From a virus (taxonomy: Duplodnaviria > Caudoviricetes): a DNA stretch of 55,640 nt. Below the pieces are notes generated by a model. The model did no database searches, had not been told where the DNA came from, and saw only the letters and a program-made list of their open reading frames with translations. This document shows positions 1 to 55,640 of the stretch, piece by piece (the stretch's first letter is position 1; every line of letters starts with the position of its first letter). The DNA is taken from IMG/VR virus record IMGVR_UViG_3300014711_000002, positions 1 through 55,640 of that record. One strand, 5' to 3'. Position numbers and translations under genes: made by a program.

Positions 1-18
1 GTGCAGGCCGTCCGCGAC
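1..18 (+). repeat. Terminal direct repeat GTGCAGGCCGTCCGCGAC (second copy 55583-55600); circular-assembly overlap
   Basis: Exact 18-bp match between 1-18 and 55583-55600. Confidence 0.9.
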
Positions 19-111
19 TGGAAGAAGCGCCACGCCGCCGCGAAGAAACTTGCGGCCAAAAAGACCGTCACCACCACTGAGCTGGTGGGTGCAATTCAGT
101 CGGTGGCTTGA
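1..111 (+). CDS. 3' part of a small hypothetical protein that begins at 55484 and crosses the circular junction (69 aa, MSKAVQDQQE...VQAVRDWKKRH...IQSVA)
   Basis: ATG 55484 overlaps the helicase stop (ATGA) and has an AGGAG RBS. The frame continues through the repeat into 1-111 and ends at TGA just before the next ATG at 113. Confidence 0.8.
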   Translation: MQAVRDWKKRHAAAKKLAAKKTVTTTELVGAIQSVA

Positions 112-112
112 C

Positions 113-307
113 ATGACCCGCATTGAAATACAAACCAAGATCGAGCTGTTCCGCCGCGAGCTGCGCACGCTGGAGTCGATCAAAATTCACTGCGGAAACT
201 GCGACCACTTCGCTACGGGACGGTGCCAAAAGTTTCAAGCCGTTCCGCCAGCAGAAGTGCAGGCGGTGGGGTGCGATGAGTACGAGTACGACGAAATCCC
301 TTTCTGA
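113..307 (+). CDS. Small Cys-rich hypothetical protein (CxxC...C...C, C-terminal EIPF)
   Basis: ATG 113 directly after the previous stop; acidic-IPF tail resembles SSB-type interaction tails. Confidence 0.7.
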   Translation: MTRIEIQTKIELFRRELRTLESIKIHCGNCDHFATGRCQKFQAVPPAEVQAVGCDEYEYDEIPF

Positions 308-319
308 AGAAAGAAAACA

Positions 320-562
320 ATGACAACACCAAACAAACCAATGCGCGAGGGCGATCAACCAATGCCGGTGGCCAACAGCAACCCGGCTGTGTGGCCGATC
401 GTGATGGCCGACATGCAGGCCCGCCACGAGCTAGGCATCAAGCGCTACGGCACGCCGCTGCAGCCGCACAACGGGCGCGACGCACTGCGCGACGCGTATG
501 AGGAGGCGCTGGACCTGGCGGTGTACCTGCGCTCCGCGATCTTCGAGAGGGATGGAAAATGA
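320..562 (+). CDS. Conserved phage protein, possible all-alpha nucleotide pyrophosphatase-like fold
   Basis: R..G..RYG..L...NGRD.L.DA.EE.LD...Y motif with acidic EExxD cluster. Confidence 0.6.
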   Translation: MTTPNKPMREGDQPMPVANSNPAVWPIVMADMQARHELGIKRYGTPLQPHNGRDALRDAYEEALDLAVYLRSAIFERDGK

Positions 563-690
563 AAATCCTGGCCACCTACGCGGGCGCTTGGCTTGTTGTC
601 GGAGCTCTCGGTGTCCTGTGCTTCGCGCTGCTTGGAGTGATGTTCAAGGTGCTCTACCTGGGCTTCATGTTTGGGTGGGCTGCGCTGTGA
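559..690 (+). CDS. Small membrane protein (43 aa, MKILATYAGAWLVVG...)
   Basis: ATGA overlap with upstream gene and TGATG overlap with downstream gene; fully hydrophobic; below the ORF-track cutoff. Confidence 0.6.
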   Translation: MKILATYAGAWLVVGALGVLCFALLGVMFKVLYLGFMFGWAAL

Positions 691-914
691 TGAGCGACAT
701 CCTCACCGAAGAAGATCTGTGCGCGATCTCGGACTACCACACCCGCGACGGCGTGAAGGCCTGGCTGCGGGGGAACGACATCCCATTCATCGAGGCGAAG
801 AGCGGGTGGCCACGAGTCCACCGCAAGGCGCTGGAGAAAGCCATGGGTGTGAAGCGCGACGAGGACCTGATCAAAGGCGCGCCGGTGGAATTTAACTTCG
901 ACTCGTTGCGCTGA
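690..914 (+). CDS. Excisionase-like protein (DUF4224-like)
   Basis: LT.EDL..ISDY......WL....IPF.....G.P.V.R motif; directly upstream of integrase. Confidence 0.75.
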   Translation: MSDILTEEDLCAISDYHTRDGVKAWLRGNDIPFIEAKSGWPRVHRKALEKAMGVKRDEDLIKGAPVEFNFDSLR

Positions 915-934
915 GTTATCACATCGCTTATACT
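906..934 (+). promoter_or_regulatory. Integrase promoter TTGCGC-17-TATACT with operator 917-932; probably leaderless mRNA
   Basis: -10 ends 6 nt before ATG 941; no SD; TATCAcatcgcTTATA overlaps the -10. Confidence 0.65.
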
Positions 935-940
935 TCACGC

Positions 941-2029
941 ATGAAAAGACTTCCACGATTCAGCGAGAAGCGCGGCACCAGCAAGAGCGGCAAGGAGTGG
1001 GTGGCCTATTACCACACGCCCAAGATCGACGGCAAGGTGAAGTGGCACCCGCTTGGCAACAACCGTTCAGCCGCCCTGCGCAAGTGGGCCGAGCTGGAGG
1101 GCAAGGCCACCCCCAACGAGGCAGGCACCTTCAACGCAGTGGCCGACCAGTACATGGCCTGGGCCGAGGCCGAAGTGGTCAGCGGCGAGCTGGCCCCCCG
1201 CACGATTGCCGACCGCAAGAAGTACCTCAAGGTCATGCGCCCCGTGTTCGGTCCGCACCCGTTCGACGCCATCAAGCCGTCTGCCGTTGTGACCTACCTA
1301 GACGTGCGCGGCAAGACGTCAAAACACAGCGCCGGGCAGGAGCTGCGGTTCTTGTCGGCCATGTGGAACTGGGCAAAGCAGCGAGACATGGTCACAACCA
1401 TCAACCCTGTCACGGGGACCAGACTGCCCGGCACCGGCAACCGCATGATTGAGGTGCGACCACAGGACTATTGGCTGGTCCACGGATGCGGTGACCAGAT
1501 GGTCAAGGACGTCATGGAGCTGGCCGCCCGGCTGGGCACGCGCCCGCAGGAAGTGTTTGGCCTGACGTGGGGCAAGGTGGATCTCAGCGCCAGCCCGATG
1601 ACCGTCAAGGTTTGGATGAACAAGACCACCGGCTTCAAGATCGTCGTTGCAGACGCCGAACTCGAGGCGCTGATTCAGCGCCTACGTGGCGGCAAGGACA
1701 AGCCCAAGGGGCATGTGCTGACCGACGAAGATGGCAAGCCCCTGAACCCCGTGGGGGCCTTCCGCTACCGCTTCGCTGCAGCCAGGACCGCAGCACTCGC
1801 AAAGGCCAAGGAGGCCGACGTCGAGCACCAAGACTTCCAGCTGCGCGACCTGCGCCCGATGGCCGGGCTGGCCATGCTGGATGCCGAGGGCATGGATGCC
1901 GCGCGCCGCCTGCTTGGCCACACCACCGAGCGCATGACTTCACACTACACCACAGTGCGTCGAGGGTTTGTCAGCAATGCAGCCGCAATCAAAAAAGTTA
2001 GAAGTACTTCTAACCCTTCACAAGAGTGA
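941..2029 (+). CDS. int: Tyrosine integrase
   Basis: GTRPQE (Arg I), FQLRDLR (H-x-x-R box with Arg in place of His), LLGH...MT.HY catalytic Tyr; adjacent to attP. Confidence 0.95.
   Translation: MKRLPRFSEKRGTSKSGKEWVAYYHTPKIDGKVKWHPLGNNRSAALRKWAELEGKATPNEAGTFNAVADQYMAWAEAEVVSGELAPRTIADRKKYLKVMRPVFGPHPFDAIKPSAVVTYLDVRGKTSKHSAGQELRFLSAMWNWAKQRDMVTTINPVTGTRLPGTGNRMIEVRPQDYWLVHGCGDQMVKDVMELAARLGTRPQEVFGLTWGKVDLSASPMTVKVWMNKTTGFKIVVADAELEALIQRLRGGKDKPKGHVLTDEDGKPLNPVGAFRYRFAAARTAALAKAKEADVEHQDFQLRDLRPMAGLAMLDAEGMDAARRLLGHTTERMTSHYTTVRRGFVSNAAAIKKVRSTSNPSQE
1997..2014. repeat. Perfect palindrome GTTAGAAGT-ACTTCTAAC; probable integrase arm-type sites (third copy 2239-2247)
   Basis: AAAAAGTTAGAAGT occurs on both sides of the att core. 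Confidence 0.7.
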
Positions 2030-2062
2030 AGCTACAATGTCGCTGCAACCTGTTGATTTTGC

Positions 2063-2110
2063 TGGAGGCGGGGGTCGGAATCGAACCGGCGTACACGGAT
2101 TTGCAGTCCG
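2063..2110 (-). other. attP core: 3' half of tRNA-Cys(GCA), not a full tRNA
   Basis: Minus strand reads CGGA-CTGCAAA-TCCG-TGTAC-GCCGG-TTCGATT-CCGAC-CCCCGCC-T-CCA (anticodon arm, T arm, acceptor 3' strand, CCA). D arm and 5' acceptor strand are missing. 34 bp downstream of int. Confidence 0.92.
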
Positions 2111-2261
2111 TCGCAGAAACACGCCGCAAACCCAGTGTTCATGCGGGTCTCGAGAGAATCGAGCCCCTTGATCACATCTAAATTATCACAATGATTGTGG
2201 GCTGGCGACCCGCATGAATGCTCAACAACCGCCAAAAAGTTAGAAGTGAAAAGGAACCACC

Positions 2262-2504
2262 ATGACTGAAGCAGCACAACGAGAAATGACCTACGGCGAG
2301 AAGGCCGTCGGCCTGACCTTCAACCCCAGCAACGACGACGCCGTGGCCCAGTGCAAGGCTGAGTTTGCCCGCGTCATCGACCGCATGAACGACCTGCGCG
2401 CCTCGACCGACAACGCCGAGGTCAAGCGCATGGCCAGCGTCGCCATCACCGAAGCCCAGACCGCCCAGATGTGGGCCGTCAAAGCCATCACTTGGAGGGG
2501 CTGA
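2262..2504 (+). CDS. Acb2/Tad1-like helical-hairpin protein (putative cyclic-nucleotide sponge)
   Basis: GE..VG..FNPS....V...K...A..ID...E..R..S.A.T..Q.A.MWAVKA pattern recognised from memory; AAGGA RBS. Confidence 0.6.
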   Translation: MTEAAQREMTYGEKAVGLTFNPSNDDAVAQCKAEFARVIDRMNDLRASTDNAEVKRMASVAITEAQTAQMWAVKAITWRG

Positions 2505-2506
2505 GC

Positions 2507-2926
2507 ATGAACAGCGAACAAATTGCACGCGTGTGCCACGAGGTCAACCGCGCCTACTGCCAAGCCCTCGGCGACATGAGTCAGCCCGCATGGGAAGACG
2601 CGCCGCAGTGGCAAAAGGACAGCGCCCTTCTGGGGGTCAAGCTGCACACCGAAAAGAACGTCGGCCCCGAGGCCAGCCACCAGAGCTGGATGGCGCAGAA
2701 GGTATTGGATGGCTGGGTGTACGGGCCTGAGAAGAACGCCGAAGCCAAGACCCACCACTGCATCGTCCCGTTTGCTGATCTGCCACGCGAGCAGCAGGCC
2801 AAGGACTTCATCTTCCGCGCCGTAGTGCATGCACTGCGTGCAACAGCGCCAGCCGACGACAACGACTTCCAGCTGGGCAAGGCCTGCGACCTGTCCGGCG
2901 AAGGAACCTGCGAGGCCTGCCAATGA
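2507..2926 (+). CDS. RyR-domain protein with C-terminal acidic ..ACDLSGEGTCEACQ tail
   Basis: H..W...K..DGW.YG..K....KTH.C.VPF..LP..Q..KD is the RyR repeat signature; GGAGG RBS. Confidence 0.85.
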   Translation: MNSEQIARVCHEVNRAYCQALGDMSQPAWEDAPQWQKDSALLGVKLHTEKNVGPEASHQSWMAQKVLDGWVYGPEKNAEAKTHHCIVPFADLPREQQAKDFIFRAVVHALRATAPADDNDFQLGKACDLSGEGTCEACQ

Positions 2927-3243
2927 GCGGCACCACCGTCTACAGCATCGCCAACGTGCAGCACGCACTGCAGGCGCTCAAAGAAAAGATCGAGCCCCAC
3001 AAGTGGGCCGAGACACCGCTCCCCGTCATCGCCGCCCCGGGCTGGTGGATGGAGGAGATCCGCAAGGAGATGGGCATCGAGGAAGGCTTTGAGCCGGGCG
3101 AGATCCACGGGTGCCACGTCACCCGCATGGATCACCTGACAGAGCCGTTCCTCGTAGACCACGACGGGAAGATGTACCCAATCCTGCCCCAATGGCTGCG
3201 GGCCAAGCAAACTGCGGAAGCAGAGAAAGGCGAGACAGAATGA
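2923..3243 (+). CDS. Hypothetical protein
   Basis: ATGA-coupled to both neighbours; phage-like codon usage. Confidence 0.7.
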   Translation: MSGTTVYSIANVQHALQALKEKIEPHKWAETPLPVIAAPGWWMEEIRKEMGIEEGFEPGEIHGCHVTRMDHLTEPFLVDHDGKMYPILPQWLRAKQTAEAEKGETE

Positions 3244-3410
3244 GCAAAGCAACAGTGATATTTGAAGACGAAGGCGACGGCGTCAACATCCGAATCGAGT
3301 TCGGTGATGAGGGAGGCCAAGAGACAAGCGGCGCGCACCAGATGGCGGCTTTGGCTGTCCGGTTGGTGTCCGAGCGGGTCGGCAGCATGGAACAGGGGGA
3401 GCAGGAATGA
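3240..3410 (+). CDS. Hypothetical protein (56 aa)
   Basis: ATGA overlaps on both sides. Confidence 0.6.
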   Translation: MSKATVIFEDEGDGVNIRIEFGDEGGQETSGAHQMAALAVRLVSERVGSMEQGEQE

Positions 3411-3961
3411 GCATGTCAAAAGAACCTTTCGGCTATTTCAAAGCCGAGCCATTTGGCTGGACCGACTGCGCCCCAAACGAAGAGGGCGCGGTGGCCTTGT
3501 ACGAAAAATCTGACCTGACCAACTACCAGCGCACGGCCAATTGGCTGAAGGCGTGCGGCAAGGAGCCAAACCCCGAGGACCTGGTGGTCCAGATTGGCTG
3601 CCACATCGAGGAGCTGTGCGAGTTCCTGCAGGTGCTGCGCACCGACAAGGAAGGCTACGCCAAGCTGCTGGACCGAACCCGTGTGGACCTTGAGTGGTTT
3701 GCCAGCAAACTCAAGCGCCGGGAGGTGACGGTCTACATCCCCACCCACCTGCGCACCGATGCGCTGGATGCCCTGTGCGATGCCGAGGTGACCGGCAACG
3801 GCGTGGCCTACCTTGCCGGGTTTGACAAGGACGGTGCTGACCAGGTCGTGCTGGCCAGCAACGAGGCCAAGCTGGTGGATGGCAAGCCCGTCATCCTTGA
3901 GGGCGGCAAGATCGGCAAGCCGGACGGGTGGAAGGCACCGGACTTGAGGGGGTTTGTATGA
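3407..3961 (+). CDS. MazG-like / PRA-PH family NTP pyrophosphohydrolase
   Basis: IEELCE...LDALCD..V...G......D.......V..SN..K..DGK......GKI.KP.GW..PDL. Confidence 0.85.
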   Translation: MSMSKEPFGYFKAEPFGWTDCAPNEEGAVALYEKSDLTNYQRTANWLKACGKEPNPEDLVVQIGCHIEELCEFLQVLRTDKEGYAKLLDRTRVDLEWFASKLKRREVTVYIPTHLRTDALDALCDAEVTGNGVAYLAGFDKDGADQVVLASNEAKLVDGKPVILEGGKIGKPDGWKAPDLRGFV

Positions 3962-4116
3962 GACCCGACGCCAAGCAAGAGCGCCGCGTGCTGACGTTCT
4001 TTGCCGTGCTGGCGGCCGTCATTGTGCTGACCTTGGCGCACGGGTTCTACACTGGCGAGCTCAAGTTCCACATGGGCAAGGGCTGCGTCGAAGAACACTG
4101 CGAACCAGACCAGTAA
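3958..4116 (+). CDS. Small membrane protein
   Basis: One hydrophobic helix; ATGA overlap. Confidence 0.55.
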   Translation: MRPDAKQERRVLTFFAVLAAVIVLTLAHGFYTGELKFHMGKGCVEEHCEPDQ

Positions 4117-4118
4117 AG

Positions 4119-4138
4119 AGGGGGCCAATCGGCCCCCT
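4119..4138. terminator. Probable bidirectional terminator between the convergent arms
   Basis: AGGGGGCC-aatc-GGCCCCCT hairpin between stops at 4116 and 4141. Confidence 0.8.
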
Positions 4139-4140
4139 TC

Positions 4141-7100
4141 TTACTTTGGCACCACGCGCAGGTACTCGCGGTTCATGTCGGTGGCCAGCTTGTCACGCTC
4201 CACCTGCAGGCGCTGCCTTTCCAGTGCCTTCTCAGGCTTGGTCATCTTCTCGTCCTTGATGATGTCCAGCTCTGCCTTGCGGATCATGGACGACTGGCGC
4301 TGATAGGTCTCCTGCATTCTGGCCAAGCTCAACAAGCGCTCATCGTCGCCGCTCAGCTCGGGGTCCAGGCCCAGCTTCTGCTGCGCCTTCACCTCGCCCG
4401 CCAGTTTCTTAATTTTGTCCATGCGCTCGCGGGCGGTCTGGGTATTCGCGCCTTCGTCCACCTCGCCGTAGAACTTGTTCAAAAATGGGATCTTGTTCGC
4501 CTTCAGGTCCTTGTCGTCGCCGGTCATGGCCATCACAGCCGTACCCACCTGCTCCACAAAGGTGCCCAGGCCGCCCGTGGTGGCGCTGATCAGGGTCTGG
4601 ATGGTGCCAGGTGCCACCGAAGTGTCCATTCCCAGGATCGACCCAGCCTTGCCTTCGTTGCCACCGCCCAGCTCGTTGAGTGCCTTGGCAATCTTGGCCG
4701 ACACAGAGTCCTGCTGGCTGGTGAACATCCGTTCTGAATCTGGCCTGACATCCCACGGCGACTTGAACGGCGACGAGGCGGAGCCAAACGTGTTGCGCTC
4801 GTTGACGATCTGGATCGGCAGGTCAGCCAATGTTGGCATGGCCGCCAGCAGAACCTGCACGCCGTCGGACAAGTCCACCGCGCCGCCGAATGGGTTGACC
4901 GAGCCGAACACCGTGGACGTCATGTGCAGGGCCGCCTTGGTGGGCGTCATGCCACGCTTGGGGTCGGCCTGGTTGCGCAGGACATCGGCCATGGTGTAGC
5001 CGAGGTTGGGGAAGATGTTGAAGCCGTACTGCACGGGGATCGTGACGTAACGGCCACGCTTGCCAGCGCGCTTGATGCCACCAGCTAGGGCATCGCCCGG
5101 TGGCAGCATGATCACCATGTTGCGTTCCTTGATGTAGCTGGGGATCTTGTCCCAGTAGGCCTCGCCGTCGTCGTCTTCGCCGCCAGCGGATGCACCGTAC
5201 AGGGCCAGCATCATGCCGATACCGGCCACGCCCGCCATGGACGCCTGCACCGCTGGGCTCTTGAGCACCACCTTGAAAAGCTGGGCGTTGCCCTGCACAC
5301 CGGCGTTGAAGAACAGGTACAGGTTGTTCAGCGCGCCACCCCATTCACCCTTACGGTTGAAGTTGGTGGTGCCGTCTTTCGCCAAGATCGCCGCCTTGGC
5401 CGGGCTGTTGCCCACCTCGCGGGACGCCTGGTACAGCGCAAAGCGGGTGGCGTTCTCGGACGCAGCGCCCATGAACTCCAGCATCTTGAGCGTCATCTTG
5501 GCCAGCTTGAACGGGGGCAGTGTATTGACCTTCTCCCACGGTGTGCGGGCAGACGCGCCAGCCAGCAGCAGTTCGTTGCGCAGCTCTTGGTTGATGTCGT
5601 CCAGCGTGCGCATGAAGAAGCCGCCCGTGATACCGCCAGCAGAGCGGAACTCCTTGAACCGGGCGTCCATCACAGGGTTGCCAAACAGCTTGTTGCTTGT
5701 GCCGGCCACGCCCGCCTCTTGGCGGGTCGATGCCATGAGCGCCTTGGGGTAGGCGGCCAGGTATTTGGCCAAGCCCTTGGGACCCAGCTCGGCCAGAGCC
5801 GAAGCGGTGCCGGACCACAGCGCATCGCGTGGGATGTTGATCAGCGCAAAGGCCGGGTTGTACTTGGTCAGCACGGCGCGCAGCCAGTTGTTCCACCAGC
5901 CGGTCATGGCCAGCGTCGCCCGCTCCAGCCCGCTCGTCTCATCCTTCCATGCTTGGCGCAGGGCCCGGGTCAGTTCCTTGTCGGCGAACTTGATGTACAC
6001 CTGCTGGCCGCCGACCTTCACGCCGATGGTGTCCTCGCCCTTCTCGATGGACTTGGTGTACTGCACGGTGCCCTGGGCCTTGTTGAAGCTCGGCTTGCTG
6101 CGCTCCACATCCACGCCCCACAGGTCGGGGTCTGGGTTGGACAGCACGAAGTCCAGCAGCACCTTGGCCACATCGTTCTTCTCGACCCGGGCGACTACGC
6201 GCTCGTAGTCGCGGATCACGTTTTCGATCAGGTCACCCGCCCGGGACTTGCGGCCCATGGCGCGGACAGTCTCAGCGCCGCGCACGTTCACGCCACGGCC
6301 AACACCGGGCCGGGCCACGCCGGTTTCCTCGTCCACGTTCTCGAAGCCACGCAGCGGGATGTAGTTGTCGTATGCACCCTCGAGCGTAGTGAACTCGTCG
6401 GGGGTGATCAGACCCTCGGACAGCATCACTTGGCGCGTGGCCGACGTGATGCCCATCAGAGCCTGGTGCAGCTCCTCGAACTGCGCTTCCTTGCCCTCGG
6501 CCTTCGCCTTGGCGATGACCGCATCGGCGTCAGCGTTGGTCATGCCGGAGCCGCCATCGGGCAGGCGCGGATTGATGCTGGCGATGTAGGCGTTGCGCTC
6601 CTTGGCGTGCTTGGCGTAGGCGTACACGGACAGCTCGTCCATGTCGATGCCGAACTCAGCGGCCTTGTCCAGCATGGGGCGCACGACGTCGTTCTTGAAG
6701 TCGTCGATGGCCGCCTGAATGCGACCGGGCATCAGCGTGTTGGCGTCGTAGAAGTTCTGCGCTTCACCGACGGTGCCGCCCTTGGCCTTGACCGCCTCAA
6801 TCACGCGCTTCATGCGCAGGCCGTCATCCTGCAGCTTGATGCGGGCAGCGTCGATGTTGCTGGTGGCAGGCACCTCGAAGTTGGAGCCGATCAGTTTCTG
6901 GCGGGGGATGGAGCGGTTGCTGAAGCGGATGTCCGGGTCAGCAGGATCGAATTCACCGCTGTTGCCGGTGGCGGATTTGATTTGCTCGGGGCGGAAGGCC
7001 ACGATCTCGTAGCCGCCATCGTACATCACGCCGTCATAGCCAGCCTTCTGCAGGTTGTCGCTGAACTTTTGCGCCACATCTGAGTTGCGCTCGACTGCCA

Positions 7101-10100
7101 TCGAGAACTCGCCCTGAAATCCGTCGGCAGTCGTGTTGCGAGCAAAGGCATCAAGCCCAGCCTCACGAGGCATGGCGGCGTTGATCGCTGCGATTACATT
7201 TCTCGGCAGGGAGTCGTTACGGTACGTCTCGCCACTGATGTTCAGTGGGTTTTTCAGCGAGAGGTACACGGGCATCACATTGCTACCCTCACCAATACGG
7301 CCGCGGCCACCGGAGTACCCGGACGCCATGAAGTCATTGTTCGTGAAGTAAAAGCCTGCACCAAGGAACCCGGTGTTTCCCATGCCGCTGCCGAGACGGT
7401 CAATGTCAAATGTGCTGAAGTCGCCTTTGGTCCCGTGATACACCACCAGCGGCTTGCCCTGGGCGTCCACCACCTTGCTGTCGCCGAACCAGCGCCAGAA
7501 GTTCCGCACACCGTCTTCGGTGCTGGCGATCTGCTGGCCGTTGCTGTTGGTTGTGGGGCGGTCTTGGCCGTCGACTTCGATGGTGGCGCGGTTGGAGCGG
7601 TTTATGCCGGTGTCTTCGGCGTCCATCTCGCCGCGAGTGACAGTATCAAGCTCGGACTGAATGCCAGTCTGCCAAGCATAGGTGCGGATGATCCTTGCAG
7701 ATTGCGATACCTCGGCCTCAAGCAAGTCTTTGCTGACGTGCAGAACCTCATCAAGCGCAGAGTTGATGCGTGGCGACAAGCCCAGCACGGAGCGCACGGC
7801 CTCAACCAACTCTTTCCACACCGATCGGCCAGTGCTTGGGTAGTCAATGCTGTTCAGCCAGTCCTGCGCTTCGCGGCTTGCCAAAGCCCACGCAATGGTC
7901 TCGTCTGGGTTGTCAAAAGCATTGACCATGCTGCGGCCAATTTTGGTTTCAAACTCTGACAGATTGCCATCACCATTCTTGTAAGCAGTGATGCGCTTGT
8001 TCATTTCCGCAACAATGGCATTGTGTACGCCGTACAGCCGGTCAACAGCTTCGCCAATTCTGGTGCCGTTCGCTGCTTTCTTTTCACCGGCGTAGATGGT
8101 CGCAATCGTTGCGGCGTGGACCAGTTCGTGCAGCACGGTTTGATAGCGAGCACCGACCTTGCCCGCTACGTCTGCGCCATTCAACGTAACGACAATTCGG
8201 TGGCGCGTCTTGTTCTCAGCAGAAGAGTACTGCGTGTGCCCACGCCCGTTTAGCAAGGCGGCAGGCACGCGATCACCGACGTGTGCAATATTCAGTTGCA
8301 GATCAAAGCCAGACTTTTCCATGCTGGACAGTTGGGCGGCAACAGCGGTGGCGATGATGCGCTGATCCTTGTCGGGCGCATTTGCCGCCATCCACTTGGC
8401 TGCATCAACGACACCTTTGCCGGTCAATGCTGCTTCAATCTTTTGCGCTTCGGCAGGATTTGGGTCGCCGCTTTCAAGCTCAGACCTGCGGCTGAACATG
8501 ATGTCGCCCTCGGCCTTGTCGAGCTTCTTGGCCAGCTTCTGCAGCTTGGCCTCGCGGTCGCCTTCCTTCTTCGGGTTGTACTCAACGGTCTCGATGTTGT
8601 TCTTGGCCAGCACCTCAAGCGCCTTGGGGTCCACGCCTTTGGGCACCACGGCACCACGGAACTCGCTCAGTGCAACGGCCCGCTGTGGCTTGGCCTCAAA
8701 GTAGTCGGTCACCGCAGAGCGCAGCGCCTCCACACCCTGCTTGGCCAAGTCGATGGTCTCTTGATCAACACCACGGAAACCCTTGCGCTGCAGGGCCACA
8801 CGCACGTTGCCGTCGGTCAGAGCGCCCTTGCCTGCAACGGCCAGCGCTTCCATGGCTGCGTCCATGCCAGCCCATGTGTCCACGTTGCCGCGCCAGTCTT
8901 TCTCGGTGAAGAACTCCAGCGCCTTGTTGCGGTAATCGTTCAACAGTTTCTCGGTGCCCGTCTTGCCCTCGCCTTCTTGGGCGGTAGACACCACCTGGTC
9001 GCGGGCCGCTTTGATCTCGTCGAGCGACTTGAAGCGCTTGCCCAGCATGGCTGAGACTTTGCCCACGCCACTGGTCATGGTCTTCTCTGCACCGGCCACG
9101 CCTCCAGCCGTCATCGCCTCAACGATGTTGTCCAGCGTGGGTGCAACTTGCTTGCCCCGCACGGTGATGGTGGGCTGGTCGAACAGCGGCTTGATCAGGC
9201 TCTGATACCAAGCCACGTAGGCCGGGTCATCTTTGCTCACCAGTTTGTCGATGGCCGCATCCAGCTTGTTCTGGTCAACTTCTTTCTTGCCAGCATTGCG
9301 CATGGCCTTGTTCACGGACTCAGAGAATTTCCAGCTTGGCTGTTTGGATTCGTCGGTGACCCACTCGCCGTCAACACCCCAGCTTGTCACCAAACTCTCC
9401 ATGGCGTCTTTGCGGCCCAGTGCCTCGGCCAAGCGTGCGCCTTCGGAGCCTGGCTTGTCCACGTATGCGGCCACAGCCTTGCGGGCCATGTCGGCCAATT
9501 GCTTCAGTTCGGCAGAGCCTTCAATGTCGTTGGCCCCCATCTCTTTGATCTTCTCCATCAGCGGCTTCGCTGCCGTCAGGAACTGTTTGTCATTGACCCA
9601 CTTGAAGTCGGTTTGCACATCGCGCATTGGAACCTTGACAGTTTTGCCCAGCACATCACGTGCAAACAGCGCACGGGGCGTGGAGTACCTGTCGAACAAG
9701 CTGACAAGCTGGTCGGGCTTGACGCTTGACGAGTTGACGACTTTGTCAAACGCCTGCGAGACAAAGCCATCTTCGGCAAAGTCTCGGGCCGACTTGATCT
9801 TGTCGTAGAAAGCATCGGCCGCTTTGCGGGCTGGCTTCTTGTAGTTCAACTCAGGGAAGCGCGAGGTGTACGCATCGCGGTCAAACACAGGCGTGCCCGT
9901 GCCGGGGTCCACCATGCCCTTGGGCGCAATCATTGTGATACCGCCGAAAGCGTAGAACGGTGTGGCCGCTTTGGTCACGCCAATGGACGGCACAGGCAGG
10001 CCGCCGATCTCGTCGGCATACAGCAGGTTCTCGGGCGTCAGGTTGTGGATGGCGATCAGCTCCTGTCCAGCGGGCACGGCCTCGGCTGCGGAGGTGTCCT

Positions 10101-13100
10101 TGCCACTGCGCTTGGACATGAAGATGTCCCCCTGCCCCCGGGCCGCACCCACATCGGCGGCGCGGTCGCTGCCGGTCAGGGTGAAGTCGCCCACCTCTGC
10201 ATCGGCCTTGTCCTTCTGGTCTGCTGCGGCGTCGGCCTTCTTCTTGTCGGCCTCGCGCTTGGCGCTTGCCTTCTCCAGCGCCTCGATCTCTTTGGGGCTG
10301 TAGGTGGTCAGGGCTTGCGCTTCATACTGAGACAGGTCTGTCTTGCTGACAACAATGTCATCTTCCGGGAACCAGTAGATGCGCACGTCATGCGCATCGC
10401 GGCCAGTCTTTTTGCCGCCCACATGACGGAACCCACGGAAGCCAAGGCCTTCCATTTGGTAACGAACAGAGTCAAACCGATCCTGCACTTCGTCAACCGA
10501 ATAGCCCTCAGACTTCGACTCGGCGCGTGCCTCGTCAAATGCTTGAGACAAGGTTTCAATTGGTGCGCCGGTTTCGTTGTTGGTGTCCGAGTACAGATCG
10601 CCCAATGCCTCTTTGGCAATTTGGCGAATCTCGTCAGTCATCGGCTGCTCCATGTCGTACAAGCGAACGCCATCGCGCTCTTGCACGCTGTAGGCAACAG
10701 GCTCCCCGCCCTTGCCCTTCAGTGTGTAGCCGTCAGCAATGTCTGCTGCATCGCTGGTGTAGAAGCCTTGACCGTAAATGTTCTTGGCAGAACCGGAATA
10801 GACGCCATCGTTGGTCGGGCCACCAGACGGCAGCGCCTTGCTGGTGCCGTGGAAGCGCACACCTGTTCCGCGCGTGTCGCGGTAGACGCGCCCGCTCTTG
10901 GCCTTCAGGCCTTGCGCAGCGCCGCCTGCTTGAGCTTGAGCAGCGCCGCCAGCTGCACCCTTTTGTCCGGTGACAGGGACTCCACCTTCTTGCGCAAGCT
11001 CGTTGGCGATTCGCTGGATTTCTTTGTTGATGTCTTCACGGTCAAACTCCTGGTTGATTTCTGTTTGCAGTCGGCTGATGTCTTGCTCGATCTGCGCCAT
11101 CTGCATGCGCACGTCGTATGGGTAGTACACCGCGCCCTTGCTCCAGCCACGCAGCGCATCCTTGATGTACTCGGTGGACTCTTGCTCGTCGAACGTGGCT
11201 GAGTCGTGGCGCATGTTGAATGGCAGGTACTCGTCGAACGCACCATCTGCCACGCGGTCTTCCAACGAACCCGCCTTGGCCCCGCCCCGTGCGAATGCGG
11301 GCAACACACCGATCTCGGTCCAGTCCACCTTGTTCAGCTTGAGCTTGCCCAAGTTGCTGAACAGGTTGATGCCCTTGATGGCGGCCAGCGCTTCTTCGGC
11401 CAGCGTCATGTCTTGCACCAAGCCGTCCACGTAGTCGGTGGCCACCGGCTCGCCAGGCTGTGACGCGGCTTCGGGGGTGACGCTCATCATGTCGGCGGGC
11501 TGTGCGGTCGCCGTCTTGTTGGCTGCCGTCGCCGCGTTGTTGCGCTCCTTGAGCGCGCCCTTGCGGTAGGCGATGAGGGCGTCACGCGCCACCATCTTGG
11601 CCTTGGCCAAATCCTTCACTGCCTTGTCAACCTGAGCCTGTGCGCTGACATCCTGAGATGACAGGCCGCGCAGCTTTTGCATGAGCCCGTCGATCAGGCT
11701 GATCCATTTATTGACAAACGACTCGAAGCCGCTTGGGTCTTGCGCAGCCAAGTCCATCAGAAACGCGCGGTCTTTCGCACGGTTGCCCATGAAGTCGGCC
11801 GTCATCTCGTCGCGCAGCAGCGAGCTTTTCAGAATCTGCTGAATCTTTGCCTCGCGCTCCGGCTCGGAAAGATTGGCCAAGTCATCACGGTGCAAGTACG
11901 CCTCGACATAGTGGCGCTTGCCCTGCTCCGACATCTCGTCAAAGATGCCTTGCAGGTTCGCATTGAACTCTTGGGCAGCCGTGCCGGTCTTGCCAGCCTG
12001 AGTGTCGGCCTTGGCCATCACCTGAACAATGTGCGTGAACTCGTGAAGCGCTGTGCGCTCCACGCTCAGTTCGACGTTGGCCGTGTTGACGAACGCCTGC
12101 CCATCGTAGGCAAATCCATTGGCCGCTGAAGGATCGTCGAATGCAACGATTGGCCGGTCGAAGCCAAACAGATTCCCCAAAGCCGAACCGAAAGCCTCAA
12201 CTTGCGCCTCGGTCTTTGGGTCTGGTGCGTTGAGCGTGACCGGCTCGTTGACTGCGTTCAGCTTTTGCTGGAATTCATCTCTGATTCGCTGCGAAGCAAC
12301 GCTTCCGCCAGCCTGTGGGTCGCGCAGTATTGCTGCGCCGTCCTGAATACGTGCGGGGGTTCCTGTGCTGGTTGCTGCTCCGGCGATGGCCGGTGCTTGC
12401 TGTCTTTGCGCTTGGCCTTGGATGGTTTGAGGGGCTTGATTGCCATTGTTCGTCTCCTGAGTTGCGGGATAACCGGCCAAACGCCACTTGCCATTGGCCA
12501 TCGGCTCGACCTTCCAGTCGAGATCCTTGAACATGCGCTGTCGCCGGGGCAGCGCTTGCTCAGCGTCGCCCTGCGTCGTGTAGCCGTCGCCCTTGCGGCC
12601 GAACCATTGTTCGGCAGGCTGCGTATCAGCATTGTTATTCTCTTGACCGGCAATGGCCGCCTCGGTACGCGCCAGCAAGTCGGCATCGGTGGCCCGATCG
12701 AATGGGCGGCTCAGGCCGGTAGCAAGTTTTCCGGCTGCGCCTGGTACAGCGCCAGCCTGCGAAACATTGACTCCAAGCTGTCCGGCACTTCCAACTCCTG
12801 CCCCGGCGGGGTCTGTGACAGCAGGTCCTGAAACGTCCATGCCTCCTGCGAGCTGATTGCTTGACAGGTCACTGCCTCCTGGAGTTGCCAGTGGAGGAAG
12901 GCTTGTTGCGCTGACATCGGTGGTCTCCTGCTGTGTGGGCACCGGCACCACGATGGGGGCCAAGCCTGCTTGTGCGGATGGGCTGTCTGCGGGGGTGAAG
13001 TTGATGGGAGCGGACGGGCCGACATCGGCCACGCCGCGGGCAGTCTGCGTGGGGTTGATGAGGGTGGGGTCAACTGAGCCGGGGCTCAGGCGCGCACGGG

Positions 13101-14550
13101 CCACCGGGTCGGCGCTGGTGAAGTCGGTGCCTGCGATGCTCACGTCCAACTCGCGGGCCAGTTGTTCGCCTGCGGTTTGAGGGCGGCCAAAAGCCGCGCT
13201 TGTGATGGAACCAGCGCCAGCGCCAGCCAATGCCTCGAGCGTGCCGCTACCGACTGCGCCTTGGAATGTGTCGATGTCGCGGCCCTCGCGCTGCAGCGCC
13301 ACGTTTTGCGCCACCTGCTCGGACGATCCCTGAAAGAACTCAGGCACGCCCTCGGTGACGCCACCAATCAGACCTCGGCCAATCACATTCTGCTCGGCGG
13401 CGGCCACTGCACGGGACACGCCAGACTTGGCCAGCACCTTGCTGACTTGGCCGATGGGGATGACATTCTCTACGCCGGTCGAAGATGCCAGCGCACCGAG
13501 CGCCATGCCAATGGCGATCTGGTCTTTGTTCTTTCCCAAGTAAGACTGCGCCGCTTCAGCCCGCTCTTCGGCTTCGATCTTGGGTACGCCAGCGCGCAGC
13601 ATGTCGTCACGCACGGCGTTGAAGATCGCCTCCTTGGTGGCACCTGCGCCTTGCGCTGCGCCCAAGCCGATCTGCGCAGTCAGTCGAGCGACTGTGGACT
13701 CGCGCACGCCGGGCAGCAGAGATGTCAGGATCACCGGCACACTGGTGCCCAAGCCCTGCGCAATCAAGGAAGCGGGGGCTACGCCAGCAGCTTTTGCTGC
13801 AGCGACCACCTGCTCGGACCATGTGCCATCCTTGGCTCGGTCCATGATTTTGCCGATGCGCTCGTCGTCATTGACGGCTGCCGCGCTGCGCAAACCCTCG
13901 AGGTATTGGTCTGCAGTTTCAAGCGCCTTCTCGGCTGTCGATGTCGCACGGCCACCTGCCCCTGTTGCGCTCATCAGCATCTTGAAGCCGCTGACTGCAC
14001 CCTTCGCACCGGCCAGTGCAACGTCTGCGCCGGGGAAGTTTTCTTCGTTGCGCGTGCTCTTGATCTCACCCGTCACCGGGGCAGGGAAACGGCGCGCCAA
14101 GCTGGCGGTCTCAGCATCCAGCGTTGGTGCGGTCTGCTGCTTGAAGTACTCGCTGCCACGCTTCTTTCCGTGAGCGGCGATCTCGTAGAACTTGATTCCC
14201 GCTTGACCGAATGACTCGGCAACCTTGGCCTGGTCGTAGCCCTCTTCCAGCAGGTTCACCGCGTCATCCAGCGCCTCGCGCTTGTTGCGGTAGGGGGTAG
14301 GTGCTGCACGCTGCGGCGCAGGCTCTGGGGCACGGATAGGCGCGGACCCCGTAGGCTTCCCCGATGCAAGACCCAGCGGGTCCATGGGCCGGGGGAGCAA
14401 TGATGATGCGGATCGTTCAGGCGCTTTGTACCGCGCCGCGAGCCGGGCGGCTTCGTCGCCGGTGTCGGTGACTTCGGAATCAAGTTGTCCAGAAAACTCG
14501 GTGAACTCTGTGGGCTTATCAAGCTCGCCACTAAATTCTTGGTATGACAT
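4141..14550 (-). CDS. Giant polyvalent internal virion/ejection protein (2 HExxH metallopeptidase-like, 2 ART-like, C-terminal LPD38-like)
   Basis: 3469 aa; LHEFTH and LHELVH; FHGT...YGQGFYTS and FWRWFGDSKVVD...YHGT...GFYFT; TTNFNRKG...LYLFFNA...YWDKIP..IKERN...IPV.YG; last gene of the virion operon. Confidence 0.85.
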   Translation of the reverse strand: MSYQEFSGELDKPTEFTEFSGQLDSEVTDTGDEAARLAARYKAPERSASSLLPRPMDPLGLASGKPTGSAPIRAPEPAPQRAAPTPYRNKREALDDAVNLLEEGYDQAKVAESFGQAGIKFYEIAAHGKKRGSEYFKQQTAPTLDAETASLARRFPAPVTGEIKSTRNEENFPGADVALAGAKGAVSGFKMLMSATGAGGRATSTAEKALETADQYLEGLRSAAAVNDDERIGKIMDRAKDGTWSEQVVAAAKAAGVAPASLIAQGLGTSVPVILTSLLPGVRESTVARLTAQIGLGAAQGAGATKEAIFNAVRDDMLRAGVPKIEAEERAEAAQSYLGKNKDQIAIGMALGALASSTGVENVIPIGQVSKVLAKSGVSRAVAAAEQNVIGRGLIGGVTEGVPEFFQGSSEQVAQNVALQREGRDIDTFQGAVGSGTLEALAGAGAGSITSAAFGRPQTAGEQLARELDVSIAGTDFTSADPVARARLSPGSVDPTLINPTQTARGVADVGPSAPINFTPADSPSAQAGLAPIVVPVPTQQETTDVSATSLPPLATPGGSDLSSNQLAGGMDVSGPAVTDPAGAGVGSAGQLGVNVSQAGAVPGAAGKLATGLSRPFDRATDADLLARTEAAIAGQENNNADTQPAEQWFGRKGDGYTTQGDAEQALPRRQRMFKDLDWKVEPMANGKWRLAGYPATQETNNGNQAPQTIQGQAQRQQAPAIAGAATSTGTPARIQDGAAILRDPQAGGSVASQRIRDEFQQKLNAVNEPVTLNAPDPKTEAQVEAFGSALGNLFGFDRPIVAFDDPSAANGFAYDGQAFVNTANVELSVERTALHEFTHIVQVMAKADTQAGKTGTAAQEFNANLQGIFDEMSEQGKRHYVEAYLHRDDLANLSEPEREAKIQQILKSSLLRDEMTADFMGNRAKDRAFLMDLAAQDPSGFESFVNKWISLIDGLMQKLRGLSSQDVSAQAQVDKAVKDLAKAKMVARDALIAYRKGALKERNNAATAANKTATAQPADMMSVTPEAASQPGEPVATDYVDGLVQDMTLAEEALAAIKGINLFSNLGKLKLNKVDWTEIGVLPAFARGGAKAGSLEDRVADGAFDEYLPFNMRHDSATFDEQESTEYIKDALRGWSKGAVYYPYDVRMQMAQIEQDISRLQTEINQEFDREDINKEIQRIANELAQEGGVPVTGQKGAAGGAAQAQAGGAAQGLKAKSGRVYRDTRGTGVRFHGTSKALPSGGPTNDGVYSGSAKNIYGQGFYTSDAADIADGYTLKGKGGEPVAYSVQERDGVRLYDMEQPMTDEIRQIAKEALGDLYSDTNNETGAPIETLSQAFDEARAESKSEGYSVDEVQDRFDSVRYQMEGLGFRGFRHVGGKKTGRDAHDVRIYWFPEDDIVVSKTDLSQYEAQALTTYSPKEIEALEKASAKREADKKKADAAADQKDKADAEVGDFTLTGSDRAADVGAARGQGDIFMSKRSGKDTSAAEAVPAGQELIAIHNLTPENLLYADEIGGLPVPSIGVTKAATPFYAFGGITMIAPKGMVDPGTGTPVFDRDAYTSRFPELNYKKPARKAADAFYDKIKSARDFAEDGFVSQAFDKVVNSSSVKPDQLVSLFDRYSTPRALFARDVLGKTVKVPMRDVQTDFKWVNDKQFLTAAKPLMEKIKEMGANDIEGSAELKQLADMARKAVAAYVDKPGSEGARLAEALGRKDAMESLVTSWGVDGEWVTDESKQPSWKFSESVNKAMRNAGKKEVDQNKLDAAIDKLVSKDDPAYVAWYQSLIKPLFDQPTITVRGKQVAPTLDNIVEAMTAGGVAGAEKTMTSGVGKVSAMLGKRFKSLDEIKAARDQVVSTAQEGEGKTGTEKLLNDYRNKALEFFTEKDWRGNVDTWAGMDAAMEALAVAGKGALTDGNVRVALQRKGFRGVDQETIDLAKQGVEALRSAVTDYFEAKPQRAVALSEFRGAVVPKGVDPKALEVLAKNNIETVEYNPKKEGDREAKLQKLAKKLDKAEGDIMFSRRSELESGDPNPAEAQKIEAALTGKGVVDAAKWMAANAPDKDQRIIATAVAAQLSSMEKSGFDLQLNIAHVGDRVPAALLNGRGHTQYSSAENKTRHRIVVTLNGADVAGKVGARYQTVLHELVHAATIATIYAGEKKAANGTRIGEAVDRLYGVHNAIVAEMNKRITAYKNGDGNLSEFETKIGRSMVNAFDNPDETIAWALASREAQDWLNSIDYPSTGRSVWKELVEAVRSVLGLSPRINSALDEVLHVSKDLLEAEVSQSARIIRTYAWQTGIQSELDTVTRGEMDAEDTGINRSNRATIEVDGQDRPTTNSNGQQIASTEDGVRNFWRWFGDSKVVDAQGKPLVVYHGTKGDFSTFDIDRLGSGMGNTGFLGAGFYFTNNDFMASGYSGGRGRIGEGSNVMPVYLSLKNPLNISGETYRNDSLPRNVIAAINAAMPREAGLDAFARNTTADGFQGEFSMAVERNSDVAQKFSDNLQKAGYDGVMYDGGYEIVAFRPEQIKSATGNSGEFDPADPDIRFSNRSIPRQKLIGSNFEVPATSNIDAARIKLQDDGLRMKRVIEAVKAKGGTVGEAQNFYDANTLMPGRIQAAIDDFKNDVVRPMLDKAAEFGIDMDELSVYAYAKHAKERNAYIASINPRLPDGGSGMTNADADAVIAKAKAEGKEAQFEELHQALMGITSATRQVMLSEGLITPDEFTTLEGAYDNYIPLRGFENVDEETGVARPGVGRGVNVRGAETVRAMGRKSRAGDLIENVIRDYERVVARVEKNDVAKVLLDFVLSNPDPDLWGVDVERSKPSFNKAQGTVQYTKSIEKGEDTIGVKVGGQQVYIKFADKELTRALRQAWKDETSGLERATLAMTGWWNNWLRAVLTKYNPAFALINIPRDALWSGTASALAELGPKGLAKYLAAYPKALMASTRQEAGVAGTSNKLFGNPVMDARFKEFRSAGGITGGFFMRTLDDINQELRNELLLAGASARTPWEKVNTLPPFKLAKMTLKMLEFMGAASENATRFALYQASREVGNSPAKAAILAKDGTTNFNRKGEWGGALNNLYLFFNAGVQGNAQLFKVVLKSPAVQASMAGVAGIGMMLALYGASAGGEDDDGEAYWDKIPSYIKERNMVIMLPPGDALAGGIKRAGKRGRYVTIPVQYGFNIFPNLGYTMADVLRNQADPKRGMTPTKAALHMTSTVFGSVNPFGGAVDLSDGVQVLLAAMPTLADLPIQIVNERNTFGSASSPFKSPWDVRPDSERMFTSQQDSVSAKIAKALNELGGGNEGKAGSILGMDTSVAPGTIQTLISATTGGLGTFVEQVGTAVMAMTGDDKDLKANKIPFLNKFYGEVDEGANTQTARERMDKIKKLAGEVKAQQKLGLDPELSGDDERLLSLARMQETYQRQSSMIRKAELDIIKDEKMTKPEKALERQRLQVERDKLATDMNREYLRVVPK

Positions 14551-14558
14551 TTCAATCC

Positions 14559-15581
14559 TTAATTGCCGATGAATCTTTTCCCGTCCGGCGTTTGATAAAC
14601 GGGCTTGCCGCCGCTGGTGCCGATCTGGGTTGCGCCTTTGGGCAAAGCGCTGATCGTCGGTGACGGCTTCTGATTATCGCTTGTCTTGGGTGATGGCGCG
14701 CCGCCACCTGTCAAACGCTCAATTGCTTTTTGACGTTTTTCTTCTTCCGGCAATTTGCCAAACTGGTAGTCATTCTTGCTCATGGTGTTGACCAAGCTGG
14801 CCACCTGCTTGTCGAAGTCCATGCCGCGGCCAAGCACCTTGGTTGAGCCGTCGGACATGACGGCGATCTTCTGCCCTTGGTCGTCGGTGTAAGTGCTGCG
14901 CACCTTTGAGCTGCCTCCACCAGAGCCACCGCCCTCACCGCCGCGTGGGCGCTCGGCATTCTTCATAGCAGCATCGCCGCGCTTCATGGCCGCAGCCACC
15001 ATGCCGGTCTGGTACTCGGCTGTTTGCTGGGCTTGCTGATCTCGGCGGTCTTCCCGACGACGATCCAAAGCATCCTTGTCGGCCCTGTTCTCGGCTTCGA
15101 CCGTGGCCTTGTAAGACTCGCGGCCTTCCTTGATGGCGGCGCTTGAGCCACCCAACCGGCGAATCTCGTTGAGCGTGTCTTCCTTCTGCTTGCTGTACCG
15201 CTCGGTGTAACGGTCTGCCCCCTCGAAATTGCCAACCTTGCGCTGGTTGTAGTGCTCGTCAAACACTTTGCGCAGGTCCTCGTCGGATGCAGCAGTCTGA
15301 CCGAGGTCTGCTTTGAATTTCTCAAAGCGGCGCTGGTCACCAATTGCGGGGGCGTTAGCCTCTGCCTGCGAATAGATGTCTGCATCCTTTCGCAGCTTGG
15401 CTTCTTCGCGGTCAGCCTTGATCTGGTCCAGCGCCTCTTGACGCTTAATCAATCGCTCCTCGCGCAAAGCGTCGCGCTCGTCTTGGCGGTCGGCCTCGAT
15501 GCCCTTCATCATGTAGCCGCCAAGCGTCTGCCCGGCGTCTGCGATTCCCTTGCCGATACCGGCCCAAATCAGTCCACTCAT
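14559..15581 (-). CDS. Probable internal virion (ejection) protein
   Basis: Gly-rich N-terminus, charged coiled coil; position before the giant protein. Confidence 0.6.
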   Translation of the reverse strand: MSGLIWAGIGKGIADAGQTLGGYMMKGIEADRQDERDALREERLIKRQEALDQIKADREEAKLRKDADIYSQAEANAPAIGDQRRFEKFKADLGQTAASDEDLRKVFDEHYNQRKVGNFEGADRYTERYSKQKEDTLNEIRRLGGSSAAIKEGRESYKATVEAENRADKDALDRRREDRRDQQAQQTAEYQTGMVAAAMKRGDAAMKNAERPRGGEGGGSGGGSSKVRSTYTDDQGQKIAVMSDGSTKVLGRGMDFDKQVASLVNTMSKNDYQFGKLPEEEKRQKAIERLTGGGAPSPKTSDNQKPSPTISALPKGATQIGTSGGKPVYQTPDGKRFIGN

Positions 15582-16162
15582 ACGGGCACCTCTTGTTTTG
15601 TGGTCTCGCCTTCCTCCGCGCTTGCTCGGTTGAATTCTTCTGGGTCAACCTGATCCATGGCCTGCTGCAACTGCGTGGTGTCCACGCCCTGCTCGCCAAG
15701 AAACCGCAAGATCATTTGCTTGAGCGCCAGGGCAATGTCCGATGGCTTGTACTGAACGCCAGCGGCATCTGCAATTTCAGCGACTTCCTCCAAGATGCGT
15801 GACGCAAACAGCACCAGCAGTTCATCAGGAACCGCGCCATCCGTGCGCTCGTCCACGATGGAGACGATCTCGTAGGCGGTGTTGGCCATGGCCTCAACAG
15901 GATCGCCACTGGACTTCAGTGACTTGGCCATCTCCTTGGCTGCGCCCTGTCCGTACATGGCTTCCATGGCGAACTCCATCGCCTGCTGGTAACCGGGGTC
16001 GGTCTCGGAGTCTGGTCCGCTGTTGTCCTGAGCCTCGGGCGCTTCGCCTTCCATGCCCTCGTGCATGGCAGAACCGTCTGGGCCTTGACCCTCTACCGGC
16101 TCCTGCTCTGCAGCCTCGTCTCCCGCAGAGGGGGCCATCTTTTGTTGAATCAATCCTGCCAT
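15578..16162 (-). CDS. Acidic hypothetical protein of the ejection module
   Basis: AAGGA RBS; 4-nt overlap with next gene. Confidence 0.7.
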   Translation of the reverse strand: MAGLIQQKMAPSAGDEAAEQEPVEGQGPDGSAMHEGMEGEAPEAQDNSGPDSETDPGYQQAMEFAMEAMYGQGAAKEMAKSLKSSGDPVEAMANTAYEIVSIVDERTDGAVPDELLVLFASRILEEVAEIADAAGVQYKPSDIALALKQMILRFLGEQGVDTTQLQQAMDQVDPEEFNRASAEEGETTKQEVPV

Positions 16163-16173
16163 GATGTTTCCTT

Positions 16174-16986
16174 TCAGCCCCAGAGGCGTGTTCCGACGTT
16201 GGTGTTGTAGCGGTTGCGCGCTGTCTGATCGAGGTCCTCTTGGCGCTTTTGCTCTTGCCTTGCACCGACACCTTGCATGGCACCTCCAATGAGTTGCGTG
16301 CCGCTCATGATCGCGGCAGGGGCTGCGTATTGGCTGGACATCATGCCGCCGATCAGGCCGGGGGATGTGGCCGCACCCGTTCCTGTCATTGCCGCTGGCA
16401 TGCTGGCTAAGGTTGACCCAACTGGCAACGTGCTGGCCGCACCTGCCGTATTGAGACCTGCTGCGCCAGCGTTCAAACCCAAGCCACTACCGCCAGCGGT
16501 CAAACCAGTGCCGGTGCCAGCGCCTGCCGTAAGTCCTGTCCCAGACGTGGTTGCAGACAGGCCCGATCCTAATGCGGACTCGCCGCCGAGGGCGGCCATG
16601 CCTGTGCCAGCAGCGCTTGCGCCAGTGGCCGCAGCCGTTCCGGTAAAGCCACTGCCAACCGCGCCTGCCGCCGTGCCAAACTCACCAGCGGCCAAAGCAG
16701 AACCGGCCGTTCCAAGGCTGGACCAAGCCGCCCCGACGTTTGCCGCCGCACCACTGAGCCCGGACACACCTCCGGCGGCTGCTGCGCCAGACGTTCCCAT
16801 AGCACCAAGCAGAGCCGCGCCCCCGAAGTAAACGGCGGCGGCAATGATGATTAACTTGCCAATCTTGCTCTTGGCAAACTTTTTGACTGCGCCACCCACC
16901 GCTTGCCACGATTTCTTGGTGAAGTTCGCTGCACCTTTGACAACCTTCCCAATAGAGCGACCGACTGACTTGACTGCCTTACCCAT
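16174..16986 (-). CDS. Gly/Ala-rich membrane-interacting ejection (pilot-like) protein
   Basis: Basic amphipathic N-terminus, TM segment, long G/A/S/T tract; start at MGKAVK inferred. Confidence 0.65.
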   Translation of the reverse strand: MGKAVKSVGRSIGKVVKGAANFTKKSWQAVGGAVKKFAKSKIGKLIIIAAAVYFGGAALLGAMGTSGAAAAGGVSGLSGAAANVGAAWSSLGTAGSALAAGEFGTAAGAVGSGFTGTAAATGASAAGTGMAALGGESALGSGLSATTSGTGLTAGAGTGTGLTAGGSGLGLNAGAAGLNTAGAASTLPVGSTLASMPAAMTGTGAATSPGLIGGMMSSQYAAPAAIMSGTQLIGGAMQGVGARQEQKRQEDLDQTARNRYNTNVGTRLWG

Positions 16987-17431
16987 GATGCTTCCTAACA
17001 TAAGTGAAGTTGAGGCTTTCACGATCAAACCCCAACCGATTTAAAAATTTCACCAGACGCGGGTCTGCGTCCGGCTCCAGTTCGATGATGGCCAACTTAA
17101 TGGCGGATCGGCTTTTCACCCACTTTGCAAACTCTCGCATCAGTGGCAGACCAGCACCCGGCACGCGGGTGTAGTAAAGCAGCACCGAACACTGCAACTT
17201 GTGAAACCAAAAACTCTCTTGAACGCAGGCGGCAACGGACGCCACCACCTTGCCGTCTTGCTCTGCCACCCACATGAAGTGCGCGGGGTTCAGGCAAGTG
17301 CGCGCCGTGTCGGCCATTGCGTCTCGGTTGACCTTGACGGGCAACGGGTCGCGTGAAACGGACTCCACCGCGATATCCACAATCGCGGGGATGTCGTCGA
17401 GCTTGGCCTTGCGGCAGACGATTTTGGTCAT
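16979..17431 (-). CDS. GNAT-like acetyltransferase
   Basis: R.A..DDIPAI...MWVAE.DGKVV...G..L...F..W...LGF pattern; usual position in podovirus ejection modules. Confidence 0.75.
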   Translation of the reverse strand: MTKIVCRKAKLDDIPAIVDIAVESVSRDPLPVKVNRDAMADTARTCLNPAHFMWVAEQDGKVVASVAACVQESFWFHKLQCSVLLYYTRVPGAGLPLMREFAKWVKSRSAIKLAIIELEPDADPRLVKFLNRLGFDRESLNFTYVRKHHG

Positions 17432-19173
17432 ACCTTCACGCCTTGACCTCGCATCCAATTGATGTCGGCATCATTCAGCCCATACAGTTGCTTGATTTGT
17501 GCGGCACCCAAATTTGAACCAGAAATCAGGCTATTGACGGAACCGATGTCGCCGCCCTTAAAGGCGGAAGCAAGCTGATTCGTATCCACCGCCTGAGTGG
17601 CAGATGCTGGCGCAGGGCTTACTGGAGCTTTTGTGGCCGTCGCGCTACCGCCTAGCGGTTTGGAGGTTGACGCACCTACGGACGCATACGCCTTGTTGAT
17701 TTGCTCAAGCGTGTAGCCCTGAGCCATTGCCGACTTAACGACGTCTTGATACGAAGCGTTGGGGTCCGTGACGGCCAAAGACTGAAGGGCTGTGTTAGCT
17801 TGGTCCTGCGAGTACCTTGCACCGGGCTTGATCGAAGAACTGGCTCCACCAGGGGCCGTGTACCGGGGCAGCGTGGTGTTGTAGAAAGTAGATGCCCACT
17901 GCAGCGATGAGTTGGTGGAATTGATCAGGTTGTCGATTGCTGCCTGTTTCGGGCTTACACCGTTCGCGCCATCTTCTGGTTTGCTGCTCAGATTTGGATC
18001 TGCCAGCAAAGCATTTATCTGGTTGGTGGCATTGAGTGTCAGCGTTGCGGCGTAGTTCTTTCCCGCCTCTGTCTGGTTGTTTGCTATCTGCGTCTTCATT
18101 TGCTCCATCTGAGCTTGATTTGACGTGTTTAAATTCTTTGCTGTGGCGTCAATCTGAGCCATCGTCAGGCGTTCATTGGATGCCACTTGAGCGTTGCTGA
18201 TAGAAAGCTGCTGCGCACGGTCAAGCTGGTTTTGCGCCTGCTGGAATGACATCTGCGCGCTTTGCAAATCCGTTTGAGCTTTGATGCTCTTGTCCTGCTG
18301 GACTGCTTGGAATGCGCGGTCCAGATCGGCCTGCGCGGACTGGAACTTTTGTTGCGCCGTAGCCAATTCCTTGTTGGCTGCAATGTTGAGGTTCTGAGAC
18401 AACAACTGATTGGCTTGCGCGGCATTAAATTGACCCGCCCCGTTGACGGCATCCAAGTTGGCCAAAGACCGATTGCTGTAAGTCTGAGCATCCTGTTGAG
18501 CAATGGGCGTGGCGCGGTCAATCATGGCTGCGACACCAGCGCCCTGAGACATGGAGCTGTTAACCAGCCCGCGCTGGTTCATACCCTGCGCAGCCAATGT
18601 GCGAGCCCGCTGCATCAATGGGCTGTCTGTGGCCAGAATACTGTCCATCTGCCCGGCAACAGTTTCTGTTTGCTGGTTTACCGAACTGGTTTGTGGTGTG
18701 TAGGTCTGAGGCGATGCACCAGTGACAGGAGATTGCGAGGTCGATAATCCCGCACTTGGAGAGCCTGTAATCGCACCAGCCACAATGCCGGTGGGCTTTG
18801 GTATTGGAGTGGGGCTATTGACCATGCCGGTGGGTTTTGGCATTGGAGTGGGGTCAACGCTAGCCGACCTTGTTGCGGGGGCCGAGGTGGTCAATTCAGC
18901 GGGTGCGCCTTGCGTGGACTTTCCACCAAAGTTGTACACAGGCACGCCATTGACTGCGTTGATGCCACTGCGCACAGAACCTGAGCCGTTGCTTTGGTAG
19001 TCCTTGACAAACGTGTCATACGGCACTGAAGTCAGTCGGTTACCTTGCTGGTCCATGAAGTCCCAGTTTTGACCGTTGCGTGCGCCCCCGGTGATTTGCC
19101 CAGTGACATCGCCGGTCCCGGAAAACTGCTTTTGCTGGGTCGTGTCAAACGGGTTTTGAACAGTGCTCGCCAT
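17428..19173 (-). CDS. Internal virion protein
   Basis: DSPLMQ.ART...MN.RGL.NSSM...AG..A....A.PIA.QDA block followed by Gln-rich coiled coil. Confidence 0.7.
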   Translation of the reverse strand: MASTVQNPFDTTQQKQFSGTGDVTGQITGGARNGQNWDFMDQQGNRLTSVPYDTFVKDYQSNGSGSVRSGINAVNGVPVYNFGGKSTQGAPAELTTSAPATRSASVDPTPMPKPTGMVNSPTPIPKPTGIVAGAITGSPSAGLSTSQSPVTGASPQTYTPQTSSVNQQTETVAGQMDSILATDSPLMQRARTLAAQGMNQRGLVNSSMSQGAGVAAMIDRATPIAQQDAQTYSNRSLANLDAVNGAGQFNAAQANQLLSQNLNIAANKELATAQQKFQSAQADLDRAFQAVQQDKSIKAQTDLQSAQMSFQQAQNQLDRAQQLSISNAQVASNERLTMAQIDATAKNLNTSNQAQMEQMKTQIANNQTEAGKNYAATLTLNATNQINALLADPNLSSKPEDGANGVSPKQAAIDNLINSTNSSLQWASTFYNTTLPRYTAPGGASSSIKPGARYSQDQANTALQSLAVTDPNASYQDVVKSAMAQGYTLEQINKAYASVGASTSKPLGGSATATKAPVSPAPASATQAVDTNQLASAFKGGDIGSVNSLISGSNLGAAQIKQLYGLNDADINWMRGQGVKV

Positions 19174-19184
19174 ACAGGCCTTTC

Positions 19185-19213
19185 AAACAAAAACGCCCCG
19201 ACATTGCGGGGCG
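19185..19213 (-). terminator. Intrinsic terminator in the leader of the ejection operon
   Basis: CGCCCCG-caatgt-CGGGGCG-TTTTTGTTT on the minus strand. Confidence 0.8.
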
Positions 19214-19250
19214 ATATAGGGGAACTCGCAGGCGGAATAACCCGAGGACG

Positions 19251-19279
19251 ATTCTATAGCATTGTGATATTCAGAGCAA
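19251..19279 (-). promoter_or_regulatory. Promoter TTGCTC-17-TAGAAT with operator 19254-19269
   Basis: Sigma70-like boxes plus the recurrent TATCACAATGCT motif. Confidence 0.7.
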
Positions 19280-19711
19280 GGCAATCTCTGCCTCACGTCT
19301 TTTAACCAGCCCAGCCAGCTTGCGCCCGCCAGCCATGACCCATTTGCGCAGTTCTGTTGGCACATCGCCCCACTGCCCGGCATTGACACGGCGTCGCAAA
19401 GTGGACGCCCGCAAGTTGCCCGCGCCTAAGTTAAACGCGAAGTCGATCAAGGCCGCTGCTTGGCCCGGGGTCATCTTGACCGGGCACAGCTTGACCACGG
19501 CGGGCAAGAACACCGTGCGCACCATCCACAGCAGCAATGCCTCTGCGCGCTCCTTGGAGATGGGTGGGTCAGTCAGCTTGACCTTGGTGCCGTCCTCGTA
19601 AAAAGTGGCACCGTACCCCAGCGTAGGAACTCCGGCCGGGCAAAGGTATGGCTTAAGGTACAAGCCCTCAAAGCGGCGGGCTAGGGCTGCAGCCAACTCT
19701 TCGGGCGTCAT
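19271..19711 (-). CDS. Endolysin, GH24 lysozyme
   Basis: RFEG....PY.CPAG.PT.GYG...AL.DFAFNLG.G....STL...W....G..L.GLV.RR.AE. Confidence 0.95.
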   Translation of the reverse strand: MTPEELAAALARRFEGLYLKPYLCPAGVPTLGYGATFYEDGTKVKLTDPPISKERAEALLLWMVRTVFLPAVVKLCPVKMTPGQAAALIDFAFNLGAGNLRASTLRRRVNAGQWGDVPTELRKWVMAGGRKLAGLVKRREAEIALL

Positions 19712-20175
19712 CACTTGCCCCGCTTCATCAAGTTGCGGTCTGCCAGGTAGATGCCCAGGGCAGCGCTCGCCACGGCCAGCACATTGTCGCTTGGGCTGAT
19801 CACGGCAAACTCGCCAAGGGTCAGCATGATCACCGCCCATGTGGCGACGCCGGGGCGGATGACCGCATTCCAGCCATCCACGAATGCAATGCCAGTGGCG
19901 CGCCCTACAGCTTTGACCGTCTCGAGCCATCCCTCCGCAGCGATCTCATCGACTTTTGCATGGCTTTGCGCCTCGATCACCTTGACGCCCATGTCGGCGT
20001 GCAGCTTGATGGACTCCATCAGTCGGCCGTGCTGAGCTGCATCCAGTTCGGCCTGCAGCTTCATGCGGTCCATTTCGTGCGCGTGCTCCTGCTTGGCCGT
20101 CAGCCAGTGGCTGATCTCGCCCCAGAGCATGCGAAACACTGATCCGCCCAAAAATGAAATAAGAGTTGAGAGCAT
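19711..20175 (-). CDS. Putative holin (3-TM type)
   Basis: N-terminal hydrophobic segment, IRP motif, two C-terminal TMs, basic tail; TGATG-coupled to lysozyme. Confidence 0.7.
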   Translation of the reverse strand: MLSTLISFLGGSVFRMLWGEISHWLTAKQEHAHEMDRMKLQAELDAAQHGRLMESIKLHADMGVKVIEAQSHAKVDEIAAEGWLETVKAVGRATGIAFVDGWNAVIRPGVATWAVIMLTLGEFAVISPSDNVLAVASAALGIYLADRNLMKRGK

Positions 20176-20208
20176 GGGGTTCCTTTCAAAAGTTTCGGTA
20201 AATTGGCA

Positions 20209-20577
20209 TCACTCCAAGAAATGCAGCTTGAAAATGGTGCGGTCGTACAGAGCGATGATCTCGTCGATGATGTTCTGCATGTGCGTCTCCTCTTTCTTCA
20301 CCGCCTTGTAGCGGTTGGCCTTGAGCCACTTGAGCTGGGCCTGCATGGACGCCTTGATCTCGCCGGGGAACTCGTTGTCCAGCAGCGGTATGTCGATGAG
20401 CGTCAGCTCGCAGCCCTGATAGGTTTCTGTGAGCGTGTCGGCCAGATCGACAACGGCGGGATAGAAGTCGCCCAGCGCATCGTGCGCGGCGAAGCTGCCC
20501 GGCCCGGTGGTGCGCAGGTGGGCACGGTGCGCAAGGTCACGCGCAAGAAAGAGGACTGCAATGAATTGGCCGATCAT
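20209..20577 (-). CDS. Dps/ferritin-like protein (DUF5856-like)
   Basis: AH..HL.T....SFA.H.AL..FY......D...E.YQG...N..DEI.......FKL.FL. Confidence 0.8.
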   Translation of the reverse strand: MIGQFIAVLFLARDLAHRAHLRTTGPGSFAAHDALGDFYPAVVDLADTLTETYQGCELTLIDIPLLDNEFPGEIKASMQAQLKWLKANRYKAVKKEETHMQNIIDEIIALYDRTIFKLHFLE

Positions 20578-21389
20578 CACAGCACCCCGAATTCTTCAAT
20601 GCAGATGTAGCCACCCGTGCCCGCGCCGCCAGTGCCGCCGGTGTTGGCGTTGTCCGTAGACCCCCCGCCCCCGCCACCCGCGCCGTATCCTGTGCCTGCC
20701 GATCCAGCGACGCCAGCAACCGCAGCGGTGGTGGCATTTGCACCGTTGCCGCCACGCCCAAACGTAGAACTGCCAGCGCCGGAGCCGCCGCCGCGTGTCG
20801 TGCCGAAGTTGGAACCAGCCAAGCCGCCGCCTGCACCGATGACTCTGCCGGGACCAGCGCCAGGGTTGACGGTGAAGACCGGCCCCACGTTGACGCCAGT
20901 GCTGCCAGCGCTTCCGCCGCAGGTGACACCCTCTGCTGAAGGTGTGTATGTGACAAGGCCGCTTAGGTCGCCGCCACCGAGGCCGCTGCTTGTTGTGCTT
21001 CCGCCCGTGCCGCTGAATCCGTTGTAGCCGCCGCTGCCGCCGCGTGCGCCGACTTGGCCAAACGATGTGTTGCCGCCAGCGTTGCCGAGCGAGGCCGCAG
21101 CGCCGCCCGTGCTGCCCGCGCCGCCTGTGCCCGAAGCGCCAACTGCATAGGCATAGGACGCCTGATCCAGCTTGATCCAGAACTGCGCTGTTTCACCACC
21201 GCCGCCGCCCTGTCCTCCGATGGAAGTGCTGCCACCGCAACCGCCACCGCCACCGCCACCTGCACCGACGACCGTGACCTTGGCCCAGCCGCTGGCCACG
21301 AGTGGAGTAAATGTGCCGCTGCCGGATGTGTACTCGGTTCGGCGCAGTGGCTTGGTGCCCAACGGAAGAAATTGACTCAATGCACTCAT
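20577..21389 (-). CDS. Glycine-rich tail fibre adhesin
   Basis: TSGSGTF...V.VVGAGGGGG...GG.G..G.I.I.E glycine-rich domain architecture. Confidence 0.8.
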   Translation of the reverse strand: MSALSQFLPLGTKPLRRTEYTSGSGTFTPLVASGWAKVTVVGAGGGGGGGCGGSTSIGGQGGGGGETAQFWIKLDQASYAYAVGASGTGGAGSTGGAAASLGNAGGNTSFGQVGARGGSGGYNGFSGTGGSTTSSGLGGGDLSGLVTYTPSAEGVTCGGSAGSTGVNVGPVFTVNPGAGPGRVIGAGGGLAGSNFGTTRGGGSGAGSSTFGRGGNGANATTAAVAGVAGSAGTGYGAGGGGGGSTDNANTGGTGGAGTGGYICIEEFGVL

Positions 21390-21399
21390 TTGTTGCTCC

Positions 21400-21696
21400 T
21401 TAAATCAGCACCCAGCCGCGAGTTGCGTCTGCGTACATCAATGTGATACCTGCGTTGGCGACGTCAAACGTCATGTTTTCCGCCAAGCTCATGATGTTGC
21501 TGCCGTTGCTGGCCACGGTTGCAGTGATGGTTCCGCTGCTGTTCTGAAGGACCACCGTATCGCCAGCGCTGGGGCTTGCTGGCAGCGTCAAAGTCAGCGA
21601 TGCCGTAAGCACATAGCTGCGCCCAGTCACGGCTGTAGTGTTGGTGCCAATGACTTCGGTCGTCACGGTGTTGGCAAGCGTTCTTGGTTTGGCCAT
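21400..21696 (-). CDS. Small tail fibre component
   Basis: TLTLPASP.AGD.V....N..T..SNG.NI...L.Y.DATRGW motif. Confidence 0.7.
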   Translation of the reverse strand: MAKPRTLANTVTTEVIGTNTTAVTGRSYVLTASLTLTLPASPSAGDTVVLQNSSGTITATVASNGSNIMSLAENMTFDVANAGITLMYADATRGWVLI

Positions 21697-21733
21697 CTCG
21701 GGCTCCTTTCGATGTTCTGAAAGGCCCGAGGGC

Positions 21734-21749
21734 CTACAGCATTGTGATA
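21734..21749 (-). promoter_or_regulatory. Operator copy upstream of the second adhesin cassette
   Basis: CTACAgcattgTGATA in the intergenic gap; weak promoter boxes. Confidence 0.6.
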
Positions 21750-21776
21750 CTTACGGCATCGCTGCAATTTGGTGCG

Positions 21777-22400
21777 CTACGCACCAAACTCTGCGGGCCA
21801 CCCAGTGCTGAAATCATAGCTCCACGGGGTGGCGCTGGCCTTCACCGCTGCAATGTGGGTCTCGGCTGAGGCAAAGATGGCCGCATCGTTGGCCGCAGCA
21901 GCCGCAAAGATTTGACCCGCCAGTGCGGGTGTCATGGCCACAAAGCTGCCGTCGAGCGTCTTCCACTGGATGCCCGCTGGCATGCTCGCCCCCATCATGA
22001 CCAGGCCCATTTGTTGGGTGCGGCTGAAGGTGTCAGAGTGGTACCACTTGGTGCCCACCTTGTAGCCACCCTTCTGGATGCGGCGATCGCGCTCGGCTTT
22101 GATGGCGGTGATGATTTGCTTGGCTTCGGCGGCGCTTTTGGCGGCGAGTTCTTCGGCCGTCCATGGCACCACTGCACGGGTGACGATGACCACGCCATCG
22201 CCCAGCGTCAGGGTTTCGTCGCCGTAGCGCTCAAACTGCTTGAGCGCGGGCGACTGATCGACCTCGGGCCACCATTTGCAGTCTTGCACGCCAAGCGCCG
22301 GGTCAGTCCATGACAGATCAGCGAGTGATTCAGGGGCAAGGCCGTGTAGGAAGTCAGGGATTGGTGCGCGGGTGGGGGTGTTGTTTTGGATTTTGATCAT
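21777..22400 (-). CDS. Tail fibre assembly protein (DUF4376-like)
   Basis: IKAERDRR...G......W.HSD..SR.Q.......WKT.DGSFV...D.S.GWP. Confidence 0.8.
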   Translation of the reverse strand: MIKIQNNTPTRAPIPDFLHGLAPESLADLSWTDPALGVQDCKWWPEVDQSPALKQFERYGDETLTLGDGVVIVTRAVVPWTAEELAAKSAAEAKQIITAIKAERDRRIQKGGYKVGTKWYHSDTFSRTQQMGLVMMGASMPAGIQWKTLDGSFVAMTPALAGQIFAAAAANDAAIFASAETHIAAVKASATPWSYDFSTGWPAEFGA

Positions 22401-22409
22401 GCTGTTCTT

Positions 22410-23144
22410 TCAGTCGTAGAACCACTCAACAACGATGCCGCCTACGCCACCTACCCGGTTGTTTGAGCCGTCATCACCAGAGCCGCCGCCAAGCGCGCCT
22501 CCAAATGATGTCGATGGAGGGGTCCCCCAAACGGATGCACCATATTGCGTTGATGTGGATGTTGCAGAGGAAGCGCCTGCGCCGCCGCCACCGTGAGTAA
22601 GTTGGCCTATACTTCCAGAACCACCACCAACACCCCACCCCACGGAAAGCACAGGCGGTTGTGCACCTGTTGTTGGTGTTTGTCCATTACCCATTGGACC
22701 AGCAGCGCCGCCGCCTCTTGACCCATCACTGTTACCGCCAGAATAATTGTAGTCGCCACCCCTGCCTACACCGCCAAGCCCACCGGGACTTTTTTGGCCG
22801 AATAGTTGATATCCCGGAAAAGACGCTGTCGTCCCACCAATAGTGTTGGCCGTGTCTGAGGCTGTAATTGAGTAGCTGATAGAAGAAGCTGGAACAATTT
22901 TTGAGGCAGCGCAACCACCACCGCCAGAGCCGCCCAAGGTTGCAATAACATACCCACCCGCACCAATTGCCGCAACCCGCATGTACTTGGCATTTGCGGG
23001 GGGGACAATAACCCCAGATACCAAATTGTTTGACCCAAGCACTCGCGTGAAATTCACTTCTTTTGGTGTCGTCTGTTTCTTAGGCAAACCACCCAAGCCG
23101 TTACCCCCGCTCGGGGAGTTTTGCATCCCATATTGATAAGGCAT
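22410..23144 (-). CDS. Second glycine-rich tail fibre adhesin (lower GC)
   Basis: RV.AIGAGG...GGGGG...GG.GG.V.VEW architecture. Confidence 0.75.
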   Translation of the reverse strand: MPYQYGMQNSPSGGNGLGGLPKKQTTPKEVNFTRVLGSNNLVSGVIVPPANAKYMRVAAIGAGGYVIATLGGSGGGGCAASKIVPASSISYSITASDTANTIGGTTASFPGYQLFGQKSPGGLGGVGRGGDYNYSGGNSDGSRGGGAAGPMGNGQTPTTGAQPPVLSVGWGVGGGSGSIGQLTHGGGGAGASSATSTSTQYGASVWGTPPSTSFGGALGGGSGDDGSNNRVGGVGGIVVEWFYD

Positions 23145-23157
23145 CTTTCACCCCCAA

Positions 23158-23571
23158 TCAGAAGTCGGTGTATTCGGCCTTGAACACGATACCGCCAGCC
23201 AGCGCCACCTGACTGCCGACATACAGTCGGTCACCCGCCGCAAGGCGCAGCGGCGAGGCTTCAGAATAGTTGGCAAAAGTGGTCACGGGCACTTGCGTGG
23301 TGGTGGCCATGGTGTAAGCAGCCATCAGCGCAGAGTCGATCATTCGCATGGTGGTGCCTGCATCATTGCTGATCCACAGCACCAGCGACGAGGCTGTCAC
23401 GGTGGCGCGTGGGATGGCAGACAGGCGCGTGAGGATTGCGCCGTCTGCGCCTGCGGTTAGCAATAAAACTGCGTTGGTCGGCGTGTCGTTGGTGACGGTT
23501 GCGACTGCAGTGGCTACGGCTGTTGCCGTTTTGGGGGTTTGCGCGAATGGAGCGGTGAAAGTCTTGGCCAT
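23158..23571 (-). CDS. Tail fibre adaptor-like virion protein
   Basis: Beta-rich, L.L..GD.L.V motif; AAAGGA RBS. Confidence 0.6.
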   Translation of the reverse strand: MAKTFTAPFAQTPKTATAVATAVATVTNDTPTNAVLLLTAGADGAILTRLSAIPRATVTASSLVLWISNDAGTTMRMIDSALMAAYTMATTTQVPVTTFANYSEASPLRLAAGDRLYVGSQVALAGGIVFKAEYTDF

Positions 23572-23582
23572 GATAATTTCCT

Positions 23583-25028
23583 TTAGAAAGAAAGAGATGT
23601 TGCCTGTGCTTGAGCCAGGGTAAATCCTTGAATGACAAGATCTCCCGATCCAAGCACAGCCGAACCGTTGATTGTTTTGATGCTGGTGCCGGAAACTAAA
23701 ACATCCTGCTTCGCCGCCAACAGTGTGTTGGTCTGGGCTTGAGTGTAGGTGTTGGCCACAGCGAATGTGCCGTAGGCCACGATGTCCACTGTGTCGCCTG
23801 CTGCTGCCCCGTAAGAAAGGACAATGCTCGTGCCGCTGGATGCCACGAACTCGGTGCCGCTAACCAGCTTTACGCCGTTGAGGTACACGTCCACAAACCC
23901 GACGTCATACGTGATAGCGAACGTGGTTTGTCCAGCCGTTGCGACGTAAACGGCACGGGCCGATGTTCCATTGACGGACGACCCAGCATCGGCCCACGAA
24001 CCGCCCGCAACGTACACCCGCATCTTGTTAAGCGTGGTGTCAAAATACAAAGCACCAACCAGCAGCGGATTGCCCTGATTGTCAACCGTTGGGGCAGAAG
24101 CCTTGGGGCCAAGGTACAAGGCCGCAAAGCTGTCATTGACCGCAGAGACGACGCGGCCATAAATGTCAACCGTCAACTGGTTGTAAGTGCCAGCGGATAC
24201 GCCAGTCTGCGCAAGGTCAATGTCGTTGGCGTTGACCACAATTCGCGCTGACGATGCGGTGCCAACATCAAGTGTGTTGCCGGTCTTGGTCAGGCCCGCG
24301 CCTGCGTTGATCTGGCCAGCGCCCGAGAACTGTTCAAAGGTGATCGAGGTGGACCCGATCGTGCCGCTGGGGGCGACGGTGCAGACCCATCCGCTGTTGT
24401 CGTTGGCAGTGCCATCTTCAACAAAGACAAACGCACCCGGAAATTCCGCCCAAGCATCCATGTCAGTAGACCGCGCCCACGCACCCACGGCGACCACGTA
24501 GATACCGTTCTGCGAGGCTGCGCTTTGGTTCTTGACCAGCACCCGGTCACCTGCAGTTACTGCCACGCCGTCGATGGTCTGCGTGCCGCTAAGGGTGATG
24601 TTTGACGTAGTGGCCACGCGGCAAGATGCCTTTGTGTCCAAGCCCTGAGCAACGCTGTCAACGTATGCCTTGTTGGCCGCGTCAGTGTTGCTGACAGGTG
24701 TAGGAACCCCCGTAAGGGAGCCTGTCAAGTTGACGTTGTTAAAGTTGGATGTCCCCGTAGTGGCTGTCACGTTTCCTGTGACGTTGCCATTGACATCTCC
24801 CGTCACGTTTCCGGTGAAGTTGCCGGTGACATTTGCCGCAATCGAACTGACTGCATCAAGTCCAGACCCGTCGCCCTTGACGACTACAACTTTATTTCCG
24901 TTCCCGGACAAAGCAGGCATCTTGTCGAAGCCTGACTCCACCTTGTCAAGCTCGGCTCGCAAGGCAGCAGAAGAACCGGGCGCATTGGGTCCAGGATAGG
25001 ATGCGTGGTCGTAATATGGATTGCTCAT
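23583..25028 (-). CDS. Tail fibre protein
   Basis: GNVT repeats; DAANKAYVD...KASCRVATT.NITLSG.QTIDGV...DRVLVKNQ...NGIY; ATAGQT.F...VYLNGV. Confidence 0.85.
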   Translation of the reverse strand: MSNPYYDHASYPGPNAPGSSAALRAELDKVESGFDKMPALSGNGNKVVVVKGDGSGLDAVSSIAANVTGNFTGNVTGDVNGNVTGNVTATTGTSNFNNVNLTGSLTGVPTPVSNTDAANKAYVDSVAQGLDTKASCRVATTSNITLSGTQTIDGVAVTAGDRVLVKNQSAASQNGIYVVAVGAWARSTDMDAWAEFPGAFVFVEDGTANDNSGWVCTVAPSGTIGSTSITFEQFSGAGQINAGAGLTKTGNTLDVGTASSARIVVNANDIDLAQTGVSAGTYNQLTVDIYGRVVSAVNDSFAALYLGPKASAPTVDNQGNPLLVGALYFDTTLNKMRVYVAGGSWADAGSSVNGTSARAVYVATAGQTTFAITYDVGFVDVYLNGVKLVSGTEFVASSGTSIVLSYGAAAGDTVDIVAYGTFAVANTYTQAQTNTLLAAKQDVLVSGTSIKTINGSAVLGSGDLVIQGFTLAQAQATSLSF

Positions 25029-27073
25029 CGAAGTCCTCGGCGCATGGTGTAGTGAACGATGATGCTGTTCACCGTAAACGGTTTCAGCAGGTTGGACACG
25101 GACGATATGCGAATCGCCATGTTCTCGGCGGTGCCCGTCAACTCAACCTCGGACGGCGAAATGTCGCGCCCGTCAAAAATGAAGTTGTCCCAACTGAAAG
25201 AATCCCAGTAGGCCGAACGAAGGTCATTTGAATAACTGTCATCAGATGGCTGATCAAGTTCCGGGGTTCGGTAGGCAAGGTCATATCCGAATCCAAAGTC
25301 GGCATATGAGTCCCCAGTCATTTCAACACTGGCACGGCGGTATCGCTTCAAAATGCGCGGCGAGCCAGTGCTGTTGTAAACCAATGTGATATTCGACGCG
25401 ATGTCAAAACCGTCAAAGGATGTTCCGGCGTCAAGTCTGTATACAAACCCATTTGATGAGCCGAAGAACGAAGTCTCGTTTCCGTCTGCCGTAGCACCCT
25501 CCGTGCAGCACAGCACAGCATCAGGGAACTGCACTGGCATTGCTCCCATGTACTGACCGTTGGCAATGGTCAAGTAGAGTCCGTATCCATCACTGAAAAA
25601 GACTCGGTACTGACCCTTTTCCCGGTTGACAACGGAGGCCGTAGCCAGGCTCCTGCGCACCTGAATAAATGGCCGCAGGTTCATCGTGAGTGACGCGGTG
25701 GCGAAGTTGCCAAAGTTGAGTGTCGTCCCCAGCGCCATGACGCCGCGCTCGTTCAAGATGTAGGACTGGTCAAGGTTTTGTCCGGTGTGGGCCAGCCCTC
25801 CGGTTCCAACATTGAAACTCGACAGGGCGAAGTTCTCTGAGCTGCTGCCGTACAGAACCGATGTATCTGTTTTCGTGTAGACAGCCAGAGCACCGCTTGA
25901 CTGATCACCCGGCAATGGCAGCAATTGCGTGATCACGTCGTTCATCGAAATCTCGCCCGCACCCAGCACTGGACTCCATGAGTACGGGTTGCCAATGGCG
26001 GAAAACTGCAGCGAATGAGCAAACGCCAAAAACAGATGTTGCTTGTGAACCTGCATGCGCGTTGGCACATCAGGTGTCATGGCGGTTGAAATCGGAACAA
26101 GATTCGTACCATCCCACTCCATTGCTCGGTTGACGCCATCGCACCAATACAGTTTCTTGTTGGTTTGACTACCGCCAAAATTGGCAACGACCGGCTGTAC
26201 GCGCCCGCCAGGAGATAACGTGATGGATGTCGCCGCACCGCCGGAAACGGCTTTGGTCAAGCCACCAACTTGCAGGTTTTCACCGGCTTGAAATGTGCCT
26301 GCGCTAGACGAAAGAATCAGGCGGCCGCTGGCTTGCGGAGAGCCAGCAAACGAGCCGTTTTGCACGACAACAACAGAGACGACAGCAGTCGCCCCGCTGG
26401 TCACACCAGTGATAGTTTGACCTGCGTTGATTGCAGATGAGCCACTGGTGAAAGAAATCTCTTTGCCAAACGACAAGGCCGTCCAGCCTGTGCCTGAGCT
26501 TTTGAACATTCCAAGCGCAGTCGCGCTTGCATTGTCTCGCCAAGCGTAGACATTGTTGTTGTAGAAAGCGACGCCTCGGATTGGGCCAGAGCCAGGCACA
26601 GCCTGAATGTCTGCACGGTAATCCGCCGCAGCCAGCGCCTTATAAGTGGCGTCAGTCAGGCCGTCAGCGGCCACACCGACGATATCAATCCCGGTCACGA
26701 CAATCACAGCCGAAACCGTCAGGTACTCTCCCGGCACAAAGGTGCCAGTCTGGCGCGTAAGCACCACCTGTCCGGTTGGCGCGGCTATCACTTTGCCAGT
26801 GGCTAGGCTGGTGCCTCCGGTAATGGTTGCACCAACAGCGACGGTGCCAATGAACGTGCCATTCAAAATGATGTATCGAGCGTCCGATGGGTTCTGTTTT
26901 CCGTCAAAGCGCTCGTAGCCACCAATGCGGGTGTAACCGCCCGTGATGGAGCACTCAAAATTCGCAGCACGGCGCACAACGCCGGGCTTGAGCGACAGGG
27001 TTGGGGTGACTTGATCAAGACCGCCAGACAAGCGGATCAGGTCATATTGAACTTTGGGCAGGTTTTGCGACAT
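25025..27073 (-). CDS. Tail nozzle / stabilisation protein (tubular protein B-like)
   Basis: 682 aa, beta-rich, GGL...N.E....GGY.RI.G N-terminus; follows adaptor. Confidence 0.75.
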   Translation of the reverse strand: MSQNLPKVQYDLIRLSGGLDQVTPTLSLKPGVVRRAANFECSITGGYTRIGGYERFDGKQNPSDARYIILNGTFIGTVAVGATITGGTSLATGKVIAAPTGQVVLTRQTGTFVPGEYLTVSAVIVVTGIDIVGVAADGLTDATYKALAAADYRADIQAVPGSGPIRGVAFYNNNVYAWRDNASATALGMFKSSGTGWTALSFGKEISFTSGSSAINAGQTITGVTSGATAVVSVVVVQNGSFAGSPQASGRLILSSSAGTFQAGENLQVGGLTKAVSGGAATSITLSPGGRVQPVVANFGGSQTNKKLYWCDGVNRAMEWDGTNLVPISTAMTPDVPTRMQVHKQHLFLAFAHSLQFSAIGNPYSWSPVLGAGEISMNDVITQLLPLPGDQSSGALAVYTKTDTSVLYGSSSENFALSSFNVGTGGLAHTGQNLDQSYILNERGVMALGTTLNFGNFATASLTMNLRPFIQVRRSLATASVVNREKGQYRVFFSDGYGLYLTIANGQYMGAMPVQFPDAVLCCTEGATADGNETSFFGSSNGFVYRLDAGTSFDGFDIASNITLVYNSTGSPRILKRYRRASVEMTGDSYADFGFGYDLAYRTPELDQPSDDSYSNDLRSAYWDSFSWDNFIFDGRDISPSEVELTGTAENMAIRISSVSNLLKPFTVNSIIVHYTMRRGLR

Positions 27074-27079
27074 GTTGCC

Positions 27080-27775
27080 TTAGGCCAATGGGTTGCCCAA
27101 ATAAACTTCTTGCAGTTGGTCGCGCTCCATCTGGGTCAGCAAAGCCTGATACTGCACTTGCCCGCGCTGAATCACCTCGCCTGCAGACTCATACAAGCCG
27201 TATGACTGCATCGCCTTGTAGACGATGATGAGGTGATACTCCTCTGGAATGTCCGGTACATCGGTGTCGGCCGCAAGGCTATAAGCACGCTTTTGGTATT
27301 CGCCAGTGATGACGTAAACGTCATCTGGAATCTGACCCAACATCAAAGCCTTGCCTTGAGGGTTTTCTGCAAACACCACCGGACGGCCGGGCGTTTGCAC
27401 GTTGAATCGGTAAGAGTTCCTGAACACGTAGTACTCCCACTCCACCAGCCACTGCTCGTCCTGAACACCACTGCTTTTGTCTTGGCAGCGAAACGTGTCC
27501 TTGTACCAGTAGCGCATGTCTGTCATGACTTTGCCGGTCAGGGTGTTCGTGATTGCGCTGGGCAGGTAGTCGCCAACACTGGCGACCGTCTCCCACGCAA
27601 ACGGTTTGCGCATCCAGTTCCAAGTGTTGTGCAAGCCTTGAATCTCGACCCATGCCGAGTTGATCCATCCAACCAAGCGAGCAGCCTCGCCAGTTTGTCC
27701 AATGACAGACGATGGACCAGTACCGGAGACGCCGCACTCTCGCGCCAGGCGCTGGGTGAGTTCAAGGAAGTTCAT
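27080..27775 (-). CDS. Head-tail adaptor (tubular protein A-like)
   Basis: MNFLEL..RL..E.G...WIN.AW..I...W.W...PDIPE.YH..IVY.A. Confidence 0.8.
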   Translation of the reverse strand: MNFLELTQRLARECGVSGTGPSSVIGQTGEAARLVGWINSAWVEIQGLHNTWNWMRKPFAWETVASVGDYLPSAITNTLTGKVMTDMRYWYKDTFRCQDKSSGVQDEQWLVEWEYYVFRNSYRFNVQTPGRPVVFAENPQGKALMLGQIPDDVYVITGEYQKRAYSLAADTDVPDIPEEYHLIIVYKAMQSYGLYESAGEVIQRGQVQYQALLTQMERDQLQEVYLGNPLA

Positions 27776-27778
27776 GGG

Positions 27779-28264
27779 TTAGACGGGTTGTTGCAGAAGC
27801 TGACGCAGCCAAGGCGCGCCCTTCTTGGGGTTGGGGTCCGAAAGCACACTGAACGGATAGGTCAGCGACAGCACGCTGTCCTCTTGGAAACCCATTGAAC
27901 CATCGCCAGCGACGACTTTCTTTTGACGCACACGAGACTGCTTGGCATTGGCCAACACAGCAACGTGATACCGGCGCACGCGCTGCGGCTCACCGTTGCG
28001 GAACAGCAGCTTGTAGTCGCCGTTGACGTTGATCTCGCAGAATTGCGGATCGTTTTCGTTGTTCGGCTCCATCAAGATGATTTCCATCTCGTCGCGCATG
28101 AACGCCTCTTGGTCAATGGCGTCGGTGCTGATCACGCGATCAGTGTCAATCTCAATGCCTTTGCCGCTGCTGGCATCTGCCAGAGACTCGGTGTCGTTGG
28201 TGATGGCAACGTCTGGCGATTCGATGCCCCGTTTGCGTTCGTAGCTGTTGATGCGTTGGTTCAT
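27779..28264 (-). CDS. Hypothetical protein of the head-completion region
   Basis: GGAGA RBS; colinear in the operon. Confidence 0.7.
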   Translation of the reverse strand: MNQRINSYERKRGIESPDVAITNDTESLADASSGKGIEIDTDRVISTDAIDQEAFMRDEMEIILMEPNNENDPQFCEINVNGDYKLLFRNGEPQRVRRYHVAVLANAKQSRVRQKKVVAGDGSMGFQEDSVLSLTYPFSVLSDPNPKKGAPWLRQLLQQPV

Positions 28265-28326
28265 GGGTTAGGTCTCCAAGGGTGAAAAATCTGGGCGGGG
28301 CCACCCTAGAGTGGCCCCTTGCTGGC

Positions 28327-28842
28327 TTAAGCAGTCAGCGGGTTGGCTGGCACGTTGGCCAGGTTTAGGAACGTGGTGGTCACGCCAGTAGCGGCCAAGG
28401 CCGTGGTGCCCGGAACAAACGTCGTATTGGCAGTCAGGGCCACGCGCATGGCACCAAACACCGAAACAAGATTTGGAGCATCAGGGAACTGCAGTGCCAC
28501 GCGACCTGCCGCCAGCTCGGCGGTGTCAACGATGGCACCAGGCAAGATGCTGACTGCGCCAGATGCGTTCAGACACAGCAGATACAAGCGAGTCGAGCCA
28601 TTCACGCCGCCGGTGAAGCCGCCGTTCAAACCGCCAACGCCACCAGCAGATGCTTGGTAAACGGATGGGCCGCCGTAGCTGATGGCGATGTTGTCGGTGA
28701 TGGCCTTGGAGTAAAACTGGCTGTCAATCAGGTAAGTGACTGCGACAGTCGTCTTGATGGTGCCAGCGGTGGTTCCGGCAGCCAACGCGCCGGAGTTCAG
28801 GGCCATCGTGGCTCCTGCGTTCATAGAGAGGTTGTCAGACAT
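28327..28842 (-). CDS. Capsid decoration/cement-like protein
   Basis: Small-residue beta-rich protein after the major capsid gene; AAAGGA RBS. Confidence 0.65.
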   Translation of the reverse strand: MSDNLSMNAGATMALNSGALAAGTTAGTIKTTVAVTYLIDSQFYSKAITDNIAISYGGPSVYQASAGGVGGLNGGFTGGVNGSTRLYLLCLNASGAVSILPGAIVDTAELAAGRVALQFPDAPNLVSVFGAMRVALTANTTFVPGTTALAATGVTTTFLNLANVPANPLTA

Positions 28843-28853
28843 GGTGTGTCCTT

Positions 28854-29474
28854 TCAAATTTCAAAAGTTGCGTTTTTTTTCAAGTTCATTTTGGCTGGGA
28901 TGACTTGAAGATTGTGCTCAACATGCAGACCACATACGTTCTTGCCTCGCAGCGGAACAATGTGATCCACATGCCACTTGCCGCCAACAATTTCTTCACG
29001 GACTTTGGCAAGGTGATATGCCTCGTCAATAAAAAAGTGGTTGGCCCAAGACGGAGTGGCGCGCTGGATGTAGTCGCGTCTGCGGAGAGTTGAAGCGGTC
29101 ACCTTGTCGCGGTTTTGCTTCTTCCACTTCGCGTTGCGTGCAGCAACCTTTTCGGGGTTGTTGCGCTGCCACTCTTTGCGAATTTCGCGTTGCCGCTCAA
29201 TGTCGCTCATGTATGCAGACTTCTTGCGCTCGGCAATAGCTTCAGCATTCTCTTTGCGGTACTCCATTCGCTTGGCGGCAAGGGTGTCCTTGTTCGCTTC
29301 ACGATAGGCTTTGTGATACTCGCTGATTTCGTTTGCTTTCTGCGCTTGCCGTTCTGCCATCTTGGCTTTGTGGCATGGCTTGCAGATTGCAGCAAAGCCA
29401 GAGACACAGTGCGGGTGCTTGTAAAAGCACGATGTGTCTTTTGCTTCGCTGCAGCTTCTGCAAACCAGTGTCAT
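28854..29474 (-). CDS. Free-standing HNH homing endonuclease
   Basis: CxxC...CKPC N-terminus, helical repeats, ATP.WA...HVDHIVPL.G..VCGLHV..NLQVI....N..K. Confidence 0.92.
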   Translation of the reverse strand: MTLVCRSCSEAKDTSCFYKHPHCVSGFAAICKPCHKAKMAERQAQKANEISEYHKAYREANKDTLAAKRMEYRKENAEAIAERKKSAYMSDIERQREIRKEWQRNNPEKVAARNAKWKKQNRDKVTASTLRRRDYIQRATPSWANHFFIDEAYHLAKVREEIVGGKWHVDHIVPLRGKNVCGLHVEHNLQVIPAKMNLKKNATFEI

Positions 29475-29497
29475 TGCCAATCCTTTAGTCAATCAGA

Positions 29498-30529
29498 TCA
29501 AAGTGCGGAGCAAGCTGCCTCGATGCGCACCATCCAATTTTCATTGAGACGAACTGCATTTTTCATGAAGTTAGCGCCCACGTAGCCAAATTGTCCCATC
29601 GGGTTGGCGTGCGTGATCTGCTTTGCGGGCAGGTAAATCGGCTGGATGGCGTTCATGCCCTTCAGCGAAACCTGACCCCAAGCCTCTTGGCCAATCACCA
29701 TCACGGGGTACACGTCGGCAGTGGTGCCGGTGGTGCCGCCGTTGGACAGGAACGTGCCCGCTGTGATCGTGCCGCCCGCCGCCAAGAAGGGGCGGAAGTA
29801 GGGGCTGGTGATCAGGCGGAAGTTCTCGACGGTGCCGATCTCGCGCTCATGCACGGGCTTTTGCGAGCCGTAGCGGGCGACAGGGACGAAGCCGGACAGG
29901 TTACGGAAATCGCTTTCCATGTCGGTGTGGATGAACACCAGGTAGCCGGGTTCGATGGCCGTGGTGGCGTAGTTGACGCTGGCGGCCAGCTTCTCGGTCA
30001 CCATCTGGGCATGAGCGTTCTCAAGCTGACGGCGTGCTTGACGCAGCTTGTTCAGCGTGATGGCGGTATTCACGGCCGTGCGGACGGTGCCGTTGGCAAA
30101 GACCACGTTGGTGCCGCCACGGACCACACCGTAGGAGATCAACTCCTCGATGGAGGCCATGTGCTCGCCCACCAGCTTTACCATGTCGCCGGGGATGTCG
30201 TCCTCGTACATGGCTTCGGCTTTGCTCGACAGCTTCATCAGCACGCCGTACTGCTGCAGGGTGACCTGCACGTCTTGGTATGTGATGGTGCGCGAGCCGG
30301 GCGTAACGCCTTCTTGCATCAGGTAGTTGCTGGCGGTGATGTTGGGTGCGCCATTGGTGCCAGCGTCGATGGGCAGAGCGCGACGGAACACCACGGTGTC
30401 AGTCTTGTTCTGCGGAATCGGCTTCTGAGTACCGAAAGTGGACAGCACTTTGATGGGCATGGCGTGCTTGAGCATTTCACGCTCGGCCATGATGAGGTTC
30501 CGGCTAGGAACAAGGGAGTAGGTTTGCAT
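29498..30529 (-). CDS. Major capsid protein, N4-gp56 family
   Basis: L..FG.QK.IP.NK...V.FRR...EGVTP...V.L.QYG...EIG.VE..R.I...NP.GQ.G..G. Confidence 0.92.
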   Translation of the reverse strand: MQTYSLVPSRNLIMAEREMLKHAMPIKVLSTFGTQKPIPQNKTDTVVFRRALPIDAGTNGAPNITASNYLMQEGVTPGSRTITYQDVQVTLQQYGVLMKLSSKAEAMYEDDIPGDMVKLVGEHMASIEELISYGVVRGGTNVVFANGTVRTAVNTAITLNKLRQARRQLENAHAQMVTEKLAASVNYATTAIEPGYLVFIHTDMESDFRNLSGFVPVARYGSQKPVHEREIGTVENFRLITSPYFRPFLAAGGTITAGTFLSNGGTTGTTADVYPVMVIGQEAWGQVSLKGMNAIQPIYLPAKQITHANPMGQFGYVGANFMKNAVRLNENWMVRIEAACSAL

Positions 30530-30531
30530 GA

Positions 30532-31422
30532 TCAGTTACCTTTTTTGCGATCAAGTTGGTCCAAGTAGGCCCAGTACTCCTGAGGCGTCATGTCCTCAAC
30601 GGGCTTTGCCCGGGCATTGGAGCCCGAACGGCCTGAGGGGATAGCCGCCGCAGCAGACAGGCGCTGCGTTCTTTGTGACGTGGCCGAGCTCGCTGCTTGG
30701 GTGTGCAGGTCCAACAAGCGAACTGCGTCCTGCGGGCTTTCGCTCGCCGCAAGCATTTGCACTTCGCGTGGTTGGCGCTGCAGCCATCCAGTGAATTCGG
30801 GCGTCTGTACACGATCCTGCCAACCCGGGTGCCGAATCTCGACTGCCATCTCGTTGCGCAAGCGGGCAATCTCGTCGTGGCTCACAGCAGGCTGCTGAAT
30901 GTTTTGAGGCTGCGCTGCAAGGCGCTGCTCCAATGCACCCAGTCGCTCGTTGAGAGCTGACTCCATTGCACTTGCGAACTCGGGGTAGTCGCGTTTGAGG
31001 TTTGACATTGCCTCGGGGTCTTGCTGCGCTGCGCGGATTTCTCCGGCTGTTGGCGCATCGCCACCCTTCGCTGTGACTTGTTGAGCCGCCTGAAGCTGTT
31101 GCTTTATTTGGCTGTTCAAACCACCAATGTGACCTTCGGCATTTCGCAGACGACTCGTGACTTGGCCGAGCATCGACTCAAGTCCTGCGATCTTGTCCAA
31201 GAGTGCTTGCTCCGCCGTCGGAGCTGCTTCTTCACTGGCCCCTGGTGCATCGGCTTTTTCAGCGGGTGCGGGGTCGGTGGATTCAGCCGGGCTCGGCGTG
31301 CCATCTTGAGGGTCGTCCTGTGCGTCTGCTGCCGGGGTCGCGCCCCCAGCATCTTCGGCATCAAGCTGATCCCAGATCTTTTTCGCTTCGTCTTGCGGGT
31401 TAACGGTTTCCTGTACGGTCAT
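30532..31422 (-). CDS. Scaffolding protein
   Basis: Acidic disordered N-terminus, coiled coil, HP.W...F..W, MT..E.W C-terminus; precedes capsid gene. Confidence 0.75.
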   Translation of the reverse strand: MTVQETVNPQDEAKKIWDQLDAEDAGGATPAADAQDDPQDGTPSPAESTDPAPAEKADAPGASEEAAPTAEQALLDKIAGLESMLGQVTSRLRNAEGHIGGLNSQIKQQLQAAQQVTAKGGDAPTAGEIRAAQQDPEAMSNLKRDYPEFASAMESALNERLGALEQRLAAQPQNIQQPAVSHDEIARLRNEMAVEIRHPGWQDRVQTPEFTGWLQRQPREVQMLAASESPQDAVRLLDLHTQAASSATSQRTQRLSAAAAIPSGRSGSNARAKPVEDMTPQEYWAYLDQLDRKKGN

Positions 31423-31448
31423 TTCAGTTGCGTCTCTCTTTTTGGTCA

Positions 31449-31694
31449 TCACTGACCGGGGGTGTTAACGCTGATTAGCTCATCAGGGTCAACTGCTGGA
31501 CTCAGGCTGGCATCGTCTGCCAGGCTGAGAATCTTTTTCAGCTCTGCAATCCCCCCTCGGATTGCCGCTGTTCGTTCAACGCCCAGACTGATCTGGTCGT
31601 TGGACTGACGTAAATCCTCGAGACGTTCCTCAAGGACTTGCGTCAGTCGCTTCCACGCCGGGGTGCGGAAGTCTTCGGGTTTCAGGATATTCAT
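31449..31694 (-). CDS. Hypothetical protein upstream of scaffold
   Basis: W..L...L..RL..LR..ND......T...RG.I.ELK motif; start uncertain. Confidence 0.7.
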   Translation of the reverse strand: MNILKPEDFRTPAWKRLTQVLEERLEDLRQSNDQISLGVERTAAIRGGIAELKKILSLADDASLSPAVDPDELISVNTPGQ

Positions 31695-31702
31695 TCGGAA
31701 AT

Positions 31703-31731
31703 AAAAAAGGGCGTCCGGTGAGGGACGCCCT
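31703..31731 (-). terminator. Intrinsic terminator in the leader of the capsid operon
   Basis: AGGGCGTCC-ctcacc-GGACGCCC-TTTTTT on the minus strand. Confidence 0.8.
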
Positions 31732-31783
31732 AAAGTCAATCAAGAAGGAGTTGGGAAACTGCAAACGCAGTGACCCGGAGCGA

Positions 31784-31813
31784 ATAATAACAGCATTGTG
31801 ATGGCTTGTGCAA
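31784..31813 (-). promoter_or_regulatory. Promoter TTGCAC-18-TATTAT with operator 31788-31803
   Basis: Shares GAATAATAACAGCAT.GTGAT with the 36783 promoter. Confidence 0.7.
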
Positions 31814-31817
31814 TAGG

Positions 31818-32039
31818 TCATTGGTTAGCCTTGGCGTCCACCTTCACTTCGATGTGTGTGTTGGTGACGGCCCGCATCAGGAAGCGCCCAAGCCACTTGG
31901 CAAACGGGATTGCGGCTGTGCCCACGGCTGCGCCGGATGCCTCGTGCTCGCCGGATTCAGGAACGGTATCAACTTGCACCGGAACGTTGGCGGCGCACGC
32001 GGCTAACGCCAAGCATATGGCTGCAATCCAATTGCGCAT
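31818..32039 (-). CDS. Small lipoprotein
   Basis: Signal peptide with LAAC lipobox. Confidence 0.65.
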   Translation of the reverse strand: MRNWIAAICLALAACAANVPVQVDTVPESGEHEASGAAVGTAAIPFAKWLGRFLMRAVTNTHIEVKVDAKANQ

Positions 32040-32185
32040 CACATCCCCCCCATGCCCATCATTGAGCCCATGTTCACCATGAAACGCCGGTTAGCCAGCA
32101 GGGCTGCACCCTGCTCCTCGGGCGTGCCGCTGACCGTGTAGAAATACGCTGCGTTGAAGTAGCGCTGGCCAAAGTAGGCCAGCAT
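32039..32185 (-). CDS. Small hypothetical protein (48 aa, MLAYFGQRYF...)
   Basis: TGATG overlaps with both neighbours; below the ORF-track cutoff. Confidence 0.55.
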   Translation of the reverse strand: MLAYFGQRYFNAAYFYTVSGTPEEQGAALLANRRFMVNMGSMMGMGGM

Positions 32186-35019
32186 CAGCTTGCGTCCCGC
32201 GTGATGGCCGTCCGGTTGCCCTGAGCGTCCACCGTGGCGGTCACGCGGGGCTTGGTGTCGTTGACATCACGGAACACCTCGGTGCCTGTGCCAGCGCCGG
32301 ACACCTTGCCCAGCAGGACAGCGGACATCAGGCGCATCGTTGCGGTGGCGTTCTGGCCGGTCTCGACCGGCTGCGCCCACACGGATGCCGGGACTGCGGC
32401 CACGTCTGCCTGCACAGCGTTGACGCTGGTCTGGCTGGCGCGGCTTGCGACAGTGGCCTCTTTGGCCAAAACCGAGCTGGCCTCAATTTGAGCCAGCGTA
32501 ACCCCTCCTGCTGTAAGAGTCCTACCTTCTGGACCGGCATAGGCCCAAACATTCATTGGAATCATCGTTTCCAAATATGCCGTACCCGTCTGATCCAGCC
32601 AAATATCATTTGGCAGCGTAACAACCTTATCGAGAATGGCGACAGAATAGTCTTGCGATGCAACTGTAGTCCCAGGCCCCACCATGTCCACAAGAGTAGG
32701 CAGATCATTTGCCCGGGTCTTGACTTGCTGCACGGTGGCTTCCTTAGCCAGCACAGTACTTGCCTCGATCTGCAGCTTGGTCTTGGCGGCGATGGCCTGC
32801 TGGTCTGCGTCACCCACGCTGGCCTGACTTTGAGGCCATGGTGCGGTGCAAAGGTATGCACCAGACGGATTGAGCAGCGTCATACCGGACTTCACGCCGG
32901 TGGCGGGGTCTTGGTAGTACACGACCAGAGGGATGCTGTACCCCGCCACTGACGGCGTGATGGCCACGCCATTGGCGTCCAAGTCGGCCATGCGCAGCTT
33001 GTAGGCCGGGCTGTAGCTGATGATCGTGCCGGTGGTGATGGCGTACAGGTTGGCGTTGTTCGACTGGACGATGGCCCCGGCGATCAAGTAGCCCTTGCTC
33101 ACCAGGTAGTAAGCAAAACCTGAAATCACCTGATCCGGGGTGTACGCAATCAGCGTCTTGTTGATCGTCACCTCAATCGTTTGGCCGTTTTGCAGTGACG
33201 CAAAGCAGTCAGCAATTTCCTGGCGCAGCACGTCGGTGATTACTTTGTCACCCGCTGGCTCTGTCTCCAGCGATACGGTGAACTTGTCGAGTTCACTACC
33301 GAGCGCGTTGACCACGGCAGGCTTGTAGCCGTACGAGGCAACAGAGAAGCGAACCTGATCTGTCGGCTGCACAGTGATCGTGCGGGACGTAGCCATCGGA
33401 ACCCAGCCAGCGCGGAATGTGCCGTCTACTGTCGTGCCGCCCACAGGCACACCATTGATGGTGACGTAGGTCGAGATGGCCTTGCCGGTGCGCTCCACGA
33501 TGTTGACTCGTGTGCCGGTGTTGTCGGTATAGCTGGCGTCCGTCGTGCCGCTGACCGTGATCGTGCTGGTGCTTTGCAGGCGAGAAATAGCCGATGTCTT
33601 GCTCAGAGACACACCCGCATTGACCGCGAGGGACCATGCGCCAATGTTGAGCAGCCCGTTACTGCAAGTCCATGTGTCCGTGCTGCCCCAGTTGGCAAAC
33701 TGAGAAACCCAGTATCTGTAGTAATTCCACACATCTTGCAGCGTACGGTTTTCGCTGATCGTGATCGTGCCTCCAGTTGCACCAGCGGGAGCGAACGCAA
33801 TTCCAGTGATTGCCCCTGCCACTGCTTCCGTCACCGTGACGGGAGTGAGCAAGGGCACAACGGCCATCCCCTTAGCGATTGCTGAGTCTGATCCAAGAAC
33901 AATGCTTGTGTCCTGAGTCTGGTAGTCGTACGTCCGAAACTGGTATGACGCCGTGCTGCTAGGGAAGCGGAGATTCTTGACGTTCGACTGACCCCACCAG
34001 ACTTGCAGGATTGGCGCAGACGATGCCACACCGTTTGCGTCAGTTGTGCCTGTGTATGTCAATGGGTTGCGGAAGTCCCAAGTCTTCAAGCTACCCGTGG
34101 TTGTGATCGTGGTCGTGGGTGTGTTGCTGACGGGCGCATCCACACACCGGAACCGTGCGTTCTGAATGTTTGCACCAAGCAGGTTGGTGACTTTGAAGTT
34201 GATCTCTTGGAACAGCGGTACAGCGTGCCGGGCTTTGTAAACCGGGTCAGCGTTCTGTATCACCACGAGCAGTGACGCACCTTTTTGACTGTTGTATAGC
34301 TCGACCCAACCCGCACCGTAGTTGTCAAACTCGAACGCTCCGTCCACGTTGAGTGGGTTGTACGCCGTGTATTTGGCATCTGCGCCACCGTACCCGCTGC
34401 CCACATACTGCGACAGATATTCTGCGCCAAACGCTTGCACAGAAAACTCTGTCGGCATGCGGAACAGGTCATACGAAATGTCGTAGTGCTTGCAGTTGCG
34501 CAGGATCACGTCAGAGCTAAATGCACGAATACGAACGCTCTGCGATGCGCCAAAGGCTTTGTACGGGAACTTGCTGACCTCGTACTCGCGGATGACAGCA
34601 CCCTGCGTGTAAAAGATTGAGCCGGAAACAAAGTAGTCACCGCCGATCAGAGTTGACCGACCGCTTGCGGCCGCGCCATACGCACTGTCTGTCAGCACGG
34701 TAGCTACGTTCAGGCCCGGCCCGGTAGTGCAAAAGTGAGTGCCAGTTCTCAGTGGCGTCACGCCGTCAGCAGCGAAAGTGCCAGACGTGTAGATGCCCGT
34801 GCTCTGGATTCTCAGGAAGTTGCAGATCACCGTGCTTTTTGACGGGTCTGCAATCGTGACTGTACCGGCAATATTTATGCCAAGAGTCGGTGCGTAGTAC
34901 AGGAAGCCATCGCCAGTCTGGAGGCGAGTCACACCCGCCATTCCGTTTAGAAAGTCCCAGCTTGTGTCCGTTGTGCCCGCAGTCTGGGTGACGAGTGTGC
35001 CGCTGATTGTTGCGCTCAT
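32185..35019 (-). CDS. Large beta-rich virion appendage protein (spike/fibre-like)
   Basis: 944 aa, Thr/Ser/Gly-rich; C-terminal MRL..AVL.GK.SG.GT....FRD..D.K.R..ATVD..GNR motif. Confidence 0.65.
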   Translation of the reverse strand: MSATISGTLVTQTAGTTDTSWDFLNGMAGVTRLQTGDGFLYYAPTLGINIAGTVTIADPSKSTVICNFLRIQSTGIYTSGTFAADGVTPLRTGTHFCTTGPGLNVATVLTDSAYGAAASGRSTLIGGDYFVSGSIFYTQGAVIREYEVSKFPYKAFGASQSVRIRAFSSDVILRNCKHYDISYDLFRMPTEFSVQAFGAEYLSQYVGSGYGGADAKYTAYNPLNVDGAFEFDNYGAGWVELYNSQKGASLLVVIQNADPVYKARHAVPLFQEINFKVTNLLGANIQNARFRCVDAPVSNTPTTTITTTGSLKTWDFRNPLTYTGTTDANGVASSAPILQVWWGQSNVKNLRFPSSTASYQFRTYDYQTQDTSIVLGSDSAIAKGMAVVPLLTPVTVTEAVAGAITGIAFAPAGATGGTITISENRTLQDVWNYYRYWVSQFANWGSTDTWTCSNGLLNIGAWSLAVNAGVSLSKTSAISRLQSTSTITVSGTTDASYTDNTGTRVNIVERTGKAISTYVTINGVPVGGTTVDGTFRAGWVPMATSRTITVQPTDQVRFSVASYGYKPAVVNALGSELDKFTVSLETEPAGDKVITDVLRQEIADCFASLQNGQTIEVTINKTLIAYTPDQVISGFAYYLVSKGYLIAGAIVQSNNANLYAITTGTIISYSPAYKLRMADLDANGVAITPSVAGYSIPLVVYYQDPATGVKSGMTLLNPSGAYLCTAPWPQSQASVGDADQQAIAAKTKLQIEASTVLAKEATVQQVKTRANDLPTLVDMVGPGTTVASQDYSVAILDKVVTLPNDIWLDQTGTAYLETMIPMNVWAYAGPEGRTLTAGGVTLAQIEASSVLAKEATVASRASQTSVNAVQADVAAVPASVWAQPVETGQNATATMRLMSAVLLGKVSGAGTGTEVFRDVNDTKPRVTATVDAQGNRTAITRDAS

Positions 35020-35460
35020 TTATTGCTTCTCCACCACCGTATGCAGCACACCGGGATACTGCCGCCAAGGCTCTTTGATTCCGATGATGTGGGCTGCAAT
35101 CTCTGAGCAAAACCACGCCGTGGGGTGTTCACGACCAAAGAATGGCAAGACAGAGCGAGCTGCTCCAATCCAGTCGTAGGGCTCTTTGTCGTAGACCCGA
35201 ACGAAGTCACGCACCTGCTCCTCAGTCACGCTGGAAAGAGGCAGCACATCCCAGCTCTCAGGGTTGAGCCTCATTCGCTTGACGCGGACCCCGCCCATCA
35301 AGGCTTCCGCACTCAGGCAATCCACCTCACTCTCAAAGGGATGCCCGACGCAAATCTCAGTGTGGCTGTACTGGCTGCGCGTCACCCATTTGATCAGCCT
35401 GTTTCCCAGATTGCCAATGAATCCGGTGCGGTTTGCTTTGTAGCTGGCAAGGTAAATCAT
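35020..35460 (-). CDS. Permuted papain-like (NlpC/P60, YiiX-like) enzyme
   Basis: YSH.E near the N-terminus; YD..G and WFCSE near the C-terminus. Confidence 0.85.
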   Translation of the reverse strand: MIYLASYKANRTGFIGNLGNRLIKWVTRSQYSHTEICVGHPFESEVDCLSAEALMGGVRVKRMRLNPESWDVLPLSSVTEEQVRDFVRVYDKEPYDWIGAARSVLPFFGREHPTAWFCSEIAAHIIGIKEPWRQYPGVLHTVVEKQ

Positions 35461-35475
35461 GAGGACAACTCCCTT

Positions 35476-35826
35476 TTATTTTGGATTGAACCTGCTGTAT
35501 TTTTCAGACTGCGTGGAGCGATTCGATCTCATGACGTCAGCGATCTCGTCAATCTTGTCGTGGGCTTCGGCGGCACGCTTGGCGTTGTGCATTGCCAGTC
35601 GATGCACCTCGGCCTGCCTACTATCTTCACGCAACTTAAAAACCAGGTTCACCAAGAAGCCCAGAATCGCCAATATCAAACCGCACAGAGCAATCAGCTC
35701 ACTGCTTACAACCCAGCCGCCAATGGTTGCAATTGAACCTGCATATGTGGTCTTTGTAGCTACAGCGGATGCCGTGGCTTCGGTAGCGGTTTGAAGGGTA
35801 CTGCTGGACATCTTGTTGTCTTTCAT
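35476..35826 (-). CDS. Holin-like membrane protein
   Basis: K.TYAG......GW.....A..G.......VN..FK..ED.R pattern. Confidence 0.7.
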   Translation of the reverse strand: MKDNKMSSSTLQTATEATASAVATKTTYAGSIATIGGWVVSSELIALCGLILAILGFLVNLVFKLREDSRQAEVHRLAMHNAKRAAEAHDKIDEIADVMRSNRSTQSEKYSRFNPK

Positions 35827-35837
35827 GGCCGAAGCCT

Positions 35838-36380
35838 TCAGCCAGCCAGCGCTTGCAGCTTTGCAAGTTTCCCATCGTAGGTGACACGCAGGTCATCGGC
35901 GGCCTGTGCTTCGGCGGCGGCTTTGGCGGCTGCCTTGTCCACGTCAGCGCGGGCCTCAGCAATCAGACTTTCCTCGCGCTTGAAGTCGGCTTCCTTGCGC
36001 TTGACGTAGGCTGAGAACTCTTGCTCTCGCAGGTCCAGTGCGCCCTGCTTGGCACCAATCTCCTGACGAAGCGCCTCAAGCTCGTCCTTGGCATCTTGCA
36101 CATCGGCAATGGCTTTGGTTGACTTGGCAATGCTGTCCTCGGCCTTTTGTGCAGCCACGTAGGATTTGTTCTCTTGATCGGACATCTTCTTGGTCGCAGC
36201 CTCAATGGCTTCAAGCTGGGCGGCGTTGTCGGCACCTTGCTTGGCCAGAGCGTCTTGCGCGGCCTTGATGTCGGCCAGTGCAGCCTTGACCTTTTTGGGG
36301 TCGGCGGCCAACTCAAGCACTGTCAGAAAATCAACGGTGCTGGCGATCTGTGCGGGTGTGGGTGCGGTGTTGCCAATCAT
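35838..36380 (-). CDS. Coiled-coil hypothetical protein
   Basis: A/K/E/Q heptads; AAGGAG RBS. Confidence 0.7.
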   Translation of the reverse strand: MIGNTAPTPAQIASTVDFLTVLELAADPKKVKAALADIKAAQDALAKQGADNAAQLEAIEAATKKMSDQENKSYVAAQKAEDSIAKSTKAIADVQDAKDELEALRQEIGAKQGALDLREQEFSAYVKRKEADFKREESLIAEARADVDKAAAKAAAEAQAADDLRVTYDGKLAKLQALAG

Positions 36381-36390
36381 GTGTGGCTCC

Positions 36391-36696
36391 TTACGTGGAT
36401 GCGATAACAGAAACTGTCAGGCCGCCGGGCCGGACGCCTAAGAACTCAGTCTGCCCGGCTTGCATGCGCCAGCATGTTTGGTCGGCCAAAGTGCCTGCGC
36501 CGATCTTGACTCTGATGGTTGTATCCGTGTGGATCCGGATGAACCGCGTGTGCTCACGCAGTCTGGCGGAGACGACGGCGGTGGCACCAGGTGTCAACTG
36601 CTGGTTGACAAGTGACGGCTCAAGCCCTGCGGCTACGACGTCGCCATCTCCGTCATTGGCCAAGCGTTCGTACTCGGTCACATCAACAGTTGCCAT
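36391..36696 (-). CDS. Small beta-rich virion-associated protein
   Basis: GGAG RBS; first gene after the leader terminator. Confidence 0.65.
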   Translation of the reverse strand: MATVDVTEYERLANDGDGDVVAAGLEPSLVNQQLTPGATAVVSARLREHTRFIRIHTDTTIRVKIGAGTLADQTCWRMQAGQTEFLGVRPGGLTVSVIAST

Positions 36697-36707
36697 TGCG
36701 GCGCTCC

Positions 36708-36738
36708 AAAAGAAAAAGCCCGCTTAGTGGCGGGCTTT
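36708..36738 (-). terminator. Intrinsic terminator after portal / in the leader of the accessory module
   Basis: AAAGCCCGC-cactaa-GCGGGC-TTTTTCTTTT. Confidence 0.85.
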
Positions 36739-36782
36739 CGGGTGTTCGGTCAGGTAGTGCAGGACGCACTACTCCGGGCCGA

Positions 36783-36812
36783 ATAATAACAGCATAGTGA
36801 TAGTTGAGTCAA
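36783..36812 (-). promoter_or_regulatory. Promoter TTGACT-18-TATTAT with operator 36787-36802
   Basis: Near-consensus boxes overlapping the portal stop codon. Confidence 0.75.
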
Positions 36813-39037
36813 ATGCCGCTTCCGGTGCGCGCCTTCATCGCCATTTCTGCGGAGAAGATTTGCCGCTCAGAATCGAGCTTGATCAGCTCTAAACGTTCCT
36901 TACGTGCCAGTTCCTCGCGCGTCATCTGGCCGTCTGCCTCCATCTTTGCAACAGCCAACTCTCGTTGGAACTGCAAATCCAGCATATTCTGCTCTGACTC
37001 AGCGCGCTCACGCTCAATCTGGTAAGCCGTGTTCTGCTGCTTGACATCGAGCTCGGCTTGTGAAAGTTGAGACTCGACTTGAAGCTGTTGCTGACGCGCC
37101 TGCAAATCCATCTCCCTTGCTTTTAGGTTCATTTCCGCGACAGCAATTCTTGGATCTTGTGGCGCGCCCTGCTCTGCTTGAGCTTGCTGCTCTTGGGCCA
37201 CTTGATCCTCGGGCTTCATCAGTTCCTCGGGGTTGACCTTGAACGCTTTGAGGATGGCCGTCAGTTCTGCGCGCTCCTTCAGGTGCGGGATGTAGCGCGG
37301 ATTGTTGGTGATGTTTGCCAAGTTCAGAAGGGCCTGATTCTGGATGTCGCGCTCAATCAGCGCCGTGCTGCCCCGGGCGTCAATCTCGTAGTCGCCCTTA
37401 ATCTTGGGGTCTGGGTCGTTGGCCATTTTCCAGTCGTAGTACCGGGCCAGATGCGGGCGAGTGATGCCATCGTCGTAGAGCTTCACGCGCTGACGCAGCA
37501 CTTGGTTGGCGTTGTTGTACAGCATGACCATGCCCCCCACGGTCTCAGGCGCACTGCCCTTCTCGCCGCCCATGAGCTGGGGCATGCCGGTCTCCATGTC
37601 GGAAAACTGCATGGCGGCCTGCGCGATGGCCAGCAGCTCCTGCAGGTGCGAGTTGAACTCAAACACGCTGAACGCTTGGCGCACGTCGGCCAAGTCGTCT
37701 TTGGCCAGCCAAATCTTGTTTGGCGTGATCTCCCACGAGTTGTTTTGAGGAATGACCATGCCCTTCTTCATGACGATCTGGCCACCCAGCGAGGTGCGGC
37801 CGTTGTCCATGACCTGACGCCAGGCGCTGTTGACCACACGCTGCTGGTGCTCCAGTTCGTCGGGCAGTCCGTAGCCAAACGGGGAGTCGTCGGACTTGCG
37901 CCAGTTCCAGACATCGACGGGTAGGGTGTGATCTGGCACCCATGACTCCATGGCCCCGATGATCTTGTCGTTGACGATGACCAGCACGGCAAACGTGACG
38001 TCCGTCAGCGGGTCACCTGACCGGCTTGACAGCAGCTCCATTTCATCAGGCTCAATCTCGCCGTGGTAGGTCCACATCTCGTAGGCGTCTTCCTTGACGG
38101 TGTCGCGCAGCACGCGCTGCTCTGCCACGCGCACGCGATTTGGCTCTTGGCGCAGGACTTCGCGGATGCACTCGGCATCGAAGCCGGGAAGGCCCACAAG
38201 CTGGCGCAACTCCTTGCGAGTCACATTGCGCCGGAAAAAGAAACCACGGCCACGCTGGTGATCGTTTGCGCACGATGGATCAAAGAAAGTGTCCCACGGG
38301 TCCAGTCGCATGGATGCGGGCACGATGGACTCGTTGATCTGCATGGCCTGCGTGCCGTCCGGTTGCGGGAGCCACGCCTTGCTGGTCTGGCGTGCAGGGA
38401 ATGGGCCGTACATGACCATGCTGCCCAGACGCACGCCGTCTTCGATGCCTTTACGACATTCGCCGTTGTACTTGCACTCGGTCAGGCTGTCATCAATAGA
38501 TCGCTCCATGGCCTCGGCCGCATCCTTGGCGGCCTTCATGACAAACTTGGCCTCGTCATTGGCGGTCATGCCGGTGGGCTGGCCGGTGCGGGGGTCCACG
38601 GTTGGCGTCTCATTGCCAACCATGGCCGCCATGTCGGGAAGCGGTGTGGGCTTTAGACCCCAGTTGCGATCATCGACGGGAAACAGAATCTCGCACATGC
38701 GGGCCACGGCCTGATCGACCTTGGGGCGAACGATGTTGATCACCACGCGGGACCGATTGCCATCTTGAGACTTGCGCGCAGGTGGCCCGTTGCGCAGCGT
38801 GTTCTCGAATTCGCCGGTGCTTTCCGTGCGCTCGCCAAAGTAAAGTTGCGCGTTGCGCCTCCAGCGTTTTTCGACGTCGCCGGTGGCGCGATGCTGAACC
38901 CACTGGTCACGCATCTTGGTGAACATGCCATGCAGTTTTTCAACCTCTGACTTCTTCATCTCGCCGTACTGGTCCTGCGTCATCATCTGGCCATCCATCT
39001 CGATGGCCGTGTCTGGTGGGAAGTCGTTTTGGTTCAT
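36809..39037 (-). CDS. Portal protein
   Basis: 742 aa after TerL; FG.G.P...Q...N...R...DN...GE...TVGG..ML; Gln-rich C-terminal barrel like P22-type portals. Confidence 0.9.
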   Translation of the reverse strand: MNQNDFPPDTAIEMDGQMMTQDQYGEMKKSEVEKLHGMFTKMRDQWVQHRATGDVEKRWRRNAQLYFGERTESTGEFENTLRNGPPARKSQDGNRSRVVINIVRPKVDQAVARMCEILFPVDDRNWGLKPTPLPDMAAMVGNETPTVDPRTGQPTGMTANDEAKFVMKAAKDAAEAMERSIDDSLTECKYNGECRKGIEDGVRLGSMVMYGPFPARQTSKAWLPQPDGTQAMQINESIVPASMRLDPWDTFFDPSCANDHQRGRGFFFRRNVTRKELRQLVGLPGFDAECIREVLRQEPNRVRVAEQRVLRDTVKEDAYEMWTYHGEIEPDEMELLSSRSGDPLTDVTFAVLVIVNDKIIGAMESWVPDHTLPVDVWNWRKSDDSPFGYGLPDELEHQQRVVNSAWRQVMDNGRTSLGGQIVMKKGMVIPQNNSWEITPNKIWLAKDDLADVRQAFSVFEFNSHLQELLAIAQAAMQFSDMETGMPQLMGGEKGSAPETVGGMVMLYNNANQVLRQRVKLYDDGITRPHLARYYDWKMANDPDPKIKGDYEIDARGSTALIERDIQNQALLNLANITNNPRYIPHLKERAELTAILKAFKVNPEELMKPEDQVAQEQQAQAEQGAPQDPRIAVAEMNLKAREMDLQARQQQLQVESQLSQAELDVKQQNTAYQIERERAESEQNMLDLQFQRELAVAKMEADGQMTREELARKERLELIKLDSERQIFSAEMAMKARTGSGI

Positions 39038-39046
39038 GGTGTTCTT

Positions 39047-41530
39047 TCAATAACCTGAGATTTGGTCGATAGCGGCCCACGCATGCTCGGAGCCGGTGGG
39101 CACTTCCCACACGTCGTCTTCGTCGGGCCAAGGTAGCGCAAGCGATGGTTCATCCAGTCGGGCCAGCGCGTCCATGCCGTCGTCGTAGCGCCCCACGGGA
39201 AACGTGGAGTACTCGACGTCGATCAAGTCTTGCACCAGGTCACGCTCGACCTCTTGTTGGTCGGTGTACTTGAGCTGCTGCGGAAACCACATGCGGCCGC
39301 CCTCAAACCACGGGATCAAGCGGCGAATGCGTGCGTTCTTTTCGACAGCACCGGCAACCTCGTGGATCTTGAATCGGTACTGGCGCTGCTCCATCTCGTG
39401 CTGGATGTGGGCGATGTCGCCCATCATTCCGTATCGCTCGTACCGCACTTGCATCGGCTTGTGCTTTTTGTGCAGGGCAAACAGCTTGTCGGCGCGCTGC
39501 GTCAGGCCCAAGCGGTCGACGACGCCATCCACCAGGTAGGCGTTGCCGTCGGAGGCCAGTCCAACCACCCACATGACGGTGCGGTCGGACTTCTTGCGCT
39601 TGTTGGTGCCGGACTTGCTGGGATCTCCAGCCGGGTCAACCAAGATGATCTTGTTCATCTTCTTTGGCGACACGTTGTAGCGGCTGATCCATGAGCGCTT
39701 GAACTCGGCACCCTCAAGCGGTCGCGGCTCCTGCTGGTACAGCGAGATCCACGAGCGAGGGTCCGACTGCGCTTGCAGCACCATGGCGTCAGTGAACCAT
39801 TCTTTCCACAGGCGCTCGCCTGGTTCGCGGCCAAGCGGGTCGTGCTCTCCGGCGATCATTGGCAGCTTGATGACCTTCCATCGCTGCGGCTCGCGCTCGA
39901 GCAAACGTCCGGCCAAGTCGTCTTCGTGCCAGCGGGTCATGATGACCACGATGCGGCCGCCCGGCTTCAGGCGGGTCAGCAGGTCGTTGGTCCACCACTC
40001 CCAGGTCTTCTCGCGCACGCGGTCGCTGTCTGCGTCCTCGCGGCTTCGCACCGGGTCATCGACGATGATGCAGTTGTGGACAAGGATATCGTTGGCGAAA
40101 AAGTTGTGCGCGCCATCGACCTCTATGTCGTAAACATCGACTCCCTGCTTGCAGCGTACTCGCTCAACCATGGAAACAAAATCAAGCGACGTCGACTCTT
40201 TTCCATCGCATGAAGTTGTTCGTGGCAAGATCTGCACAAAGTCACCAGGTTCTCGTGCCGGTTGTCCAGCGGATCCATGTTGATGTGATGGCACTGCAAA
40301 TCGTTCGGCGAGTTGCACGCCACGCACATTGCCGAATCCTTTTCGGTCACCAGTTTCTTGGCCGCAAGAAAGATGCGTTTCTGCGCGTGCCGCTCCCGCT
40401 TGGGCGTAACCCCACCCTTCCATGTGGGGTTGTTCTGCTGCTGCATGGTCATGGAGTGCAGATCGTTCTTGCACTTCATTGAGCAGCATTTCGACGGCAG
40501 GCTGTTGGTCCTTGGTCTGTATGTCTTGCCGCACACAACGCAGCTCTGCTCCTGAACCGTCCTGCGCCGCAAGCCAGCCCTGGCCGCTATCGCAAGTCGA
40601 CACGGCTCCGAGCATGACCGCGCTTTGTTCTGAGTCGGCGCTCCGCAATGGTTGCACGTCGAAAACAGACGCATCCCGCGCTTGGCATTGTTCATGCGAG
40701 TCGCGCAGTTGAGACTGCACGCCGGCACGTATCCCGCGTTGACCCTGACCTTCTTTGCCAGCTCGAACGATTCCCTGCTGGCCATTTTCCCGCAGCACCC
40801 GCATGAGAACGTCACCCGCAACAAGGGCCGAAGTCTCTTTCCAAACCCCGTTGACAAAGACTCGATGATTTCCCGTTGCTTCAACCACACATCCAGCGGC
40901 AGTTCGTACTCGGAAATACTCGTCTGCCTTGCGTTGAGCGACAGCAACAACTCGGCGATAGGTTGGGCGATTTTGGTATTGCGAGAGGACATACTGGCCG
41001 GGCTTTACTTGGTCAATTCGGACCGGCCCATTGTATGTCATCACCATAGTGTTGCCTAGCAAACAATCGCCACGTCGGCCAGTGATAGAGCCGCCCACAC
41101 CGACGGCGGTGTACTCGCCGCCCTGGTTTGTTCCCCAGCGGCCAGCGGCCGTGCTGTCAGCGGCAAGCGTGACGTTAAACAGATTCTTGAACTGGACGTC
41201 GTCTACGCCGTTACGCACCCTGCGGCCAAAGCGTTCGGCCAACTCAGCAGTGTGCGAGGCGGCGATGATTGAAAGCTGCGGGTTCCGGCCTGCAAAGTAC
41301 TCGGGGAAATAGACCGACCCGTAGGTGGACTTGGCGGAACCGGGCGGCATCATCACCAGCAAGCGGTCGCACTCACCCTTCTCCACTTCGTCCAGCGCTT
41401 TGGTCAGCAGTTCGTGGTGCGGAGCCAGTGTCATGTCCTCGGGCAGCCGGTAGCGGCAGTACTCGGTGAACGTCTCGCGTGCAGCACGACGTGCCAACAG
41501 CTCAAGGGCGGCGTCGGCTGGCGTGATCAC
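39047..41530 (-). CDS. terL: Terminase large subunit with a 331-aa intein (mature protein ~496 aa)
   Basis: MPPGSAKS Walker A; GGSITGRRGD/CIIVDDP Walker B split by the intein; IMTRWHEDDL; nuclease VDPA...FP.G.YDD..DA. Confidence 0.96.
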   Translation of the reverse strand: MITPADAALELLARRAARETFTEYCRYRLPEDMTLAPHHELLTKALDEVEKGECDRLLVMMPPGSAKSTYGSVYFPEYFAGRNPQLSIIAASHTAELAERFGRRVRNGVDDVQFKNLFNVTLAADSTAAGRWGTNQGGEYTAVGVGGSITGRRGDCLLGNTMVMTYNGPVRIDQVKPGQYVLSQYQNRPTYRRVVAVAQRKADEYFRVRTAAGCVVEATGNHRVFVNGVWKETSALVAGDVLMRVLRENGQQGIVRAGKEGQGQRGIRAGVQSQLRDSHEQCQARDASVFDVQPLRSADSEQSAVMLGAVSTCDSGQGWLAAQDGSGAELRCVRQDIQTKDQQPAVEMLLNEVQERSALHDHAAAEQPHMEGWGYAQAGAARAETHLSCGQETGDRKGFGNVRGVQLAERFAVPSHQHGSAGQPAREPGDFVQILPRTTSCDGKESTSLDFVSMVERVRCKQGVDVYDIEVDGAHNFFANDILVHNCIIVDDPVRSREDADSDRVREKTWEWWTNDLLTRLKPGGRIVVIMTRWHEDDLAGRLLEREPQRWKVIKLPMIAGEHDPLGREPGERLWKEWFTDAMVLQAQSDPRSWISLYQQEPRPLEGAEFKRSWISRYNVSPKKMNKIILVDPAGDPSKSGTNKRKKSDRTVMWVVGLASDGNAYLVDGVVDRLGLTQRADKLFALHKKHKPMQVRYERYGMMGDIAHIQHEMEQRQYRFKIHEVAGAVEKNARIRRLIPWFEGGRMWFPQQLKYTDQQEVERDLVQDLIDVEYSTFPVGRYDDGMDALARLDEPSLALPWPDEDDVWEVPTGSEHAWAAIDQISGY
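40073..41065 (-). mobile_element. Intein in TerL (Cys156-Asn486, +1 Cys)
   Basis: Block A CLLGNTMV; block B ATGNHRV; block F VYDIEV..AHNFFAN; block G ILVHN/C. Confidence 0.96.
40123..40992 (-). CDS. Zinc-finger HNH endonuclease nested in the +1 frame of the TerL intein (true start uncertain, ~40992-40785)
   Basis: Three CxxC...CSxxC repeats, NNPTWKGG, CVAC...HHINMDPLDNRHENLVTLCRSCHEQLH. Confidence 0.88.
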   Translation of the reverse strand: MSSRNTKIAQPIAELLLSLNARQTSISEYELPLDVWLKQREIIESLSTGFGKRLRPLLRVTFSCGCCGKMASRESFELAKKVRVNAGYVPACSLNCATRMNNAKRGMRLFSTCNHCGAPTQNKARSCSEPCRLAIAARAGLRRRTVQEQSCVVCGKTYRPRTNSLPSKCCSMKCKNDLHSMTMQQQNNPTWKGGVTPKRERHAQKRIFLAAKKLVTEKDSAMCVACNSPNDLQCHHINMDPLDNRHENLVTLCRSCHEQLHAMEKSRRRLILFPWLSEYAASRESMFTT

Positions 41531-42036
41531 TTGGCCTGCTCCTTGGCGGCCTTTGCCGCGATCTCCAGCAGTTGCTCATCAGTCATGGCCAGCAGCTTGA
41601 CCGGACCGCCATTGGCCCCCGTCAGCTCCACCTTGGACTTGTCGCCATAGGCAGAGGCGTGCAGCTTCGCGGCCACCTTCAGGTTCACGTCCGCAGCCAG
41701 TCTCAGGCCAGCAGCGTCACCCAAAGCAGCGGCTGTACGGCCATAGTCCAGCGCAGCATCGACCAGGTTGTGCGCTCTCTCGATGCCAGCGGTGGCGTAC
41801 TGTTCGCGGGTTTCTTCGCTGTCCATCAAGATTTGGCGCAGCTTCCACCCGGCAACTTTGAACGGCAGCGTGTCAGCAATTGCTTGGAGCGACTCGCCCC
41901 AAACGTAGCGGTCAAATATCTCGTCAGCGACGAACAGGACCTCGGCCTTTAGCTGCTCGGCGGCGGTGCGCTCGGGCTTCTTGTGCAAGGCGTAGGTGTC
42001 TTTCGTGTCGCGCTTGGTCTTTTTGTGCTCGGTCAT
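41527..42036 (-). CDS. terS: Terminase small subunit
   Basis: GESL..I...Y..A...A...AAKL....YGDK..VELTGANGGP; overlaps the terL start. Confidence 0.88.
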   Translation of the reverse strand: MTEHKKTKRDTKDTYALHKKPERTAAEQLKAEVLFVADEIFDRYVWGESLQAIADTLPFKVAGWKLRQILMDSEETREQYATAGIERAHNLVDAALDYGRTAAALGDAAGLRLAADVNLKVAAKLHASAYGDKSKVELTGANGGPVKLLAMTDEQLLEIAAKAAKEQAK

Positions 42037-42114
42037 GGGTGGTTGGCGGGTGGCCCCTCGACATCTCACCTCGCTGGGAGACGATCAGGTTGGCAAGCGC
42101 CGGGGGCCGTAAAT

Positions 42115-42141
42115 AAAAAAACCCGCAATAAAGCGGGTTTT
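42115..42141 (-). terminator. Intrinsic terminator in the leader of the packaging operon (tR'-like)
   Basis: AAAACCCGC-tttatt-GCGGG-TTTTTTT. Confidence 0.85.
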
Positions 42142-42164
42142 GCGGGCGGACTTGCCCGGCGCTG

Positions 42165-42194
42165 ATACTACAGCAATGTGATACGACTCGTCAA
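42165..42194 (-). promoter_or_regulatory. Late promoter TTGACG-18-TAGTAT with operator 42168-42183 (pR'-like)
   Basis: Extended TG -10; upstream of the terminator and terS. Confidence 0.75.
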
Positions 42195-42457
42195 TCAATA
42201 GTCTGCGGCAGCCTGGTAAGTCCTTGGCGAGTGCAAATTGTCAGAAAACGGATGGATGACTCAACTGCCTCGCGGTCTGACTTCATGTTCCATTCCTTGC
42301 GCAAGTAGATCAGAGACGCAGCAATGTCAGGTGGCAAGTTGGTATTGATCGTGCGCCCGCCATTGGCAGCGCGATACTTGCGCTGGCGCTCGGCCCCCGT
42401 CATGGCGTTTGGGTTGCGCGACCGAAAACCCTTTTTTTTGTTCATCTCGTCTGTCAT
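42191..42457 (-). CDS. Small basic DNA-binding-like protein
   Basis: AMT.AERQRKYR motif followed by an RHH-like segment. Confidence 0.6.
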   Translation of the reverse strand: MTDEMNKKKGFRSRNPNAMTGAERQRKYRAANGGRTINTNLPPDIAASLIYLRKEWNMKSDREAVESSIRFLTICTRQGLTRLPQTID

Positions 42458-42903
42458 TTCTGATGTTTCGACGTGATGGCCAAGTGGATAGCACGCTCCA
42501 TTTCCTGAACCGTGCATTCTTCGATCTGCTGGGTGTGGATTTCCATGCCTGCCTTGATGACCTGCATCTCGGGGCCCGTGAAGAGGAAGCGGCCGGTGCG
42601 CTCGCCACGGTCGTGCATGGTGTACGCGGCATCTTTTGCGGCTTGAAGCTCAGGCAGCCAGTCAGCGCCTAGGGCGGGATTGATGCGAGGCAGGCACACG
42701 GCCATATCAAAAGCCTCGCGCATCGTGTGTGAGTGGTCGCCTGTGCCGTTGCCCAAAATCAGTGCGTCAAGCGCGGCCACGTTTGCCAGCTTTAAATGCA
42801 CGCCAGCCTTAGGCACCCCACCCACGGGCTTAAATCCGGCCTTGATCCAGCTCATGTTGTCCAGTCGCACGCCCTTGGGTTTGTAGCTGCTGCGCTTACG
42901 CAT
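42454..42903 (-). CDS. Conserved phage hypothetical protein
   Basis: MRKRSSYKPK...R..RTGRF.FTGPE...H..Q....T..E; GAGG RBS. Confidence 0.7.
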   Translation of the reverse strand: MRKRSSYKPKGVRLDNMSWIKAGFKPVGGVPKAGVHLKLANVAALDALILGNGTGDHSHTMREAFDMAVCLPRINPALGADWLPELQAAKDAAYTMHDRGERTGRFLFTGPEMQVIKAGMEIHTQQIEECTVQEMERAIHLAITSKHQK

Positions 42904-43090
42904 AAGACCTCGCCAGAAGTGGAATTGCTGACGCCAGCAGAGAGATGGCAACGACGACAAGCATTGCACACGCACCATCTTTCAAATGTCTACGCCAAGA
43001 CGCATCGCGCAAAGGCTCTCGCCCGTGCTCCTTTTTTCCAACTTTTGCCACTCTTGCTGGTCTGGTTTGGCCAAAATATGTGTTGTTCAT
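42896..43090 (-). CDS. Small membrane-anchored hypothetical protein
   Basis: GGAG RBS; C-terminal TM segment. Confidence 0.5.
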   Translation of the reverse strand: MNNTYFGQTRPARVAKVGKKEHGREPLRDASWRRHLKDGACAMLVVVAISLLASAIPLLARSYA

Positions 43091-43191
43091 GTTCAAACTC
43101 CAAGTTGCTTAAATGCTGCTTGCAGGCCAGCCCATCAGCATGCCGAGCAGATACCCGGCAAGGTAGGCTTTGGCGAAAAGCATGGCGGTCT

Positions 43192-43698
43192 TCATGCGTC
43201 CCCCTTAATGCCGTGGGCGGCTTGCCATGCGTTCCAAAGGGCTGCCGTCATTGGGTTCAGGCAAATCCATTTGATGCCGTCATGAGTGTGGGCCGTGTCG
43301 TAGCCAGCGGCCCCAGCCCATTCCTTGAATGCCTTGAAGTCCGGCTTGCTTGGCTGTGGGGATGCGTGCAAAAGCGCCCCATGCTCAAGCGCATTGATTG
43401 CCTCGCTGTGGTATCCAACTGTTTTGTATCCTTTACCCGTGTCAACAACCCACGCAATACGCGCCACCGGCTCCTGCTGCTGTGCTGGCTGCTCCCGCAT
43501 CCCGCACCAAGGCACAGTGCATTTCGCCTGCCCAGCCGCATCCATGTCGCCGCATTTCCAGCATTGTGCTGGCTGCTCGGCCAGTGCGGAGCGGATGGCG
43601 GTGATTGCTCTTGTTCTTTTTACGCCGTCGCCAGTGGTGTGCCCATAGCACCCCTCCAACGCCTTCAGCGCCAGCTTGATGATGTCGTCTTTGGTCAT
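43192..43698 (-). CDS. Modular hypothetical protein
   Basis: LAL.ALE...AI.AI..ALA.QP...EPVA...W.AWQA; shares a module with 44122-44406. Confidence 0.7.
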   Translation of the reverse strand: MTKDDIIKLALKALEGCYGHTTGDGVKRTRAITAIRSALAEQPAQCWKCGDMDAAGQAKCTVPWCGMREQPAQQQEPVARIAWVVDTGKGYKTVGYHSEAINALEHGALLHASPQPSKPDFKAFKEWAGAAGYDTAHTHDGIKWICLNPMTAALWNAWQAAHGIKGDA

Positions 43699-43904
43699 GT
43701 GTTGCTCCTATTTCGGATGGCGGCGGCAATGTAGCTGGCGGTGTTGTTGGTGTCGTCAATCTCCCGCGCAACCAAATCACACACCTTCGCACACGCCTCA
43801 CGCTCGGCAGCAGAGACAAGGGCGGCAAAGTGTTCAAGCTCTTTGTCCCACAGCGAAGGGAATCGGGCCTCCCGTGCCATGCGGATGATGTCTTCGCGGT
43901 TCAT
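43695..43904 (-). CDS. Small protein, AAEREACAK family (copy 1)
   Basis: MNREDIIRMAREA...FAALV.AAEREACAKVCD...A.AIR.R. Confidence 0.75.
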   Translation of the reverse strand: MNREDIIRMAREARFPSLWDKELEHFAALVSAAEREACAKVCDLVAREIDDTNNTASYIAAAIRNRSNT

Positions 43905-44125
43905 GTGTTGCTCCTTGCTCGAATGGCGGCGGCGCAAGCAGCCCCACCAATCCCTACATAATCAAGTTTTGAGGGGTGCCCCATACGATCACACACCTTC
44001 GCACATGCCTCACGCTCGGCAGCAGCGACAAGTTCGGCAAATCGCTTGAGGTCATCAACCCGCAGAAAAATATCCCCAAACGCTGGTATTCCAGCTTCTT
44101 CAGCCATTTCAATTACGGTCTTCAT
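43901..44125 (-). CDS. Small protein, AAEREACAK family (copy 2)
   Basis: Paralogue of the neighbouring gene; ~36-bp near-identical DNA segment. Confidence 0.75.
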   Translation of the reverse strand: MKTVIEMAEEAGIPAFGDIFLRVDDLKRFAELVAAAEREACAKVCDRMGHPSKLDYVGIGGAACAAAIRARSNT

Positions 44126-44406
44126 GTGTTCTTCTCCTTGAGTTTGGCTTCGATGGCTCGGGCAAACTCCACCATTTCGGCATCGCTGCGCGGCTCGTTG
44201 TACATGTCGTAGATTTCGTCGGTGCTCAACCCAACCCACGGCTTGCTTGGCTGTGCTGGCTGTGGGGCCGCAGCAGGAACCAAAAGCGTACCGTGATCGA
44301 GATGTGCAATTGCTGCGCTGCTGTACCCAACTATCTTGTAGCCTTTTCCAGTGTCGTAAACCCAAGCCATGCGCTCCTGCTGCTGTGCTTCAGTTTGTTT
44401 GGTCAT
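44122..44406 (-). CDS. Modular hypothetical protein
   Basis: WVGL..DEI...FARAIEAKLKEKN motif. Confidence 0.7.
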   Translation of the reverse strand: MTKQTEAQQQERMAWVYDTGKGYKIVGYSSAAIAHLDHGTLLVPAAAPQPAQPSKPWVGLSTDEIYDMYNEPRSDAEMVEFARAIEAKLKEKNT

Positions 44407-44561
44407 GCCTTCTTCTCCAATTGTTTCTTATCCTCGACGATCACCTCAAGCGTCGTGAATCGGTGCAGGTTGGCGCACTCATAGCGGCGGCGCTTCACGC
44501 CATCGGTGCGCTTGCGAGTCTCAAGAACCTCGGTCCATGCTTTGCATGCGGGGCACTTCAT
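44403..44561 (-). CDS. Small zinc-ribbon protein
   Basis: MKCPAC...T.VLETR.......RR.EC.N.HRF.T.E; GGAGG RBS. Confidence 0.75.
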   Translation of the reverse strand: MKCPACKAWTEVLETRKRTDGVKRRRYECANLHRFTTLEVIVEDKKQLEKKA

Positions 44562-44920
44562 GCGGCCTCCGCAAAAGTGCTGGAGTTGGAGGCCATCATT
44601 TGCAGTAGTTTTGCTGCGCGCTGCTTGGCTCGCCACTTGGCGCAGGCCTCGGCTTTTGGCTTGGGCTTTGGCTTTGGCATGTCGATGCCCTGGCCCAGCT
44701 CGTAGACCTTGAGCGTGCGGCCACCATGGGCGTCCTCGCTCCAGTCAGCGATGAAGATCGCGCCGCGCTTGTGCAACTGCTTGCAGTAGTTGCGCACGGT
44801 CTGGATTGACAGGCCAGACAGGTCGGCCAGCTCAAGCATCGTGTGGCAACCGTCTTGCAGGCCGACCATCAGCTCGGCAATGGCGATGGCGTTCACGCGG
44901 ACAGAGGAGCGTCTTACCAT
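44558..44920 (-). CDS. Winged-HTH DNA-binding protein
   Basis: T..ELA..SGL...TVR.Y...L...G.I.I..W pattern. Confidence 0.7.
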   Translation of the reverse strand: MVRRSSVRVNAIAIAELMVGLQDGCHTMLELADLSGLSIQTVRNYCKQLHKRGAIFIADWSEDAHGGRTLKVYELGQGIDMPKPKPKPKAEACAKWRAKQRAAKLLQMMASNSSTFAEAA

Positions 44921-45021
44921 GGCGCGTCTCCTGCGTTGTCGCGCTGCTGGCGCTGGTAGGCGCGCTGCTGTGCGGGTGTCCATGGTGTTGGGCCAGTGGC
45001 GGGAGGAAAGGGCCAGCTCAT
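44914..45021 (-). CDS. Small hypothetical protein (MSWPFPPATGP...)
   Basis: GAGGTG RBS; ATGA overlap. Confidence 0.5.
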   Translation of the reverse strand: MSWPFPPATGPTPWTPAQQRAYQRQQRDNAGDAPW

Positions 45022-45200
45022 GCCTTCACCTCGCGTCCATCGCGGTAGTAGCGCGTGCCGCAATGAAGTGCTGGCACAGCCTCGTGGTCCTGCGCACCTG
45101 GCCGCACCGGAACCCACTCGGGGATGTAGTGCTGGCCCTTGGGCACGCTGCTGTTGGTGATCTGTCGTGGTGGTGTGGCCTTGCGGCGCGTGTCGGTCAT
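45018..45200 (-). CDS. Small hypothetical protein
   Basis: GGAG RBS; first gene after the 45237 promoter. Confidence 0.55.
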   Translation of the reverse strand: MTDTRRKATPPRQITNSSVPKGQHYIPEWVPVRPGAQDHEAVPALHCGTRYYRDGREVKA

Positions 45201-45236
45201 GGCGTCTCCATGGGTCATGCAAAATCGCATGGCCTC

Positions 45237-45264
45237 ATTATAAGCATTGTGATACTTAACGCAA
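45237..45264 (-). promoter_or_regulatory. Promoter TTGCGT-16-TATAAT with operator 45239-45254
   Basis: Consensus -10 overlapped by TATCAcaatgcTTATA. Confidence 0.75.
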
Positions 45265-45267
45265 CAC

Positions 45268-45621
45268 TTAGCCCAAAATTTTGTCCACGTAGTCGGCGAT
45301 CATCTTCGCCGCCTCGATGACGCGCTGCTCGTCGCCGTCCTTGGATGGCATCTGCGATCGCAGCCACGGGCGAAAGTGTCGGCACAGTGCGCGGTAGTGG
45401 TCCTCGTGGCGCAGGTGCATCCACTCCACGGCTGCGGCGATGGCCTGCACTTCGGCGGGGCTGTAGCCGGTGGCGTCGATCTCGGATGAGGTCTCAACCA
45501 GTCCTTTGAAGCTGGGGCAAACCGAAGGCATGCCCAGGTCTTGGAGGGTTTCGTGCCAGTCAGAGCGCGCCCAGTGGGACAGCAGCTCTGAGCACCAGTC
45601 GGGTTCGATGCGGATCATCAT
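45268..45621 (-). CDS. Putative Q-like antiterminator / late regulator
   Basis: LL..WA......LG.PS.CP.F then helical C-terminus; follows RusA as in lambdoid phages. Confidence 0.5.
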   Translation of the reverse strand: MMIRIEPDWCSELLSHWARSDWHETLQDLGMPSVCPSFKGLVETSSEIDATGYSPAEVQAIAAAVEWMHLRHEDHYRALCRHFRPWLRSQMPSKDGDEQRVIEAAKMIADYVDKILG

Positions 45622-45713
45622 GCCCAAATCACCCACCAGGCGGCTGCACCGATGCAAGTCCAGAAAAAAACAAGCGATGCAATCATGAGCGTGTAAAACT
45701 TTCGGTTGGTCAT
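45618..45713 (-). CDS. Small membrane peptide (31 aa)
   Basis: ATGA overlaps on both sides; GGGAG RBS. Confidence 0.5.
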   Translation of the reverse strand: MTNRKFYTLMIASLVFFWTCIGAAAWWVIWA

Positions 45714-46144
45714 TGCTGACTCCCGATCTGGCTCACCGTCAGGTGCACCGCCCCGCCACGCTCGGGGGGCGTCCACTCCCACACCAGTCGCTGCAGCACC
45801 CGGTTGCTGTCGTCGGCCAGCAGTCCCGCATGCACCAGCGCGTCCAGCAGGCACTTGAGCCGGTTGTCCGCATCCGTCGCCCTCTTGTCCGGCGGCGCAG
45901 CCACCACAGACAGCTCTACAGGCCCAGCAAGGGGGGTAAAACCGTTTATGTGTGCCAACCCCTTACCCGCAAGGATTTGCGTCACCAAGGCCCGATAAGC
46001 CGCGATTTTGGGGTTGAGGTAGTGGCCGCCGGTCTTGGTGTGGCGAGCCTGCACGTTGCCGCTGGGTGGAAACGGCAACTCAAACTCAATTACTGACCCG
46101 CTGGTCAGTAACCGGGTTACTGTGACATTATTCATTTTTTGCAT
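45710..46144 (-). CDS. rusA: RusA Holliday junction resolvase (start uncertain)
   Basis: LPFPPS.N...PPD.R..D.DN.LK.LLDAL...G...DDS. Confidence 0.92.
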   Translation of the reverse strand: MQKMNNVTVTRLLTSGSVIEFELPFPPSGNVQARHTKTGGHYLNPKIAAYRALVTQILAGKGLAHINGFTPLAGPVELSVVAAPPDKRATDADNRLKCLLDALVHAGLLADDSNRVLQRLVWEWTPPERGGAVHLTVSQIGSQQ

Positions 46145-46189
46145 ATTTGTCGGTTCTTTCATGATTAGTTTGAATAAAGGCATTGTGAT

Positions 46190-46460
46190 GTTTTGGGCCA
46201 GTTTTTTGAAAGGTTCTCCACATGCCTCGGCGGATTAACGTTGACAAAAGACAGCCCTCGTATGTAGGGGGAAAAAACACGCGGGAAGAGAGAGAAATAC
46301 AGTAGAAATATAGGGGTATATATATTATTGTTATATCTCTCTAAACCCCTATCCATGCGGCTTTCCAGCGCATACAGACCGTCTGGCAAAAGCTCACTAA
46401 GTCCGGTCATTTTTTGGCCTTTTTGAATTACGTTAGACATTAATGACAGACAGGCGTCCA
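46190..46460. other. AT-rich non-coding region, candidate replication origin
   Basis: Most AT-rich stretch seen; inverted repeat TAGGGGT...ACCCCTA around a TA-rich core; directly downstream of the primase gene. Confidence 0.5.
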
Positions 46461-46463
46461 CGC

Positions 46464-48773
46464 TTATTCCTGCTCTTCTGCGTCCAAAAATTCGGTGCCC
46501 ACGTAGGCGTCCTTTGGTCGTCCTCGGCCGCTTGGTGGATGGATGCGCACCAGTGTCAGGGCACCACGGACCGTGGCTGCAGCCTGCAAAACCTCGTCCT
46601 GCTCTCTGGGTTTGAGGGCGCGGAACGACCGGCTCAGTTGGCTTATCTCGCGCTTGGACAGGCCTCGCTTGCCCTTGCCTCGCACGATTCGGACGATGTC
46701 ATTGACGACCTTGTCGAAGTCGCTGTCGCTGATCCTGGCCTTCAGCTCAAGCTCCATGCGGGTGTAGACCGCCCGGACAAAGTCGATGCCCCACTGTGCT
46801 GCGCTGGGGCTGATGCTGAGGGTTTCTTGCTCGATCATGGCTGCCAAAGCCTCGGTGTCGGCCACCTCTGACACTGCATAGATCAGGGCCAATTGCCGGG
46901 CAAACACCCCGCCGCGAAGCCACAAGGGGGTCATGTTGAACTTTTGCAGGTCGTGCTGCCTGTCCACACACATGGAGTCAAACTTGTCGAACAGCTTGGC
47001 TGCCATGGGTGAGACGGGCACGTCGCGGGCTTTTGCGCCCGTGATGTCCTCCCCGCCTCTGAGGGGTGCAATGCCACCGCGAACGCGCTTGATCCACTCG
47101 ATCAGCGCCCCTGGGGCGTCCTCATTGGATGGCCGCTGGCCATGCGCTGCAAGCTCGGGGCCAAAGACGATCATCATCCGGTTGATGGCACCGGACAAGA
47201 TGTCGGCACCGGACAGGGCCGGAAACAGCTCTGCCTGGGTCGTGGTGGCGTTCAAATTCATGCACGGGTACATGACCTGCGTGTCCTTGTCCGCATCGGC
47301 GTAATCCGTGCCTCGATAGATCTTGTGAGCGGAGGTGGCCAGCTCCATCATTTCGACCATGATTTGCTTTTCATGGCTGCCTGAGTTCTTGGCTCGCATG
47401 GCTTGCAGGCGCAGTCCAAACTCGTCGATCTGGTACACGGTGCAGGGGGACTTCTGAAGTCTGGCGACAAGGCCAGCAGCCGACGCGATCCTGGCCGCGC
47501 CAACAAGGCCGCCGCACCCTGCCAGAGACAGGGCCTGGTCAACGCATGTTGGCCCATGCTCCTTGCCAGTGCCGGACCCTGCGGCCGAGACAAACATCAA
47601 GTTGGTGCGCAGCTTTCCTTCCACGCTGAAGATCCGTCCCATGGCCGTGGCCAGCAGCGAGATCGTGCTCACCGCCAGCAGCTCAGGAAGTGGTCGATAG
47701 GCGGTGCGCATCATCCATTGGTATGTCGTGGCCATCATCCCCGGCATGCTGTCGATCAGGCTTTTGGGTATTGATGGCGGCAGCTCAACATCGTCTTGAG
47801 CAGATGCCTCGCTGTCGCTGACCGTGATGCTGATTGATGGCGCTTCTGCCTTGCCTCGGATTTTTGCGGTGTTTGTCCAGCCGTACTCTTGAGCGATGTG
47901 GAAAACCGTTTTGTAGGTGATGTCCTTGGGGGCAAAACCTTGCCAGCGGTAGACGATCTCCCCGGCCTTGTACTTGGGGCTGCGCTGGCTCCACTGATCC
48001 CAAATGTCCAGGCCAGCGTCGCCAATCGTTTTCAGGGCGTGGCCGACGCGCACCCACGTGTCGCGGTCGTCTGGATCAACGCAGGTCAGCGCAGACCGCA
48101 GGTCGGCCATGGCCACCTCGTCCACGCTGTACGTTGCCATGGCGCGGCTGACGGATGTGATTGTGGGCCTGTGCGCCACGTCCATGAGCCAGCCGGGTGC
48201 CATTTCAATGCTGATACCGTCAAGCGGACTTGAGCTAACCTCCCAGTCGTAAGTCCGGCCCGTCTCATGCAGCGATGGCTCGACCATGATGTAGCCGCCG
48301 CCTTGCTTGATGTCGATGCCCGGAGCCAGCTTGCCTGCAAACTTCATCCCCGCAGGGACTTGGTAGCACAGATGCTTGCCGCCACCGCCCGTGAGTTGGT
48401 CCCAAGTGTCGGGAAACTTCCCGTGCTTGGCCTCAAGGTCTTGGAACTGATAGTCGCCCCCATTTCTGGGGTCCACGTCAATCACGATCATGCCGTCAGG
48501 AACGGCCACCGCCAGGTTCATTGTCGGGTGCAGGTCGATGGCCGCATGCAAAGCTGCGACATCGTTGCTGGCGCTGTGAACGCCGGACTTGAACGGCCCA
48601 ACGGTAAGCGGGTGTTTTCCGGGCTTTTGATCGCAGTGCTCACCCTTCTGGCAAGCGCAAATGTATTTGCCGCCCTCGTTCTTGATGCCCCACACCGGGA
48701 GCACCTTCAGGCCAAGTTCTACGTATTGCTCAACGTACCATTTGAGCTTTTCGACGTTGAGCACATCAGTCAT
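46464..48773 (-). CDS. Bifunctional primase-polymerase + PriCT-2 + helicase-like (DUF3987-like) domain
   Basis: GKHP...N.A......VIDVD.R.GG...TGGGG.H...GIDI...GGY...PS.H..G..Y.W; W..VG.AL...W..WS; A.SG.GK...DEFG. Confidence 0.92.
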   Translation of the reverse strand: MTDVLNVEKLKWYVEQYVELGLKVLPVWGIKNEGGKYICACQKGEHCDQKPGKHPLTVGPFKSGVHSASNDVAALHAAIDLHPTMNLAVAVPDGMIVIDVDPRNGGDYQFQDLEAKHGKFPDTWDQLTGGGGKHLCYQVPAGMKFAGKLAPGIDIKQGGGYIMVEPSLHETGRTYDWEVSSSPLDGISIEMAPGWLMDVAHRPTITSVSRAMATYSVDEVAMADLRSALTCVDPDDRDTWVRVGHALKTIGDAGLDIWDQWSQRSPKYKAGEIVYRWQGFAPKDITYKTVFHIAQEYGWTNTAKIRGKAEAPSISITVSDSEASAQDDVELPPSIPKSLIDSMPGMMATTYQWMMRTAYRPLPELLAVSTISLLATAMGRIFSVEGKLRTNLMFVSAAGSGTGKEHGPTCVDQALSLAGCGGLVGAARIASAAGLVARLQKSPCTVYQIDEFGLRLQAMRAKNSGSHEKQIMVEMMELATSAHKIYRGTDYADADKDTQVMYPCMNLNATTTQAELFPALSGADILSGAINRMMIVFGPELAAHGQRPSNEDAPGALIEWIKRVRGGIAPLRGGEDITGAKARDVPVSPMAAKLFDKFDSMCVDRQHDLQKFNMTPLWLRGGVFARQLALIYAVSEVADTEALAAMIEQETLSISPSAAQWGIDFVRAVYTRMELELKARISDSDFDKVVNDIVRIVRGKGKRGLSKREISQLSRSFRALKPREQDEVLQAAATVRGALTLVRIHPPSGRGRPKDAYVGTEFLDAEEQE

Positions 48774-49131
48774 TGACACGCTCCTTGATAACTCTGCAAG
48801 CAAAGGCGGTGTCCAGTTCGTCCCATGCGCGAAGCAATGGGCTATCAAGACGGTCTGGCTTGGTGAAGGCCAAGCGACGCAAAGCTGACAGGGCCTCTCT
48901 GTACCCGTTCGCATACTCTCGGCTCATTGGCTTAGCCCTGTGCTTTCGCAAGGCCAAATCAATGCGAGGTAGACCGCGCACGCTGAAGTCAGATTCGACC
49001 TCGTACACCACAAACTTGTGAGCGTGGCCGTGGTAGAGAATGAAATCGTTGCAGATCGACTCAGCGTGTGCTGCTATTGCATACACGCCATCGAATGCTG
49101 CGCCGTCATTCATGTTGATGACAAAACCCAT
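48766..49131 (-). CDS. Hypothetical protein
   Basis: AAAGG RBS; overlaps the primase start. Confidence 0.65.
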   Translation of the reverse strand: MGFVINMNDGAAFDGVYAIAAHAESICNDFILYHGHAHKFVVYEVESDFSVRGLPRIDLALRKHRAKPMSREYANGYREALSALRRLAFTKPDRLDSPLLRAWDELDTAFACRVIKERVND

Positions 49132-49170
49132 CGTTGAACCTTTCGATACGAACCAAAAACAAAAGCGCAT

Positions 49171-49227
49171 CGGCAGGAGGTGGTTCAAGTCTCTTTTCGG
49201 TCCGGGGAGCTACCCCTCGCCTAGCCG
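49171..49227 (-). ncRNA. Candidate structured leader RNA of the replication operon
   Basis: CGGC-U-AGG...GGGG-UAGCU-CCCC...GAAAAG...CCU-GCCG nested stems followed by a U-rich run. Confidence 0.4.
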
Positions 49228-49304
49228 TGGCCAATAACTATTGTGATACTTCAAGCATAAAAAGACACCCTGAAGCGGGCCGAATCACTGCGCTTGCAAG
49301 TACT

Positions 49305-49505
49305 TCACGCGCGTGATACTGTGCGCTTCGCCATCAGGGGTGTGGCCTTGAGTTTTCCCTTGGTGACGTGCTCGATGCGTAACTGCTGGATGTGCGGGAT
49401 TTGACCTCGTTTTTTCCAGTTGCTGACGGCGGGCTGTTTGACGCCCAGAGCTTCCGCCAGCAGTGCTTGGCTGCCAAAGTGTTTAATGACCTGATCTATT
49501 TTCAT
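49305..49505 (-). CDS. cro: Cro-like repressor
   Basis: I.HFGSQ..LA.ALGV.QPAVS.W...IP...Q..IE..T.G.L; divergent from cI. Confidence 0.92.
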   Translation of the reverse strand: MKIDQVIKHFGSQALLAEALGVKQPAVSNWKKRGQIPHIQQLRIEHVTKGKLKATPLMAKRTVSRA

Positions 49506-49533
49506 TGTGTCCTTTCACAAAGGTTTGCGGGCG

Positions 49534-49561
49534 AGTATAACCGCTGTTAACGTTTACGCAT
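49534..49561 (-). promoter_or_regulatory. cro promoter (-10 TATACT) with operator variant 49536-49551
   Basis: TATAAccgctgTTAAC in the cI-cro intergenic gap. Confidence 0.6.
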
Positions 49562-49577
49562 AGAGTACGTACGTTCA

Positions 49578-49961
49578 ATGCCTCCGACACTCATACCGGG
49601 TAAGCTAGACCCTGCATTTCAACGATGGGCACGGGACGCCTCCATAGGGGATAGGCTGAGATGGCTCTTAGAGGCGCGAAACATGAAGCAAACCGAGCTG
49701 GCCGAAAAGATCGGCCAGACGCAGGCCAGCATCAGCAACGTCATAACACAATCATCCCGAAAGCCCAGCGCACCGGCCCTGCTGAAGATGGCAGCCGCGC
49801 TTGAGTGCTCACCGGAATGGATCATCACGGGCGAAGGTCACCCCTTCGAAATCAGCACCGTCGGTCGCAAGGCCGAAAAAGAACTGCTGGCAGCGTTCCG
49901 TGACATGGACCCGCAGGCCCAGGCCGCTCTGATTGCAGCTGCAAAGGCCATGAAAAAATAA
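49578..49961 (+). CDS. cI: CI-like XRE repressor lacking the S24 autopeptidase domain
   Basis: IGDRLR.......Q.ELA.KIG.TQ.SIS......RKP....L..MA.AL.CS..W..TG.G; 127 aa. Confidence 0.85.
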   Translation: MPPTLIPGKLDPAFQRWARDASIGDRLRWLLEARNMKQTELAEKIGQTQASISNVITQSSRKPSAPALLKMAAALECSPEWIITGEGHPFEISTVGRKAEKELLAAFRDMDPQAQAALIAAAKAMKK

Positions 49962-49989
49962 CCGCGCTTCACATACTTGATAAAAACAT

Positions 49990-50012
49990 AGGGGCTTTGA
50001 TGCCCCTTTGTT
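49990..50012 (+). terminator. Hairpin after cI
   Basis: AGGGGC-tttgat-GCCCCT-TTGTT. Confidence 0.6.
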
Positions 50013-50040
50013 GACTTGTGAATATCACGCCTGTTATAGT
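50011..50040 (+). promoter_or_regulatory. Early promoter TTGACT-18-TATAGT with operator 50023-50038
   Basis: Near-consensus boxes; TATCAcgcctgTTATA. Confidence 0.8.
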
Positions 50041-50087
50041 TCACTCACTGGCCGGGCAGTTCCCCGGACGAGACAGAGGAGTCCGAC

Positions 50088-50375
50088 ATGAACGTCAAAA
50101 ACGCGCTGCACGACAACTGCACAAATTTGATCAATTTTTTAAATCAAATGATTGCCAGCCTTGAGGTTGCCAACGCTGGTCTGCACACGCTGCCCGACAG
50201 TTTTTTGATTGACAAAGATTGGCAACGCCAGCACAACCTGCGCACCATCGAGACTTACAAAGACGAGATCGTGGAGTTGGAAGACCTGCGCGACGGTCAC
50301 ATCACCGTGGCCCGCCTTGGAACTGCCCGTCGTTTCTTCAACGCCATGCCCGAGTGGGCCACCTACGGCACCTGA
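50088..50375 (+). CDS. Hypothetical early protein
   Basis: GAGGAG RBS; first gene from the early promoter. Confidence 0.7.
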   Translation: MNVKNALHDNCTNLINFLNQMIASLEVANAGLHTLPDSFLIDKDWQRQHNLRTIETYKDEIVELEDLRDGHITVARLGTARRFFNAMPEWATYGT

Positions 50376-50404
50376 AGTATCAGCATTGAAATTGGAGAGA
50401 CAAA

Positions 50405-50533
50405 TTGAGATACGACATTTTTGAGTTCACCACCGAAGGCATGACCTTCAGCCAGCGCGCTTGGCGCGTGGCATTTCTGCTGGCCTGCATTGCGGTCTGC
50501 GCCCTTGACTTGTTTGTGTGGCGGCCAGCATGA
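50405..50533 (+). CDS. Small membrane protein ending LDLFVWRPA
   Basis: GGAGAG RBS + TTG (alternative ATG 50441); one TM segment. Confidence 0.55.
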   Translation: MRYDIFEFTTEGMTFSQRAWRVAFLLACIAVCALDLFVWRPA

Positions 50534-50733
50534 CCGCCCGCCGCACAGACCCACTCATCCCCGTCGGGCATCCCGACTTCATTTGGCACGCTGGTGCCGA
50601 TGTGCAAGCGACTTGGCGCAAGTACGGCTGGACACCGCCGTCAGAGTCAAAAAATCTTGACGAAAAAAACCTTGCAGCACTTCACAATGCTGATACACTT
50701 ACCACCTCAACACGTTTTTTAACCGCTCCATAA
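50530..50733 (+). CDS. Small hypothetical protein (DV..TWR.YGW.PP motif)
   Basis: ATGA overlap; 3' end overlaps the next promoter. Confidence 0.55.
   Translation: MTARRTDPLIPVGHPDFIWHAGADVQATWRKYGWTPPSESKNLDEKNLAALHNADTLTTSTRFLTAP
50672..50699 (+). promoter_or_regulatory. Promoter TTGCAG-16-TACACT with operator 50680-50695
   Basis: A-tract upstream; CTTCAcaatgcTGATA. Confidence 0.65.
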
Positions 50734-50743
50734 GGACACCATC

Positions 50744-51127
50744 ATGCAAGCAATCATTATCAACGAACTTGTCGCAGCGCGCATCGAGGCCAAGCGAGCC
50801 GAAGACTCTGCTGTCGCGGCCCGTCGTCAAATTGACGAACTCATCGCCGACATGCTGCACGATCCGGCCAAGGCCGAGGGCACCGTCAGCCAGAAGGCTG
50901 GCGAGTACAAGGTCAGCGTGACATACAAAGTCTCACGCAAGGTCGCCACTGACGACTTGCAAAAGGTCTGGGACAAGCTTACCGCCGAACAGCAGGGCGC
51001 ATTCAAGTGGTCTGCCGACGTCAGCGTGAGTGCCATGCGCAAGCTGGACGACAAGGGTCAGGCTGCTGTGGCGAAGTTCATCACCAGCAAGCCCGCATCG
51101 CCCACCATTTCCATCGAAGCTGTTTAA
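50744..51127 (+). CDS. Conserved protein of the recombination cluster
   Basis: AK..E..A...RR.I....K..RKV...F.W..D.....KP..P.I.I; TAAGGA RBS. Confidence 0.75.
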   Translation: MQAIIINELVAARIEAKRAEDSAVAARRQIDELIADMLHDPAKAEGTVSQKAGEYKVSVTYKVSRKVATDDLQKVWDKLTAEQQGAFKWSADVSVSAMRKLDDKGQAAVAKFITSKPASPTISIEAV

Positions 51128-51136
51128 GGAATCACA

Positions 51137-51886
51137 ATGGCTATTTCCCTCTCATCCATCTCCCGCACCCGCCGCGTGCGCGCCCCCAAAGTCGTCATTG
51201 CGGGTCCAGGCAAGATTGGAAAAACAACCTTTGCCGCAATGGCCCCCAACGCCATCGGCATCCTGACCGAAGACGGCGCTGACGCGGTGGACGCGCAGGC
51301 CTTCCCTCTGGCCAAGTCGCTCACCGATGTGTACGAGGCCATTGGCGTCTTGCTGAACGAAGACCACGAGTTCCAAACCCTGTTCATTGACTCGCTGGAC
51401 TGGCTCGAGCCCATGCTCCAGCAGCACGTCTGCGAGAAGAACGGCTGGAAGAACATCGAGGCCCCCGGCTTCGGCAAGGGCTACATCGAGGCCGCTGCTG
51501 AGTGGCGCAACCTGCTCAACGGCTTGGAAGCCCTGCGCTCCGAGAAGGGCATGGGCATCATCCTGATCGCCCACGACAAGATCCGCCGCGTCGAAGACCC
51601 GCTGACCGAAGGCTACGACAGCCACGTCCTCAAGCTGCACGATCGCGCATCTGGCCTGGTCATGGAGTGGGCCGACGTCATCGGTTTTTGCGGCTACCGC
51701 ATCTTCACCAGCAAGACCGACGCTGGCTTCGGCAACAAGGAAACGAAAGCCACCACCACCGGCGAACGCATCCTGCACGTCGAGCCGCACCCAGCGCACT
51801 GCGGTGGCAACCGCTTCGGCATGGCCAACATGCCGCTGGACTGGAACCAATTTGCTGCCTCTCTGGCAGCGATCAATCAAGCCTAA
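51137..51886 (+). CDS. Sak4-like AAA_24 ATPase (recombinase)
   Basis: GPGKIGKT Walker A; TL.IDSLDWLE; GFGKGY; IAH; EWAD. Confidence 0.9.
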   Translation: MAISLSSISRTRRVRAPKVVIAGPGKIGKTTFAAMAPNAIGILTEDGADAVDAQAFPLAKSLTDVYEAIGVLLNEDHEFQTLFIDSLDWLEPMLQQHVCEKNGWKNIEAPGFGKGYIEAAAEWRNLLNGLEALRSEKGMGIILIAHDKIRRVEDPLTEGYDSHVLKLHDRASGLVMEWADVIGFCGYRIFTSKTDAGFGNKETKATTTGERILHVEPHPAHCGGNRFGMANMPLDWNQFAASLAAINQA

Positions 51887-51942
51887 TGCAGCAGGGGCTT
51901 TATACCTGCCGCGCACATTGCCATCTTTAAGGAGCACCCACC

Positions 51943-52446
51943 ATGGCGAATTTTTCTTTTGACACCAGCACCGTTGAAAAACGCGAGAACAATTATGAAT
52001 TGTTGCCAGCAGGCGACTATGTGGCGCAAGTCACCGAGTCCAGCATTGAGCCGCTGAAGTCCGGCAACGGCCAGTGCTTGAAGCTGACTGTGACAGTGCT
52101 GCAAGAGGGCTACAACGGCCGCAAAATCTTCTGCCGCCTGAACGTGCAGCACACCAACCCGACCGCCGAGCAGATCGCCCAGCAACAACTGCGCGAGCTG
52201 TGCGACGCCATCGGCGTGGTGCGCATGACCGACACGACCGAGCTGCACAACAAGCCCTTCGTGGCCCGCGTGAAGATTCGTGTGAGCAAGGACCCGCAGT
52301 ACACCGACCAGAACGAGATCAGCGGGTTCAAGCCTGCAGGCGGTGCCACCGCACCCCGTCCGGCTTTTGCAGCGCCAGCGGCCAACGCACCAGTGGCATC
52401 GCCCGCCGCTGGCTCCACACCACCTTGGGCAAAAAAGACAGCCTGA
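51943..52446 (+). CDS. DUF669-like single-stranded DNA-binding protein
   Basis: LP.G.Y...I......K.GNG..L.L.....G...GR.....LN...NEI..F; Pro/Ala tail ending PPW. Confidence 0.85.
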   Translation: MANFSFDTSTVEKRENNYELLPAGDYVAQVTESSIEPLKSGNGQCLKLTVTVLQEGYNGRKIFCRLNVQHTNPTAEQIAQQQLRELCDAIGVVRMTDTTELHNKPFVARVKIRVSKDPQYTDQNEISGFKPAGGATAPRPAFAAPAANAPVASPAAGSTPPWAKKTA

Positions 52447-52557
52447 TTTTTCGGGGCCGCAAAAACGGATGCTGTGCGCTGGGGGTTCTCGGCGATGCAA
52501 CACAGTGCAGCGAGTAACGGCCCCACCTATTTCCATCAACCAACCAAGAAAGAACCT

Positions 52558-52758
52558 ATGAGCACACATATCTATGCGGTCCAAGGCCCCGACGCCTTCC
52601 GCCTGGTCGAAGCAACCAGCAAGCACGCAGCCCTGCGCCACGTTGCCCGCGACATCCTGACCGTTGAGCGCGCCAGCCAGAAGACTCTGGTGGCCGCGAT
52701 GACCGACGGCGTGAAGGTCGAAGTTGCTGGCTCACTGGTGACTGAGAACGAAGAGTAA
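52558..52758 (+). CDS. Small hypothetical protein
   Basis: IY.V......RLV.A.....ALRHVA motif. Confidence 0.7.
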   Translation: MSTHIYAVQGPDAFRLVEATSKHAALRHVARDILTVERASQKTLVAAMTDGVKVEVAGSLVTENEE

Positions 52759-52818
52759 TCAGCCTGTGCCCTCGCGTGCGGGGGCATGGATTGTTTATTC
52801 ACCACGGAGAAAATCCCA

Positions 52819-53871
52819 ATGGCCACCCTGCCCGAACCCAAGCACACCACCGTCGCCCGCATCTACGAGGCGTATGAGAACGATGCGGACGATGGCAACC
52901 GCCCTCACCTGGGTGCCAGCCTGATTGGCCACGCCTGCGAGCGCTACCTGTGGATGACCTTCCGCTGGGTCGACAGCAAGAAGTTTCCCGGCCGCATGCT
53001 GCGCCTGTTCGAGACTGGCCAACTGGCCGAGGCCCGCTTCACAGCCAACCTGCGCCGCATCGGTGTCGAGGTCCACGACGTCACCCCCGACGGCCAGCAG
53101 TGGCGCGTGTCTGACCTTGGCGGCCACTTCGGTGGCTCCATGGACGGCGCTGCCCGTGGCTTCCCCGAAGCACCAAAGACCTGGTCGGTGGTGGAAATGA
53201 AGACCCACAACGACAAGTCCTTTGCCGCACTGGTGAAGGAAGGCGTGCAGAAGTCCAAGCCCATGCACTATGCGCAAATGATGGTTTATTGCGGCTACAC
53301 CGGCATGGACCGGGCGGTTTACCTGGCCGTCAACAAGAACACCGACGAGCTGTACAGCGAGCGCATCGAGTTCGACCCCGTCGAGTTCGCCCGCCTGAAG
53401 GCCCGCGCCGAGCGAGTGATCCGCGCCGCCGAGCCGCCGCTCAAGTGCAGCGAAGACCCGAGCTGGTACGTGTGCAAGATTTGTTCGTTCCATGAGAACT
53501 GTCATGGCGAGGCTGCGCCAGCCGTGACGTGCCGCACCTGCGCGCACAGCACGCCGGAGATGGATGGTGACTCACGGTGGAGTTGCACCCAGCACCGTGC
53601 CGACCGGACGATCGAAGACCAGCGCACCGGCTGCGACCAGCACCGCTACATCCCAATCCTCCTCCAGAACTTCGCCAAGCAGTCGGACTATGTCAATGGT
53701 GATGTGGTCTACGAAACCGAGACCGGGCCGTTCGTCAACGGCGACCCCAGCAACGGCGCATTGGCATCGCAGGAGATCCGCGACTGCCAGCAGAAGGTCA
53801 TGCTGGCCGACTGCTACCGGATCAAGTCGGAGCTGATGGGTATGGGTGTGGATGCGAAGGTCGTGGCCTGA
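52819..53871 (+). CDS. Cas4-like PD-(D/E)XK exonuclease
   Basis: LGAS.IG..C.R.LW..FR...G..DG...E.KT...Q...Y...C..C.F...C plus additional Cys cluster. Confidence 0.88.
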   Translation: MATLPEPKHTTVARIYEAYENDADDGNRPHLGASLIGHACERYLWMTFRWVDSKKFPGRMLRLFETGQLAEARFTANLRRIGVEVHDVTPDGQQWRVSDLGGHFGGSMDGAARGFPEAPKTWSVVEMKTHNDKSFAALVKEGVQKSKPMHYAQMMVYCGYTGMDRAVYLAVNKNTDELYSERIEFDPVEFARLKARAERVIRAAEPPLKCSEDPSWYVCKICSFHENCHGEAAPAVTCRTCAHSTPEMDGDSRWSCTQHRADRTIEDQRTGCDQHRYIPILLQNFAKQSDYVNGDVVYETETGPFVNGDPSNGALASQEIRDCQQKVMLADCYRIKSELMGMGVDAKVVA

Positions 53872-55487
53872 TGCTCATCCCCCGCCCCTACCAATCCAAG
53901 GTTGTCGAGGACCTGTGGTCCTACTTCAACACCCACCCTGACGGCAACCCCGTCGTCGAGGCCTGCGTGGGTGCAGGCAAGTCGATGATGGTGGCCATGA
54001 TCGCGCAGCGTGCCATGCAAGAGTTCCCCGGAACCCGCATCGTGGTCATCGTGCCCAGCAAGGAACTGCTCGTGCAGAACGTGCAGGAGCTGTACACCGT
54101 CTGGCCCGAGGCCAGCGCCGGGGTTTACTCCGCCGCCGTGGGGCGCAAGCAGTTGGGCTTTGACCTGACCTACGCCACGATCGGCAGCATCTACAAGCAA
54201 GCGCACCGCATGGGGCGAATCGACCTGATCCTGGCCGACGAGTGCCACGGCATCGCCACGTCAGACACCGGCATGTGGCGACAGTTCGTGTCCGACCTGC
54301 GCCGCTACGGCAGCCCCGCCCGCGTTGTGGGCCTCACGGGCACACCCTTCAGGGGCAACGGTGTCTGGCTCACTCATGGCGACGACCCGCTGTTCACCCA
54401 CATCTGCAGCCGCGTGACCATCAAGGAGCTGCTGGACTTGGGTTTTCTGTCGCCACTGACCACGGTGCCGACGCAAACCCACATCGACACCAGCAGCGTG
54501 CGCACAGTGGCGGGCGACTACAACTTGCAAGACCTGGCCATGGTGTCCGACAAGGATGAGCTGGTGCAGGCCGCCTGCGACGAGATCGTCGTCTTGGGTG
54601 CGCCCCGCAAGAAGTGGCTGGTGTTCGCCGTCAACGTGGCCCACGCCGAGCACGTCTGCGCCGCCCTGCTGCAGCGTGGTGTGCCCACCGCGGTGGTGAC
54701 GGGCGACACGCCAGCCGCCCAGCGTGACGCCGCCATTGCCGAGTACCGCGCCGGGCGACTGCGCTGCCTGGTAAATGTCAGCGTATTGAGCGTTGGTTTT
54801 AATGTCAGGGACATCGACTTCCTCGTGCTGCTGCGGGCAACCAAGTCGCCCGTGCTGTACGTGCAGATCCTTGGCCGCGCCCTGCGCACCGCCGACGGAA
54901 AGGCCGACGCCCTGGTGGCCGACTTCACCGACACCATCGCCACGCTGGGCCCGGTCGATGCCATCAAGGGCCGCGTACCCACGGGCGGACGCAAGGGCGA
55001 GGCACCGACCAAGCTGTGCCCCAACTGCGGCAACCCCAACCCAGCCAGCGCCACCGAATGCGTGGAGTGCGGCCATGAGTTCCCACCCCCCGAACGCATC
55101 AAGCACGGGGCCACAGCGTCATCCGCTGCGGTACTGAGCAGCCAAAAAGAAACGCTGTTCGAGACCGTGCCCGTGAGCGAGGTGCGCTACCGCCTGCACA
55201 ACAAGCCAGGCAGTCCGGCCAGCCTGCGCGTGGAGTACTACGACGGCGTGCTCAAGAAGGCAGCGGAGTGGTGCTGCCTATCGCATCAGGGCTTCGCACG
55301 GACGAAGGCCGAGAAGTGGTGGCAGCAGCGGTCCAAGATCGACGCCATCCCGGGCAGCACCGAGGAGGCCATTGAGTGGCTCGAGTACGACAACTCGATC
55401 CTGCGTGCGCCAGAGGCCATCATCGTCACCAAGGCGGAGAAGTACCCGTCAATCGTTTCATACCACTGGGAAAGGAGAGCGTCATGA
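53871..55487 (+). CDS. SF2 DEAH-type helicase (RadD/YejH-like) with zinc ribbon
   Basis: GAGKS; DECH; GLTGTP; Q..GR..R; CPNC...CVEC. Confidence 0.93.
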   Translation: MLIPRPYQSKVVEDLWSYFNTHPDGNPVVEACVGAGKSMMVAMIAQRAMQEFPGTRIVVIVPSKELLVQNVQELYTVWPEASAGVYSAAVGRKQLGFDLTYATIGSIYKQAHRMGRIDLILADECHGIATSDTGMWRQFVSDLRRYGSPARVVGLTGTPFRGNGVWLTHGDDPLFTHICSRVTIKELLDLGFLSPLTTVPTQTHIDTSSVRTVAGDYNLQDLAMVSDKDELVQAACDEIVVLGAPRKKWLVFAVNVAHAEHVCAALLQRGVPTAVVTGDTPAAQRDAAIAEYRAGRLRCLVNVSVLSVGFNVRDIDFLVLLRATKSPVLYVQILGRALRTADGKADALVADFTDTIATLGPVDAIKGRVPTGGRKGEAPTKLCPNCGNPNPASATECVECGHEFPPPERIKHGATASSAAVLSSQKETLFETVPVSEVRYRLHNKPGSPASLRVEYYDGVLKKAAEWCCLSHQGFARTKAEKWWQQRSKIDAIPGSTEEAIEWLEYDNSILRAPEAIIVTKAEKYPSIVSYHWERRAS

Positions 55488-55600
55488 GTAAAGCAGTTCA
55501 AGATCAACAAGAGGTCGAGCGCCTGCGGGCATCCCTCGAGAGCAAACTTCAAAGGGCACCGGCCTGTATCGCCGGCGCATCGGTGCAGGCCGTCCGCGAC
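55484..55600 (+). CDS. 5' part of the junction-spanning small protein (continues at 19-111)
   Basis: See feature 1-111. Confidence 0.8.
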
Positions 55601-55640
55601 CTCGTCGCACTCATCGAGTCCGGTGCGGTCGACCAGTGTT

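Follow-up and report, generated by a model that had tools for sequence, protein, structure and literature searches.

The window, that is, the whole 55,640-nt stretch of Caudoviricetes DNA that was analyzed (IMG/VR record IMGVR_UViG_3300014711_000002), carries on its minus strand a gene for the large terminase subunit (TerL), whose start is overlapped by 4 nt by the end of the small terminase subunit gene and whose product contains an intein inserted directly before the Walker B motif (Table 1). The intein extends from C156 to N486 of the precursor and is followed by C487. Class 1 inteins are marked by an N-terminal Cys or Ser, a TxxH motif in block B, a C-terminal His-Asn pair and a +1 nucleophile, and all of these marks are present (C156, the T-G-N-H of VEATGNH, H485-N486 and C487). 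The precursor also matches the Pfam family Intein_splicing (45.2 bits against a cut-off of 35.8), an agreement of coordinates and profile that upholds the canonical intein proposed at this site by an earlier reading made from the letters alone (hereafter the sequence-only reading). Intein-less alleles of 496 aa (P0154 and P0155) read GRRGD-LIVVDDP straight across the site, and 496 aa is also the length left when the 331 residues of the intein are subtracted from the 827 of the precursor. Between the two splicing lobes, the TerL frame had been described as disordered-looking and devoid of a LAGLIDADG or HNH motif. This description holds: no family was matched in a Pfam search of the linker, and AlphaFold assigns a pLDDT <50 to intein residues 94-287, versus 85-92 in the N-terminal and 84-90 in the C-terminal lobe. 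The DNA of this linker encodes, in the +1 frame, the core of an HNH protein. A group I intron and a programmed bypass at terL were also considered; with no interruption anywhere in the TerL frame and with undamaged intein motifs, both were dropped.

Table 1. Features of the terL locus (positions in the window; − denotes the minus strand)
Feature	Positions	Strand	Basis or remarks
TerL precursor ORF, GTG start, 827 aa, stop included	39047..41530	−	ORF list; Pfam Terminase_6N and Intein_splicing
N-extein, residues 1-155, ending ...SITGRRGD	41066..41530	−	Alignment with intein-less alleles
Intein, 331 aa, Cys1...His-Asn, then Cys+1	40073..41065	−	Motifs and empty-site alleles
Intein N-terminal splicing lobe, intein residues 1-93, blocks A and B (VEATGNH)	40787..41065	−	pLDDT 85-92; conserved columns
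TerL-frame linker, intein residues 94-287, open, no predicted fold	40205..40786	−	pLDDT <50; stop avoidance
Intein C-terminal splicing lobe, intein residues 288-331, blocks F and G (...NFFANDILVHN)	40073..40204	−	pLDDT 84-90; conserved columns
C-extein, starting CIIVDDP (Walker B region), with stop codon	39047..40072	−	ORF and TerL alignments
Small terminase subunit gene	41527..42069	−	Pfam Sf6_terminase, 37.6 bits (cut-off 27)
+1-frame ORF, 289 codons plus TAG, predicted zinc-ribbon HNH endonuclease	40123..40992	−	ORF list, homologues, AlphaFold, structure alignment
Three zinc ribbons of the +1 protein	40471..40803	−	C64/C67+C92/C96, C113/C116+C127/C131, C151/C154+C170/C174; Cys invariant in 22/22
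HNH core of the +1 protein	40210..40326	−	C223, C226, H235, H236, N248, C253, H257, H261; invariant in 22/22
First ATG of the +1 ORF, candidate start	40990..40992	−	Weak Shine-Dalgarno, duplex energy -1.7 kcal/mol
GTG, alternative candidate start	40813..40815	−	Four codons before the first zinc Cys; made by TerL-frame GGT GAC (Gly-Asp)
Sigma-70-like promoter match, TAGGCA-17-TACAAT	41030..41058	−	In block A codons; the first ATG of the +1 ORF follows ~38 nt downstream

The distance between the first letters of the two reading frames (41530 - 40992 = 538) places the nested ORF in the +1 frame of TerL on the same strand. Its product contains three CxxC...CxxxC pairs, an NNPTWKGG motif and a CxxC..HH..N..CxxCH..H core, and the ORF terminates at a TAG within the block F codons, so that every element of the 289-codon frame noted in the sequence-only reading, its three zinc fingers and intact HNH core included, is confirmed. 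Across 22 homologues (26-52% identity) 25 columns are invariant, among them all zinc Cys and the His and Asn of the HNH core. Pfam scores for HNH_3 (19.8 bits) and HNH (16.9 bits) lie below the respective cut-offs of 24.8 and 21.4, with a match that spans only 27-40 residues of the protein. The AlphaFold model has a mean pLDDT of 86.3, and its residues 195-289 align by VIA-align to IscB (Z 8.6, rmsd 2.4, 72 aligned), as well as to EcoKMcrA (Z 7.9), ScoMcrA (Z 7.4) and the GVE2 HNH (Z 7.1); a Foldseek search of the model against the PDB gave no match at E <=0.001 (all E >=0.028). In the model, the +1 protein adopts an HNH fold, and none of its catalytic residues has been lost.

Homologues of the nested ORF occur in 41 Brucella phage records (E 1e-24); for Brucella phage Tb (NC_019446; our locus L006), GenBank annotates a 'terminase large subunit, intein present' and a nested 'putative HNH endonuclease' (F354_gp07 and F354_gp08). 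The +1 offset is identical in the window, L004, L005, L006 and L025, and is likewise found in Ralstonia phage RS-CA1, Gordonia phage Clown and Synechococcus phage S-EIVl. Other inteins with +1-frame HNH ORFs, for which a search had been proposed, thus occur in Brucella, Ralstonia, Gordonia and Synechococcus phages and in metagenome contigs, with a common offset in at least seven independently sequenced lineages. This recurrence bears on the possibility that an assembly or sequencing artefact, in the form of two compensating indels, masks an ordinary in-frame HNH intein, a concern raised by the fact that the window is a metagenome assembly and was compared at the contig level. Because at least seven independently sequenced lineages have the same offset, in cultured phages sequenced by several groups as well as in independent metagenome contigs, such indels, which the sequence-only reading had itself set against its proposal, are excluded. 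Moreover, codon choice indicates a long-term avoidance of TerL-frame stops (see below), and a second assembler produced the identical sequence: positions 39900-41200 show 0 differences and 0 gaps to a Logan contig of X1, the one run in which the stretch occurs, although this agreement among contigs is weak support because X1 may be the source sample. The probability of an artefact is therefore negligible. Among the runs checked for the stretch, no RNA run contains it, and almost none of the words sampled from it occur in X2 and X3.

Other searches bear on how widely the layout occurs. A megablast of terL against phage records gave no match, and when viral contigs were scanned for patterns of the +1 protein alone, 4 pattern matches came up, 0 of them confirmed. 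In a profile search, 45,072 cluster representatives of the nuclease family were found at E <=0.001, and at least ~40 of the best 150 family members bear a +1-frame imprint of the intein blocks, a rough lower bound obtained at the protein level with patterns of our own writing. Because of these imprints, the +1 layout is probably much commoner than the few published cases suggest.

Comparison of related loci indicates which of the two frames is selected for its protein. Over the core, differences at the three codon positions of the HNH frame number 40/30/93 between L006 and L025 and 79/66/102 between the window and L004, and the differences in the linker fall chiefly at HNH-frame third positions. 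Correspondingly, amino-acid identity over the linker region is 0.52-0.78 in the HNH frame versus 0.30-0.41 in the TerL frame (0.78 versus 0.41 in the closest pair). Between L006 and L025, dN exceeds dS in the TerL frame (0.41 and 0.19), and the HNH frame has a dN of 0.16 with saturated dS; NG86 dS in the HNH frame is undefined through saturation for 5 of the 6 pairs, which leaves that frame without a dN/dS ratio, synonymous sites are saturated in pairs that are 50% identical, and the five DNA sequences do not count as independent samples. A second line of evidence comes from stop codons. For the TerL frame of the window, none of the 57 possible T-ending codons ends in T where a stop would form (before codons starting with AA, AG or GA), versus 40 of 170 elsewhere. 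When the +1 protein is resampled with synonymous codons, 7.7 stops are expected in the TerL frame of the window and a stop-free frame has P = 1.9e-4, in line with the earlier expectation that an off-frame reading of more than 200 codons should hold several stops; none is present. The same test gives P = 7e-11 to 2e-14 in five related loci (P values by exact calculation; six loci including the window, GC content 0.43-0.56). Because TerL-frame stops are removable via synonymous sites of the nuclease, a stop-free TerL frame comes at almost no cost. These comparisons support the view that the TerL frame over the linker is constrained only to stay open. Judged by substitutions and codon choice, both frames are kept by selection, of different kinds; the third-position excess and the identities thus agree with the predicted contrast between a constrained HNH frame and a linker constrained against stops alone.

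The same data speak to the idea that the +1 ORF is a decaying, nonfunctional relic of a once in-frame endonuclease. Endonuclease loss belongs to the homing cycle, mini-inteins are present at the site, and in Brucella phage Tb the codon for the first zinc-knuckle Cys is a TGA stop. However, the window retains the full set of zinc and catalytic residues, which is invariant in 22/22 homologues, and variation is highest at HNH-frame third positions. Nor was the ancestral arrangement found: a search for in-frame fusions among longer proteins gave 243 candidates, none significant (weak evidence), and no fully in-frame relative of the zinc-ribbon HNH was among 25 sequences inspected from the profile search. 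A relic is highly improbable on this evidence, and a functional nuclease gene is the preferred reading.

How the HNH protein would be initiated can be approached from its candidate starts. In the window, a Shine-Dalgarno search found all of these to be weak (-1.7 to -5.9 kcal/mol). At the column of the alternative GTG, homologues have Val in 18 of 22 cases, Met in 1, Leu in 1 and Ala in 2. Model confidence and the substitution pattern hint that the N-terminal extension after the first ATG belongs to the +1 protein. The sigma-70-like promoter match (1 found versus 0.2 expected) recurs at the same position in L004 (9/12) and L005 (11/12) and is absent in L006 and L025; it is only a hint because its bases are also constrained by block A. 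Signs of separate initiation can be read in the sequences of two relatives: L024 has, after a +1-frame stop, a strong Shine-Dalgarno match (-11.6 kcal/mol) and then an ATG, and L006 has AAAGGAGAAG and then a GTG after its stop (-7.5 kcal/mol). Alternatively, the HNH could arise by programmed +1 ribosomal frameshifting, yielding a fusion of N-extein, intein N-lobe and HNH, as might be suspected from the weak Shine-Dalgarno matches of the window. Over the intein N-lobe, some 60 codons of the +1 frame are free of stops in the window, L004, L005 and L025, and the database proteins P0031 and P0051 carry TerL N-extein and intein N-lobe joined in frame to HNH, so that a fused product is possible in some lineages. 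Nevertheless, the +1-frame stops of L006 and L024 lie just upstream of the Shine-Dalgarno and start, leaving 6-7 codons for a shift, and four +1-frame stops within the first ~20 intein codons of the window narrow the region available for a shift. We consider frameshifting unlikely and favor initiation at a start of the nested gene itself.

Under separate initiation, the nested gene might even form a full expression unit across the splicing domain, with a promoter in block A (41030-41058), an ATG start at 40992, an N-terminal module of ~50 residues over block B and a last helix over block F, in which case ~85 codons would specify two folded proteins. In support of this reading, which we regard as tentative and rather doubtful, AlphaFold assigns a pLDDT >90 to residues 10-47 of the +1 protein. 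In intein codons 29-89 and 288-310, the three codon positions are about equally substituted, and the flanks show a frame-0 third-position excess. An open +1 frame over codons 30-93 has a chance of 0.07-0.18 per locus in three loci.

The distribution of the intein is patchy. All 32 of 32 TerL clusters with 72-94% C-extein identity are intein-less (492-499 aa), and the insertion site is uninterrupted in 24 of the 26 viral-contig loci examined. At the same TerL site, mini-inteins occur in P0186 and P0241 and a full-size intein in P0198. Between the window and L004, identity is 0.29-0.41 in the exteins, 0.49-0.66 in the intein lobes and 0.51 in the HNH. Sporadic presence together with empty sites in close relatives is the pattern of a homing element, and the HNH nuclease probably spreads the intein. 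In contrast to this sporadic presence among the relatives of the window, the intein is fixed in 41/41 Brucella phage records, so homing need not be ongoing in every lineage. Because mini-inteins occupy the same site, an origin by invasion of a mini-intein by a free-standing HNH gene, as first suggested from the sequence, is plausible.

Terminase-associated packaging HNH proteins of the HK97 gp74 type, which Kala et al. are said to have described in 2014, are reportedly the products of a conserved accessory gene on which related phages that share the terminase depend. The nested HNH could be such a packaging helper, merely located within the intein, and its position inside terL would fit that role. 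A functional link between HNH and terminase is in fact raised for the brucellaphages in the accessible part of PMC4422536, which cites Kala et al. 2014. However, two 100%-complete relatives with an intein-less TerL have no HNH homologue anywhere in the genome, at odds with the conservation expected of a helper, and the HNH is lost from mini-inteins at the same site. In addition, a related zinc-finger nuclease ORF is nested likewise in a clamp-loader intein (L024), and a related HNH core occurs in frame in ThyX inteins. A packaging role is very unlikely, and the evidence points instead to a homing endonuclease.

Collectively, we put at roughly 0.85 the probability that the locus is a mobile intein in phage terL whose homing endonuclease is a separate overlapping gene, a reading for which we infer splicing, separate initiation, cleavage of the empty site and homing. 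Substitution, conservation, stop-avoidance and fold evidence all fit the proposed combination of a mini-intein-like splicing domain with a distinct +1-frame HNH gene. Frame 0 would give the 827-aa TerL precursor, in which the intein lobes (residues 1-93 and 288-331) would fold together and the 194 residues between them would form an unstructured loop. By means of Cys1, the block B TxxH, the terminal His-Asn and Cys+1, the intein would excise itself to leave a 496-aa TerL reading GRRGD-CIIVDDP; splicing is to be expected because the intein motifs are intact and TerL is essential. The +1 frame would give a protein of 230-289 aa in which three zinc ribbons are combined with an HNH nuclease domain, made most likely from its own translation start, the message being either that of terL or one transcribed from a promoter in the first intein codons. 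Upon co-infection with a relative whose terL site is empty (GRRGD-LIVVDDP), the nuclease would cut or nick that site, and repair would copy the intein and the nuclease gene into it.

The element offers a clean and quantifiable example of a selfish nuclease gene and a self-splicing protein element that share DNA, with one frame selected for protein sequence and the other only for openness. It supports the view that inteins gain endonucleases when they are invaded by free-standing genes. There is also a practical consequence, in that gene callers and intein surveys will mistake inteins of this kind for decaying ones or for ones that lack an endonuclease.

The architecture had been put forward by the sequence-only reading as novel, a claim that does not stand: it is already in GenBank (Brucella phage Tb), a brucellaphage terL intein with a nested HNH was noted in passing in 2015 (PMC4422536), and out-of-frame endonucleases in inteins were described as a class in 2025-26 by the Gogarten laboratory (bioRxiv 10.1101/2025.01.02.630785). 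The window element thus adds a new case to an already published design. Its closest counterpart is that of brucellaphages Tb and Pr (Perisivirus), which shares with the window the terL host, the site just before the (I/V)(I/V)(I/V)DDP of Walker B and the +1 offset, and in which an intein of 331-332 aa likewise leaves the host frame uninterrupted and holds the nuclease ORF between its lobes. In both, the intein lies between ...R(G/A)D and C(I/V)I(I/V)DDP, and the nested brucellaphage protein is a homologous zinc-ribbon HNH (32% identity over residues 15-261, E 1e-24), although the exteins are only 0.34-0.41 identical. In Tb, with its stop at the first zinc-knuckle Cys codon, the ORF begins at a GTG behind a strong Shine-Dalgarno, whereas the window keeps the knuckle and ~60 upstream codons.

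As far as the accessible part of the preprint goes, the members of the published class resemble the window in that the endonuclease is off the intein and extein frame, TerL is often the host and the in-frame reading has no recognizable structure, and the preprint proposes, as is done here, the invasion of inteins by a free-standing endonuclease gene (bioRxiv 10.1101/2025.01.02.630785). Within this class, the window is of the +1 (frame 2), zinc-ribbon HNH kind, and Gordonia phage Clown has the +1 HNH type too. The dnaX intein of cells, as portrayed in the accessible part of its description, also has an overlapping endonuclease ORF, a sporadic distribution and mini-inteins, and its dN/dS is low for the endonuclease frame but elevated for that of the intein, similar to the frame contrast of the window; unlike the window, its endonuclease is a LAGLIDADG enzyme and the frame is termed '+2ORF'. 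The ShiLan element, an out-of-frame HNH in a phage DNA methylase (Arsenault et al., Genes 2025, PMC11855218), is likewise off-frame in a host gene whose frame is open through the HNH; in contrast to the window, it has, in the accessible part of that account, no intein splicing domain, so that the off-frame reading remains in the host protein as a loop. The ShiLan-type offset is +2 in three cases (L032, L033 and L097), versus +1 in the window.

ThyX inteins carry between their splicing lobes a related NP(M/T)W(K/R)GG motif and HNH core (31-36% identity over ~85-90 residues). There, however, the HNH lies within the intein polypeptide and follows a segment that reads as helix-turn-helix-like in sequence, not zinc ribbons. 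Finally, the fractured genes that Dassa et al. are said to have described in 2009 reportedly have a free-standing, Vsr-like endonuclease gene flanked by the two halves of a split intein. Like the window, they hold a free-standing endonuclease gene at the position of the endonuclease domain of the intein; in them the host frame is broken and the intein acts in trans, whereas in the window the host frame is continuous and the intein contiguous.

The record, a virus of 98% completeness (55,640 bases), carries its large terminase gene (terL) next after the small terminase gene, and within terL lies an intein that in turn contains a second ORF on the same strand, offset by one base. The TerL product matches the Pfam Intein_splicing family at 45.2 bits (cut-off 35.8), and the intein is flanked by ...SITGRRGD and CIIVDDP, a site that abuts the Walker B acidic residues. 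In the protein of the +1 ORF, an NNPTWKGG motif and an HNH core accompany three zinc ribbons of the form CxxC...CxxxC; the ORF ends at a TAG within the block F codons of the intein. Every sequence feature that the sequence-only reading had given for the intein and the nested ORF proved correct. Downstream, terL is adjoined by a 742-aa ORF (36809-39037, minus strand) in the usual place of the portal gene; a Pfam search of this ORF gave no match at E <=0.01.

Features of the terminase locus in the window
Feature	Position	Strand	Characteristics
Small terminase gene	41527-42069	-	Pfam Sf6_terminase
terL	39047-41530	-	827 codons
Intein	TerL residues 156-486	-	Cys1, block B VEATGNH, terminal His-Asn, Cys at +1
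+1 ORF	40123-40992	-	289 codons

Further inteins with an HNH in the +1 frame were found in both cultured phages and independent contigs. The +1 protein matched 41 Brucella phage records (E 1e-24). In one of them, NC_019446, the GenBank annotation places a 'putative HNH endonuclease' (3170-3856) inside a large terminase subunit gene marked 'intein present' (2347-4893), at an offset of 823 and hence in +1, as in the window. The same nesting lies under annotated terL in Ralstonia phage RS-CA1, Gordonia phage Clown and Synechococcus phage S-EIVl, in the viral contigs L004 and L005 (HNH 50-51% identical to that of the window), and in L006 (Brucella phage Tb) and metagenome contig L025. The GC content of these loci ranges from 0.45 to 0.66, so a high GC level by itself does not account for the open frames. 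An independent Logan contig from the one run that contains the stretch, possibly the source sample itself, shows 0 differences from the window and 0 gaps over 39900-41200. The nested layout is neither chance nor artefact. In MT002975.1 (Brucella phage EF4, hit H71), the HNH match is broken into three and the terL annotation comprises two CDSs, which suggests frameshifts in that record or its assembly.

Selection on the two frames was compared by aligning the DNA according to the HNH protein and counting differences per codon position between the splicing lobes.

Differences at HNH codon positions and protein identity in the two frames
Pair	Positions 1/2/3	Identity, HNH frame	Identity, TerL frame
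L006-L025	40/30/93	0.78	0.41
L004-L005	68/54/113	0.60	0.34
Window-L004	79/66/102	0.52	0.31
Window-L005	66/59/112	0.53	0.30

For L006-L025, dN exceeds dS in the TerL frame (0.41 and 0.19), and dN is 0.16 with dS saturated in the HNH frame. No zinc cysteine and no His/Asn/His residue varies among 22 aligned homologues, which share 26-52% identity with the window protein. The TerL frame can acquire a stop only where a T-ending HNH codon precedes one that starts with AA, AG or GA. Of the window's codons for which a final T is possible, 0 of 57 in such a context have it, against 40 of 170 elsewhere. Under synonymous resampling, 7.7 to 24.3 stops per locus are expected in the TerL frame of the window and five other loci, and the probability of an open frame is 1.9e-4 for the window and 7e-11 to 2e-14 for the others. 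Together, the per-frame substitutions and the stop avoidance indicate that selection maintains the protein in the HNH frame but only the absence of stops in the TerL frame, the pattern that had been predicted for the nuclease and the linker, respectively.

Predicted structures were obtained for both frames. The AlphaFold model of the +1 protein (22-row alignment) has a mean pLDDT of 86.3, and solved HNH domains align to its residues 195-289 (IscB, Z 8.6; EcoKMcrA, 7.9; ScoMcrA, 7.4; GVE2 HNH, 7.1); Foldseek E-values are weak (all >=0.028), and Pfam HNH_3 and HNH score under their cut-offs. In the frame-0 intein (five-row alignment), the lobes (residues 1-93 and 288-331) reach pLDDT 85-92, and the 194 residues between them stay below 50, in keeping with the earlier proposal of a linker without a folded domain.

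The distribution of the intein was followed through its insertion site. A C-extein search returned 32 clusters at 72-94% identity, all of 492-499 aa and therefore without an intein, the window's own cluster being the sole carrier at that level. P0154 and P0155 have 496 aa, exactly 827 minus 331, and read GRRGD|LIVVDDP; an uninterrupted site of this type occurs in 24 of the 26 viral-contig loci examined, the other two being a partial locus in which the region is absent and the L005 contig. At the same site, P0186 (636 aa) and P0241 (643 aa) carry mini-inteins from which the nuclease region is cleanly absent, and P0198 (833 aa) has a full-size intein of the same kind. P0209, P0213 and P0216 instead have a LAGLIDADG intein at the Walker A site (~330 aa, PPGSAK|A...HN|S); their Walker B site is empty, and their C-exteins are 60-66% identical to that of the window. 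P0240 and P0245 were grouped with them by length and precomputed Pfam alone. Between the window and L004, identity is 0.29-0.41 in the exteins, 0.49-0.66 in the intein lobes and 0.51 in the HNH; the exteins of P0198 are 0.58-0.68 identical to the window's, and its intein is no nearer than that of L004. By this distribution, the terL element is judged to be mobile and seen at several stages. The nuclease might alternatively serve as a packaging factor, but a genome-wide search for an HNH homologue in two 100%-complete intein-less relatives found none, which speaks against this role and for a putative homing endonuclease.

Two relatives hint at how the nuclease may be started: in both L024, a locus with another host gene, and Brucella phage Tb, a +1-frame stop directly precedes a start codon with a good Shine-Dalgarno match (ATG, -11.6 kcal/mol; GTG, -7.5 kcal/mol). 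The match in L004 is -6.9 kcal/mol, and those near the first zinc knuckle are weak in the window, L005 and L025. Because the first knuckle (C64, C67) is invariant in 22/22 homologues, the window protein must start upstream of it, with GTG 40815 and ATG 40992 as candidates. The window, L004 and L005 lack +1-frame stops over intein codons 30-93 (chance 0.07-0.18 each), and +1 residues 10-47 have pLDDT >90. In intein codons 29-89 and 288-310, substitutions fall evenly on the three codon positions; an excess lies at frame-0 third positions in codons 1-28 and 311-330 and at +1-frame third positions in the linker. A sigma-70-like match lies at 41058-41030, within the block A codons (1 found, 0.2 expected), and recurs at the same place in L004 (9/12) and L005 (11/12); it is absent there from L006 and L025. 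The open frame, pLDDT, even substitutions and sigma-70-like match would favor ATG 40992, as leads rather than findings, since the numbers are small and constraint on the intein's own codons confounds them. In Tb (L002:2648-2650), a TGA stop stands in place of the codon for the first knuckle's first Cys, and the HNH is annotated from a GTG just downstream; the metagenome relative L025 (SCANCG) keeps this Cys, and its ORF is open upstream. In the database proteins P0031 (605 aa) and P0051 (444 aa), the TerL N-extein and intein N-lobe share one frame with the zinc-ribbon HNH, and both proteins end with the intein C-terminus as read in +1 (...SSTTA); indels, misassembly or an arrangement like that of a split intein may account for them.

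Selection, folds and distribution thus support the interpretation of a nuclease gene nested out of frame in the intein, but not its novelty, as the layout is already published. One preprint describes inteins with endonucleases in another frame or on the opposite strand and proposes that free-standing endonuclease genes invade inteins (bioRxiv 10.1101/2025.01.02.630785), and a 2026 preprint, which includes a selection analysis for each frame, reports an out-of-frame endonuclease in the dnaX intein of cyanobacteria. The window adds one more member to the brucellaphage-type lineage; new here are the measures of stop avoidance, the change of selection from segment to segment, the homing-cycle stages around the window terL, and leads concerning a promoter and an N-terminal module. 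The ThyX (thymidylate synthase) inteins of L031, L039, L043, L044 and L046, inserted after RHR(I/L/M)ASY, differ in carrying the HNH in frame, although their NPMW(K/R)GG motif and HNH core are related to those of the nested HNH. L024 (1894-3927) shows the same nesting in a different host gene, a clamp-loader-like AAA+ gene (Pfam DNA_pol3_delta2, AAA) with the intein site VVILDE|C...HN|CHLLS, and its +1 ORF (2486-3193) combines two zinc fingers of the CxxC type and an NNPMWKDG motif with a different nuclease domain, DUF559 (Vsr-like). HNH ORFs nested at +2 in DNA methyltransferase genes (L032:2-940; L033:984-3209; L097:913-3237, Mycobacterium phage Mantra gp64) occur in host frames that stay open and in which no intein blocks were seen; in Mantra, copies of an EP(V/I)VVARKP segment lie on either side of the insert. 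These match the ShiLan element, an out-of-frame HNH within a phage methylase that lacks an intein (PMC11855218).
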